From the NCBI GenBank assembly GCA_965112155.1, contig OZ218105.1: a stretch of 64,000 nucleotides of DNA, one strand, 5' to 3'. Made by a program: the position numbers and the translations under genes. The notes under the pieces were generated by a model. That model saw only the letters and a list, made by a program, of their open reading frames with translations. It was not told where the DNA came from and ran no database searches. Shown piece after piece: positions 1 to 64,000 of the stretch. Position 1 is the stretch's first letter. Each line of letters opens with the position of its first letter. The stretch is from Podarcis liolepis (Eukaryota).

Positions 1-2329
1 CCCTTCCTCTCCTGTGATCAAAACCAATTCTTATTTTTCCCTGAATGTACTGTCAGATCTCTGTATTCTGTCAAAAGAACAAGGGGATGATTTTATGTGA
101 GTGGTGTTTTTATACTTGAGCTATATTTGGAATATGTGGAGTTAGGAATCTAAATAAATCTTAATGATACATGAGCATGTTCACTGTTAAGTTTTGAGGT
201 TCAGAAGCTCGCCATGACAGCCCCCATAACCACACACCCAAAGAGAGTAAAAAAAAATATGCAGGCATCTGTGCTGATCTATTATATGCCCATATGTATG
301 TACACACACATACCAGCCAGCAGCTGTACATGGCATAAAACCCAACTTAGTTGAATCAGTTGACAGTCACAGAATGGTAAGCTATTCTCGTTTTCTGACT
401 TCCCCTGTGCTCCTATAGCACAATCAATCATGACTTCCCCTATGCTACTATACCACAAACAATAGTAGAACTTGAAAGCCTAATTATATCACCTCATTCA
501 CTTGCCAGAATGTGGAGAATCTGTCAATTACTCCTATTCTATGGAGAACGGGATTCTGGAACTGCACCCCCCCCCCCATGTTTCCCCTCCTCTGCATTAC
601 TGAATAAAGGGCATACTTCTGATTGAAAAAAAGATAAAATAGCAAGCAACTGCAGGAAGGCAGGAATGGGTTAGACTTTGAGACAAGAGGCTAAACAATT
701 TCAAAGAGGAGGCAGCAGAAACTTCCTTAAGAGATGCTCTGGCTTCTGTCAGAACATGTGCTGATTTGTTTTTGGTTTTTTTAATAGAGGTTTTATTTGT
801 GTTGGTCCATTGTTCCCCGAGGCCATTTCAGCTTCATTAATATAAATCTTATGGTGGTGGTGTGGAGGGGTTGGGAGCTTTAGAAAGGTACATGTAAGAG
901 AAATCATGTTCATCATGCCAGCATTGTTGTTCATTTATATGCACAACTAGCTGAACTAATTCAATGTATTTTTCTGTAAGAATTATTATCACCAGCAAAC
1001 GGGGGACAAGGAGGAAAGAGAGCTTGCCTATCTGATTCCTGCGGAATAGCCAGCACTCCTTGTTAACATGTTGTAAAATATTTGCTCTTGTAGCAAGAAG
1101 TGACAGTATATCAGCAGCTCTGAAATTTCCCCGAGACTGCCTGCACTTCCCTAATAAGCAACTGGAAACAAAACAAAACAAAAAAGTGCCCAGGTGTTCA
1201 ACATCTCTTGGAAAATTGACTGCAAACTGGTTTGCTCTTGCCCTCTCTCCAAGCAAAGCAGAGAGAAAAGCAAAAAGCGTACAAATATAACCTCATTAAA
1301 TAAGACAGCAAGCCTAAGTGGCATACAAGGCTATTAAGCAAACTAGATTGGCCCATAATAATAAGGAACATATTTCACGTGTGTGGTGTGGTGCTTGGGC
1401 ATTTAACAAGTAATAGGACTACCAGGTTGGCAGGTAGTTAGGCTCCTCCATCAGTATATCATTGTCAATGGCTGAGCTGTCTCAAAAGCAGCACTTATCT
1501 CATACACTTTATTGCTTGATAGCTGGCTGATTGCTTTTACAAAGCAATAAATTGATGGACTGATTCAGCAGTGACATTAGGTTATGTTCATTTTTTGTGA
1601 TTGATGCTCTGAATTAGAAAACTCTTACTGTCTCTTCACCGTTTTCCAAATATGAAATTCGAAAGAGGCAAGATGAGCATCACAAATGAAACGACACAGT
1701 GAATGCCAAGCCAGTTAAATTTCTGCATTTAAATAGCTAACTTGTTTGCTCTTTAATTAAGTGCTCATAATTTATTTGTTAATGCTGCTCATTCAAATGA
1801 AAATGATTTAAAGAAAGAGCTTCTTATATTGCTGTAGCTGAAGAGGTGCACACAAAGGCGGTTCATCTCTCAATTAAAATACACTGAACAATATTATCAA
1901 ATTTATTTATTTAAAATACTTTATATGCCATTATTTCATCACTTCTAAACAGTTTACATATAAACTATTAAAACAAATCCATGGAAATAGTACAAAAACA
2001 AGCAACATTATGAGATATAATATTTAAATTATATGTATCATCATGATACGTATTAAACACGCAAATTCAGATATACTGACATCAATTTCATTTTTACAAT
2101 TATTAATAAAAAAGAAAAATGATACAAGTAAAAGCAGAATAATAAAAAGAGAAATAGGTAAGAAAAAGTGGGGGGGGGAACATTCTCCCATTATTAAGGT
2201 CAATATTATCATACTATTCATATGATGAAATCTAAAGGATAATATTCGTTAAAACAGAATATAATTGTGATGCATCTTGAACTTTAATGTTTCAATACAT
2301 AATGAATAAACTCACATTTTCCTATGAAA

Positions 2330-3200
2330 ATATTACATAATGATCTCCTTTCTTGAGCTCTTATAAGTTTAACCAGTTGATAAAAACATTTTATAAATCA
2401 GTAGCATGGACTCTGTCTCCATCTCATTTCCTGTAACATTCTTGTCATAAACCTACTAAAAGTACAGCTAATGGATATTGTATTAAGGAGAGACACTGTT
2501 GGTTCCCTGTCAGCTAAATGCCAACATATTCCTTCTGAGCATAAGAAGTATGTACTAGATGATATTCGCCTAAAGGATGACTTGTCATTGAAGGCCTATA
2601 TATATAGGCCTTAAGGCTGATGAAGAAATACAGTAAACAAACTTGAAATTTCTCCCTTGAGCATTCCTGAAACCCAAGGCAATTGAAACAGGATGGTCAG
2701 AAATTTATGTGGTGAATATGTGCATGTATCAGCTAGCACTAGAATAATGGTTATGGCAGGAAACAGGAAAGAGGAGAGGATTGATAGCAGGTTTGGAAGG
2801 AGAAAGGAGGAGTTGGTCATAACACTCCTGAATTTTTTGCAACAGATATCAGACTGTTAGATCCAACTGAGAAAAGCCCAATGCAATTCATACAGGTGTG
2901 CAAAAGCAGTTTTATACCTTCTCTTGGGTTGAATTTGTGTCCAGATGGAGAGAATATAGAGCAGCATACGCAGTGATCCGAATGATACCAAATGCTTGAA
3001 GTCCACCTGGAAGGAGTTACCAGTTAAGCACTGTATCATACAGGGATGGTTCTGGAATTCAGAGCTGCAGTGTTTCAGAAAGAAGCACCCTCAGAAATAT
3101 ACCACTGCAAGCAATACCCTCCCAACCAAATGCGACACATGGATATTATTATATGGATGTTGGTACATAGGCGCCTAAATGATACTCATTTGTAAAGGAA
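2330..3200 (-). mobile_element. Possible very old LINE (RTE-X-like) ORF2 3' relic
   Basis: Minus-strand peptides weakly echo RT C-terminal motifs: 'GNSFQVDFKHL' ~ 'IEQVxxFKYLG', 'VLLSET' ~ 'VLLSRT', 'YPLAVLLVG' ~ 'LPSAVLEG'. Heavily degraded. Confidence 0.3.
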
Positions 3201-6200
3201 AAAAAATATATGCTCAGGTCAGGTAGTTCAAATTCAAGTGATTTGCGAGTCCAAACTTGCCACACAGCAGATTCTGGTGGTTTTGATAAAGGAAGGGTGC
3301 CACCGCTAGTTAGACCAATGTATCCCTGTTCCACATCTTTTCCCCCCAAGCCCTTGCATAAGAATTATCTTTTATTTATGTTTATCCAAGAATTCCCTGA
3401 TCTTCAGCTTTCGGCTCCCTTAACTATGACTTATTCCCACGCACTCTTGCCCACAATGCGGAGGCAACATGTTTTTATTTTTCTGTACGATCCCTGCCTG
3501 AGAGTGACAGAACATCATCATGTGCCATCACTCCCAGGGGAATTTGCTCTGACCTGCATGAAACTGGTTAACTTCTGAGGCTGTTTAGGAAAACAAAGGA
3601 ACAAAAACAAAGGCCACCCAGCATGCATTGGACCACCACATGAAGAGCTATGCAGGACTGTAGGTTCTCAAGTGGACTCATGATCCAGTCTGGATCATGG
3701 TCCACCAGATTCAAATAAGGTGAATCTGTTTTGGCATACAGGTTTGCAGATTACCCCTCCATCTCTAGAGGGAATAGAATTTATCAATATTCCTTATGTA
3801 TAAAATATGCAGGATTTTAGAAAAGGAGGCTAAAATCACGTTGGGTCCACTCTGTAACAGTTTCATTTCTTTTTACAAATAGTAGGGAACTTTTCTAAAG
3901 AGTGATTTTAGCTCCTTAGGGTGTGAACGTCTGATTCTAGTTCCTGAAGCAGAAATTCCTTTGCTCTAATTGCCTAGTCAATAGTTGTGACATATATTTG
4001 GGGTCGAGAAGCTGTTGTTATTCCATAGTGTGTGGAGGTTATGACCTTACTGTGTAGAGTAGCAAAGGCAACACTGTTTAATAAGTTGGACCTATCATGT
4101 CTCACATTTTATTTTCTTAATAGCTTGGTCCATGTGATTAGAAATATTTTAGTAGGAGCTAATTACTTTTACAAAATAGGAGAATTTCACTGGGTCGGGG
4201 GCGGGGGGGCTTTCTTTGAATCTTGTCAAGTTGAGAAAAATACAGAGGAAAAAGACTCTTCATTTCTTCTTTTTTGTTCACTTGATATTTTAGTCCAACG
4301 TTCCAATCAATAACTTAATAGCAACTACTGCAGCCTTTAGGTCCCTAAGTGAGAGTTGGCATTTAACTAATCTAATCAGTGCAGAACATTTAGATCTATG
4401 GAGTAAAAGCTATTACACTTGCTGAAAAACAGGAGATAGACTTGGACCAAAGGGAGCATGTATTATCCAATCAGATGCCTTTTGCAGAGTGTGCATCACT
4501 GTGAATGTGCTGTCTTTGATGTGATGATATTTATTGGTAAATAAATAATGCTTTAATTTATCAGAAATTTAGCCTGTCAAGCGTTTGCTAACAAAATGCA
4601 GCTATGCCTTTGGGGCTACTGTGGAATTGTACAGGATGTTTGTATTCATGTAGATTATTCATGTTTGGCATGTTAGTCATCTCCATACAGCTGAGCAAGG
4701 GCATCATAAGCATCATTTAGATACAGTTAGAGAAAATATAAGAGTAACAGGCTGATCCCAAACACTGATCCCAGTCTGTCTCACTGAACGGGGTGAACAC
4801 TCAGAGGAGTGAACTGTGCCTCATTCCACTGAAGCCAATATTTCCATAATCTTTGATATTTTAAACTTCTGGTTTTGAGGTGCAGCTCTCTATTCTTCTG
4901 AAAAGTTCATAATTTTTCTTCTGCTTTTCCAAAAAAGCAAAACAAGACAAGCAGATAAAAAGTCCCTATTTTTCTACTACATGAATAGGCCTATGAAACT
5001 GGGAGGGCAGTTTAGACACAGCATTAATTCAAATAATCTTAGAGTTGGAGTTCTTATATTTAAGATAATATTGCTACATCTGTAAATATTGTTTAGTGAA
5101 AATAGTCCTCTACAGTCCTCAGCTTTTAAAACTTTATCTGATCAGTACACAATTGCAGAGCACTCTAGATGTAATCATCAGACCCTCAAAACTGAAGTAC
5201 TTGTGCAGTTAATGGTTTGGCAATTGCAGATCTAGAAATAGGTCAGTTCGGATTGAAAACGAAATCATGGAATAAAGGGTGCATTCAGACATAGGAATTA
5301 CTGCTTTTGTTTTCCTGTTATAATTGCTTGAACTTATCTATGTTCCTAATGTTCCTCTTATACTGTTGCATTCTGGAACTGTGGCTTTTTGAGTGATATA
5401 CCCCCACGTTGTATTAAATTCCATTCATTCACCAGTGGATGTGCTGTGTCGCAATAGCAGACATCATTGGACATCCTGCCACTCTTTATGCACAGGGGTG
5501 CTTCTGTTCCCCATGTTTTACCTCTGAAAACAGAGGGAAAGAACTGTATGCTCAAATACTGTCTCAGATTTCATCACGTTATGATCCATGAAAATGGGGA
5601 AATTATAGTGCAAAACAATCTTGTAGTTTTACAGGTTGCAAATGGAATTTTTACCTTTTTTTGGAAGCAATTAACAGATTTCCATAAATGGTTTGCATTG
5701 TGTGAAAAAAATAAAACACAGAAATTATCAGGTAAGAAAACATCAGGAAAGAAGAAGAAAGTTGTCTGGATGCAGCCAAAAGTAAGGTTTCTAGTGCAAG
5801 ACTCAGTCTCCCATGGAAGTTTCAGAACTTATTTAATAGGAATAAGAAATAGAACCTGAAAGGTTCATTGTTTAGGGTTAGGCCTTTCAGCATGATTAAA
5901 AGGTAGACATTTCCTCTGGTGTTTTGCACAGCAGAATATCTGAGCCTTTCGTAATTAAATTAGTTATGAAGCCAGCCAGTATTTCATCAGGAGTGACTGA
6001 GATAAACATATTCTATGGGGGGAAACTGGAGAGATCCTTTGGACTATTTCACAGGACATTTTGGAAGCATTCCTAATCTTGAGACTTTGGTGGCAGGGAG
6101 ACTCCAAAAGTCTCATTGGGGTAGGCTGCTGTCATGTAAAGGCAATAAAGCAAGCAAGGATGGATGCAGTAATCTCTGTTCCTGTGCCACTATGCCCGTT

Positions 6201-6961
6201 ACCCTCCATCAGCTGGAGACTACCTGAATGATTTAGAACCCCAATTTTGCAGGGTTCTAGATTATGCGGGGAGCCTGCTCCCTGCTTCAGAAGTCACTAT
6301 CAAGCTCATAGAAAAGAATGTGCATGTTTCTGACCTTTACAGATAAGTATCATGACATAATAAGGCTAAAATCTTTGTAAGGATAATAAATAGTAGTAGC
6401 AGCAGTATTTTCATTTCTATACTACAAACTATAGAAAGTTGCATAAATTGTCAGAGTCATGTTGGTTCCCTCTTGGAGCTTCAACGACCCCAGGAGGCAG
6501 GAATTGTTGCAACTCCCACTGGTGAACATGTGTCCCAAGGCCCATGAGAGTGTGTCATTCTTGTGAGTCAAGAAATTAATGAACTACTTCTGTACTATTA
6601 AATTTAATTTCTGGCCAAGCATTTAAAGGATTACTTTTCATTAGTGTACATAAAGAATACTATCTATCATATATAGATGTGGTAACCCAGTCCTTAACTT
6701 TGGATAACAGCTACAAGGAAGGACATTGCCAGGGTTTGCCATTTCTTGGTTCTGGTTTGGTAAGTTTCTTCCCTCTCCCTGATGCTATCTAGAATGCTAG
6801 CACAACCATGACTATAGTGTTGATATACCTGGAAAATATCTGTGTCTAATTTGGTTCATAATTGGCCTCAGGATGCCAAGCTATTTTTTATTTGGGTGGG
6901 AGGTTTTTCCTTTTTCTGACCCCAAAATGTGGATCAGTATCTTTGGGTGGGCCATCTATGG

Positions 6962-7272
6962 GTCTCTCCTGCTCCAGAGGGTAGGATCTGAACCAATGGA
7001 TTCAAGTTACAAGAAAGAGGATTCTAACTAAACATCAGGAAGAATTGTTTGACAATGGAATGGACTCCCTCAGAAGTGGTGAACTCTCCTTCCTTGGAGG
7101 TTTTTAAGCAGAAGTTGGATGGCCATCTGTCAACATCATCAGCATCATTGCATTATTATTTATACCCCACCCATCTGACTGTGTTTCATGTATGATCTAG
7201 TTGAGATTCTTGCATTGCAGGAAGTTGGACTAAGTGACTCTTGAGGTCCTTTCCAACTCTACCATTTTATGT
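6962..7272 (+). mobile_element. CR1 LINE 3' end, interrupted by an L2-type tail fragment (~7133-7190)
   Basis: CR1 ORF2 end and 3'UTR: 'aatggattcaagttacaagaaagagg...ccttccttggaggtttttaagcag...gttggactaagtgactcttgaggtcctttccaactct'. Confidence 0.85.
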
Positions 7273-7506
7273 TTCTTTGACAAGCCGGTTTCAACAATAC
7301 TTGTGACCTTTTTCATGCATCCTAGTTCTGAGACCATTTACTTTAGTCCTTATTGCTGAATAGTTGTTCAAATACCTGAATCCCAAGAGTGGCCTTCATT
7401 GCAAGCAACGTCTTTTGCAATAGCTTGCAAAGTCAAGAGCAAAAGGAGGCACTTTGAATAAGCATCTGTTAGGATGAAAACTTCCATCGACAGCAGGAAT
7501 TCCTGG

Positions 7507-7622
7507 TCAAAATAAAAAAAAATTTCTTCCAGTAGCACCTTAAAGACCAACTAAGTTAGTTCTTGGTATGAGCTTTCGTGTGCATGCACACTTCTTCAGA
7601 TACCACTTCTTCAGATACCCAG
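7507..7622 (-). mobile_element. Short Penelope-like element terminus
   Basis: Minus strand reads 'gtatctgaagaagtgtgcatgcacacgaaagctcataccaagaactaacttagttggtctttaaggtgctactgg', a typical PLE terminal repeat. Flanked by ATTCCTGG at 7499-7506 and 7623-7630. Confidence 0.8.
7565..7604 (-). ncRNA. Minimal type I hammerhead ribozyme motif
   Basis: GGUAU-CUGAAGA-A-GUGUG(CAUG)CACAC-GAAA-GC-UC-AUACC. Stem I 5 bp, intact core boxes, stem II 5 bp, palindromic AGCU in place of stem III. Confidence 0.8.
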
Positions 7623-8473
7623 ATTCCTGGGGCAGTCTCAGCTACTCCTTCAGAGGGAAACTAGCATGGAACATTTACTCAGGTGCTGATTTCCATGTTA
7701 TGTTCAGCCTGGCTATAGATAGAATGTCATCCCTTCAAAAAGTAATCCCTTTTGCTTCTGAATCTTTTCCCCACCCCAAGCCATAAGTATTCTGGGCTTG
7801 TGGACATAATTTGTCAAGACAACCTTTCTTTCGACAGAGAGTTGATAACAGTCCAAACTTCCAGCTGATTGTGTAAGACAGCAAACTCCTTAAAACAGAC
7901 ATCATTCTTCCTTTTGTTGTTTGGCTCTTTAGATTCCCCACTATCCTTCACTTTAAGTGCACATCCACTGTTGGATAGGATGACAAGACAAGGTAGCATG
8001 TCATTTATTTAAACTATAGCCTTTTATCACACCGAAAGCAAGGCTCTGGACCTTGTCGGATTTTGTATTCAATAGAAACACTCAGGTCATTGCTCCTAGA
8101 TTTAGCTGATAGTTACAAGTATTTTACCAATCTCAAGTTCCTTTGTTATTCTTCACAGCTTCCCCCACCCCCAGGAAAAAAAGAGAAAACATTTATATAC
8201 TAGGATTACATTTAAGAGCAACAGAGATACAATCATCTACTACTAATTATACTTTGTCAGAAATGGTTAAATATTATTTCTATTATTCCTTATGGGTTTG
8301 GTCACTTCTAGATTACTACCAGATTGATAATCATACTCCATGTACAGTGTTTTAGCAAATGCCTAATTCAGTCAAGAAAGATTAAATGAATTTTGAAATA
8401 TCACCTGGCAGCAAACAGGGATCCATGAGTGATTGAGCCCTTTCATTTGCATTATTATTCACATAGTAACTTC

Positions 8474-8990
8474 TCAAACCCTTGGTGAATTAGGGACTCT
8501 CCTTGCATTTGAAGACAGGCTTAGGCAGACTGAGCAAATGAGGCCAGTAGTAAGTCCAATGGTCAATAAGGTGGTTTCTACATGTGCTGTAGAGGAAAGT
8601 GGGCAGATGGTAGCCCATCTTGGAGAAGGACAACTCTGATTATACACCTCCACTGCCTTGTGGGCTATCTTAAGGAGAAGAGAAGATCAAGGCGTAAACC
8701 TTACACAAATCTGGAGTGGAGTCCCTAAGACAGTTGGATAGCACTTTGTACGCCTCATTCTAGCAACTCCTGCAGCCAAGCTGGTGCCAAACATATTGCT
8801 CTGCTTTCCTTTGGACCACATCAAAGAGGCCAAGGGGGGGGGGGTCTAGTTGCATGGACAGCTCAGGATCGCCATACAAACTGTCCAGGCTTGTGCCCTG
8901 ATGAAGTTACTTTGGTGCTGCTAATGCAGCAGTTTAACTTCACACACAGAGGTGTACTACACTGTCTTTTGAGGCAGATGGATGCCAACA
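8474..8990 (+). mobile_element. Non-autonomous RTE-derived retroposon (RTE 5'UTR joined to RTE 3' end)
   Basis: Exact 9-bp TSD AGTAACTTC (8465-8473 / 8991-8999). RTE 5'UTR motif 'gcccatcttggagaaggacaactctgat...cctccactgccttg'. RTE-type end 'ctgtcttttgaggcagatggatgccaaca'. Confidence 0.75.
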
Positions 8991-9839
8991 AGTAACTTCA
9001 GATGTGCATTTAGAAGTTCCCAATATCTTATTTCCATGTTTCGCAGAACAATTCTTACTAAACAAAATAAATAAACAGTACTAATAGCCTCTAGAGGCTT
9101 GTCATGGAACAACCACAACAATTATACTCTCTTCAAGCAAAACCTATTAATTAATGAGGTTCTATTTTCATGGTGATTTATCCTTTTTCAAAAGCTCTTG
9201 TTAATAAGGATTGGGAACCAGTTGACTCTGTTTTTCTCTCTCTCAAGCAAATATTTTATTAACCACAGGAGAATGGAGGGAGTCCCCCAATTAGTGAAAC
9301 TGATTGATACTTAAATGTGCAACTCCTGCTGAGAAATTTTGTGACTATCAAAGAGGATAACTTGAGATTTTAAAAGAAGGAAACAGTCAACAAGTCTTTC
9401 TCTTCAAATATTCAGAATTTAGATATATATTCATCTTTCAAAGCCAACAATATGTACATATTAATGAGGAGGAAAATTCTAACATCCTGGTGCTCTCCGT
9501 TTTTTTACTGGAAAACGTCAACATTTTTCAGATTTTCAAGAGGACTGTTCATAAATTAATGAAGCCTTTGTTTCAACTACTGTATTATGCAGATTGCAAA
9601 GATTGATATCACTCTTGAATATAATGGAATCAGATACATTTTCTACCACTTGCTGCACCAAAGGAACATGCAAACCAGGAGCTTTGTGGTATTAGCACAG
9701 AGTATGTCTATGTAATGTCATTTAGAGTGGCCATTAAAATTTTGGAGAATGGTGGCGTCAGTTCACTGATGACATGCTGCTCTTCTTCTCTATAACATCA
9801 GAATAAAGTGAGGCTGTGTAACCTCTGGACCAGTGAATT

Positions 9840-10350
9840 TGAGTCCTGGGATGACAGAGGCTGTATCTGTAGGGGGTTCCCATGGCTATCTTAGATAGGG
9901 TTGTATTCTCTCTAAAAGAGCAGGCATGTAACTTGAAGGTATTCCTGGACATACCTTTGTCACCAGAGCACCAAGTGATCTCAGTGGCTAGGAGGACCTT
10001 TTACCAGACACATCATCTATGGGTGTATCTGGATCAGGATAAACTATCTTCAGTCCAAGTACCGGTATTTAGAACCTCAAAACCTTTATGTGGGTCTCAA
10101 AATTCAGGCTTTTAGTTTTGCTGGTCCCATACTGTAGAACAGTCTTCCAGCAGCGATTCAGCAGGCATCCTTGTTTTTGACTTTCAGGCATTTCTGGAAG
10201 ACTTTTTTATGCCAACAGGCCTATACATTTAGTTAATTTTCTTGAGTAGCTAGCTTTTTAAATAAATGTTCCATATTTCTTTGAAGGTTTTTTATATTCT
10301 TCTATACCACACTGTTATTTCAGTGAGAAAGCAGTAATTAAATAAATTTA
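9840..10350 (+). mobile_element. L2 LINE ORF2 3' relic
   Basis: ORF 9882-10115 'LDRVVFSLKEQACNLKVFLDIPLSPEHQVISVARRTFYQ' matches L2 'LDGVALPLKEQVRNLGVLLD..LS.E.QV..VAR.AFYQ'. An L2-like 3' end follows. Confidence 0.8.
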
Positions 10351-11025
10351 TAAGTAGATAAACCAGCAGTAATTATTTCTTGAGACCCAGATATTCTGAA
10401 GGAGTCTTGCTTGGAATTATATGTCTATGGGTGTTGTTGGTCAAAAATAGTGTCCACATTTGTTGGCATGTTTGTGCCACACCAGCTTTTTGTAAAGTTT
10501 CACTTTGTGCAGCCATGCCATTAAGCACATTCACACAACCAGCTGTCCTTGTTTATCAATACCCACACAGTACCAAATTAATACATGTACTGCTAAATTA
10601 ATACATGTGTCTGGTTTTCACGGAACCTATGAAGTGGCAGCTGTCAAAGGATTTGCCTCTTACATGTTTTATGTGAGTCAGTGCTAAATTGGAGCTCTTC
10701 CAAGTAGCCGCTCATCTGAACTCTCTGTACCGAAACCATCTAGAAATCAGAGCATGAACTATCTAAAGCTCTGATTGTATTGTTCAAATTGCATAGCATG
10801 AAAGGAGAAAAGACAGGCAGGTAAACCAAATTAGATTCAACTTTCACATAGTGATTCTGGTTTGGGAAAAATAAAGGCTGGGTTGATTTTCTAACTGATG
10901 TTTCACCTCATTAATAAATATTGTAAACACAAGGGGGGGGGTTCCAGACTTAGGAAGCAAACGTATAGCTCTGAAAGGAGGGAGTTCTGGAAGTGTGATG
11001 AAGCAAGACTGGGATGTGGGGTGTG

Positions 11026-11150
11026 GGAAGTTTTTGATGTATAGGGAAGTTTTAAATGTTTGATGTCTTACTGTGTTTTAATGTGTTGGAAGCTGCCCAG
11101 AGTGGCTGGGAAAACCCACTCAGATGGGTGGCATATAAATACTAAATATA
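11026..11150 (+). mobile_element. L2-type 3' tail fragment
   Basis: 'tgttggaagctgcccagagtggctgggaaaacccactcagatgggtggcatataaat' with the L2 terminal stem-loop and an AT-rich tail. Confidence 0.75.
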
Positions 11151-11230
11151 TTATATTATATTATATTATATTATATTATATTATATTATATTATATTATA
11201 TTATATTATATTATATTATATTATATTATT
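11148..11230. repeat. (TATTA)n microsatellite at the L2 tail
   Basis: About 16 perfect pentamer units. Confidence 0.97.
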
Positions 11231-11494
11231 AATCTGGCAACCCATAGTAAGTTAAGCCAGCACAAAGGGTGGTGTAACTCAAAAACTGTTTTAAATGCTT
11301 GTTTTCCCTGGCTTAATCTGCAGCAGTCCCACTGCTTAACAGAGCTCGGATCTGGTGTGATGTTATTTTTGCTTAACTTACACTGGTTTGTTTTTTGCCA
11401 GCTTCTTCTGTATTGGGTTGTTCCCTTAGAGATGCTCTTAAAAACCCATTGAAGTCAAGGGGACTTTAGGTTATGATTGACTTATTGATTGATA

Positions 11495-12040
11495 ATACTT
11501 ATTTAGAACTTAATATACAAGCCTCTAAATGGTTTACATAAAATATGCCATAAAATCACAACTCGGAATACATATACAGTATAAAACTCATAACCATAAA
11601 GCCAAGCGGTGCATATTGATTTCAGGCCAGGGAATTTCTACCCTACTTCTAGAAGCAGATGGGTTTTCAGCTGCTTAAAACACATTACAGTTCCTGCTTC
11701 TCAAACGGCACATGGGAGGATGTTTCAGAGAGTGTGTGCGCCACTACCAAGGAGGCTGGCTTTTATGTAGATATTCCACTGATCTTGGAACAGCTAGCTG
11801 GATCTCAAAGGTCTCTCCCTCTCTCTCTCTTTAGTTTGCTAGGTATCCTAACCCAAAGTTGTTTAGGGCTTGATATATCAACAATAAGACTTTGAACATG
11901 GCTCAGGAGCAAACAGGCAGACAGTGCAGTCATTTTAATACAGGTGAAGCATCCAAATGGTTAGATAGCCTACTAAGCATCCTAATCACTGTGTTCTGCA
12001 TTAGCTTCAACTTCTGAACCCAAGCACCAAGGTAGTCCCT
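11495..12040 (-). mobile_element. Old L2 LINE 3' relic
   Basis: Plus-strand 'aataagactttgaacatggctcaggagcaaacaggcagacagtgcag' is the reverse of the L2 'LHWLPV..R..FKVL' region. The tail lies near 11495. Confidence 0.6.
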
Positions 12041-12276
12041 TGTGATTATTGATTTTAGTGGGTCCACTCCAGCCAACACTGAGTTTGGATCCAACCCAGT
12101 GTCTAGTCAAACCAAACCTGAGCCAAAACACAGACCAAGTCATATTTCCAAACTGGAGCAACCCAAACCAGACCAAATGCTCCTGACCAAATGTTACCGG
12201 TTGAAGAAGACATTGTTCAAGGCCCAAGTCACGGACCAGAATGAATGCTGAGACAGTAAAGTGAGAATCTGAATAA

Positions 12277-12421
12277 CAGAATCATAGTTGGAAAGGAAGA
12301 TGAGAATCATCTAGTAGTCCAACCCCCCCCCCCCACAGTACAAGAATATGCTGCTGTCCTTATGGGGATCAAACCTGCAACCTTGGTGTTTTCATCACCA
12401 CACCCTAACAAGCTCAGCTAT
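12277..12421 (-). mobile_element. tRNA(Ile)-derived SINE with CR1 3' tail
   Basis: Minus-strand head 'tagctgagcttgttagggtgtggtgatgaaaacaccaaggttgcaggtttgatcccc' resembles tRNA-Ile. The tail 'ttggacta..tagatgattctc..ttccaactatgattct' is CR1-type. Confidence 0.7.
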
Positions 12422-12499
12422 TCTGTTGTAGAATATACACACAATGGCCTGTGCATTTCTGCTTCATCTCCTCTGCATTTGTTCTATTCAAAGCATCAT

Positions 12500-12950
12500 A
12501 AAAGCTGGATGGAGATGGTCAGTTGCCTGTCTAGAGACAGGACTACCTTTGGATAGAGGGTGAGGGTTAACTTTTCCTGCTGTGCTCTTATAAGAAGGGG
12601 AACATCCTACAGGATCTTGTGAGAGGGGAGCCCATAAGGAACCTGGGAGGAGGATAGGCTTGAGGCTTGCCAAATATCTTCCCCTGGTTGCCCAGTGGGA
12701 CTTTGGACACTTGGCTTACACCATGTCATGGTCCAACACTGGCCAACTCCCACAGTAGAGGATGGGATGTTTCCCAAACCCAAGCAGAATGGATTTCCAT
12801 CAGCAAGGACTGAGCAGAATAAGTAATTGATCCTTGCCCTACTGCCATGCCAATCCCATTTACCTGCTGGTTAGTCAATAAAGTTGTGGTCTGATTTCAC
12901 TCAACACAGGTGTCTAGTCTGAGTTATTTCCATCACACTCGTGAGCCACA
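12500..12950 (+). mobile_element. Degraded LTR-like or DIRS-group terminal repeat
   Basis: 'aataaagttgtggtc...gtgtctagtctgagttatttcc' parallels the 3' part of the element at 29670-30533. Boundaries are approximate. Confidence 0.45.
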
Positions 12951-13267
12951 GACATGCTCCTCCCTGGAAAACGTGCCATATGCACTGTCAGTGGGTGACC
13001 CACCTTTGATGCATTGAGTCAGAGTGTAATGAGAAGGGAATACCATATTGTTAATCATCTGGGACTGACTGAAGCAGTCGTAAGTAGCTGATAAAGAATG
13101 AGATCAACTTCTTCTGTTGGCATCTGTCTGCACATATAAACATGACTTGTGAAGACCAGAAGCTTTCAAAATTCAGGGCTTACACATGTATTCTGGAGGG
13201 AAGAAAGAAATAAATGCCTGTGTCTCTATCCACACCTTCCAGACTGTATTTTTGACATATTTAATCA

Positions 13268-13622
13268 GGTGCTGGAGGAGACTCTTGAGAGTCCCATGGA
13301 CTTCAAGAAGATCAGACCTATCCATTCTGAAGGAAATCAGCCCTGAGTGCTCACTGGAAGGACAGATCCTGAAGCTGAGGCTCCAATACTCTGGCTACCT
13401 CATGGGAAGATGAGATTCCCTGGAAAAGAGCCTGATGTTAGTAAAGATTGAGGGCACAAGGAGAAGGGGATGACAGAGGATGAGATGGTTGGACAGTGTT
13501 CTCGAAGCTACCAACATGAGTTTGACCAAACTGTGGGAGGCAGTGGAAGACAGGAGTGCCTGGTGTGCTCTGGTCCATGGGGTCACAAAGAGTCGGACAT
13601 GACTAAATGACTAAACAACAAA
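13268..13622 (+). mobile_element. Bov-B (RTE) LINE, 5'-truncated 3' end
   Basis: Peptide 'CWRRLLRVPWTSRRSDLSILKEISPECSLEGQILKLRLQY'. Bov-B end 'gtccatggggtcacaaagagtcggacatgactaaatgactaaacaacaa'. Confidence 0.95.
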
Positions 13623-14885
13623 ATCAAGGTTTAAAATATGTGTTCAGGGAATGAGGAGCCTGCATCTCCTTTACCATCACCCTCTCCTTACTACCCGACT
13701 GCTGCTCCTTTTGTCAGTCTTGGATTGCTCCAGGTGGGCCTAGCACAGGACTGTCTGGGGATGCCTTGACCTCCACTGGCCAAATCCTTGATCAAAACAA
13801 ATTGGCCCCATTTGGTTCAGGATTCAGCTGGAGCAGTTGCCCAGCCCTAGGCCTGAAAACAAATACAGGTAATCTCTGTCTCTCACTTCATTCATGCAAG
13901 TTCCCTTGCAGAATGGAGCTTTCTCTCTGTCCTCCCCTGGTCACACCTCTTAAATCTATTTTGGAAGCCCCCCCCCCCAGTCCTCTGGAAAAGATTTGGA
14001 GGGAATGGGGCAAAACTTTTGTTGCATAAGTGTATATATTCATGGTAACTGAATGAGTGTGTTGCATATTACCCCTAGTTTTCAGTTGCACAGAGGCTTA
14101 TACATTCATTCAATCCAACATGGTTAGGCTCTTCCTCCAGATCTTTATCTCCCCCATGTCTGGAGCAGAGCTGGCATATGTGATACCCTCAACCCTTCCC
14201 CCCTTTTAAGCCCACACACCTTTACCCTGAATGCACGAATAGGACTAGCAATGGCACACAATTTTATACAGTGGTAAATTGCTGTCAGCATGTAAGACAT
14301 GAAAGAAGTCAAGTTGTGCCTTAAATTAATCAAAACTCATCTCCAAAGCAATTTGAAACCAAGAATGACAGGAATAAAAATATAATATGGAACAACACAA
14401 ACAATAAGGCAGGCCTGTGCAGCTGGTGCATATTTTATAGGAAATTAAAGTCTGCGGATAAAAAAAATGAGCGGTCTAATCTAAATATTTTATAAGCTCT
14501 CATACATGGTGAGAAAGGGGAATTTATGTTTAGTTTTTGATGTTTTATAGAGGCAATTATATTAGCAGAAGCTACCATATTGTAAATATTTAGAAGCACT
14601 TTAAAAAAATAGCACATTTTGTGAAGAGGGAATCAGTTCACTTGCCAACACAGGACAGGGTCCTAAGTTTATTCAGAGAGTTTAATTGAATTATTTTGAC
14701 AGTTACTTGTTTATGCGTCTAAGGCTACAGTCCTAAACAGAATTACTAGGGAAATCTCACTGAAGTCAGTGTGGCTTATTTCCAAGCTGCATGGCACTTA
14801 GGCCAAAGGGGGACAACTAATAGAATTAATGTGGAAAGATGGACAAATGCAATCTAAAGGTGGCACTAGTGTTGTCACTTGGACT

Positions 14886-15050
14886 GGGCCATCACTCAGT
14901 AGTTGAAGCATGTGGTTTTGCTTGTAAAAGGCCCCTTGACAACTGAAAGTAGGGCTGGAGAAAACTCCTGTCTGAAGCTCTGGAAAGCTTCTGCCAGAGT
15001 ACACAACTCTAAGCTAGATGGAGCCGTAGTCTGATGAGGCAGTTTCTTAG
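14886..15050 (+). mobile_element. Old tRNA-derived squamate SINE
   Basis: Degraded A-box head 'gggccatcactcagtagttgaagcat'. Body 'gtagggctggagaaaactcctgtctgaagctctggaaagcttctgccag...gctagatgga'. Confidence 0.6.
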
Positions 15051-15276
15051 GCCCCTCTTTATTACAGTTTAGTGACTAGAGTCTTTTCAGTAGTGGCACC
15101 AAGACTGTGGAACTCCCTCATCAAAGAGGATTGGTTAGTTCCTTCTTTCGTGTATGAATTTTAGGCTTTCCAATTTCATTACTAGTTATTTGGTATGTGT
15201 TGAATTTACTGTGTTGCTTTTGGTTTTAATATGCTGACTCTTTTCTTATTGGGTTTAGTGACATAGAAAACATCAA

Positions 15277-15659
15277 CATGCCCTCCAACATTTCTCCAGT
15301 GAAAATAGGGATGTCCTGTTCCATAATAATAATTCTTTATTATTTATACCCTGCCTATCTGGGTTGTCCCAGCCAGCCACTCTTGGTTGCTTCCAAAATA
15401 TATGTAATAACATAATAAAACATTAAACTTTAAAAAAAACTTTCCTTTACAGGGCTGCCTTCAGATGTCTTCTAAAGGTTGTATAATTACTTATCTCCTT
15501 GGCTTGGGGGTTGCATAACTCCATACCCTTCAACAGTTCTCCAATGAAGATAGGGATATCCTAAAGAAAAGTGGGACATTCCAAGATCAAATCAGAAATT
15601 GAGACAGCTTTTGTAAATCTGGGACTGTCCCTGGAAAATAGGAACACTTGGAAGGTCTG
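15277..15659 (-). mobile_element. Chimeric MITE with internal L2-type tail, copy 1
   Basis: Ends CATGCCCTCCAA...TTGGAAGGTCTG. Reverse-complement homolog of 18223-18639. Flanks CATCAA / CACCAG. Confidence 0.8.
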
Positions 15660-16621
15660 CACCAGATCTCCCTCTATGAGGTTGGAAAGAGATTTCTGAC
15701 CATGGAAAGGGAGCTTTGATGCCTGTTTCCTTTGCCCCACCTTTGCCTTACTGATGTTGGAACTCTGATGTCGGAAGGGTTTATATGTGACCATTAGTAT
15801 TACGCTGATAAAAAGTCCACTCTCTTTTTATCAAAAGCAACGAGTGAGATGGGAATTAGGGAAAATTCATGCACCTAAACTCAACATCAAGAATTTCAGG
15901 AAATCTACCCTAATCGATTCTATGATATGGTACCACCAAATAATGTATTATTGATTTGAAATTGCTGTTTTAAAATGGTTATTTCTCTCTTTTGTGTTGT
16001 TGCTAAAGATAATGGAATATTCCTTTAAAAAAAGAAACATTCCTCAGCCAGCTGTTATGTTTACTAGCTTTTAAGACTCCTGCGATGGTTTACTATGCCT
16101 CTGGACAAAAATCAGGATTGTTCTATTTTCCTTTGAACATTTGAAGAACCTTGAAGGGCAACTAAGCTGCAACAAGCCTGATTTCACATAGTAATGCAAA
16201 TTTTGTGAGACAGGAGAATATACCTTGAAGCATAAAACTTGAGACATTTCACAGTACATACTTTACCTGTCTGAGTGATGGCAGAGGTGAAAAAGGTGCC
16301 TAGGTCAGAAAATGCAGTTTTCTGGGAGCTAATTTCTAGTGAAGAAAATAATGGTTTTAGAGATACAGTATAGATATACTCCCAACATGCATTGGCTTAA
16401 TTTCAGTTTAATTGTCTTAAATTTCTGGAATTGTGGTTTGGTCAGATGATTGCTTAAAATCATCCCTGTTATAGTAGATCCCTAACTTCTCTCCTTCTAC
16501 TATTTCCAGGTTTCCTTAGGAAGGGAGAATTACTATTAAACCTGCTTAAATCTGTATGCCCTGAATATACATTAAGCAGTAACTTGAGGAAAATGTCATT
16601 TACTTAACGGTATCAAAGTGT

Positions 16622-17055
16622 TAGGGTTGTCAGAAAAAATCAATTCAGTTTGCACTTTAAGGAAAACCTGCCTAATTCACACCTTCTGTAAGAAATATGC
16701 AAACTAAAACTCAGCCATGCTTTGAAAATCACATTTATCTGAATATTTGAATGCAATTCTCCACCAAAGGCATGGCTACAAAAATGCAAATACTAGGGTA
16801 ACATTTTATATAAAAATGCATGTTGGTGAAAACAGCAAACAAAAATGCATTAGATTGGGGGAAACTGTTTTGCAAAAATGTGTATATTAGGCAAAATTGT
16901 ATAGAAACATGACTATATTAGGAGAAAATTACACTAGAATGCTGACGATATGTAATGAGGAGTTATTTTCACCGCAAACTTATCCATCAATATTGAGAAC
17001 TGAACTTAGGACTTGAAAAATGAGAAACTGAAACTGGCAGATTCACCCACTCCTA
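16622..17055 (+). mobile_element. Old non-autonomous DNA transposon (TAGGG-type ends)
   Basis: 'tagggttgt...cacccactccta' ends and AT-rich internal 'aaaatgca' motifs. Colinear with the copy at 39731-40135. Confidence 0.6.
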
Positions 17056-17430
17056 CAATGCATAGATGGGCTGAAATTTATTTCTTCTCTTGTTTATAAG
17101 GATATGAATTAATATTAATGTGATGGTTTCTCCCCACCCTATTATACTTGCTTTTTGCAATCTGCTAGTATCAGCACCCAACATTGAAGGGTACTAGTAG
17201 GGGCTCATAAACACAGGCAGGGCCCACCCAAGGAAATGCTTCTATGACCACAGTCACCAGGTTCCGTGCATTTTCTTTTCTCGCTTGTGGGTCATATGAT
17301 TGTTGGGGACAAGCATGCACAAGAGTAAGAGGGATGGCAAGACTGATGTGTGGACAACACAGGGAAGAGGTCACTGTCCGGTGCCTCTCAACATCTGTAG
17401 CTGGGCAACATCTGTATCTCTCACTTTTCC

Positions 17431-17432
<2 letters not shown>

Positions 17433-17470
<38 letters not shown>

Positions 17471-17471
17471 T
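17433..17471. repeat. (TTTC)n microsatellite
   Basis: Tetramer run. Confidence 0.95.
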
Positions 17472-17745
17472 TGTGTGGAAGGAGACTGTCTCTGTTTGTT
17501 AGTCTGCTTTATAGGTGCCCAAAGAGAAAACAACATGAAGTAGATCACATATCCCCCTGCGCTGTAGGCTGCATTCTCCTCATGAAAGAGAATAACATTG
17601 CGCATGGCAGATTCTATGACCCAAGAGACATACTGGGGAAACAATTAGTTATTGTCAAGTAATGCAGCTGCTGCCAACAGCCCAAGAAAAGAAAAATCAA
17701 AGTCTAAAATGAGTGAATTAATTATATATTTCAGAGACCTCAGCA

Positions 17746-17922
17746 TTTACTCTGCCTTGGTCAGACCACACCTGGAGCACTCTGTCCAGTTCTGGGCATT
17801 AAAATTTAAGGTGGAAATTGACAAGCTGGAACAGGTGCAGAGGATAGTGACCAAGATGATAAAGGGAAACCTTTAATGGTAAAGGGTCTGGAAACCAAGC
17901 CTGATGAGGAATGGTTGAGGGA
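17746..17922 (+). mobile_element. CR1 LINE ORF2 fragment
   Basis: Peptide '[40 protein letters not shown]' is the canonical CR1 motif. Confidence 0.93.
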
Positions 17923-18222
17923 TTATAGTAGTGCATTTTCTTAACAAATGATTACAAAATACTCCTGCAAGCCTGTGAAAGGGGATGCAATATTCAAGCT
18001 TTCTGGTTTATTACTTGTAGATATTACTTGCCATATATCCGTTGGAGGTTGTCCAAGTATGTGAAACGAACTCTTTTTAATCAAACATTGCTAACTGGAA
18101 TAGGCAAAAGAAGAATAATGATTAGTGAATGATCTCCTCTACTGAGGTAACAACTGCTTTTTCCAGCAGTCACCAGCAGTGATAACTCTGCTCAGTGATA
18201 ACTCTGTCCCCTTCAAGAAAAG

Positions 18223-18639
18223 CAGACCCTCCAAGTGTCCCTATTTTCCAGGGACAGTCCCGGATTTACAGAAGCCGGTTTCTGATTTGATCCTGAAATG
18301 TCTTGCTTTTCCTTAGGACATCACTATTTTTATTGGAAAATTTTGGAGCTTATGGCAGGACGTCCCTATTTTCACCAGAGAAATGTTGGAGGGTATGGTG
18401 TTATGTGATCCCTGAGGCAAGTTGAAAAGTAACCATACAACCTTTAGAAGACATCTGAAGGCAGCCCTGTAAAGGGAAGTTTTTAAATGTTTAATATTTT
18501 ATTATGTTTTTATATATGTTGAAAGCTACCCAGAGTGCTTGGGGCAACCCAGTCAGATGGGCAGGGTAAAAATAATAAAATTATTAATATTATTGATTAG
18601 GACTTCTCTATTTTCGTAGGGGAAATGTTGGAGGGCATG
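18223..18639 (+). mobile_element. Chimeric MITE with internal L2-type tail, copy 2
   Basis: Imperfect TIR CAGACCCTCCAA / TTGGAGGGCATG. Exact 6-bp TSD GAAAAG (18217-18222 / 18640-18645). Confidence 0.85.
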
Positions 18640-18757
18640 GAAAAGGGGGTAGGTCAAGGATAGCTATCCACCTAACATTTGAGCCATCTGGGTGACCTGC
18701 TCTCATATCCTATAAAATAGTTTCCATAGCTTGTGTTAAACCAGCTTTGTGTCGTTT

Positions 18758-18975
18758 AAGGCAACATTCACACCACATATTTAAAGCACTGTGGCATCAT
18801 GTTAAACAGGCATGGCTTCCCTCAAAGAATTCTGGGAGCTGTAGTTTTGTTAAGGGTGCTGAGAGTTGTTAGCAGACCCCTATTCTTCTCCCAGAGCTAC
18901 AATTCCTAGCATTCCCCATGAAGGGGAACCACCTTTAGCTCTGGGAGGGGAACAGGTGTCTTCCTAGAACTCCTT
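18758..18975 (+). mobile_element. Squamate MITE fragment (PIF/Harbinger-like)
   Basis: 'catggcttccctcaaagaattctgggagctgtagttttgttaagggtgctgagag...gagctacaattcc'. Related pieces at ~31150-31290 and ~42815-42955. Confidence 0.6.
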
Positions 18976-19231
18976 ATGAAAACTTCCACCTCATTCCTGA
19001 AGTTCACATTTGATTGTGACGTGCTTGGACCTGCCAGATTGTGACCAACTAAGTCATACTCAAAAACTACACATCAAAATCAATGGATTTAAATTATTCA
19101 TGTGCATTAATTTCCTTGGCCTACTCTTTTGTATGGCTTTGACATAACCCACTGTGTGCAGGTTTCTGCATGTATAGACTCCCCTATTTATTTCAAGGGC
19201 TGAGCCCAAAATAAATTCCCAGCTAAACTTA

Positions 19232-19762
19232 TTGTACTTTTCCATGTATAAGACGAGGTTTGTGTACTGTAAAATAATGTCAAAAGACTCTTGGCGTCTT
19301 ATACATGGGTAGTGGGTAGGGGTGACAGATGGTTGGTTGCAGCCGCAAGCTGCAGATTGTCATTGGCGATTTGGTGTGTGATTGGCAGCTGCAGCCAATG
19401 CTGCTTTGTATTGGCTTAAGCTGTGTTAAATGGGTGCATGATTGGTAGCAGTGTCAAGGGCTGTTGTGGTTTTGCTGCTGCAGCAGCAACTGGGCTTGTG
19501 ATTTCCTTCCACTGTCAGCAATTGGGATTGTTAGTGAGCGACATGAGGGATTGTTAACGAGTGATGCCAGCGATTATAATCATTGGGTTAGTGATTTACT
19601 GCATTTCCCCCCCAGAAAAACCTCAGCAACCTTTGTAACACCCCCCAAAAAATGCTCAGCAACTGTGGGCAATCCTCCCCCAAAAAGCTCAAAAACTCCA
19701 ATCACCCCCCAAAATAGGGAGCATCTTATACAAAGGGGCGTGTTATACACGGAAAAGTTTGG
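19232..19762. mobile_element. Tc1/mariner-superfamily (Tc2/pogo-like) MITE
   Basis: TIR 'ttgtacttttccatgtataagacg' / 'cgtgttatacacggaaaagtttgg'. TA on both sides. Confidence 0.8.
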
Positions 19763-21701
19763 TACTTCTTCCTTTTAAACAAATGGAGAAGCTCTATGGA
19801 GAGGGGCTTAGTATACCCCCTTTTTTTACTAGACAGCGATCACTGAAGAGGGTAGACCTCATTCACCATTGATTTGTTTTAAATACATTTGCATAGCTAA
19901 TGCTTTTATAGGAGAAGCCAGAGAATGGCTTTTGTACATAGCTGTTTTGCAGATTTTAAAAATTCAACTTTACATTTCAATGAATAATTAGTCTTCATTT
20001 TTTTAAAAAATAATAATAGTTCTTGCTTCAGAGAAATACTCTGGAATCCGGAGGAGGTCTCTTGAGAACTTTAAGGCTGTTTTATGACATGTTTTACAAA
20101 GCTGGCTCTATTTTTATGGAGTTCCTGGATCTTTTATTCCTTTGGTCTGCTTAGAACAAAATTAATTTTGAAAATAAAACTTAGTTGCTCCCTGACGTCC
20201 TTCAAATTGTTTCTGTCATGCTTTATACAAATGAAATCTGGTAATCTTGTCTGCTGTGGATTTTTTTTCTTGTGTGTGTGGTGTTTAAAGTTTAGTAGAG
20301 CCAGGACAATGTGTTTAATTGGCAGAGCAGGAGGCAGCTTTATGGTAATCATGGTGAGAATGTTTTATATACTTCAAAGAAGGGCTCTCTGGAGCGATGA
20401 CAAATTGCATGCATAATGCAAGATAGGCAAAAAGGCCTCTTTGGTGATTTCACATTAAGAAGCAAGTTGTACACTGTTTCTTGGTGGAATTTTAAACACA
20501 ATATTGCTGGGGCTTGCTGAAGATATTTTGCAGTTTGAGGAGAAGGACAAGATGGCAGCTTCTTATTGCATAACTAAAAGTCGACGAATCTGGTTGTTAA
20601 ATCTCTTTTGAACAGTGGTGGTGTCCTCCTCTGCAATTGAGTACCGCGGGCTAGTTTAGGGGCCACTGTTCCCTGTTCCCCAGTATCTTCTACCTAAAGT
20701 AGCAATTATAACATTTTCTGCAAGAGCCATGTTCAGGGTTTATTGCAGACCTATAAAACCCTAAATAATGGGACAAGGGCCCCTTCCCTATTATATGCCT
20801 GGATGACTTCTAAGATTTTCCAAGCATACCTTGGTTACCTTAACCACAACTGCTGGAATGTCATCTTATGACATCTTGAAAGTGGACTTTCACAGCTTGG
20901 TAATGGCACCCACTCTCCCAATGCCTTTCCACATGCTTCCTTCTTTGATCGTGGGCACTGTGCAAGGGGTTTCATAATAACTGACAATGAGATAATCTCT
21001 GGGGCTTTAATTTAAGACTGGATGAAAATGGGTCACCTGATATCGCCTGATATCACTTTTATATCAGGAGATTGACAGGTGGGCAGTACCAACCATCTAT
21101 CAGACTTGGTTCATGAGGGTGAGGGAAAATAAGTATCCAGTCTGCTGGCAGATCTCGTTCCCCACCTCTCTAATATTGGGTGTGATTTCTGTTGGGCAGA
21201 ATTGTCCTCACCCTGATTAGGTTTAAACCTTGGCTATATTAGCTTCAAATGAGTTTGCTGCTACTGGTGAATTTACTACCATGTTACACCACTCCTTGTG
21301 GCCTTTGATTCCTGAAATTACAGTACCAGAAGGCAACACTGTAGTTAAACAGTGAGGAAAACTACTAGGGATATATGCAAATCCCAAGTGGGAACTTTTG
21401 TTTGTTATTTGTTATTAATGTTACATCTAAAATACAAACAAACAAAAGCAGAATCAGAATTCCAAAGCAAAGGATCAGTACAGAAGTTTTATTTTCCAAA
21501 TAAATAGAGAGAAGATAATGTAGAATAGTAAAACCAGCAAAATACATAACGAAAGCCAAATGGTGGGAAAGAGAGTTTTGTAGATTTGAATTTCATGCAT
21601 AAGAAATGAAATTTCACCAAACAGAGTATAAATGTTATGGATCTTCCTTTCCCTTAGAAAGACATAATTTGTGAATTATTTTCTTTGCTATAGGCAGAAT
21701 C

Positions 21702-21940
21702 TAGGCTTGCCATATGTCAGGAAAATTCCTGACATGTCCTGGTTTTCAGGTGTAAAAATAGTATTGAGGGGAATTTTACTGCATCGGAAAACATTTTGAA
21801 ATTTTGCCAAAAGAGCTTCAAAGGTCAACAGTTTAAGTTTGTCCCCTAATTTCTATTAATTTCTATTTTTAAAAAAATCTTTTTAAAAAGCTCAAACTGC
21901 AGGTGTCAGGAATTTTACTTTTTGAAATTTGGCAACCCTA
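21702..21940. mobile_element. hAT-like MITE (TAGGGTTGCCA ends)
   Basis: 'taggcttgccata' / 'tttggcaacccta' inverted ends and subterminal 'tgtcagga' repeats. Confidence 0.75.
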
Positions 21941-22363
21941 TATTCTTGTACAGTAGCGTCCTCCATTTCTGAATCAACAAAGTTCTCACTGCAGCCAGCC
22001 TCCATGTAAGAAACTCCTTAGATTGAAAACTTAATCTCTGATCATCCAACAAGTTCAAAATGGCAAGTTGTGGGAAGGCTTGGATAGGACATTTGATTAT
22101 ATATATATATAATTCCTTCAGAAACATCAATCCAAAATGTTGATGCCAGAGGGTATTCCCATCCTAAGTAGAAAAATATCCTGCTACTACAAGCAGTGCT
22201 TTTGTCTTGGATGTAATATTCCAGCAGTTGATACTGATAAAAATACTCTTTCTTCTGTGCCTTCTGTAGGGTATGCTATCAAAATATCCTTGAAATGGTC
22301 AAAACAACAACAAGAACACCTCAGATTTGCCTTGAATTCTGTTCTAGATGGAACTTGGTAGAA

Positions 22364-22365
<2 letters not shown>

Positions 22366-22402
<37 letters not shown>
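22366..22402. repeat. (AC)n microsatellite
   Basis: Dinucleotide run. Confidence 0.97.
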
Positions 22403-22406
<4 letters not shown>

Positions 22407-23386
22407 CACATAATGATTTCAAGATACAGATTGTATCACCTCTCATACACTGTTACATATTTTCACACTGTTGCAATATTACTGTGCTAATTTAAGAGAA
22501 GCTACACTTCTCAAAGGAACTTGCTATGACCCACTCTGCTACAGTCTCCTGATCTCCTTCACTTAGATAATTTAGTTTTCTTTGATTTTCTTTCCTTTTA
22601 TTGGTTAATTTCACAGGAACTGCAGGTAATTTCACTTGATCTTTGATCTTTAATTTTAGCTCTAACCTTGCTTACCTCAGTAACCTTCTTGAACTTTAAA
22701 CCTGTATGTGAGGCCATGTGTAAATGCAGGATCTAGAGGACTACAAGTAAAAAGAAAATATGACTGTCTGGATTAGGCTTTTGAGTTGTAGATTAATGTA
22801 TTTGCTTATTTTAATTTGAAATATCTGTAGCCTGACTTTTATCTGATAATTTCAGGGCAAGGAACAGTAGAACTCCAATTAAAAAAACCAACCCAGATCA
22901 AACAGAAGAGAACATAATAAAATTCACACTACAATTTATTGAAACATCTACAAAACTCAGTTGAACATGAATAATCTATATATACCTTTATTTTCTTTGT
23001 GCATTGCTTTTATACAACAATAAAATTTTGAATGCTTATACAAATATATATTTTCTCTAAAAGAGTAGAAAAGAGACATCTAAATTCCAGCCTCAGTTAT
23101 ACTGAAACTCGAATTCTATACATATTTATTGGGAAGTGAGTTGTGTCAAACTACATGGCACCTGCTTCTGAATAAGTGCACATTTTTAAACATTTCAGTT
23201 CAAGAAGTGTCATCATTGGTCTTAGCTTCTCACAAATTTTTGCAGATGGGATGATTTATCTATGTTCCGTCAAGGAAGCAAAATATATGGGGGACTGATT
23301 TTGAGTGGAGATAAATAGCTGGAGGGAAGGTGTTTTGTAGCTCTTCTATTTACTTGATCAGAACTCAAAGTTGCAGCTTCTTCAGG

Positions 23387-23441
<55 letters not shown>
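23387..23441. repeat. (CTTT)n microsatellite
   Basis: Tetramer run. Confidence 0.97.
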
Positions 23442-24985
23442 GATATTCAGAGTTGTGTGCCATGCCTAGTTTTGTCATTGACAGATACAAAAAGTTTCCC
23501 TTCAGAACTTCTCATGCATCACACAATTTCATAATTCCTTCCTTTGCATTGGCTCTTGCTACATAGTCAGGGATGATGTTATTTCTATATGTGTGGAGCA
23601 GTAGAATTGTATATCTTATTTAAACAGAACAAGGTACTATACAAGCTAATAAGAAGAACAATTTCTAGAGACTTGGGCACATTCATTTCTCCATTCAAAG
23701 TTCACTTCTACAGAGTTCATACAGCTGTCCTATAACACACAATCAATTTTAGCTCCTGTTTAATGATACAGAACTGCGGCTTAGATATTGTAACTTATTC
23801 AAGTCTATTCAGTGAGACCCTTAAACCCAATAATCCCTAGTCTACATTAATCAGACTATCTACTCAGTTAAACCCATTAATAAATGGTCCCATCAGTTCA
23901 AGGCAAAGCTTAAAAAGAAAGTGTCTACGAACAAGTCTGATAGACTATTAGTTTTAGTCCAATATCACATTTCTTTTCAGCACAATGAAAAGGAAAGAAG
24001 AATCATTCAGTACACATTTACAAATAAACATTCCTTTTTTTACTTAAAGCAATACATTTTCTGAAGTTGAAAATAAAAGATTGTGTAGGATTAAACATTA
24101 ATAAACAGTTTTCAGAAACACATCATTAGTAAAACAAATATTTATTTCTTTTTAAGACAGTTTGGAATTGTATGAAAGACTGAACCAGACACTGCATGGG
24201 AGATACTTCTATTTTAGAATCATTTGGCTCACGTTCCAATATGGAAATTAAATGTGCACAATGATTGTCAGTAATGCACAATGCCAGATTCAAGCAGCTG
24301 TATTTCCTCTATTATTGTCAAATATGATACATTTTACAACTTTGCCTCTTGTCCCAAAATACATGTCAGGCCTTCATTAAATTGCCGATTAAAGCCTATA
24401 GGGAATACCCATAACTGTATTAAGGCCAAAGTTTAATGAAACATATAATTTACATTTCATCACATCACAGGCATCTTTCCTCCAGAAGTGCTCGATGTTT
24501 ACTTGTTAGTCACATAATTCTTCTGCTGGTGTTAATCTGATGTGAACTGTTTGGCAGAAGGTATCTTGTATTATTTAAAGGTTGGTGTTCCACCCATCCT
24601 AATGGCTCCAGGCAACCAACAGTTCAACCTTTTCTTCAGGCCAAGTAGTTCAACCGTTCTACTGCATCTGTTCCTTTGTGTCTCTGCGTGAGGAGTTTGT
24701 ATGGGTGCAATAGAAACAGTGATGTTAAAAACACCTTTACACACAGAGCTTCCCTCCACATTGTTATTCTTAAAACAAACAAACATTTTTGAAGATTTTT
24801 ACAGGAGAGCTGTCCGTTCACTGACATTTCATTAACAAACATTACATTAAGCATTCATTTCAAATATAACCACCAATTTTTATTTACATATTTTCTTTAG
24901 AGTCATCAAATTAAATGAAAACATAACGCTCTCTAAAAATCTCTCCCTCTCTCCTCCATCCACCCACACTTGTATGCAATGTGTA

Positions 24986-24989
<4 letters not shown>

Positions 24990-25032
<43 letters not shown>
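24990..25032. repeat. (TC)n microsatellite
   Basis: Dinucleotide run. Confidence 0.97.
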
Positions 25033-25035
<3 letters not shown>

Positions 25036-25589
25036 ATGATGCAATTTCCACATTTTAATTCCAGCTTAGAACCACTTCTGAAATTTTCAAATTGTACCAC
25101 AAGGCATTAGCGTGTCTATTGGTTGCGAAGGTGGATTTCAGAAAAAAAGAGTAGCACCTGATTTGGAATATCTCCAGATACAAATGCAATTTCTGGCAAA
25201 GATTTGGGTGAGCATGAAAGCATATTTTCAGCTGCAACATTCATGTAAATTTCTTTAAACAAATTGAGAGTTGGGCTACTCTGCATGGAACACCTGAACT
25301 AGCCCATTTCTACTTTACTAGTGACAAACACCTTTGACTTTTCCATGCACTGTGTTCATTTCTTTCTGAGCTGACCTGGGATATTTACTTTGCAGACTCC
25401 TTTCCCATTGCTTATAATGCAGATTCATTAGCTCTTTGTGTCATGAGACTAGCAACTGACAAATGTCTGTATAAGCTAATACGCTGACAGTTCACATCCC
25501 ATCTTTGTTGCAAAGACTTTACAAATATGGAATACTGTGATTATCATATTATCAGATAGTGGAGAAATATAATATATTATCCATAACAG

Positions 25590-26000
25590 TCTTGCCCAGA
25601 GCCTTTGCCCTGATTCTTCTGGACTACTATTCCATCAGCCACAGCCAGCATGGCCAATGATTAGGGATGATGGGAGCTGTCATCCAGCAACATCCAGAGG
25701 ACACAAGGTTAGTGTGTGCTAATCCATCCCGATCTTCTTCCAGGAATGCCATCATATACTTAAAATTTTATTTTTACTCATTCTGGTTTTGAAAACCATG
25801 TTCTCCCAAGGCAAAGTAGGTTCATTAGTGGGACTTAACATGCAACCTACATCAACCTCCTAATACAGTCTTCTAGAACCTGACGCCATTCAAATGTTTT
25901 GGACTATAATCCCCATCATCCCTGGCCATTGGCCATGCTGACTGATGCTGATGGGAGTTGGAGTCCAAAACATCTGGACAGAACCAGATGGGTAAGGCTA
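25590..26000. mobile_element. Two degraded palindromic hAT MITEs (~25590-25715 and ~25865-26000)
   Basis: Core 'ggactac..tcccatca...tgatgggag.tg.agtcc', the same family as 46072-46210. Confidence 0.7.
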
Positions 26001-26949
26001 TCCTGATAGTGTGACATTATCACTTACTGTTACATTATCAGGGGACAGTGGTCTGTCTCAAATTCTTTTCAGTATGTGACGATTTGCAGCAGTTGTCCAG
26101 GCTTCCATTTACATTCATTCTCAGTGTGCTGAGATATGACAATGGCCGCAGCTTGAAATACATTCTGAAGTCATATTAAAGAGTTGGGATCAAATCAATG
26201 CTCTAAAATGAATCATCCTCTGTCTAAATTGTCATTAGGTTCATTGAACCTACACTAATAAATGTTAGTTGAAATAGCATGAGGAACATCAATCAAATAA
26301 TAAAAAATAAACAGCAGAGCCAAAGCTTTTCAGTCTTATCTATATACTAGCGTCATGATTTTAATCATAAAGCTCCTGGACTGTAAACTTTGATTTGTGG
26401 GCACCTGAATTGCTGCTGACATCAGCGGATTCTGCTTAGTTATGAATCTAGGTAATAGATATTTACTGCTTAGTCTATTCACATACAATTTTAATATTTG
26501 TACATTTTATGAATCGAAAGTATCAGAATGCTGCAGAATAGTGTCAGCAATATTACATAAAGAGCTGAAAACTGACAAAGCTTTAAACTGTCAGTCATAC
26601 GAACTTAGTGTATAGGTGGAATCTTTTCAATTAAAGATGAATATTCTCAACAAAAATACTATGTACACTTTCATGCAGAGGAATATTCACACAGCATTTG
26701 GGTTGGGAGTGAAATTTAATGGAAAAAGTCTTCTCTGTTCTGGCCAAAATAGTATTGGGTAGGAAGGAGGGGTGTGGCTCCTTTGACTGCCATTGGGTAT
26801 GTTTTTATGATGTGAGAACATCAATACAGCAATTCCAAGAAGTAAACCTCTGAAACTTCCTCTTCTTTATTTCACACTTTGTGATCTGTGACAACAGGGG
26901 TATGTGTGTATCTGTATATTGGGCAAGTACAATGGCAATGCTGAATCAT

Positions 26950-27239
26950 GAATTGGCCAATTGTTGATCACAAAATGGTTAAGTTGCAGAAAGCAAAGAG
27001 TAGGAATCCATGGGCAGTTCTCTGAATGGAGAGGTGTAGAAGTATTGGTATTGGGAACTGTGTTTTTTAACTTGTTCAAAAATGATCTAGAGTTAGGAGT
27101 GAGCAATGAGGTGGCCATGTTTGGTGATGATACTGAATAGTTCAGGGTTGTTAAAAAGAGATTGTGAATAGCTTCAAAAAGACACCTCCAAGCTGAATAA
27201 ATGGTTGGTAGAATGGCAAATGCAATTTAGTGTAAACAG
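26950..27239 (+). mobile_element. CR1 reverse transcriptase fragment
   Basis: Translates as 'WLSCRKQRVGIHGQFSEWR...VLGTVFFNLFKNDLELGVSNEVAMFGDDT', a decayed FADD motif, then 'WQMQFSV'. Confidence 0.92.
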
Positions 27240-27800
27240 TGTGGATTTAGGAACACCTGAAGGGGTTAAGACCATAGAAATGTTTTCATGGACGCAGATA
27301 GGTCATGTCCCTCACCTGGAATAAAGGAAGTTTCTGCCTTGGTTTCCTTTCTTTCACCATGTGAAATCTCCAATATGGGATATGCCTGAGCTTGCTCACG
27401 ACAAGCTCAGACCACGTGCTTAGAGCTATTTCACTATATTTTGTATATCAATGTGTCTACTTGTGTCTTCTTTCTGCTTCATGGAATGACACATGAACCT
27501 GACCTTTGGCATTTGTAAATAAAGCATTTAAACTTACTAAATGGTGTAGTCTGTTTATTGCAAGAGTAGTAGAGAGGGAAAGCGCTGTAAGTGGCTAGAA
27601 CAAGATATTTTCAAGGTCTAACAGCGTATTATTCCCACCCTTCACTGTGCTGCATGATTCTGTGATTTTAAACTCTGCTGGGGGGCTCTCTCTTGCTGGA
27701 TAGTGTGTTTGGCCCCACACTTTGGATCTAGGGATCTAGTCAATTACTTGATTAATCACCCCACATGGGTGCTCTATCTTTATCTATTTTCCACTCCACA
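27240..27800 (+). mobile_element. Probable solo LTR
   Basis: TGTGGA...TCCACA inverted ends and an internal AATAAA (~27519). It abruptly ends the CR1 fragment. No clear TSD. Confidence 0.5.
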
Positions 27801-29295
27801 ATAACACCATCAAATACTCCCTTCCATGCTGGAACTGTGGCAATAGGATATGCTGAAACTACAGACTTACTCAGAAGCAAATTCCCCTGAAATCAGTCAC
27901 ACACCTTCTCATAAACATGTGTTTAGAACTGAGAGTCTGAGAAACTGACAGATTTTATTTATACTTTTTTGAACAAGCCTTTCAAACTGCCATCACTAAA
28001 AATGAATCTTGTGGGATTTCCAAGGCTAAAACTACTTAGTAATAGATGAACTTGAAAAGAATGGTAAATAGTAATTTGGAGAAATCAGCCCAGCTGACTT
28101 GACTGTGGGGGAAGTGGGGGGAAGTTGAGTTGACTAGACTGGCGGAAGCGGGTGGCCAACTGGGACTGTAATGAGCAAGTTTGCTTCAGTACAAGGCTGG
28201 GAGATGGGGATTTATATTCATTCACCTCCATTGTCAGCAAGCGTAAGGATGAAATGTGCTGTGTGCTGTGAAAAACATGGGGGAACCTTCACCGCAAATT
28301 GAGATGGCTGCTAAATTGACTCGGCAGATCCTATTATTATTTATTTAGTGCTAGAGGTAAAGCATGGCACTTTAAAGATGAGGAGTATGACAAGGTCCAT
28401 GCCCTAAGGAGTTTCCAATCTAAATTAGAGAGCAACAGAAAATAAAATCAGAACCTGATGGGCAGATGAGTGGGAAGGAAACTAAGTAAGAAGGATGGCA
28501 TCCTGTCCTCAGGAGAGGAGTATTTTGCAAGGAAAGCACGTCATATCATTTGCTTCTTTGTCTTCAGACATACCTGGCTGCTTGTCGGTTTATTGCTTGG
28601 TTTTATTTACCATTTTATCACAGGGCCTCTGCATACTTTATAGCAGAATACCTAATAAAATACGATGCCAGTGTAAAGCAGAGGCATGTTGGTTTATAAG
28701 AACAAGCCTAAGTACAGACAGAAGACACATAATGAACTAAAATGTCTTTGAGTTCCTATTCTGCATTATTGTGAAAAATTGTTGTAACACCTGCAGGTCT
28801 TAAATCAAACATTTCCCCCTGCAGTTTAATTTTCGTATTAGACAAATTCTAAACAAGACATGAAGTTGTTCAGATTTTTGTGTGTGTGTGCAGCAAAATT
28901 GGAAGCTTGGATCAATACTGCTTGGTGGGTCGTAAGCTATGTAAGTCTGAGTTAACTGACTAGTGCCTTCTCAAACTGTTTTGAACTGCTTCCTGGCACA
29001 TATAAGTAATAATTCACGTGCTGCTATTAAAGCTTTCTTTCCAGAGTTATTCCAAATGTACAGCATCAACAAAGCAGAATTATCTTTAGACCTTCAAGCA
29101 ACACTCAGTGAATACCTTCACTTCCCCTTAGGGCACCCATTGTCCTTTAGGGTTGAACAGGTTGTTGAGTGGAAAGAGAGACCTATATTCTCTCCCATGG
29201 GCTCCCGTGAGAGCAATGATATGGGTGAGATTTTTGCCTTCCTTGGCTGCTCTCTGTGCCCCATCTGCTGAGCAAAGTCACCCCATATTGATTGC

Positions 29296-29540
29296 AGAAG
29301 AAGAAGAAGAAGAGTTTGGATTTGATATCCCGCCTTATCACTATCCGAAGGATTCTCAAAGCGGCTAACATTCTCCTTTCCCTTCCTCTCCCACAACAAA
29401 CACTCTGTGAGGTGAGTGAGGCTGAGAGACTTCAGAGAAGTGTGACTAGCCCAAGGTCACCCAGCAGCTGCATGTGGAGGAGCGGAGACGCGAACCTGGT
29501 TCCCCAGATTACAAGACTACCACTCTTAACCACTACACCA
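29296..29540 (-). mobile_element. Squam3-type tRNA SINE with (CTT)n tail
   Basis: Minus-strand head 'tggtgtagtggttaagag...ggttcgcgtctcc'. Near-identical to the copies at 42217 and 42994. Head ~11 nt shorter. Confidence 0.9.
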
Positions 29541-29669
29541 GAGAAACTTGTTGTTCAACACTGGGTACAATTCAGCCCTGAAGCTCTGAAATCTTAATTT
29601 TACTAACAGACAGTGCAGTTGAAGTCCAGTTTTTGGAGCGAGCAATAAATTTATGGACTGTAAGCATAA

Positions 29670-30533
29670 TGACCGCTCCCCGCTTAAAACGGGGGGTGCC
29701 CTTTGCGTGGACGCGTGCAGCCCCTAGATCTGGAGTGGCCCCAACAGCATAGGCTTGGCTTTGCCTTCCCTCAGGTGGGATACCTGGGGGTCTCCGCCTA
29801 CCTCAGTCAGTTGTCCAATCCCACCTGGGGGAAGCGTTGCCAAGGAGACCAGGCCAGGTAGGGGAGGGATTACCTGCCCACACAATAGAGGGAGGATCTT
29901 ACCTAGGAATCCTCACTTGGCTCCAGAGCTTCTCCCACCCTACCCACCCTCAGTTAATGTCTTATTTTGCAGGTTAACTTTTCTTCACAGGTTTTTCAGG
30001 TTACCTTTTCTTCACAGGTATGCGGGCGCTGCTACGTTAAGGTCGCTGTTAAAGGGCCGGAAAGGAATTTCCCTGCATTGGCAGGTTTCGCCTTTCCCGT
30101 AGCAAAACGTCACAACTTTGGCGATATCAGGCCTTGGGCGGAATCCTTTTGTCCATCTTCCTCTTGCGGTGGCGATACCAGGGTTCCCCGTTAAAGGGGT
30201 TTTCTGAAGGGAGGCTTTGGCCGTACACCGAAAGGTCGTCATTGCTCTCTCCTGCGGCGGCGGCGTTATGGGGGCGGCCATCTCTGCTTGAACATATGTT
30301 CTCCAGAGCTGGCCCATCCCCCCCCCCACACACACTGGATAACCCTGATGCTCCCTCGGTCCCCGGCTGGGGACCGGGGAGGGAGAACGCCCAATGCCTG
30401 AGCCAAGGTCTACCCACATTTGAAATTTAATAAAGTTGTGGCCAATTTAATCCCATAGCACGTTGTCTTGAGTCATTATTCCACATGTCGGGGGGACCGT
30501 GCAGGATCTGGGGACTCCGCCTGTCCACGCAAA
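29670..30533 (+). mobile_element. Young non-coding LTR-like or tyrosine-recombinase (DIRS/Ngaro)-like element
   Basis: CpG-rich island. Inverted repeat TTTGCGTGGAC 29702-29712 / GTCCACGCAAA 30523-30533. AATAAA at 30429. No TSD found. Confidence 0.65.
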
Positions 30534-30692
30534 ATTAAATTCTCTTTCAGATTGGAATTTCACATTTATATTTCATTCAACTTTAGCACTTTTCTTAATT
30601 TAATAATTTGAATCCTATTTGATTCTTTTAATCTGTGGGAAGTATGAAATAATCATCTGCTTGTATCTCCAAGTCTCTGCTATTGTAATACT

Positions 30693-30844
30693 CAGTGCTT
30701 TTTTCTGGGGGCACGCAGGGGTACACATATCTCTAAACATTTTGTGAATCTAAGTTTGGCCTCATTGAGGGGCAGTATTTCAATATGAGTAGGAAAATGA
30801 AAGTACCCCTGAACGTATATATTTTTTTGGGGGGGAGAGCACTG
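30693..30844 (+). mobile_element. hAT MITE
   Basis: CAGTGCT...AGCACTG ends. Perfect 8-bp TSD GTAATACT. Same family as 56249-56394. Confidence 0.93.
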
Positions 30845-31034
30845 GTAATACTTATTAGTTGTTTTCCAATATCAACATTTGATTTATCACATTTAAAACT
30901 TTAAGATCTAAACGTTGTGAGAATCTGAAAAATGGCTTATTAGTGTTTGCATTTAGAAATTCTGTAGATGGAATGTAAATTAGAGTTCAGATCCACTGAG
31001 CAGTAGAGCGCAATCATTACTTGGATTTAAAGTC

Positions 31035-31038
<4 letters not shown>

Positions 31039-31076
<38 letters not shown>
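31039..31076. repeat. (TA)n microsatellite
   Basis: Dinucleotide run. Confidence 0.97.
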
Positions 31077-31079
<3 letters not shown>

Positions 31080-31979
31080 GTTCTGCTTTGAATATATTAC
31101 ATACTTGCAGTTGCTTGATTCAGCAGGGGCAACATCTTCCAGCCAAAGCATTCTGGAAACTGTAGTTTATTAAGGGTTTCCCAACAATTCTCAGCTCCAC
31201 TAACAAAGTATAGTTTCCAGAATTATTTGGTGGGAAGCCATGACTCTTAAAGTGAATTAAAAGTGTTTTAACTGTATTGTGTGGATGTGATGTTAGCATG
31301 CAGGCTCTTCTCAGACCTTAAGGGTTAAGACCTGAAAGCGACTGCTACATGCTTTCTACAGAAGTACCATACTTAGAAAACTCCTTCAGACCTTTATGCT
31401 CAACATGTGAATGTCTGAGACCACCTGGTGACATTGGTGTATGGCTTGTGTATGTGTGCCTCTGCCCCTCTACACATTTTTAACCCTTTCATGTACAGGC
31501 AAATGCCTGAAGAGGGGTTGTGGTGTATCTCCCCCAAATCTGATTATTATAGAAAAAAACACAAAAACTATAGCAAACACTGTTTAAAGGTTTTTGGCAA
31601 TTTTATCAAGAACCTTGATGAGAATCTTGTGTCCCTCATCTGCCAACTGAAGTCAATTCCCTGACACACAGAAAGCAGCTACAAGTGGTATAAGGTTGAA
31701 TTCAGCTAATCTACTTTGGCCCACTGCACTTACAGCATTCCAAGAAAACAGAGCTTATCAAACTGAAATATTGATCCTGAAAAAGATAAAATTCTATCCT
31801 GTGCAGTGAAAAATGTGCATATGGAACTCATTGTGGCAGGTTTTAATGAGCACTGTAGTATCTGTCATCCCTGAAGGATAGGGGAGCAGGAGTTTGCTTG
31901 AAACCCAGAAGTCTCTCGAGATTAAGAGTGCTCAATAACTTACCAAGCTTCAGCAATTTATTATTTGGGAAAGTACTCC

Positions 31980-32290
31980 ATGACATGACATGATTAAATT
32001 ATTCAGTCAATAATGCAGAGTTAGCTTTTGTCATGAATGCATCTGATGATATAAAAACACTCAATGACCCATTTATCATATTGCTTCCCACTTGATACAT
32101 TGCAGCTGCTGTCAGCGACCCATTTTCCCCCTTCGCGTTAAGAGCACTAATTAATGCATGACTGTGATGCATTAACAGCAATAAAAGTGCATAAGTTGGT
32201 TGACATATTTAGAAAGCGATTGAATAGGCATTTGCTAATGATACGATGCTAGGTTTCTCAGTCATTTCAGGATGGCATTTAAGAATATGG
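31980..32290. promoter_or_regulatory. Candidate conserved non-coding element (enhancer-like)
   Basis: Repeat-free and AT-rich with retained CpGs. CTGTCA at 32109, TAATTAATGCAT at 32148, ATGCATTAA at 32167. Conservation not verified. Confidence 0.4.
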
Positions 32291-32531
32291 GAAGTGCCAT
32301 ATTGGAAGAGATGAATGGTCCAGCTAATTAAATCCCCTTTCTGATGGCTGCCAATGCAGCTGGACAAGGAAATAATATAATGCATGTGGCATGATGGGAC
32401 AAAATTGCTCTGTGTTCCTCGTAAAACGATTCCATTCTAATCTGAAGGCAAAGGCTTGAAGGTTCTTCTAATAATAGCTGATGGGAATTTCCAGCTCACT
32501 GTTGGAACTGTTGGTTACATTTTCATTAGAT

Positions 32532-32652
32532 CTAGAATCATAGATTTGTAGAGTTGAAAGTGACCCTGAGGATCATCTAGTCCAACCCCCATAAGGGGAT
32601 TGAACTTGCCACCTTGGCATTATCAGCACTATGCTTCAAGCAACTGAGCTAG
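32532..32652 (-). mobile_element. tRNA(Ile)-derived SINE with CR1 tail, second copy
   Basis: Minus strand: 'tagctcagttgcttgaagcatagtgctgataatgccaaggtggcaagttcaatcccc...ttggactagatgatcctcagggtc...tctatgattcta'. Confidence 0.75.
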
Positions 32653-32674
32653 TCCAATATAAGTTTGCTTAAAG

Positions 32675-32801
32675 CAGTCATGACTAACAAATGGTTCTCT
32701 AGCTGCTGCTGGACTATGGCTCCTAACATCCCTGACCATTGGCCATACTGACTGGGACTGATGAGAGCAATACCTGGAGGGCCATAGATCAACCACCCCT
32801 G
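32675..32801. mobile_element. Palindromic hAT MITE, degraded
   Basis: CAG...CTG ends. Imperfect 8-bp flanks GCTTAAAG / GCTTTAAT. Confidence 0.7.
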
Positions 32802-33689
32802 GCTTTAATAAATGACCTATTCACACTTACCTAGAAAGACTTTCTTAGCTGACCTGTGTAGAATTGTGCTATTAGAGTAAAATGGAGAACAGTTTCTTCT
32901 TTGTTGCAAATGGCAAGACATGTTTAGTATGCTTAGAGGGCAAGTTTTTTGGGAAGCTAGTATGTTGTGTAGAATGGTTTTGACTGAAAAGGGTCACAAA
33001 GATAATTTCAGAGCAAAGTGGTTTGATTTTGTTTGATGTCTTTGAAGTAGCGAGGGCCGGATGCCTGTGCCAAATAGATTCAAGGGAGCATATGCAAGGT
33101 CTACAGGAAGCAAATCGTGGTTGCTTAAAAGTCATGGATTTTTAAGTCTGATATATAATTTACCAGACAAGTCAGCCCTTGTATTAGAAAAACATAAACA
33201 CAAATTAACAGTAGGGCTCTATACTGGGGGGAGCTTCGTAGACATAAATAAATAGTACATCATCAGCCATCACTTGCACTTAAGAGATTCTGGCTGTGAT
33301 TCAGAACTGCATAGGCTCCCCTATCTCCTTATGAGGAAAAGATGTGTCCATCCCTTCTAAACTGCAATGGTGCAATGTTGGATGGATGTGATTTTGAAAC
33401 CTCTGCTGGTTTTTCAACTTGTGAGGAGAAAGGCTGTTGAGACAGAAGAACTACAGCAACCAAGAACACCAAGTAATAGAGGTATAGGGAGGGTATCAGG
33501 GAAGGCCTATGGGTCCATTTGCCCCTCTGGGCAAAACTTTGCTGCCCTCTGCTGTAAGCACTGCTGTTTTGTGCCAGTAAAAATATTTTACACTAGAGTT
33601 TGAGATGAAGATCTGGAGGGATGAGGAAGGAGGAATGTTATCAGTGTGTCAGATAAATACCCCTTTAGGTGGTTTGTACAGTTAGTATA

Positions 33690-33931
33690 CAGTGGTACCT
33701 CTGGTTACGTACTTAATTAGTTCTGGAGGTCCATTCTTAACCTGAAACTGTTCTTAACCTGAAGCACCACTTTAGCTAATGGGACCTCCTGCTGCCGCTG
33801 TGCCGCCGCCGCGCGATTTCTGTTCTCATCCTGAAGCAAAGTTCTTAACTCGAGGTACTATTTCTGGGTTAGCGGAGTCTGTAACCTGAAGCGTATGTAA
33901 CCTGAAGCGTATGTAACCTGAGGTACTACTG
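33690..33931 (+). mobile_element. Tigger/pogo-like MITE
   Basis: TIR CAGTGGTACCTC / GAGGTACTACTG. TA on the left. Near-identical to 47202-47427. Confidence 0.93.
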
Positions 33932-33990
33932 CAATGAATTGATGGATATTGGGTGGTATTTAACTACCATGTCCCATCAAAGGTTTCCAC

Positions 33991-34036
33991 CTAGAATAAT
34001 AGAATTATTAGAGTTGGAAAGGACCCCAAGGGTCAC
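33991..34036 (-). mobile_element. CR1 3' tail stub
   Basis: 'tagaataatagaattattagagttggaaaggaccccaagggtca'. Confidence 0.7.
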
Positions 34037-34334
34037 TTGTACAATAAAACTTTTCCCTTCTTCATTCCCCCTGCACATCTTCCTTTAAATTGTTTCAGAA
34101 GGTTGGAGGAATCGCTAGAATAGCTGGAACAGAAACAGGAGAAGGAGAGGACATTCTACTGCACAAGCAGACATCCTCGCTCTGATAGAACATTCACTTA
34201 GAGCTATGTTGAATACCACCCATTGACAGTGGAAGGGACTGAGAGGCAGGTTTGGATGTGTGCAATACTGAGGAGGCTGCTTCAAATAACTCAATGCAAT
34301 GAAACAATTGTGTGGCTGTAGCTCACAACTCACA

Positions 34335-34691
34335 GGGACGTGGGTGGTGTTGTGGGTTAAACCACAGAGCCTAGGACTTGCCGATCAGAAGGTTGGTGGT
34401 TCGAATCCCCGCGACGGGGTGAGCTCCCCTTGCTCAGTCCCTGCTCCTGCCCACCTACCAGTTCAAAAGCACGTCAAAGTACAAGTAGATAAATAGGTAC
34501 CACTCTAGCGGGAAGGTAAACGGCATATCCGTGCACTGCTCTGGTTCGCCAGAAGCGGCTTAGACATGCTGGCCATATGACCCGGAAGCTGTACGCCGGC
34601 TCCCTTGGCCAATAAAGCGAGGTGAGCGCCGCAACCCCAGAGTCGGTCACGACTAGACCTAATGGTCAAGGGTCCCTTTACCCTTTACCTT
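34335..34691 (+). mobile_element. Sauria SINE, full length
   Basis: tRNA head with B box GGTTCGAATCCC, Bov-B-like tail 'gagtcggtcacgact' and (ACCTTT)n end. TSD TAGCTCACAAC(C)TCA. Confidence 0.96.
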
Positions 34692-34712
34692 TAGCTCACA
34701 ACCTCATGACAG

Positions 34713-34790
34713 CATAAGAACATAAAAGGAGCCTGCTGGATCAGTCCAAATATTCATCTAGCTCAGCATCCTGTTCTCACAGTAGCCTGT
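34713..34790 (-). mobile_element. CR1-type 3' tail stub
   Basis: 'cataagaacataaaaggagcctgctggatcag...catctagctcagcatcctgttctcacagtagcc'. Confidence 0.7.
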
Positions 34791-36251
34791 GAAACCCACA
34801 GGGTGTTAAAATGATTGGTGTGAGTGTGGCCTTAAACTCATTTGTATTCATTCCTGAAGGCCTTTTCCCCAGTGCCAGTTATAATGCATTGAAATGTCTT
34901 GATCTTGGAGGTGGTCCAAAACAGATATGTTGTTGTTGTTGGTGGTGGTGGTGGTGGGTCTGCATTGCTTGTTTTGTTTCTTTCATGTGTCTACTAGCTA
35001 TCACTGCTTTCTGCCTTACAGCTAATAAAAATGCATCTATAGAGATGTATATAATATGTTACTGTTTAGTGTGCATATTAAATACTGATAGATAGAGGAC
35101 ACATATTTTGCTTGAGCTCCAGTGTTAAAGGAACTGTATAACCAGAAACACAATGTTCAGAGAGATACCCAGTAAGGCAATAAAGATGAAATACCTTAAT
35201 GGATTTCTTTGGGTAATGGGAACAATTTTATTTAAGATCTTGCAACAAATCTTGGTGGAATCCTCGAGTTCTGAGAATACTGGGGGGGAATGACTCCCAT
35301 TGTAACCTTTTAAATATATGCAACTTAGGAATTATAGGATGCTAAAAGTTAAATAGGATAGATCCAGGAGAGGGTAATATTTTATTCTAGGTTCACACTT
35401 TCTATATTATTAGTTCTTGAATAATTTATTTTGCATTTTATAACACACAAATCCCTGGCTAGCTTTTTTAAAAAGTATTGATGCAAGAATGTAGATGCAG
35501 AATTCACATTGTTAACCATCCTATCACTTGTCACTAGATGTTATGGTTAAGTATAACTCATGAATGGGACATTTTAGCATAAACCAATATGTGAATGTGT
35601 ACACGATGAAGGAAAGATTATGGTTTCATTTTCACAAAAAGCAGATGATCTGGTGGGAGTTCACATGGTTCAAAGATACTCGGGGTTTGATTTTTAATAT
35701 CCCTGCACATAGAAAGCTAGCACATCAGGGTGAAGAATTCTGATCTAGCATCTCTTTCCTGTGTTTAGGAACAGAAGTGTTTGTAGATCCCCACCTACAG
35801 TCTTAATTTGTCTCTGCAGTGCTTAGGTAGAGCATCAGTAGATGCCTCACAGCTGAACAGGGTGTAGATCTGGTGTAATTTTATGCTGGCTTAATTTACA
35901 CTAGCTTCTTGTGATCACTGACAGTGCAATTATCAACCACTTAACTGGAAATAAGCCCCATTGGACCTATTGGTTCTTATTAAGATTGCATTCTTATTAA
36001 GCATAGGATTGCAATGTTAGTTGTTACAAGAGTCTGGGGTTAGTGTCCATTTAGTGTTCATAACTGGACCAGAAGTTGGCCTCACCAACATTGTGCTCCT
36101 TCTTCAACTTTGCTTTTCTGACCTTTCTTCTTCTCCAGCCTGCTACATGTCAGGAATCTCAGTGGTTAACTCACCAGAATGCTGATATGATAATAATGAG
36201 ATGTTGACAATGTAAAGGTCACTGGATGCAGATTTTCCAGTCTGAGGCTCT

Positions 36252-36759
36252 TGTCATGATCTCCAGAGACAGACTTAATTAGGTAAATAAGGGTGCAAAT
36301 CAAGAATGAGCAGTACAATAGTTATTTACTCAAGAGCCCTGGCCAAACGAGGAAACAACCTGCTAAACATTAGTGGTTCGGCAGAGCATCTATTAAGAAG
36401 GCTATCCTTAAAAGAGATTATCTTTCCTAACTACACCTGAGAACACACCTCCTTTTTACCTGTCCATGTCTAATGCCTCAAACTCCTCCTTATTATATCC
36501 CTAAACCCCTCTGTTCTATATGCCTACCTATGAAACTCCAAACCCTGGCTTTGGCATTGAATAGTTAAAACAATCCCACCTTTGATGAGTCTCATGTATC
36601 TTCACATCGTTCTCAAGGGACACGTTTAGCATATCATTGGATGATGGACCTTTGGGCAAGGAATCCTTATGCCTGCATTGGGTCATGGCTTCATCACATA
36701 CCTGCATCTACACAGCTACAGGGAAGCTCTAGCTTTCTTTGCCAGTCCCCTCATCCACA
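36252..36759 (-). mobile_element. Probable solo LTR
   Basis: TG...CA ends. Near-TSD GGCTCT / TGCTCT. Composition resembles 48004-48517 reversed. Confidence 0.5.
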
Positions 36760-37290
36760 TGCTCTGTTGAATTGAGTTGTTGTTGTTTTGAGATAACACT
36801 ATTTGTCAGATCTTGGTATACCAGCTTGGAACAGCGTAACTTGTGTAGGTTTCCATCTTGTGTGGGCAGCTGGCAAGGGATATGCCACCAGTTCCTTTTA
36901 AAATACTCATTTATTGCAATTTTTGAACACACAAAGGAACGATAGGGAGGTGGTTCCTGGGAAAACACCTTGAAACCGTTTTTGTAAAAAAAAAAAATAT
37001 TGTATGTACAACGAAACAGTTCTATGAAAGAGGGAGCTAGATGCCTTGCATCCTTTTTAACATAGAGGCAACACATTTGTAAAAAAAAGTCAAGAAAAAC
37101 AATGTATATAATAATAAATTATTTCAGGCTTTAATTTTCAATCCCCCCCATCCATGTGATGTATATAAGGTAACAGGAAAAGATGCCAAATTCAGAAAGT
37201 GCTGAATTTAATTTGCTGTTATGAAAGAAGAATTGAGAACACACCCTAAGCCTGAGTGTTGTGCTTCTGATACTTCATTGGCCTTTCATT

Positions 37291-37349
37291 TTAATTAAAT
37301 ATACATCTTGCATATTTAATTAAATATACATCTTAATTAAATGTATATC
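37291..37349. repeat. Three copies of a 17-bp unit TTAATTAAATATACATC
   Basis: Units at 37291, 37316 and 37333. The third has two mismatches. Confidence 0.85.
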
Positions 37350-39730
37350 ATTCATTCCTTTTTTCTATTGACTATAAAAAGCTGCATTTTTATTGTTTAT
37401 GTTGTTATCAGCAACAATAACAGCACAGATATAACAAAAGCATGCTTTCACTTTCATACTTACAAAATGATAATATCAACAGGTCTAAGCATTCACAGTG
37501 CACTCCTATTCCTGTCTTTCCCAAAGTGTCATAGGAAGAGGAATGCCGCCGTAGTCACCTTGAGATCACAGAATACAATATCACCAAAACAGACTTTGGA
37601 AGCAACAGTAAAGAAGAAACACGAGGGTAAAATTTATGATAGCCAATGTTTCCAACAAAAGAGAATGTCCAAATATTATTGTGGAGATGCTATTGCTCAT
37701 GTCCTACTTAACGTACTGTACAAGGCACATAAATCTACCCAGAAATGCAATAATCTTGTACATTGTCCTGCAGTTACAATGTTGACAATCTCAAGTGGCT
37801 GTTAATGCCTGTGTTTACTAGACAACCAAGAACTCAGTTCTACAATAAAATCCTAAGAATTGTAAAACCGTTAAACCACTGCTGTAATATACAACAGAGG
37901 CGCTATGAAAAAAGGGAATGATACCGTGAAACAAGTGATGATATATGATTTTGCTCTTTTTTTTTTTTTTTTTTGCCGAGAGGAAGAATATTCAGAATAC
38001 TCGGTTTACAGTCATCATCTCCAAAGTGGAGAGCGCAACAGGCTTTTGTTCTTTTCATGCAATTGTTCCTATGTACCGATTTACAAGCTGTGGAAGGATA
38101 TTGGGGAACCAGCAGCCCACTTACACTAGGCACTCCTTGCAAGGCTTTTTTAGTTTCAGAACACATGGCTGATCCAATATGAGGAACATTCCCTCCTCCC
38201 CCTTAGATATGTAAAAGCCTTTTATTTTTATATTTTTATTTTTATTTTAAAGGTGGGGGTGCCCTGGGATTATTTTCCTTATGGCTAGCCAGCCAAAAGG
38301 AATTGGAGGGATTCATTGCTTCATTGCATCCCTATCAAAATGAGCTTGAATTGTTTCCATGGGTCAGTGGTTCCATCTTGAATAGCTACGGCTGAATAAA
38401 ATAGAATAAAATGAGTCCCCACTTGTGTGAATGTTGAACTCTCTTCAAAGTGATACCATTCTCCCCATCATCACAAGGCCGCAAAGCCACACTTTATGTT
38501 GTTTGTAATAGGCCTTGCTTCAATCCATGTATTCTAATTATCCAGAAATTAGAGTTGGCATACATGGGTTAACTGCAAAGTACAAGGCACAGCCACTTTT
38601 TTTACACAGCCTGAAATATGGTGCTATAGCCATAGGGTTATTGCTGGAATCATCCAGTCATGACAATGCTGTTTTATGCAACTGCAACATCAGCAAAAGT
38701 GAAGGGGCGGGTCTGTTCATGGGTATGTACTTGCTAAGTAGAAAATCTGAGATCAGAACCTGTACAGCAGGGCATCTGTTCAAATAACCTGTCCAACTGA
38801 ACTACTTTTTTCTCCTGCAAAAGGCACTCCTGTACTCCTTATAAACACCTGCCTTGCAGGTCTCTTTTCAGTTCATTTTGTTCTGAAACAGTAATTATCA
38901 CTTCACAGTGAGAGGAGCTTGGGTGTTATGGTTGGTGAGAAATGGAGCATTCATTCTCAATAATAATTCTCACCTATTGAAACTATACTGAGCAGTCTCT
39001 GCAATTATAAAATAGAACGCCACAAATGCCTCACTGGAAGTTTTCATGCTCTCTGAATAATGTTGAGCTGGGTGTTTTTCTTTGGTGTATTCTTTTTCTT
39101 ATAAAAATCAGAAGGAAGGACTATGGAGAGCCATGGCCTATGATGTGATCAGTCCAAACTCCCACCAAAGTCTGCCTTGTGCTGATGGAACATTTTAGCT
39201 GGATACCACCCATAGCTACCCATAATTAAAATAATCTCATGAAAACATTCATAATTAAAATGTATAATAAATAAGCCCATTAAAACAGCACAAGTTAAGG
39301 CAGTTAAAACAATTAAAACAGGAGGTTTAAGTCAAGAGATCAGGCAAACACTTGTCTCAACAGCTGAGTCTTCAAGAGCCAGCTAAATAGGTCAGGCACT
39401 TCTGATACCTGGAAAATAAGAGAACAAGAAATATTATAAAAACCAGAAGCAACAGGACTTCTGTAACTGGGCCAGTTCTACTATTAGGCAGGGTAAGTAG
39501 TGTGCCTCAAACAGCAGATTTTGGAGCACACTTAAAAAGCAGTTGTTAGTCAATTAGTTAATGTACTGTTATAGATCTATCACTGTGGGAGGGCATCATT
39601 TGGATTTCCTGCCTCAAGTATTAAAATATCATGAACTGCATGTTTGGAGTAGTTCTAATAACAGGATGGGGCTGAAACAGCTGGAACATATCACTGAATT
39701 GCTTGGAGATGAGTAGACCGGTGCTAGATA

Positions 39731-40135
39731 AGGTATAGAGGAGAAATTTGATATACTTCTCATTTAAAGGCAAAAGGACCAAACCTGCACATTCTAAAAT
39801 GATTTGAAAACTGATACACATGTTTTCTTTGAAATTTGCACTTTTCTGAATTTTCCAAATTTCCTATTTTAGGGTTACATGTGCAAATAAATGAACATTT
39901 TAGTGCAAATAACATACAAAACGCATTATAATCAGGGAAAATTGTATATATGTCAACATTGCAAATGAAAATGTGGTCATTAGAAGAAATTTGCACCAAA
40001 ACGCTGAAAATTTTTCATAAGGATTTTTTTTTTTTAAAAAAAAGACAATTGGTGCAGAAATGTGGAGAGCTGAATTTAAGAATGGGAGGGGGGAATAACT
40101 GAAAAAATGAAAATTAACAAATTTGTTCATCCCTA
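39731..40135 (+). mobile_element. Old non-autonomous DNA transposon, second copy
   Basis: Colinear with 16622-17055. Ends 'aaatttgttcatcccta'. Confidence 0.6.
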
Positions 40136-40736
40136 GGCTTCAATTTAATATAATAGTTCTTCTTCCTTGTTTTATGTTTTTACACCTTCACTTTTGGAAA
40201 TGCTAGATTATGTCATTAAATAATCTTGCCTCCTGAATTGTTGCATGGAGAACAAGTTTCAAATGGAAATATGCCACTTGTGTGCATGTGTAAGTTTGTT
40301 TTTTAAGTTCAAACATAAATCAATAAGCACTTTTTGCTTAATACCTCTCAGCACTCCACTCCTATCCTTCCATAGTTTGGTCTTCCCCAGAGCACTCACT
40401 TTCCAATGAGCACATTTATGAGAGGAGAACATTGTCTCCATGTAAATAATGCATCTAAATTGTTATGATCCCCATTATGCTGCATCTTAAATATTCACTG
40501 AAATATGACTCTGCCATATTACTAAGTTTCTAATTTAGCTTCAGTAAGGGGTGACAGTCTAGCTAAAAAAGTAGTGCTGAGATCAGATTTTGGAAACAAT
40601 CACATTTTGTCAAAATGTCCAGTGGTGATGATGGAATGCAAATACTTCAGGCTAGAATACCAACATTTCCTCATATGAATGTGTTTAGCCCACTGAATGT
40701 CCCATATTGAATTCTCAGCTGATATTTAACATAAAA

Positions 40737-41192
40737 ATGCATGGTGTGGACAAAGGGGACAGAGAAATGTTTTTCTTTCTCTCTCATAATACTAGAACTC
40801 AAGGATCCAGGATTGGGGGGGGGGGGGGATATTTCACATAGCACACCATTAAACTATGGAATCTGCTTCCACAAGAGGCAGTGAAGGCCCCCAAATTGGA
40901 TGATCATGCTCATGATGATAATTATGATAATAACCACCTTGCCAATCTAACTTGGTTGCCCCAACCACTCTGGGGGGCTTCCAACAATTATAAAAGCATA
41001 GTAAAACATTAAACATTATAAAAAAAGAGAGAGACTGAGGCAATTCATGGATGATAAGGCTATTAATGACTAGTAGCCACAATGGTTATGTTTTACTTCT
41101 CCTGCTAGAGGCAATATGTCTCTGAATACCAGTTGATGGGAATCTCAGTTGGGGAGAGTGCTGTTGGCCTGGCTCAGGAAGGCAATTCTTAT
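40737..41192 (+). mobile_element. CR1 3' relic with a nested reverse L2-type tail (~40915-41025)
   Basis: 'tctctcataatactagaactcaagg...atggaatctgcttccacaagaggcagtg...ttcatggatgataaggctattaatg'. The insert 'ggttgccccaaccactctggggggcttccaaca' is the reverse of the tail at 11026. Confidence 0.8.
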
Positions 41193-41208
41193 ATAGCGGT
41201 GTGTTATA

Positions 41209-41627
41209 CCGTATTAGCCCGAATATAAGTCACACCCGCAAATAAGCCACACCTTTAATATTCGGAGGGCGGGGAGAGAGAGAAAGACAATACCCAAATA
41301 TAAGCTGCTCCCTTAAAATTGGGTTCCAGTCTGAAAATCGCTGCGGTTGGTAGAATTGTAACTCTGAGCCTATTTAAGACTTTGATCTTTCAAGCCCACA
41401 AAAGTTACTGTACAATCGCTCAAATCGTTATTCAGTTGCTACAATTTCGCAGGCACTCTCACCCGTAAATGGCAAATGAACAGTCTCAAGTTTTTGCGCT
41501 GTTTTACCGCATGTCTGTTTCAGCAGCAATATTGTCAAAGCTCATTTTGGTAAGGTTGCGAATTTAAGCCGCATATTCACTTTTCACAGTCGGGGGGGGG
41601 GTGAGGCTTATATTCAGGCCAGAACGG
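41209..41627. mobile_element. Tc2/pogo-like MITE
   Basis: TIR 'ccgtattagcccgaatataag' / 'cttatattcaggccagaacgg'. TA TSD. Confidence 0.85.
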
Positions 41628-42216
41628 TATTTGAAGATGTGTTTCAAGAAGGGGGCAAACATATTTCAACTTCTGTAAGAAACAAGGTAATGGATTCTAA
41701 TATGTGTCTATATTAAGGAAACAGAGTCGATCACTTCACCTGTTACAGAAAGAATCCTCTGCAGATACTTGGTTTTTATCGGTTAATTTTAATATTGTTG
41801 GAAGCAAAACTCGTTACACCCCAAATAATATGTGCTTATTCCACAGGCAGTTTCTCTTTAATTATTTATACTTCCTATATCTTTTGCTCTGTCTTTTCCT
41901 TTTGCGTGGGAAGCTGAGCTCTTGCTGGATTTCCTTATGCTAAAAATAACCTGCTGAATTTCGGTGTTCAATCTCATGCATCAGTTGAAAAGTCAGCCAC
42001 AGAGTTAGTAATTGGGTGCTGGGAAATAAATACATTATCTGCAGTTTCAGTCCAAGCTAACAGGTCTGAATCCAAAATCATACAAGAAAGGGGGAGTCTG
42101 TTTGGAATTGAGCAATTTTTGCTCAGGCTCAGTTTTACTATTAGAATATTCAGAATATTTTGAGTATGCAGGACCTATTATATCAATCTTCTTTGGGATA
42201 GGTCACTGTATAAAAT

Positions 42217-42519
42217 GAAGAAGAAGAAGAAGAAGAAGAAGAAGAAGAGGAGGAGGAGGAGGAGGAGGAGGAGGAGGAGGAGTTTGGATTTGATATCCCA
42301 CCTTTCACTCCCTTTAAGGAGTCTCAAAGCGGCTAACATTCTCCTTTCCCTTCCTCCCCCACAACAAACACTCTGTGAGGTGAGTGGGGCTGAGAGACTT
42401 CAAAGACGTGTGACTGGCCCAAGGTCACCCAGCAGCTGCATGTGGAGGAGCGGAGACGTGAACCCGGTTCCCCAGATTACGAGACTACCGCTCTTAACCA
42501 CTACACAACACTGGCTCTC
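42217..42519 (-). mobile_element. Squam3-type SINE with expanded (AAG)n(AGG)n tail
   Basis: Full head ending 'ctggctctc' on the plus strand. Tail 42217-42281. Confidence 0.92.
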
Positions 42520-42993
42520 TGAACTATGTGCCCATTGCTGAAACTCTTGAGTTTGTGGATTAGAAATTCGAGTTGTCCAATTTTGGACAGGGTGTAAGCT
42601 GTGAGTCACAGATCCTTTGGCAACTTTGGGCACTTAAAGTTCAAGGTGTTTGACGGCAGAGAAGAAGGAAGTTTACACAGCCCCAAAGGGGAGAAAATTC
42701 CTTTTTACAAAAACAATGCAGAAGACTTTATATCATTAGTTCAGCGTCAGAGATTGTAATGGTTCTGAATACTAGTTGCAGGGAACTGCTTGTTGCCCAT
42801 ACACTTTACACACCCATGTCTTACCCCAAAGAATTCTGGGAGCTGTGTTCTGTTAAGTGTGCTGAGAAGTATTAGGAGACCCCCAGTCCCCCCAGAGAGC
42901 TACAATTCCCAGAGTTCCATGTGGGGTTTAAACCACTCCTGGAATTATAGCTCAGGTTATAATCTATGTTACATCCCCCCCCCCATTAATAAT

Positions 42994-43243
42994 AAGAAGA
43001 GGAAGAGTTTGGATTTGATATCCCGCCTTTCACTCCCCTTAAGGAGTCTCAAAGTGGCTAACCTTCTCCTTTCCTCTCTCCCCCACAACAAACACTCTGT
43101 GAGGTGAGTGGGGCTGAGAGACTTCAAAGAAGTGTGACTGGCCCAAAGTCACCCAGCAGCTGCATGTGTAGGAGCGGAGACGCGAACCCGGTTCACCTGA
43201 TTACGAGTCCACCGCTCTTAACCACTATACCACGCTGGCTCTC
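42994..43243 (-). mobile_element. Squam3-type SINE
   Basis: Third near-identical copy with a short tail. Confidence 0.92.
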
Positions 43244-44338
43244 AGGATAATAACAAGGGGAAGCAAATTTTCAGAACTGCATGAAATAGTCCATATTTTG
43301 CTCTGATTCCTCATGGCACCAGATTCAAATATTTCTTTTCTGCTAAATTCTAAAACTGCATGATGTTAGTCTAAAGTGATTCCTTTTATCATGTTTCGCA
43401 GTCATTGCAATGACTTTGGCACAGGAAAACACATATAACTGCCCATCCACACTTTTGTTTGTCCCATGATTTCAAGTCACAGATTTGAGAAGTGTGGGTT
43501 TTTTGGTTTGTTTTTTGTCCCGCTACTTTCCCCAGTAAAACCCACTATTTACTGCTGAATTGGAATAAATCCACAGAAAACTTGATTGACATTTGTTCCA
43601 ATTCAGCGGTAAGCAGCCGATTTTTCCCAGGGAATGCAGCGGAACAAAAAAAAAAGAAAAGAAAAATAAAGATAACCTCTTGGACCCATTACTTTAAATC
43701 ATGGGACAATCAAAAGTGTGGGTGGGTTATTAGTGTAAATGAGTCAAATGTTTTGAAACCCCTTTGCCCACAGCAGCCCTCTAGGGTGGGTATTTACAGA
43801 CGTGTACCTGCCATTTACACTTTGCATGTTTGCTGCAAGAAACACAGACATGGACACAGTCGACACGGTTGCTATTTAGATGTGGAACCAGTCTCAGAAT
43901 AACAGCAAAGAGGAAGTAGACGGGGGAGGGGGAGAGCAGGAATATTATAAAAAGAAGATGACAGCCACAAAGTAGCTATGGAACCAGTGAGAACTCAAGC
44001 TCAAGGCTTAGCAAACGAACAGCTTTTTTTTTGGTGGAAATTTGTATTGTCAGCCACATGATTTTTTAATAGGTGAGTCACAAAATGTATCCTATGCATA
44101 ATTTACCAGCCAAATAACCTTTCATTGGGTGCACACAGCTCTCAAGAGATTTCCTGTTCCTTGGGCCTTCAGTGGTACAGATGCAATGGATTTTAGTCAA
44201 AAGAAAAAATGTTCAACAAGGTGAAATTTGCATGTGGGTGCAGTGCAAGACAGAATTAGATTCAGTCAAATGACTTCTTTTATTTTTGTGGCACAGTTAA
44301 ATGAATGGCCATGAAAATAATTTTTTAAACTGTGTTTT

Positions 44339-44883
44339 ACAGTGCAATCCTAACCATGTCTACTCAGAGGTAAGTCTTTTTTGTTTTCAATTGGACCTAC
44401 CCGCAAGTAAGGCTCATGGCATCATTCTTCCAAATTAAATAACCTTAAAACTAACTACATCATCTGGCTGCAAGCGGTTTCTGTGATCCATTCCCAGTGT
44501 TGGTTTCCTTTCCGTATGAACATTTGTTCATTTATTTCATTTGTTAAGAATTCCTATAATCCATCCTTCATCTATATAAGTGCCAGGGCATAGTACCATA
44601 CAATGCTTGATCAACCTGGCCTTCATAGAAACACTCCTGAACTTTATATACCATTAGCTTTGATTTCCTTTTGTGCAGATCAGATTAAATAGTTGCAAGG
44701 TGAAGTAGTCATCTGAAATCTCCATATCCTGACCAAGCTTCAGTATGTGGTGCCAACATAAGCAATATTCTTGAAATGTCTGAGATTTGCAGTCAGCTGG
44801 ATCTAGAGTACTCACAGTGAAATCCTATATATGTCTACTTAGAATTAAGACCTGTAGCAGAAATGGACATAGGATTGTACCCT
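44339..44883. mobile_element. Two short palindromic MITE relics (~44339-44412 and ~44815-44883)
   Basis: 'cagtgcaatccta..catgtctactcagaggtaag...ataggattg' motif. Similar relics at ~14725, ~27845, ~35920 and ~53570. Confidence 0.55.
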
Positions 44884-46071
44884 AAAGAGCACTCTTTTTT
44901 ATCTTTATTTTAAGGCCCCCTTACCTGAAAATCAGCATAACAATATTTTAAACAATACTTGAAGGTTGCAAAACTTTTGAACATGTGCATTACATTATTT
45001 CATCAATGATTACCCAGCTACACAGATGCTAGCATCTCTCAATTATTCTCATTTTCTCTCATGAAGTAAGAATTCCACAGCACATTGGTTCAAGACATCT
45101 AAATTCTGCAATGACTCAGGTGGATACAGAATCAGATCCACAAACCAGCATAAGCAAGAAGGATCTTGGGGTATCAAAATATGGTAGTTAGTAGGAATCT
45201 ACCAACCAATCCATCTTCTGAGTATATAGCAAAAGCACAGTCATTACATATGCAGGCACAGGTGAATTTTCGTTTGAAGGAAGATTAGTTTAAATTTATT
45301 CGGCAGTAATGTCATTTATTGAGATTCCCACCTGCACAATGTCAGGAAGACAGAACAGGACTTTTAACTTTGACACCTTTTCACATGTGGTACCAATGGT
45401 ACGAGTGTGCTCTTGCTACCACTCTGATCAAAACTTTAGACTTGCTGTGGATCTGGATGTTTGTAGCAAGACAAAAGGACAAGTTGTTCTTTTGGGAACA
45501 AACCAGTCTAAAAAGAAGCAACTCATTTGTTACATCTGGCATCCCTGGAGCTTACAATTACATTGGACAAATGATGACAAATTGAAGGACCGAGAGCAAA
45601 TTCTTAGCTCGTGCTGCTTACTATCTGGGTTTGGCATTTCATGCTGTTGAAAGCATAGGGCTGTAATATTTCTGGTGCAACTTCTACTGTAATTCCTAAT
45701 AACCTAAGCCACAGATACAGAGACCATGGGCTCATAAAACAAAGCCATGTGTCAAATAATGAGACACAGACCAAAATAAGTGTGAATTCAGAAATGGATT
45801 GAAAGTGTGGGATAGAGTATTTGTTGATTTTTTTTTTAATAGATAAATGTCTTACACAAAAATTCTCAAGTATCTTTTGAAATCCATGTTTAACAAGTCC
45901 TCGGGATCTCAAACTGGCAAAAATAACAGATTCTGGCTCCAGTATCAAGCAGTGCTCCCCACTTCATTTTTCGTAGGACAATTTTCCCATCAAAATGGGG
46001 AAGGAATTTCCTTTCCATCCTCCTTGGGCACAAAAATGTGAAATAATGGTTTTCATTGGGGGAGGCAGCTG

Positions 46072-46210
46072 CAGTGTTTCTCAAACTTGGGTCCTCAGCA
46101 GTTGTTGGACTACAACTCCCATCATCCATAGCTAGCAGGACCAGTGGTCAGGGAAGCTGGTGGGAGTTGTAGTCCAACAATATCTGGGGACCCAAGTTTG
46201 AGACACTCTG
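46072..46210. mobile_element. Palindromic hAT (Charlie-like) MITE
   Basis: Long hairpin 'tctcaaacttgggtcc...ttgttggactacaactccca' / 'tgggagttgtagtccaacaa...ggacccaagtttgaga'. Confidence 0.9.
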
Positions 46211-46214
46211 GGCT

Positions 46215-47183
46215 AGGGGCTGACCTTACCACCAGCCTGATGAAGACCAACATCCTTGGTCAGGACATCAACATCACTCCATGCATCAGCATTGGTGACT
46301 GCAAGCTTGAGGTGGTAGGCGATTTTGTCTACTTGGGTTGCACCATAACCAGCAACCTCTTCATCGACCACTGCTATTTTTCTAGAAAAAGCGGTGCCGG
46401 AACTCACCATGAACACCTCCCTTGTTCTCTTAGAATGGCAATGGTGCCCACCTAAGAGATGCTGGAATTAAGTTCTGGTGGGTTCCAGCTGATAAAAAGC
46501 CCTGTCATCAGTGCTGAGCTGGACAAGCATATTAGCAAGGCAGCTAAGGCAATAGCTTGCCTCTCCAAAAGTGTATGGGAGAAATTAATGGCATTGTCCA
46601 ATATCAAGATGAAGGTCTACAAGCCTTGTGTGCTGAGCATGCTGCTTTATGGAAGTGAGTCATGGGCAACTTACAACTACCAAGAGTGATGCTTCGGTGC
46701 ATCTGGCAGGACAGAGCCTCAATCAGAGATCTGTTCTCCCAAGCCCACATTCCCAGTATGTTTGCGCTCCTTTCTCAGTGATGTCTGTGCTGGCTTTGTC
46801 AGGTCCACACAATGGAAAATGGTAGGAGAGAGCTATGGGGAGCTTGTTTCAGGTACCAGGCTCAATGGCAGACCAGCTCTGCGTTACAAAGATGTCTAAA
46901 AATGTGACATGAAGGCTGGCAACATCAATCCCACCAAGTGGGAATCCCTTGCAGATGACTGCAGTGCCTGGAGACAGACAGTCAAGCGTACACCCATAGC
47001 AGCGACCCAAGGAGAAATTACCACTGGGAGGAGCACAGAGAGAAGAAATGCCACGGTGCATCTGCAGCAGCATAACACCTTCATCTGACCCAGCTGCAAC
47101 AAAACATGTCTCTCCCGTATCAGTCTCTACAGTATTTTCACCTCACTTACCAAGGCACAAGATGGACAGATGACCACAACAAT
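46215..47183 (+). mobile_element. RTE LINE ORF2 3' part, pseudogenised
   Basis: Peptides 'LTTSLMKTNILGQD...ISIGDCKLEVVGDFVYLGCTITSNL' and 'KMKVYKPCVLSMLLYGSESWATY'. Ends with a (CAA)n-like tail. Confidence 0.92.
46369..46504. mobile_element. hAT MITE nested in the RTE relic
   Basis: 'cactgctattttt' / 'aaaaagccctg' ends. Decayed TSD TCATCGAC / TCATCAGT. RTE homology resumes after it. Confidence 0.85.
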
Positions 47184-47201
47184 AGTCCAATAAGCCTACT
47201 A

Positions 47202-47427
47202 CAGTGGTACCTCTGGTTACGTACTTAATTCGTTCCGGAGGTCCGTTCTTAACCTGAAACTGTTCTTAAGCTGAAGCACCACTTTAGCTAATGGGGCCTC
47301 CCGCTGCTGCCGTGCCGCTGCTGCACAATTTCTGTTCTTATCCTGAAGCAAAGTTCTTAACCTGAGGTACTATTTCTGGGTTAGCGGAGTCTGTAACCTG
47401 AAGCGTATGTAACCTGAGGTACCACTG
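47202..47427 (+). mobile_element. Tigger/pogo-like MITE
   Basis: Perfect TIR CAGTGGTACCTC. TA TSD. Confidence 0.95.
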
Positions 47428-48003
47428 TACTATTTAAAGACAAGTATTTCCCCTTTTAAAAAGATTCAAACAGAGCACGTGTAGCTCTATTGAGCTATGT
47501 GATTATTAGCTTCCCCCCTATTCTGCTTGTAGTTTATTAATACTAAAATAGGTCCTTACATTGTAGGGCAGAGTTAAACAGCTCACTTGTCTGAATGATG
47601 CATTTCCTTGCTTACTTCTGGCCATCGCTCTAAGGTAGATAAGAGATCATTATTTGGACACAGAGTACATCTTGCCTACGGTTAAGCTGCTTTCCTATTT
47701 GTGTAAGTTCATTTTACCTAGAGAGCTGCAGTACTTTCTCATGTTTCTTCCAGCTAATAGGTCATAAATTATGATCCTCTGTTGGAGACATCACAATCTT
47801 TCCCACATATATTGTGAAACACAATGTTTTTAGACAAGAACAGCTAAGAGATATCAGGAGCGGCACCAAAAACTGACCTGGCTAAGGATTATGATCTTGC
47901 TGAGGCATCTAAGCCATATAGACATGGCAGCTGTTTCAGACATAGTTATCTTCCCATCTAGCTATATTCATTTAAAACCTTGAAGCATTCCAATGTTGGT
48001 ACT

Positions 48004-48517
48004 TGTCAGGGACTGGCAGGACACTGACAAGTGTGCACCAAAGAAATGTGGGCTAGAGTCTGACTTGGGAGAGGGGACCAGTGAATTTTGGGGACCTGTA
48101 CCAGCCAGGAGGCAAGAGTAGGAGGGAGGGGAAGCTTCAGAGCTGGAGGGTGGATCACAGGATGGGTCAGAAGAAGAGGAGTAAGAGGCAGGACATGCAT
48201 GTGAAGAGACAGGTATTTTCCCACCCTCTCCTGCACCACTGTCACCCAGAACCAGGAGGGGGTTGAAGAGGGAAGAGCTTCCACACAGGCACAGCCTCTG
48301 GATGTGTGCATGCAGCCAGTTGGGGGAAGGTACATAGGCTGGTGTGGGGGCAGTGGCCTCTTGATGCTGCAATTGCTCCATACAGTGCAGACCTGGGAAT
48401 AGCTGCCTAAATGCTAGACTGGTGTGCTGCAGAAGCAACTGTTAAGTGTCTGCTTTTGAAAATAAAGAGCTAACCATCTTCCATGTGCATTCCTTTAGCT
48501 GGGGAGAGCCCGTGACA
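48004..48517 (+). mobile_element. Solo LTR (Gypsy-like)
   Basis: TGTCAGGG...CCCGTGACA ends, AATAAA at ~48461, 5-bp near-TSD GTACT / GTCCT. Confidence 0.85.
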
Positions 48518-48656
48518 GTCCTCTTGATAACATGGGGAGTGATTTGAGTGAAATGGATGCCCCACTAAGGAAGGACAGGTCCCACAGGACAGAAAAAGAG
48601 AGGTGTGACTTAGCTGCTCAGTTGTTCTTTTTGGGTAGTCCTTGCTAGTTTGAGTA

Positions 48657-48898
48657 TAGTGGTACCTTGGTTCTCAAACTTAATCCACTCTGAGAGTCGG
48701 TTCAACTTCTGAAACCGTTCGAAAACCAAGGTGTGGCTTCTGATTGGCTGCAGGAGTTTCCTGCAGTCAATTGGAAGCCATGTCAGACGTTCAGATTCTG
48801 AAAAACGTTTGCAAACCAAAACACTCACTTCCAGGTTTGCGGCATCCAGGAGTCGATTTGTTAGGGAGCCAAGCCATTTGAGTACCAATGTACCACTG
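48657..48898. mobile_element. Tigger/pogo-like MITE with a different internal sequence
   Basis: 'tagtggtaccttggt' / 'accaatgtaccactg' TIR. TA TSD. Confidence 0.88.
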
Positions 48899-49156
48899 TA
48901 CTGTATTTTTGCCATGTCATCTTGGTTGTGTATGTTTAATTTGCTGTAGCTGAGAGTGGTGATGCTTTTGTTTTATTGTTTGCTGCTGCTCTGTTAGTAC
49001 GTTGTAATACTATGGATTCTAGGAGTTGCCAGCATGGTGTTCATGGATGCAAATATCACTGCAGAAATCTATCACTATGCCTGATGGATGATCTCTAAAT
49101 GTAGGCTTGAAAGAAACATTCTGTTGTACCCAAAATTATATGTTTGTGCTTGGTTG

Positions 49157-49158
<2 letters not shown>

Positions 49159-49194
<36 letters not shown>
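49159..49194. repeat. (TG)n microsatellite
   Basis: Dinucleotide run. Confidence 0.97.
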
Positions 49195-49197
<3 letters not shown>

Positions 49198-50084
49198 TAT
49201 GTATGTGTGCATGTTCTTAATTTGTTTTTAGTTATGTTTTGTAGTGTTATAGGATGGCAAAGTTATTTTTGTGGTAGCTTTTGTCGTTCACATAGGTTGC
49301 AAACCATGCTGAGTGCAGTCATGTAAAAAGGTGGCATCCAAATTACAAATTAAATTTCATTCATTTTCATATGAATCATAATGAAGTCTCAGATGCACAT
49401 TTCATTCAGTTCATTCCTATGTTTAAAATACCCCTTCATCTGACTGTGCTATCTCAGCACAGGTTTCAACATTTCAACACTGAGTGCAGAACACCGAAGT
49501 AAATTTGGATGCAGAACAGATTGAGATGCTTATTGCTAATGTGAATTAAAATATTCATGTTTGGCATTCCTGTTTTGACGATGCCAGCCTTATTTACCAC
49601 AATGCTCACCTGTCATACAACAGCATATTTTAAGGATTTTTGCTTATCAGCTGTTTGGTTTGTTCATTTACATACCCCCCCATGTGGTTCAAAGAAGGTA
49701 GAGCCAAATAGCTTTATCTCATTTTATCTTGCCAATTGTGTTGTGAAACTTGACAGGCCAAGAACCAAACTGCATTAGATGCCAAAGTTGAAAGTAGCAG
49801 CTGAAGCTATACACTTCTTGTTTGAACCAAAAATAGTGCAATTAGTGGATGGGGCTGAATCATCATCTAGACCGCAGTTTGTAAAGCACTCCCCCCCTTC
49901 TTTCAAGCCCAGGGAAGTAGCATGTGTTTTGAATCAGTTTGTAAGTTCAGTAGTAGACTGGATGAAGGCTTGGTTTCCCTCTGCCATGCTTGGGTAGGCT
50001 CAGCCAGTAATAGCTCTGCTCCAATATGGAGTTTGCAACTAGTGCTGTCTACCCACTTTTAGCATTGTTCCCTGTTTTGCCAAA

Positions 50085-50770
50085 TGCAAGAGTTCTTTTG
50101 GATTCAGAGGCAATCACAACACACAAATGGATGGAAGTCCACCCCATATGAGAAACTTGTATATCAGGAGCCTAATATCTAAATTCTTCCAACGCTGTTC
50201 TCCGAATCCAGACTTGCAGAGCAGATTCCGGTATACAGGGGCCAGCGTAGTTCACCAATTCTACAGCTGCACAACTCAGCCTACAGACTGCCCACCAAGG
50301 GATTGTAGCACATCGTGGTGCTACTTATTCCTGGAGCGCTAACACTAAAACAATAAAGTTAACAAAACAACCCTTGCCGGTCCCAAAGGTGCCAATAAGC
50401 AGGGAGGCAGAATTGTACAGACCAATCAACCTATCTCCTCAAAATACAAACGTCCTCCACAGTAGGTTTTCCCTACATTCCCTAATTTATTTACCCCCAT
50501 ATTTGCACTACACTGGCCTTGTTGTTGCCATGCTCCTCCACCTTAAGGTAAACAGCGACAGCATAGTTAACTGGAGGTCAGGTGAGCACACCTATCCCAC
50601 TGACCACTATGGGACTTCAGGGTGGGAAAAGGTAGATGTGGTTTGCCCAGTACAGTCTGGTAGACCAACCTCTGAGGCCTGGCAGCTTGTGGGTTGGGGG
50701 GTTCCTCACCACCACTACTACATCCCATGGACCTGGTACACATAGCATCCTCGCCAGCTGCTTTTACAAG
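50085..50770. mobile_element. Possible degraded LTR-like element
   Basis: GC-elevated block with LTR-like composition. Termini and TSD not resolved. Confidence 0.3.
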
Positions 50771-51960
50771 AACATTCAGAGTTTCAGACAAAAGACTCTG
50801 ATGTAACTTGTTGTTTGGCTCTTATGGAATTACACATAAGGTTAAAAAAACTGAGGTGACTACAATATATATTCCATCAAATAATGCCAAGTCATACATT
50901 TAAAATAGAAGGTGCTTTGCTTGTTTGTTTTTAAGAATCCCCATGATTAGGAAAGATTGTTGTTTGTTTGTACTGATTAATATGCAGTTTTGAGTAGACA
51001 AATGAAAATATGAATACTCTGGGACTAGTAAAGTAGAACAACTATTAATGAAACAGGAGGAGGAAGGAGGGGGGGATCTTTATTTGCTTTTGAGAAAAAG
51101 GTAATTGGTACATAAAGGAGATCTTGAGTCAAAATCTTTTTTTCTCCACTTGGTTTCAAAGAGAGAAAGCAAGAGATGGTTCAGTGCAGCACACCATGAA
51201 ATCCAGGGAGTCAAGGAGTATGCTTTGGGGATTCTTAAAATCTTTGCATCATTAAAAAAAGAAAACAAAGTCAGCATGCTATAGATGTTTTCCTTGTGTT
51301 AAATTTGATATGTTTTCAGGATAAAGCCACCATTATATTCCATTTTCTTCAGCATTAAGTTTGGTGTTCTTTGTGTTTTTTTTTAAACCAAACAACTATT
51401 GGTTCTCAGGTGGATGTGGACTTGACAACAGAAAAGAGTTTTTTTAAGTTTACAACAGATCAAGGAGAGCAGTAGCAAGTGAACTTACTAAATTTCTTTT
51501 TCGTGGCAAACAAATCTGAAGAAATGCATACCACACGGAAGCAAAAATGAATATTCACAGCGGGTGCTATCCAACAGTCATGATCAGAGTAGACCTATTT
51601 AAACCAATGAACCTAAGAAACTATTGTTTTCACTGGGTCTACTCTGTAAAGTATTAGCACTAATGTTATGCATCTGCATGGTGCCATTTTGTAGATAAAC
51701 GAAATACTTATCTTCAGATTGATCTTCCACAACTGGAAAGGAAGGTCTACCTAGTGTATTCCATAAGTATGTGCTGTGCAAAGATGTCCTGAATCTCCCA
51801 CCACTCAATTTCTTTGGATGATCCTCAATCAAATATTATGGGGGGGGGATTATTGATCCATCTCCACCACACTATGCATAACAGGATAAATTTCCACCAT
51901 GTCCTTCCTTACCCACATTTTCCCACCTAAGTTTAAAAGCCCTGAGCATGGATGGATATA

Positions 51961-52185
51961 CAGTGGTATCTTGGGTTATAAAAACTTCAGGTTACATACA
52001 CTTCAGGTTACAGACTCCACTAACCCAGAAATATTACCTCGGGTTATGAACTTTGCTTCAGGATGAGAACAGAAATCATGCAGTGGTGGCGCAGTGGCAG
52101 CAGGAGGCCCCATTAGCTAAAGTGGAGCTTCAGGTTAAGAACAGACCTCCAGAACAAATTAAGTTCTTAACCCAAGGTACCACTG
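51961..52185 (-). mobile_element. Tigger/pogo-like MITE, reverse copy
   Basis: Reverse complement of the 47202 family. TA TSD. Confidence 0.93.
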
Positions 52186-52332
52186 TATTTCAATGGTCAC
52201 TTAAATGATACCCTACAGCCTTTTTATATACCAGTAGAAGGGTTCCTTAGATAGCACTAATGAAAGCATTGAAATGCCCTGGCAAGCATTATCAAGTGCC
52301 TGTTGAATAGTCACCTTTTGCAACAAACCCTT

Positions 52333-52656
52333 GGCACATGCCTTAGTTGTAAAGCACATACTCTGCATGCAAAAGAGTCCAGGTAAAATCCCTCACATTT
52401 TCATTTTAAATGATTAGGTAGTAGATGGTAAGATATCTGGAAACCTTGAGAGCTGTAACCATTTGAAACAGACCAGGGGTGGGGAATCTGCTTTCCTGCA
52501 GATGTTCATCAGCTCCAGCCAGCTTGGCCAATGGTCAGTGGCGATGGGGTTTGTAGACTAGCAACTCTGCAGGGCCACAGAGGCATCACCCTGGAGCAGA
52601 AAAAGCTGGGGTAGGTAGACAAATAATTTGCCTTGGGACAAAGCAGCTTTCTGCAT
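52333..52656 (+). mobile_element. Old tRNA SINE split by a hAT MITE (52474-52593)
   Basis: Same SINE family as 14886. The insert 'caggggtgggga...caccctg' has decayed 8-bp flanks AAACAGAC / GAGCAGAA. Confidence 0.65.
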
Positions 52657-52779
52657 CCCTAAAGTGGCCATCCTACACCCAGTTATGCACACTGGGACCT
52701 TAGTGCATATAACTAAGCACATTATTATATTCATGCATACATGCCCTTGAATCCTATTGACCAGGAAGGCCTTAGCATA

Positions 52780-53350
52780 ATACTGTGCACACCTAATATT
52801 TCATTACATTCATAATTATCTCTACATTAAAGAACAAGCATACAGTTTGTTCAATCTATGCGGCAGTATTTGCAATAATGTTTTCCGTAACATTATCTGC
52901 TTTTCAAAAATCAAAGTGCTGTAAAAAAACAAAAAATAGAGCAGGAGAAAGGTTAATTTTGATAGCCAAGTATTAGGATGATTTTGCTACAGAATATTCA
53001 TGACTTGTCAAGCAGTCTTAATAAAAATGTATGAATTTATGAATGTAATACAAATCAAGCAGTAACCCTCTTGAAACCTTATTCCAAAAGTACATTTTTG
53101 TTGAAGCAAATAATAATAGGTCATTTTAATATATGACCTTTCCTATTAATCTTCTCTGACCATCAGTTTGACAGCCTAATCAAATCTAACTGTAAGTTTT
53201 TAAAAGTCCTTTATATTAACATCATTATTGTAAATTAGTTCCAAATTGTGTCTTTTCATATTATGAGTGTTCACATTTTCACTGCTCATATTTCTATACT
53301 CTGAAACAGCCATGAATACTCTTTAGAGATCAGTAACCTTCATTATCACC
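52780..53350. promoter_or_regulatory. Candidate conserved non-coding element
   Basis: Repeat-free AT-rich block. AGGTCA-N10-TGACCT at 53118-53139, TGACAG at 53169 and many TAAT cores. Conservation not verified. Confidence 0.4.
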
Positions 53351-54428
53351 ATTGGGGTGAGGGGCAGAGGAAGGTAAATGCAGAAGAAGTGGGGATTCAG
53401 GCTGATGATGGCAGGGCATCATTTCAGACCTAAGCCATAAGGAAGAGTTTCATCTACCCAAGAAAAGTGGTAACCCCAGTGACTCTCATGATTAAATAAT
53501 TACTGAGTGTATTCACTATCCCACACATTGGAAAGCATGGAAGAGACTGGGGTTTTTTTAACAACTTTACAATCCTAACCTTCCCCCCCCCTTACCTGAG
53601 AGTAAGCCTCATTGAAATCCATGGGGTTTATTTCTGATAACACATGTATGGGATTGGAGCAGAAGAGGTTTTAAAATCCAGACAGAGCTAAGTTTACAAA
53701 AGTCACATAGAGTGAACTTATTGTTACTGCCATTCTATATAGAACTGATAATTTTTAAAGTTTTATATTGGAGCCCAATTTTTAAATGGTTTGTGAATTT
53801 GCAGGAAATTCTCCATGGCCAACTCTTTCAAGGTCAACAAGGAAAACGATATAACTTTGTGCAATGAGCATTTTGAAGTCTCATAAGGCTTTCATGTCAG
53901 CCCCATTACTTAAGCAGCTTAAAGCCTATGGCCCAGATTCAGTGTTTTCTGGTCACCAATGCAAGGGCTGTTGTGATAGCAAAGAGGCAACAGTGATGGT
54001 TGTGCAATATGAAAGCTAGTACAATGCTTGCAATAGAGGAAGTTTGTTGTGCAACAGGTGGTGCAATAGGAATTACCAGGGCTACCGCAATCTGTTGTGC
54101 AGCCAGCCACAAAAACCATGGTGGTTTTCTGCACCTTTTATTGCACAAGCCATTCCACTTCTGTGACTAGTACACAAACAAGGGACTTCAATATAGCACT
54201 ATGTTGAGTTCTTCCCTGTGTAAAGCATGATCCAGTGTGAGTGTACTGAAAATGGGCCTGAAAATGATGAAACACAAATGTTCACCTGTTCTGGATTCTT
54301 CTTTGGCGATCACTCATAGCTAAGTAAGATTGTCTTCCATAAACACAGGTTTTAACAATGAGTCCGTAAGTGACTGTGAAGACCAATTCTGGATCCATAC
54401 ATCCTTCCACAGTGGGGACATTGGTTTC

Positions 54429-54571
54429 CAGGCGGGAGTTGATCACGGTGTGGATTTGCCAAGCAAGTTCTGGACTACCATTTCCATCAGTCCTGCCAGC
54501 ATAACTAATGGTGAGGGTTGATGAGAGTTGGAGTCCAGAACATCTGGAGGGCACCACAGTGGCTACTCCAG
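54429..54571. mobile_element. Palindromic hAT MITE, degraded
   Basis: Arms 'gttctggactacc..ttccatca' / 'tgatgagagttggagtccagaac'. Confidence 0.7.
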
Positions 54572-55814
54572 TGTATGGCAGCAACCAGAACTGACTCAGA
54601 TTTGAAAGGGGCAATTATTTGTTTGCGGCCAGACAAAATTCATTACAAAATAGAATTCCTTACAGTAATATGGGTTTTGCACACATTTGATTATTACTTA
54701 TTTTGATTATCACTTTATTATTATATAATCCCTAAAACTGTAAGAATTTTGGGTTTTACCATGGCAAAAATGGAAAGATATTTTATTTCTGCCATTGTAA
54801 ACTGCTTCAAGCTGCTTTGACCAGGTGTTTTTGTCAGGTACTCATAAGAGAGAAGAGCTTCTCAGATGATTAAAATTGTGTTGATCTTGTTTTCTGGCAG
54901 GTTTAACAGAAGGGATCTTTACCAATCAAAATGCAATATTTTGCTTGCCAAAATGCATCAACACGCTCTGCAAAGGGCAATCTTAAAACCATAAAGAACA
55001 TTTAATATTACAGCTAAGACTGTGGCATTTACATTTGCAGTACAGCTCGATTTTACATTTTGTCATGTTACAATGGGGAAACCAAACTCAAGCAACACAA
55101 ACACTTCAGCAGAAAAGCATCAAAGAATATCATTCCTTGATTTCACCAGCCATCTAGTGTTGAAGAGCTTGTTTGTTTTTGATCAGATTTGGCTGATGCA
55201 GGAAGTAAAGGTCTTCCAGAAAAATTTAATATAAGGATGTGAGTCTATAATTTCTGCCAGCATATTTCTTCATATAATATCGAGTTCAAGCTGAAGTCAG
55301 GCACACATGGCATCTTGAACTTCATCCTATCTGTGGGCAGCAAAATTGTGAGGACCATTTCACCAAATATCTTTTGGGAGCGGAGAAATTCCCCATCAGT
55401 TTCTTAGGACAGGGCTCAACATTAGTAGCGGCAGTAGCACAAATCCTTTCTTTTCTCTACATTTGTTATCTCCTACCACTACACATGGCAGCATCAGCAA
55501 CTGTATAGATTGGCTAGTTATAGTACTTAGGCAGATTAAGCATGTATTTAGGGCACCAGCAAAACAGTGACACACACACCAATCTTTATCTGATTTTTTT
55601 TAAGCATAAAAGTAATAAACATGGGGAAAATAAGGAAATTGTTAGACTCCCTTACACTCTTTCCCACACTTCCTTCCCATATTTCTTGTTCTCTTTTTAT
55701 TACTTATCATCACCTAAACCATGGAGCATCTTACTAACATAGATGGAAGTAATGTGAGGAAACCAGATCCTGTCTTATGTTGCAATGAATCTATGTTTTA
55801 TTATTGATTATTTA

Positions 55815-55988
55815 CAGTATTTTTTGCTCTATAAGACTCACTTTTTCCCTCCTAAAAAGGGGAAATGTGTGTGCGTCTTATGGAGCGAATGCAGGCTGCG
55901 CAGCTATCCCAGAAGCCAGAACAGCAAGAGGGATCGCTGCTTTTCCTCCTCCAAAAACTAGGTGCGTCTTATAGAGTGAAAAATACGG
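55815..55988. mobile_element. Tc2/pogo-like MITE, internally deleted
   Basis: TIR 'cagtattttttgctctataagactcac' / 'gtgcgtcttatagagtgaaaaatacgg'. TA TSD. Confidence 0.88.
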
Positions 55989-56123
55989 TATATTGTTATG
56001 GGTTTGCAAGGGGCAAGGGTCCCCTAAGATTCCCGGATGCCACGGTCAAGGCTTGCTGCTTCTGTGTTTTTACTACTCTCCACTTTCCTTGGAGCTCACT
56101 GCACATGGGCCCATAAGGCACAC

Positions 56124-56165
<42 letters not shown>
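56124..56165. repeat. (TAT)n microsatellite
   Basis: Trimer run. Confidence 0.97.
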
Positions 56166-56209
56166 GTGTGTGCATGAAGAAGAATGAATCGTAACTCAGA
56201 AGAATATAT

Positions 56210-56913
56210 TGTTACATGCCAACCCCAGTCTCTGCTAAGTGGTAGCAACAGTGCTTTTTTCCTGGGAGTACACAGGGGTATGCATACCCCTAAACATTTT
56301 GTGAAACTACGTTTGGCCTCATTGAGGGGCAGTATTTCAATATGAGTAGGAAAATGAGAGGACCCCTATACATTATTGGGGGGGGGAATCACTGGGTAGC
56401 AAGATTCCAGGAGGTTCAAGACGCTCATTCAGCATTGTGTTTCCATTGGGAAAGCAAGGCACAGAGGAGTTTAGAGTCTTAGAAATATGGTTTGTTCACA
56501 CATATTCACACCTAAAGCCTTCAATGGAGGGGAGGTACAGAACATTATGCCCAAAGTGTGTCCCTCATTGTTCCTCTCATAGCTTCAGCAAGCTTGGGTC
56601 TAAAGCAGCAGTCAGTCATTGCCCCCTGTCTCTCAGTGCAGCCTCTTCCTGCCAACACTGCATGTTCTGCCTACTTCCTTCTCCTCCTTTTCAGCAGCCT
56701 TTGCAGAAAACAGCTCCTCCTCTTCCACTTCCAACAACCCTGCTGTCACCCTGGCAACCTCCATTTCAAAAACCTCCTGCACAAAGCACTTCCCCTGTGG
56801 TGACATCACCACAGAAAATCCTGGCAGCTCCAGCCATTCTTGTCTGATGCTGAATGTTTCACCATGAGGCGACTTCCTCAATATCAAGCAAACGGTTGGC
56901 ATAATTCCTGACA
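56210..56913 (-). mobile_element. Probable solo LTR interrupted by a hAT MITE
   Basis: Minus strand begins TGTCAGG and ends TGTAACA, with a purine-rich body like 48004-48517. No TSD match. Confidence 0.5.
56249..56394 (+). mobile_element. hAT MITE
   Basis: CAGTG...CACTG ends. Perfect 8-bp TSD GGTAGCAA. Homolog of 30693-30844. Confidence 0.93.
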
Positions 56914-58339
56914 GAAGTGTTAGAAGATTATATTAATATCCCAAGGGATGGTGTGCTGTGCACTATTTCAAATATCTCTATGGAGTATTCAGCCATTTTG
57001 CAGACACGTTCTTGCGTTTGAATCTTCAATAATAAATAATAGTTAAATGGTTTTAACAGGACAACAAAAATGCAGAAGTCTTAGAAAATGCATGCTTAAA
57101 ATATAATTTTAAGCAGAGCAAAATAGATGAGACTCTGCCTGTGAAAGGTGAGAACATCACTTTGTTCTGCAAAGGATTTGTTTCTACTGTTGCAATAGCA
57201 TTTGGAAATATCAAGGCCATTAAAAAATCTATACTTTGAAAACTCTAATTTTGGAGAACTTTAACATTTTTTAAAAATGATCATATGAAAAATCAAACTC
57301 TTTTTTTTCAAGAAATAAAGGAAAGCTTATAAAAACAGACCATAGGTGCTTTCCATTGATTTAGAATTTTCCTTGGAGGAACGTCCATCTTCACTTGTTT
57401 GCATAGGTAGTGGCATGCTTAATTATGCTGAGACTCAAAAGTAAGTAACACAGCTGTGTCTATGCATATGTTTATAGTTTGAAATGCTGCCTTTCATAAT
57501 TGTCTTTGTAAGGAAAGGGAGTGGGATAGGGCTGTTAGGAAATTTCCTTGTGGCTGGCAAAATGCCTTTCACACACTAATGATTATCAAGCTTCACAAAG
57601 GAAATACTGAAACATGATCTTTTTGCAGGCAAATGTGCATTTGGGTAATAGAAATGATTCTGAGCTCAAAAACACAAAAGACTGCATTCGGAGCCTGAGA
57701 AAGTATCAGTAAATGCCCTGAAAATGCCATTTCTGTCTAAGATCATTTGTTGATTTCATGATGCATTTGGACATATCATCACAATGATGACAAAAAGACT
57801 ACCTTTGACCACTTGGAGATTGGATAATTAAAAAGGACAGAAATTTGATGCATGCAGATGCAATCTTATGGTCCCCAAGAGGGCATTCCATGGGCTATGG
57901 GGTTTTTCAGATCTTCGTCTCTGAGGGTAGAAATCTGACCTTGTGTGCCTCATCCATGAAGCCACAGAAAGGTCTACAGCCAGTGCCCCAACAATGACAA
58001 AGTTCTGATGTGTCAGGAAAGGCTGTAGAGCTACAGGATCCAAAGCCACCCCATTCCCCCTACATTCTGCAGACAACAGAAGCTAACCTAGTTTATTTAT
58101 TTCCTTGTCAGCTTCAAAAAAGAAAGGCGGGGGAGCCAAAGGAAAAACACATCCCCCAACTTCACCCTTGCCTGTTCAACCCTCTAGGACATTGGGGGGG
58201 GGGAGAAGTTTATCCAACTTCAGTTCTCTGCCTACTCATTTGGATTTCTCCATTAATCACTAGTAAATGTCACGTGTAAATACATATGGGTGGTCTTTAA
58301 ACAAGCTGCATAAGAAGAATTTGAGTCTTGCACTTCTGC

Positions 58340-58675
58340 CATATAAGGCTATGAACAGCCAAATAACATTGGTCCATCAATCTCACTCATTGTATTGCCT
58401 ACTCTGACTGGCCATGGCTCTCCAAGGTCTCCAGCAAGGGTCTTCTTTAGCCTTGGTACCTGAGATCTTTAGCCAGCCTTTCTCAATCTGTTGCCCTCCA
58501 GAAGTTTTGGACTACATCTCTAATGAGCCCCAGCCAGCAGGGCAAGTAATCGGGGATTATGGGACTTGTAGTTCACAGCAGTAGAGGTCACCTGGCTGAG
58601 AAAAAGTGTTTTTCATGGCAATGAGTGGTTTGAATTTGGAGTCATCTGCATTCAAAGCATGAACTTCAGTCCCTA
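58340..58675 (-). mobile_element. Old tRNA SINE split by a hAT MITE (~58474-58608)
   Basis: Reverse of the 14886-type SINE ('ctgactggccatggctctccaaggtct'), with the palindromic MITE core inside. Confidence 0.6.
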
Positions 58676-61600
58676 TAATATGTTAACCACTTCCTTCAGT
58701 TATTTTGGAGAGAAGTCAAAATATCAGGTGGTATCTAGTAAAGCTTTATCCTGATTTATTCTTATGGTTATTATAATTCCTATACAACATGCCCATGACA
58801 TTTCTCCTTTGATGTATATGTATGACTTTATTTGGGTGGGTGTGTATCTTTTGCCCACAAATTAAACACATAATTAAATATACCAAAGCTAAGCAATTTC
58901 TTTGTTATAATTATAGAGAAATCTCATGCAGAAAATGTCAGCATGTTTGAATTAGATTAACAGCTGCAAAAGGGTTGCTAACAAATTTGCATTACAGAAG
59001 GACAGTTTTATAATGATATAAATAGTTACAGATGTATTAATTTAAAGTCCACTAAAGTTGAGACATTTTAAGTCTCATTTTATGACAGAGAATCATCTGC
59101 AGCAATTTGGAAAGAAAAAGCAAAATCGCTTCTCATCAGCAGCGAAAATTGTTTAATGGATTTCAGCTTTGAGATTCCCACTCCCCCTCAAGAGTTTTAT
59201 CTTAGCATAAAATTAGATAGGATAAGGTCAGGGGAGATCTGTGTGGCAGTTGTCATTCCTGTTGTGTTTCACGAGGTAGCCCTGTGAATGATGTGATATT
59301 TTGTTTTGGCAATTCGGGTAAACAAAGGTGTATGTACGGAAGAGGTGACATATGGAGACAATAATATTAGACAGGTTTAAAAACAGCTCATTTTAAAATA
59401 TGCTTCCATTTCTTTCCTAGAGAGAGAAAGAAGAATTATCCTTTGACATCACTGAAAGATGAGGAGGTGTGTTAGAGGCCAGAGAAAGTCCATATTCTGC
59501 CACTGTTTAAGAGAGGGATAACTAATCTGCTGTACTAAAGATGCTGTTGGTCTTCAGGTGTCAATCATGCCTGAGTATTAGTGATGCTGTAACCAAGAAG
59601 GTTACAGAACAGAAACATGCTCTGAGTAGTTGTGAGTGTTGTGAGGAGGTTCTATACACCCCCTCCATAATGTTACATGAGATGAAGGTGGACTAACTTG
59701 GTGTACATTTTTATTAACATAGCTTAAGAAAGAAACTATGTTGTGTCAAAGTTGTCCTTTTTTGAAACACCTTATCATGTTGGTATGCTGATCCTACAAA
59801 GCTATGGACCATATAGAATCTGAGCAGCCATGGGGCGAGAGATGCCCCTGAGATTTTCCAATGGAGTGCAAGCTCCAGGCTAGAAGTAGCAGTATCAGTG
59901 CTTTAAAGTGCATCATTTTTCCATTCTGTTCTGAGTTTGATTTAAATAGCTTTTTAAAAAGCCTTTTAAACTAAACTAGTATTAAAATTCGAATGTTAAT
60001 ACTATTTAAATGTGTCTTCTGATGTTCTCTGACAATTTTATTTTTCATTTAAATGTGTCTTTTGAAAAGTTTGAACTTCGGAGAACTGTGCAGCAGCAGA
60101 TGGAGGAGTGAAAACTTGCTCTGTTCCCATGGATCATGTCATATTGTTGAGGAATTTGCAAAAAAAAAAAAAAAAAAAATCAAAATCAGTTCCTCAAGCA
60201 TCATTAGCATGAAGTATCAGCCACAGGTTCATATGAAGGTTTTGCTAACTGAAGAGGTTAAACAGCAATTAATTTTTCTAAACCTTTACTTAAAGCCAAG
60301 ACATTTAATTCTTGGCTAGTTGTTCTGGTTTGGGTCTTCCTGTTGTTGTTGTTTTAAACTGTTTATTGAACTTAGCAATTATATCAGAGTGATCACTTCT
60401 ATGGGTTTTTTGCTCCAGGCCCTATGTGGCACATGCCCGGGATGTAATCTGACAGCCTGTATTTACTGGTGACATTGCCTTCCCCTGCCTTGTCATGTAT
60501 TCAGTATGTGAGATGTCTTAATTGTGCAAGCAAACAACCCCCTCGGGCCAGTGGTACAGCTATTATTCCAAAAACAGCTATATCAGTTTCTTGCCTGATG
60601 TGACAGCTTCCTCCTGAAATTATGTCAGGTTATCATAAAATAATTTGGTAGGACATAGAGGGTTCACTACTGTGTTTTGGAAGTATGTAGGCCTTTCAGT
60701 AGGCTGTGAATGGCGGGGGGATATTCTATAGTATGTTTATTTCTATATTCAGTTAATTAATTTTCAAATGTTCAAGACACCCAACTTAATTAAACAGTGA
60801 ATTTGCACATGCTCATAATGACTGCAGACTGCAAGCACCATCTTAAAAGACATCTCCCATCTTTTTCACACAGGACAGAGTGTGTCCTTTAAGATGGTAC
60901 TGGCTATATCAAACATAGTCATCGTCATCATCGAAAAACAAAAAAAGCAGTCTGTTTCAACACTATAATTAACTCACATACCAGTTTTAGTCAATTAATT
61001 ACCAGATTCATTAACAATAACGCATATGATTAATCAAATAAGTTTACTTTAACTGACAACACCAATCTCTAATAACCATCCTTTTTAAAACACAACAAAT
61101 CAATTTCTAGGTTCAGTAAGAAAGAAAGAAATGAAAGGTGTCTGAAACTCAGATTCAAGTGCCAAAACACAATAGAAGATCCCCACAATCACACTTATAT
61201 CATCATAATCATAATCATCAAATTTATCTACTGATAGATGCCAAAATAGGCCTTCAAGCAGTTCAGGAAATACAAAAAGCAATTGTACAACTTTATTAGA
61301 AGGCACAATAATTTAAAATATGGCATTGAATGCATAATAAAACAATCCCATTAAAACACAGTGATTTAAACAAAGGACTCAGGTCAAGAGATGAAAGAAG
61401 TGCCTGCATAAACAGGAGTATCTCTAAGACCCAATGGAATGCCAATATAGATGTACACATGTAACCAGTGTGTGTGTGACCACAGCTTCCAGGATTGAGC
61501 CTGACACTGTGCACCTTCTGGCCCATCAACCAACATTTGTGCCTGCAACACGTGTGTAAAACTGAATGCGTTTAGCGTTTCCACACAATAAGGACCCCTG

Positions 61601-61717
61601 ATTACAGGGTTTCCAATTGCATTCAGAGCCGATACACTATGGAATCATAGGGATGAATATGGTCTTAAAGTCATCTAGTCTAACACAGAGATGATTTAGG
61701 GGATATTTTGCAGACAT

Positions 61718-62056
61718 GGGGACGTGGGTGGTGCTGTGGGTTAAACTACAGAGCCTAGGACTTGCCGATCAGGTCGGCGGTTCGAATCCCCATGACGGGG
61801 TGAGCTCCCATTGCTCAGTCCCTGCTCCTGCCAACCTAGCAGTTCGAAAGCACGTCAAAGTGCAAGTAGATAAATGGGTATCGATCACTCTGATGGGAAG
61901 GTAAATGGCGTTTCCGTGCGCTGCTCTGGTTCGCCAGAAGCGGCTTAGTCATGACCTTAGCTGTACTCCGGTCCCTCAGCCAATAAAGCGAGATGAGCGC
62001 CACAACCTCAGAGTTGGTCACGACTGGACCTAATGGTCAGGGGTCACCTTTACCTT
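61718..62056 (+). mobile_element. Sauria SINE with a small internal deletion
   Basis: Aligns with 34335-34691. B box and ACCTTT tail. TSD TTGCAGACAT / TTGCACACAT. Confidence 0.96.
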
Positions 62057-63016
62057 TGCACACATAGGCTCTTTTTCCAGATATCATGGAAAGTACACAG
62101 ATGTCAGCAGCAATTCTACTTCTCCCTTCATGCATTGCACGAAGGGGGTTGTTTTAAACATACCTAGTGTCTTCAAGCATCTCAGTTGGAGCAACCATAT
62201 TCTCAAGTCCTCTGACACTTGGAAAATCCAACCCAGTGCCTTAAGAGCAAATAACGGAGGAAAAAATGCAGACAGTATTACATAACATTCATTCTCACAC
62301 ACAAAAATACACAAAGCTTGCTGATATCACTGTCCTCATTCTCAGTACAACTCATTCTTGAGACTGATGGATTAACGTGTGGTTTCTGCAGACTTCCTTC
62401 TAGGTGCCGAATGATCATTACTCATTGCCACACACCAGTGTGTCAAGAGGAAGCGTAATAATTGATTTGAAACTCTACAAGAGACATTAGTCACTGCTAC
62501 GTTAAGTAAGATAGGTAAATACAGCTCCACTTATCAGGGTCTAAAAATGTCACACTTTAACGTGAAGGATCATGTGTTAGAAATTAATAGCCTCCATGTA
62601 AAACAACTTAAGTACACAAGCACTAGCAACACCTTCCCAAGTTCAGCTCACTGCTGGGCTACCACTATTGGCTGCCAAGCTCCCATGGGTGGGTACTGTT
62701 AGGCTAAAACCAAAAACCAAAAAAAAAGACTGCAGCTAGCAGACCGTCACCTCAATTTCCTGACTCCCCACATGTTGAGAAATCAGGATCAGATTGCCTT
62801 CAGACACCTGTTTAGCTAGGATATTCAGACAAGGTCTGAGCCCACAACCATTTACTACACTACACACAAAGATACATTGGGCAGATTCCTTTCCCTAAAT
62901 GTTGCAGCCATAAAAATGTGTTAAAAATAGAAAGAAAGTTTCCAAGCAGGGTGTGAAAAGGCCGTTTTTGTTTTCAGAAATATTCAGAGAGAGAAAGAGA
63001 GAGAGTGTGGTTTGTG

Positions 63017-63019
<3 letters not shown>

Positions 63020-63060
<41 letters not shown>
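63020..63060. repeat. (CT)n(GT)n compound microsatellite
   Basis: Adjacent dinucleotide runs. Confidence 0.95.
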
Positions 63061-63624
63061 CCATGCGCATGCAAGTCTGAAGAAAATGCTTCCCCTTATC
63101 CTTCATTCCACATCCCCTTCCAACTCTCAAAGCAGGAATCAGCAGTGAGCTTCAAAGAAGCTTAAATGTGCAGCTCTGTGTCCACTGTGAGAAGAGGAGG
63201 CTGCACTTGATGGGCCATTGGGTGCAATACAGCAGGCTTTCTTATGTTCTTAAATAAGCAGGGGAGGCTAGCCAACAGAACAATTTTCTAATATGAATGC
63301 AACACTGACGAGTTTTAGTAGGAGAGCAGAGAAAAACCAGCAAATGCCTTTCAAAGGAAACAGTTTGCCAGCATGCTTAAGGTCACATCACTGTGAGTAA
63401 TGTGAAATTTAATGCGGGTGGGTTGGGGGTAATCTTCTTTTTTGCTTCTCCATAACTAAAGAGTATCAAGATTCATACATGCATGCTGCTGAGTGTTTGA
63501 GTCTTTATGTCTCTACTGGGATTCTGCTTGAGCTGCCATGTTTTTCAATGCTTTTCTTGGATATATAGCCCAGTCCACGTTGTTATATTCTGTACAGGCA
63601 TCTGTCAGTGGTTCTTTGGCTGTA

Positions 63625-63690
63625 ATTCCTGCTTTGCAGGGGGCTGGACTAGATGGGTCCCTTCCAACTGTGCAGTTCTATGATTTCATA
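63625..63690 (+). mobile_element. CR1 3' tail stub
   Basis: 'attcctgctttgcagggggctggactagatgggtcccttccaact...ttctatgatt'. Confidence 0.8.
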
Positions 63691-64000
63691 TATACGGCTT
63701 GCACTGCTTGTGTACTGAAGGAGGCGCTCTGTACGCATCTGCTAATAGTCATTGTGTACGCACATGCAACTGCTGACATCATTCATACTGAAAAATCATG
63801 TTCTGAAAATGTAAAGAAAGAAAGAAAATGCAATAAAACATATGACATTTATTTTGTCATCCTTGTCAGAAACATTACAGAGCCTGTGGGAGATTGACAT
63901 TAAAATTTTATTGGGGGAGTCAAACTCATGAATCTCCAGTTCTAGTGCAGCTTATGAGCAGTTAGGAGGCATCTATTGACTGACACCTAAGTGATCACGA

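Follow-up and report, generated by a model that had tools for sequence, protein, structure and literature searches.

A young 116-bp insertion with a minimal hammerhead motif is a copy of the front end of a Penelope-like element

In the published passages considered here, EN+ Penelope-like elements (PLEs) are described as units composed of a pLTR, an inverted 5′-truncated copy and a tail of 30–40 bp, one of whose pLTRs has been observed to contain TATA and initiator-like motifs (PMC8557442, PMC3846280), and promoters have been reported in pLTRs (PMC2377424, PMC3846280). The one-sidedness of the tail is known qualitatively (PMC8557442, PMC3846280), and a C-x4-C-x2-C linker in the encoded protein marks the Neptune or Nematis types (PMC8557442). 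As regards the hammerhead ribozymes of these elements, the minimal motifs are reported to need dimers for cleavage (PMC4209133), and PLE hammerheads display none to low activity without protein, with weak cleavage as dimers or when protein is present (PMC4209133, PMC11167929). The origin of the inverted repeats and of the tail, as well as the role of the hammerhead, are stated as unanswered in the corresponding passages (PMC8557442, PMC11167929).

We have analysed a 64-kb stretch of DNA (hereafter the window), whose minus strand forms a minimal type I hammerhead at 7564–7605, inside a solo insertion with an 8-bp TSD. The original prediction had proposed an insertion of about 115 bp; the insertion is real and its measured length is 116 bp (7507–7622), as given by contigs from 4/4 DNA runs (four runs, four organism codes, three studies) which join 7498 to 7623, thereby skipping 124 bases with 8 letters shared. 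The recurrence of this joint in all four runs indicates that the insert is 116 bp long, has an 8-bp TSD and is young; the contigs prove that the empty allele is present and do not show that the filled one is absent. The flanking 8-mer ATTCCTGG is found exactly at both 7499–7506 (left TSD copy, plus strand) and 7623–7630 (right copy, plus strand), and the 3′ end of the left copy is likely to have been the primer for reverse transcription. This TSD is shorter than the 12–14 bp usual in the family, and the junction could alternatively be read as a TSD of 13 bp from which 2 bp were lost. The insertion is a young, real copy of the front end of a PLE, with 7506–7603 being 96% identical to a natural full-length copy of the element: on the minus strand, 7507–7622 comprises a 5′ leader/pLTR stub of a Neptune-type element followed by a junction segment (7604–7622) that is absent from the full-length element. 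Relative to the predicted cut site, to which all signed positions below refer, the window copy spans −34 to about +62, and the leader downstream of the hammerhead (7507–7563, minus strand) ends at about +62, just past a U-tract and just before the element's first ATG, which places it in the short class of 3′ ends. No other piece of the element was found in the 64-kb window. Two further repeats were also noted: the end of a different high-copy repeat at 7200–7280, about 220 bp from the insertion and with very high contig depth, and a 16-bp tandem repeat of 2.6 copies at 33880–33921, a like unit of which flanks a copy in locus L022 and which probably belongs to another repeat family.

The minus-strand reading of 7565–7618 put forward in the original prediction, with both core boxes and stems I and II, was checked on the sequence and is as stated. 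The element encodes the 5′ strand of stem I as GUAU (7600–7603), and the stem is formed by pairing of 7605–7600 with 7569–7564, with 6 bp when the inner copy of a 15-nt duplication is used and 5 bp with the outer one. It is followed by the core box CUGAAGA (7599–7593), an extra A at 7592 (the two together occupying 7592–7599) and stem II (7578–7591), which consists of 5 bp and a CAUG loop, has a predicted pairing of 0.95 within the insert and, as had been proposed, is a perfect palindrome, 14 nt in length. The GAAA box (7577–7574), the minimal palindromic stem III AGCU (7574–7571) and C17 make up 7570–7577, and the 3′ strand of stem I (7564–7569) completes the motif; sequence reading, descriptor and folding place the predicted cleavage between 7570 and 7569. 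At 7570 a common variant of other copies turns C17 into U, with the UH rule still satisfied. The window copy therefore has the CUGANGA and GAAA boxes with a UH cleavage site, and displays further features of a minimal type I PLE hammerhead: A7592 between positions 9 and 10.1, G7591–C7578 as G10.1–C11.1, the palindromic AGCU, and a location in the pLTR of a PLE.

This site, in two registers, is the single match of a custom hammerhead descriptor in the window, and the same descriptor gave 0.04 matches per window on 100 block shuffles and 0 under strict settings. A covariance-model search had been suggested as a check, and an Rfam scan of 6500–8700 returned no hammerhead family among 5 matches at E≤10; this does not refute the motif, since the definition of minimal PLE hammerheads relied on a relaxed descriptor. 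Variants of the hammerhead are scattered single changes, and with one motif sequence across 155 matches the family is too uniform for stem covariation to be read. A degenerate pattern for another hammerhead family gave 0 matches.

The affiliation to PLEs, with a minimal type I motif devoid of a stable stem III, is borne out by homology among genomic copies and by the full-length element. An intact frame of 925 aa comprises RVT_1 (E 1.4e-11) along with a GIY-YIG domain at its C terminus (E 2.2e-5), with a C-x4-C-x2-C linker motif at residue 786; a PDB sequence search with this protein gave 0 matches. Judging from these sequence features, the parent appears to be a young EN+ PLE with a Neptune-type linker, that is, an element of a known kind, Neptune being presumed over Nematis on the basis of host range. 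The family has the traits of EN+ PLEs, namely a single ORF with RT and GIY-YIG, tandem or inverted pLTRs, an optional tail and a TSD. The terminal repeat of the full-length copy houses the hammerhead, and 62 nt separate the cut from the first ATG, which opens the RT plus GIY-YIG frame; longer copies extend upstream into the end of the GIY-YIG frame. At the tandem locus L137:5340–8120 (minus strand; G000:C1, about 101.117–101.127 Mb) the 925-aa frame is uninterrupted, with a piece of inverted pLTR beside it, an array that gives the impression of recent activity in the family. Two single-cell RNA runs from the same study contain 7 and 12 reads that connect the element's +155 back to −36/−37 (L137:8170 to 7979), a joint that probably reflects an expressed tandem genomic copy; back-splicing was considered for it and rejected, as no GT donor is found there.

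The most informative feature of the family is the upstream boundary of its copies. Genome-wide exact matches, counted as arms and not as insertions and including some point mutations, fall from 13,170 arms with −34 to −13 to 5,915 for −40 to −19 and 4,061 for −68 to −47, 28 nt further upstream. Divergence occurs right after −34 in 2,985 arms, −35 in 848, −36 in 2,819 and −37 in 590, altogether 7,242/13,170 (55%), and position −34, one of the two family-wide peaks, corresponds to 7603 in the window copy. This leaves 5,928 arms, close to the 5,915 that contain −40 to −19, so that almost no arms stop at −38 to −40. No comparable drop occurs at the cut, with 14,291 matches for a 25-mer spanning it and 16,605 for the segment downstream (+8 to +31). 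In agreement, a sample of 135 arms taken from one contig over its first 4.9 Mb, selected with a downstream anchor (most loci through a downstream pattern, some through a hammerhead pattern), includes 40 ends at −34 to −37, 4 at −1 to +3 and 0 at position 0. Loose ends at this edge also recur in each of the four DNA runs and each of the four RNA runs. As the copies span the cut intact, with no pile-up of 5′ ends there and an edge upstream of the hammerhead, the templates of the family copies were uncleaved, as is described in vitro for Poseidon in the passages cited (PMC11167929).

What sets this edge is a separate matter, and we consider it likely that −34 to −37 marks the transcription start of the element's RNA. 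In the full element, TATATAG lies at −67 and the A of an initiator-like TCAGT at −37; their separation of 30 nt is the canonical TATA-to-initiator spacing. Both the TATA at −67 and the initiator A at −37 are kept in 2/3 older diverged copies, where the TATA match is better, and the older copy L102 has no TATA at −67. The base following −34 ends is G in 37/58, as cap copying would give, and that following −36 ends is T in 35/49, which cap copying does not explain, both sets including loci selected on those very ends. Among solos with a clear TSD, a call not obtained for 24/46 solos, a clean untemplated G is seen in only 2–3, and some of the Gs could come from fold-back. The initiator predicts −37, yet the peaks fall at −36 and −34. 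In four RNA runs, which come from a related organism, are not 5′-capturing and have 84–90% of reads from other copies, no RNA starts pile up at −34 to −37.

The same edge coincides with a short hairpin and with a plausible 3′ splice site, and both offer other accounts of it. A structural stop or fold-back point on read-through RNA, be it the inverted repeat −41 to −36/−30 to −25 or the complementarity of stem I in the cDNA, is in our judgement unlikely. A short hairpin is indeed predicted at these positions, fold-back-like pieces and joins centred on palindromes are seen at many junctions, and self-priming has been proposed for rotifer PLEs in the passages cited (PMC3846280). An RNA hairpin, however, is expected to stall RT at its 3′ base, around −25, and not at −34/−36, whereas snap-back requires arms reaching −40/−41 and almost none stop at −38 to −40. 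Likewise, fold-back on stem I of at least 3 nt is found in 5/37 of the ends followed by G, with none of at least 5 nt, which is near chance, and solos abutting their own TSD show the same −34 to −37 edge. Splicing would make the edge an acceptor, the copies deriving from the spliced product: the sequence, read directly, fits one (YAG at −38 to −36, a pyrimidine tract and a branch-like motif upstream), and in Drosophila virilis Penelope an intron is described as ending at helix I (PMC4209133, PMC2377424). We regard this as highly improbable, as a spliced template is expected to bring along a shared first exon, whereas 141 ends at −34 to −37 have no common sequence and match the element's upstream sequence over 8 nt at most; moreover, −35, the position where the exon would start, is a minor class (848), and no forward-skipping joint appears among the joints listed from the RNA runs.

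A second regularity concerns the downstream ends, which form two clusters at about +45 to +72 and +88 to +98. Head-to-head pairs account for about half of the insertions, a first set comprising 46 of them against 47 solos. In 42/45 classified pairs of this set and 37/37 of a second one, for which 5′ ends were the sole selection criterion (each set including one unclassified pair), one arm is long (+88 to +98) and the other short (+45 to +72), totalling 79/82. Solos divide into 21 long and 24 short in the first set and 17 long and 20 short in the second. When only one arm is at the edge, it is the short one in 32/45, and the TSDs of pairs are mostly of 12–14 bp. Some head-to-head junctions, at L088, L143/L058 and others, contain a filler of 20–300 nt that comes either from unrelated DNA or from regions of the element lying upstream. 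The near-strict long/short pairing is in keeping with priming from both ends, at the two internal starts observed in vitro and perhaps on a single RNA.

Taken together, the explanation that we consider probable is that the 116-bp insertion is a young, hammerhead-bearing 5′ leader of a PLE, made by RT priming inside an uncut RNA and running off at the RNA 5′ end. In such a mechanism the TATA at −67 and the initiator at −37 would define the transcription start and thereby the 5′ edge of the copies; the endonuclease would make a staggered cut, and either DNA end could act as a primer, at the short site for one and at the long site for the other, so that two primed ends would yield head-to-head pairs and a single retained cDNA a solo stub such as the window copy. 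Cleavage by the hammerhead would require a partner and, probably, the help of protein.

The junction of the window copy (7604–7622, minus strand) may be accommodated within this explanation. The 15-nt duplication 7589–7603/7604–7618 reported in the original prediction is exact, and the junction can be read as the trace of a cDNA which extended to −34, acquired a C, copied −20 to −34 anew (7604–7618), acquired a second C, copied a few more bases anew and became joined to the target through a 2-nt overlap; in minus-strand terms this would correspond to a re-copy of −34 to −20, an extra G and a further partial re-copy of 3–5 nt into the TSD. Both the duplication and the extra G would thus stem from a cDNA end re-copied before joining, and either the element's RT or host end-joining could have done it; like re-copies are common at the junctions of the family. 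The duplication does provide a second 5′ strand of stem I and a second CUGAAGA, as had been noted, and lengthens stem I from 4 to 6 bp. A catalytic benefit from this is not supported, since only the 5′ half is copied, with no second stem III half and a single GAAA-GC-UC, which precludes an intramolecular dimer; from its sequence, the duplication appears to be a junction re-copy of the cDNA end and not a tandem dimer. The thousands of short copies with fixed ends could instead suggest a self-propagating non-autonomous family with its own master copy, akin to SINEs or to the PLE-derived retrozymes described in the cited passages of a preprint (bioRxiv 10.64898/2026.07.22.740005). This is extremely improbable, considering that the junctions all differ, the stub has no TATA box, the short copies grade continuously in length into long 5′-truncated copies, and no tandem array of hammerhead units occurs in the 64-kb window.

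A more elaborate version, to which we give limited credence, is asymmetric twin priming from a single RNA that is capped and uncut: both DNA ends would be used by a dimer, starting at about +60 (the U-tract) and about +95, both cDNAs would run to the transcription start, and the hammerhead would act as a cap-proximal switch. If true, this single scheme would account for the inverted pLTRs, the one-sided tail and the leader stubs, which number in the thousands. Only RNAs starting at −34 to −37 would then allow the hammerhead to fold, and it would be masked in read-through RNA, where the initiator sequence would pair with the catalytic core. Indeed, the predicted pairing of stem I is 0.39–0.54 for RNA starts at −34 to −37 and at most 0.13 at −38 to −43, and the sequence upstream of the hammerhead, together with the core (L137 about 8175–8090, minus strand), is predicted to pair with the leader at about +20 to +45, thus masking stem I in read-through RNA. 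With a 3′ end at +150, starts beyond −46 bring the predicted pairing back to 0.32, making this the fragile part of the scheme; a switch by upstream masking of stem I and core is possible on these folding models, and sensitive to the 3′ end chosen.

A distinct question is whether the window copy acts as a working host ribozyme, cutting minus-strand transcripts after pairing in trans with the RNA of other copies. The core is intact, the junction extends stem I from 4 to 6 bp, RNA bearing the motif is present in both orientations in a related organism, and weak cleavage as dimers or with protein is on record for PLE hammerheads in the passages already cited (PMC4209133, PMC11167929). We nevertheless deem this role very unlikely, and the cutting of host transcripts advanced in the original prediction finds no support: the site is empty in 4/4 runs, and no gene has been identified nearby, Pfam giving 0 matches on 128 of the window's 336 frames of at least 55 aa (bases 1–22.7 kb), which is a weak test. 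Folding predictions point in the same direction, as the pairing of stem I is 0.57 in the insert alone and 0.04 when the flanks are included, and at −22.5 kcal/mol the double hammerhead is predicted to fall short in stability of both two monomers (−25.0) and the best co-folded dimer (−42.0), energies which leave out tertiary contacts. The folding z-score is −2.24 for the 42-nt motif alone versus −0.42 for the whole insert, and in the full-length copy the best predicted dimer of the motif pairs via the stem II palindrome. No pile-up of read ends at the cut was seen in the four RNA runs of the related organism, whose libraries are not 5′-capturing and have 84–90% of reads from other genomic copies. 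The hammerhead of the window copy is thus most likely a passenger with neither promoter nor host role, and the copy is probably inert at this locus.

By itself, this single copy matters little, as minimal hammerheads in dispersed Penelope fragments have already been described. The family matters more, with over 13,000 near-identical arms recording the reaction at base resolution, and the intact cut site, the four-base 5′ edge and the long/short pairing provide direct predictions for an existing in vitro system. Neither the edge nor the pairing rule was seen in quantified form in the open-access literature searched, some relevant studies lying outside its reach.

Considering the passages available from each source, the closest relatives of the motif are the minimal type I hammerheads of metazoan PLE pLTRs (PMC4209133), with which it shares a short helix I, the extra nucleotide between 9 and 10.1, G10.1–C11.1 and the palindromic 15.2–16.2. 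As here, those are mostly single dispersed copies, with reptiles among the carriers; in contrast, helix II has 5 bp and a 4-nt loop here versus 7–8 bp in the Schistosoma motifs, and the present family is young and nearly uniform whereas the motifs in PMC4209133 are highly variable. With the described EN+ PLE units (PMC8557442, PMC3846280) the family has in common the C-terminal GIY-YIG, partial tandems, head-to-head inverted copies and a tail often at one end only. It differs in its near-obligate one-tail rule (79/82) and in a 5′ edge that can be narrowed to four bases at the initiator, neither being quantified in those passages. Short non-coding, PLE-related type I units are shared with the non-LTR retrozymes (bioRxiv 10.64898/2026.07.22.740005), which are however tandem arrays with a complete hammerhead per unit, while the window copy consists of one complete hammerhead with a TSD. 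The nearest mechanistic parallel is Poseidon of Anolis carolinensis (PAc), for which the passages in PMC11167929 describe two internal RT starts about one tail-length apart, cutting and extension of both strands, and uncleaved RNA as template; in vitro, no reads of PAc end at the hammerhead cut, as is the case for the copies of the present family. PAc belongs to another clade, and its ORF starts at stem II (PMC11167929), whereas here the ATG lies 62 nt past the cut and the whole hammerhead is contained in the 5′ leader.
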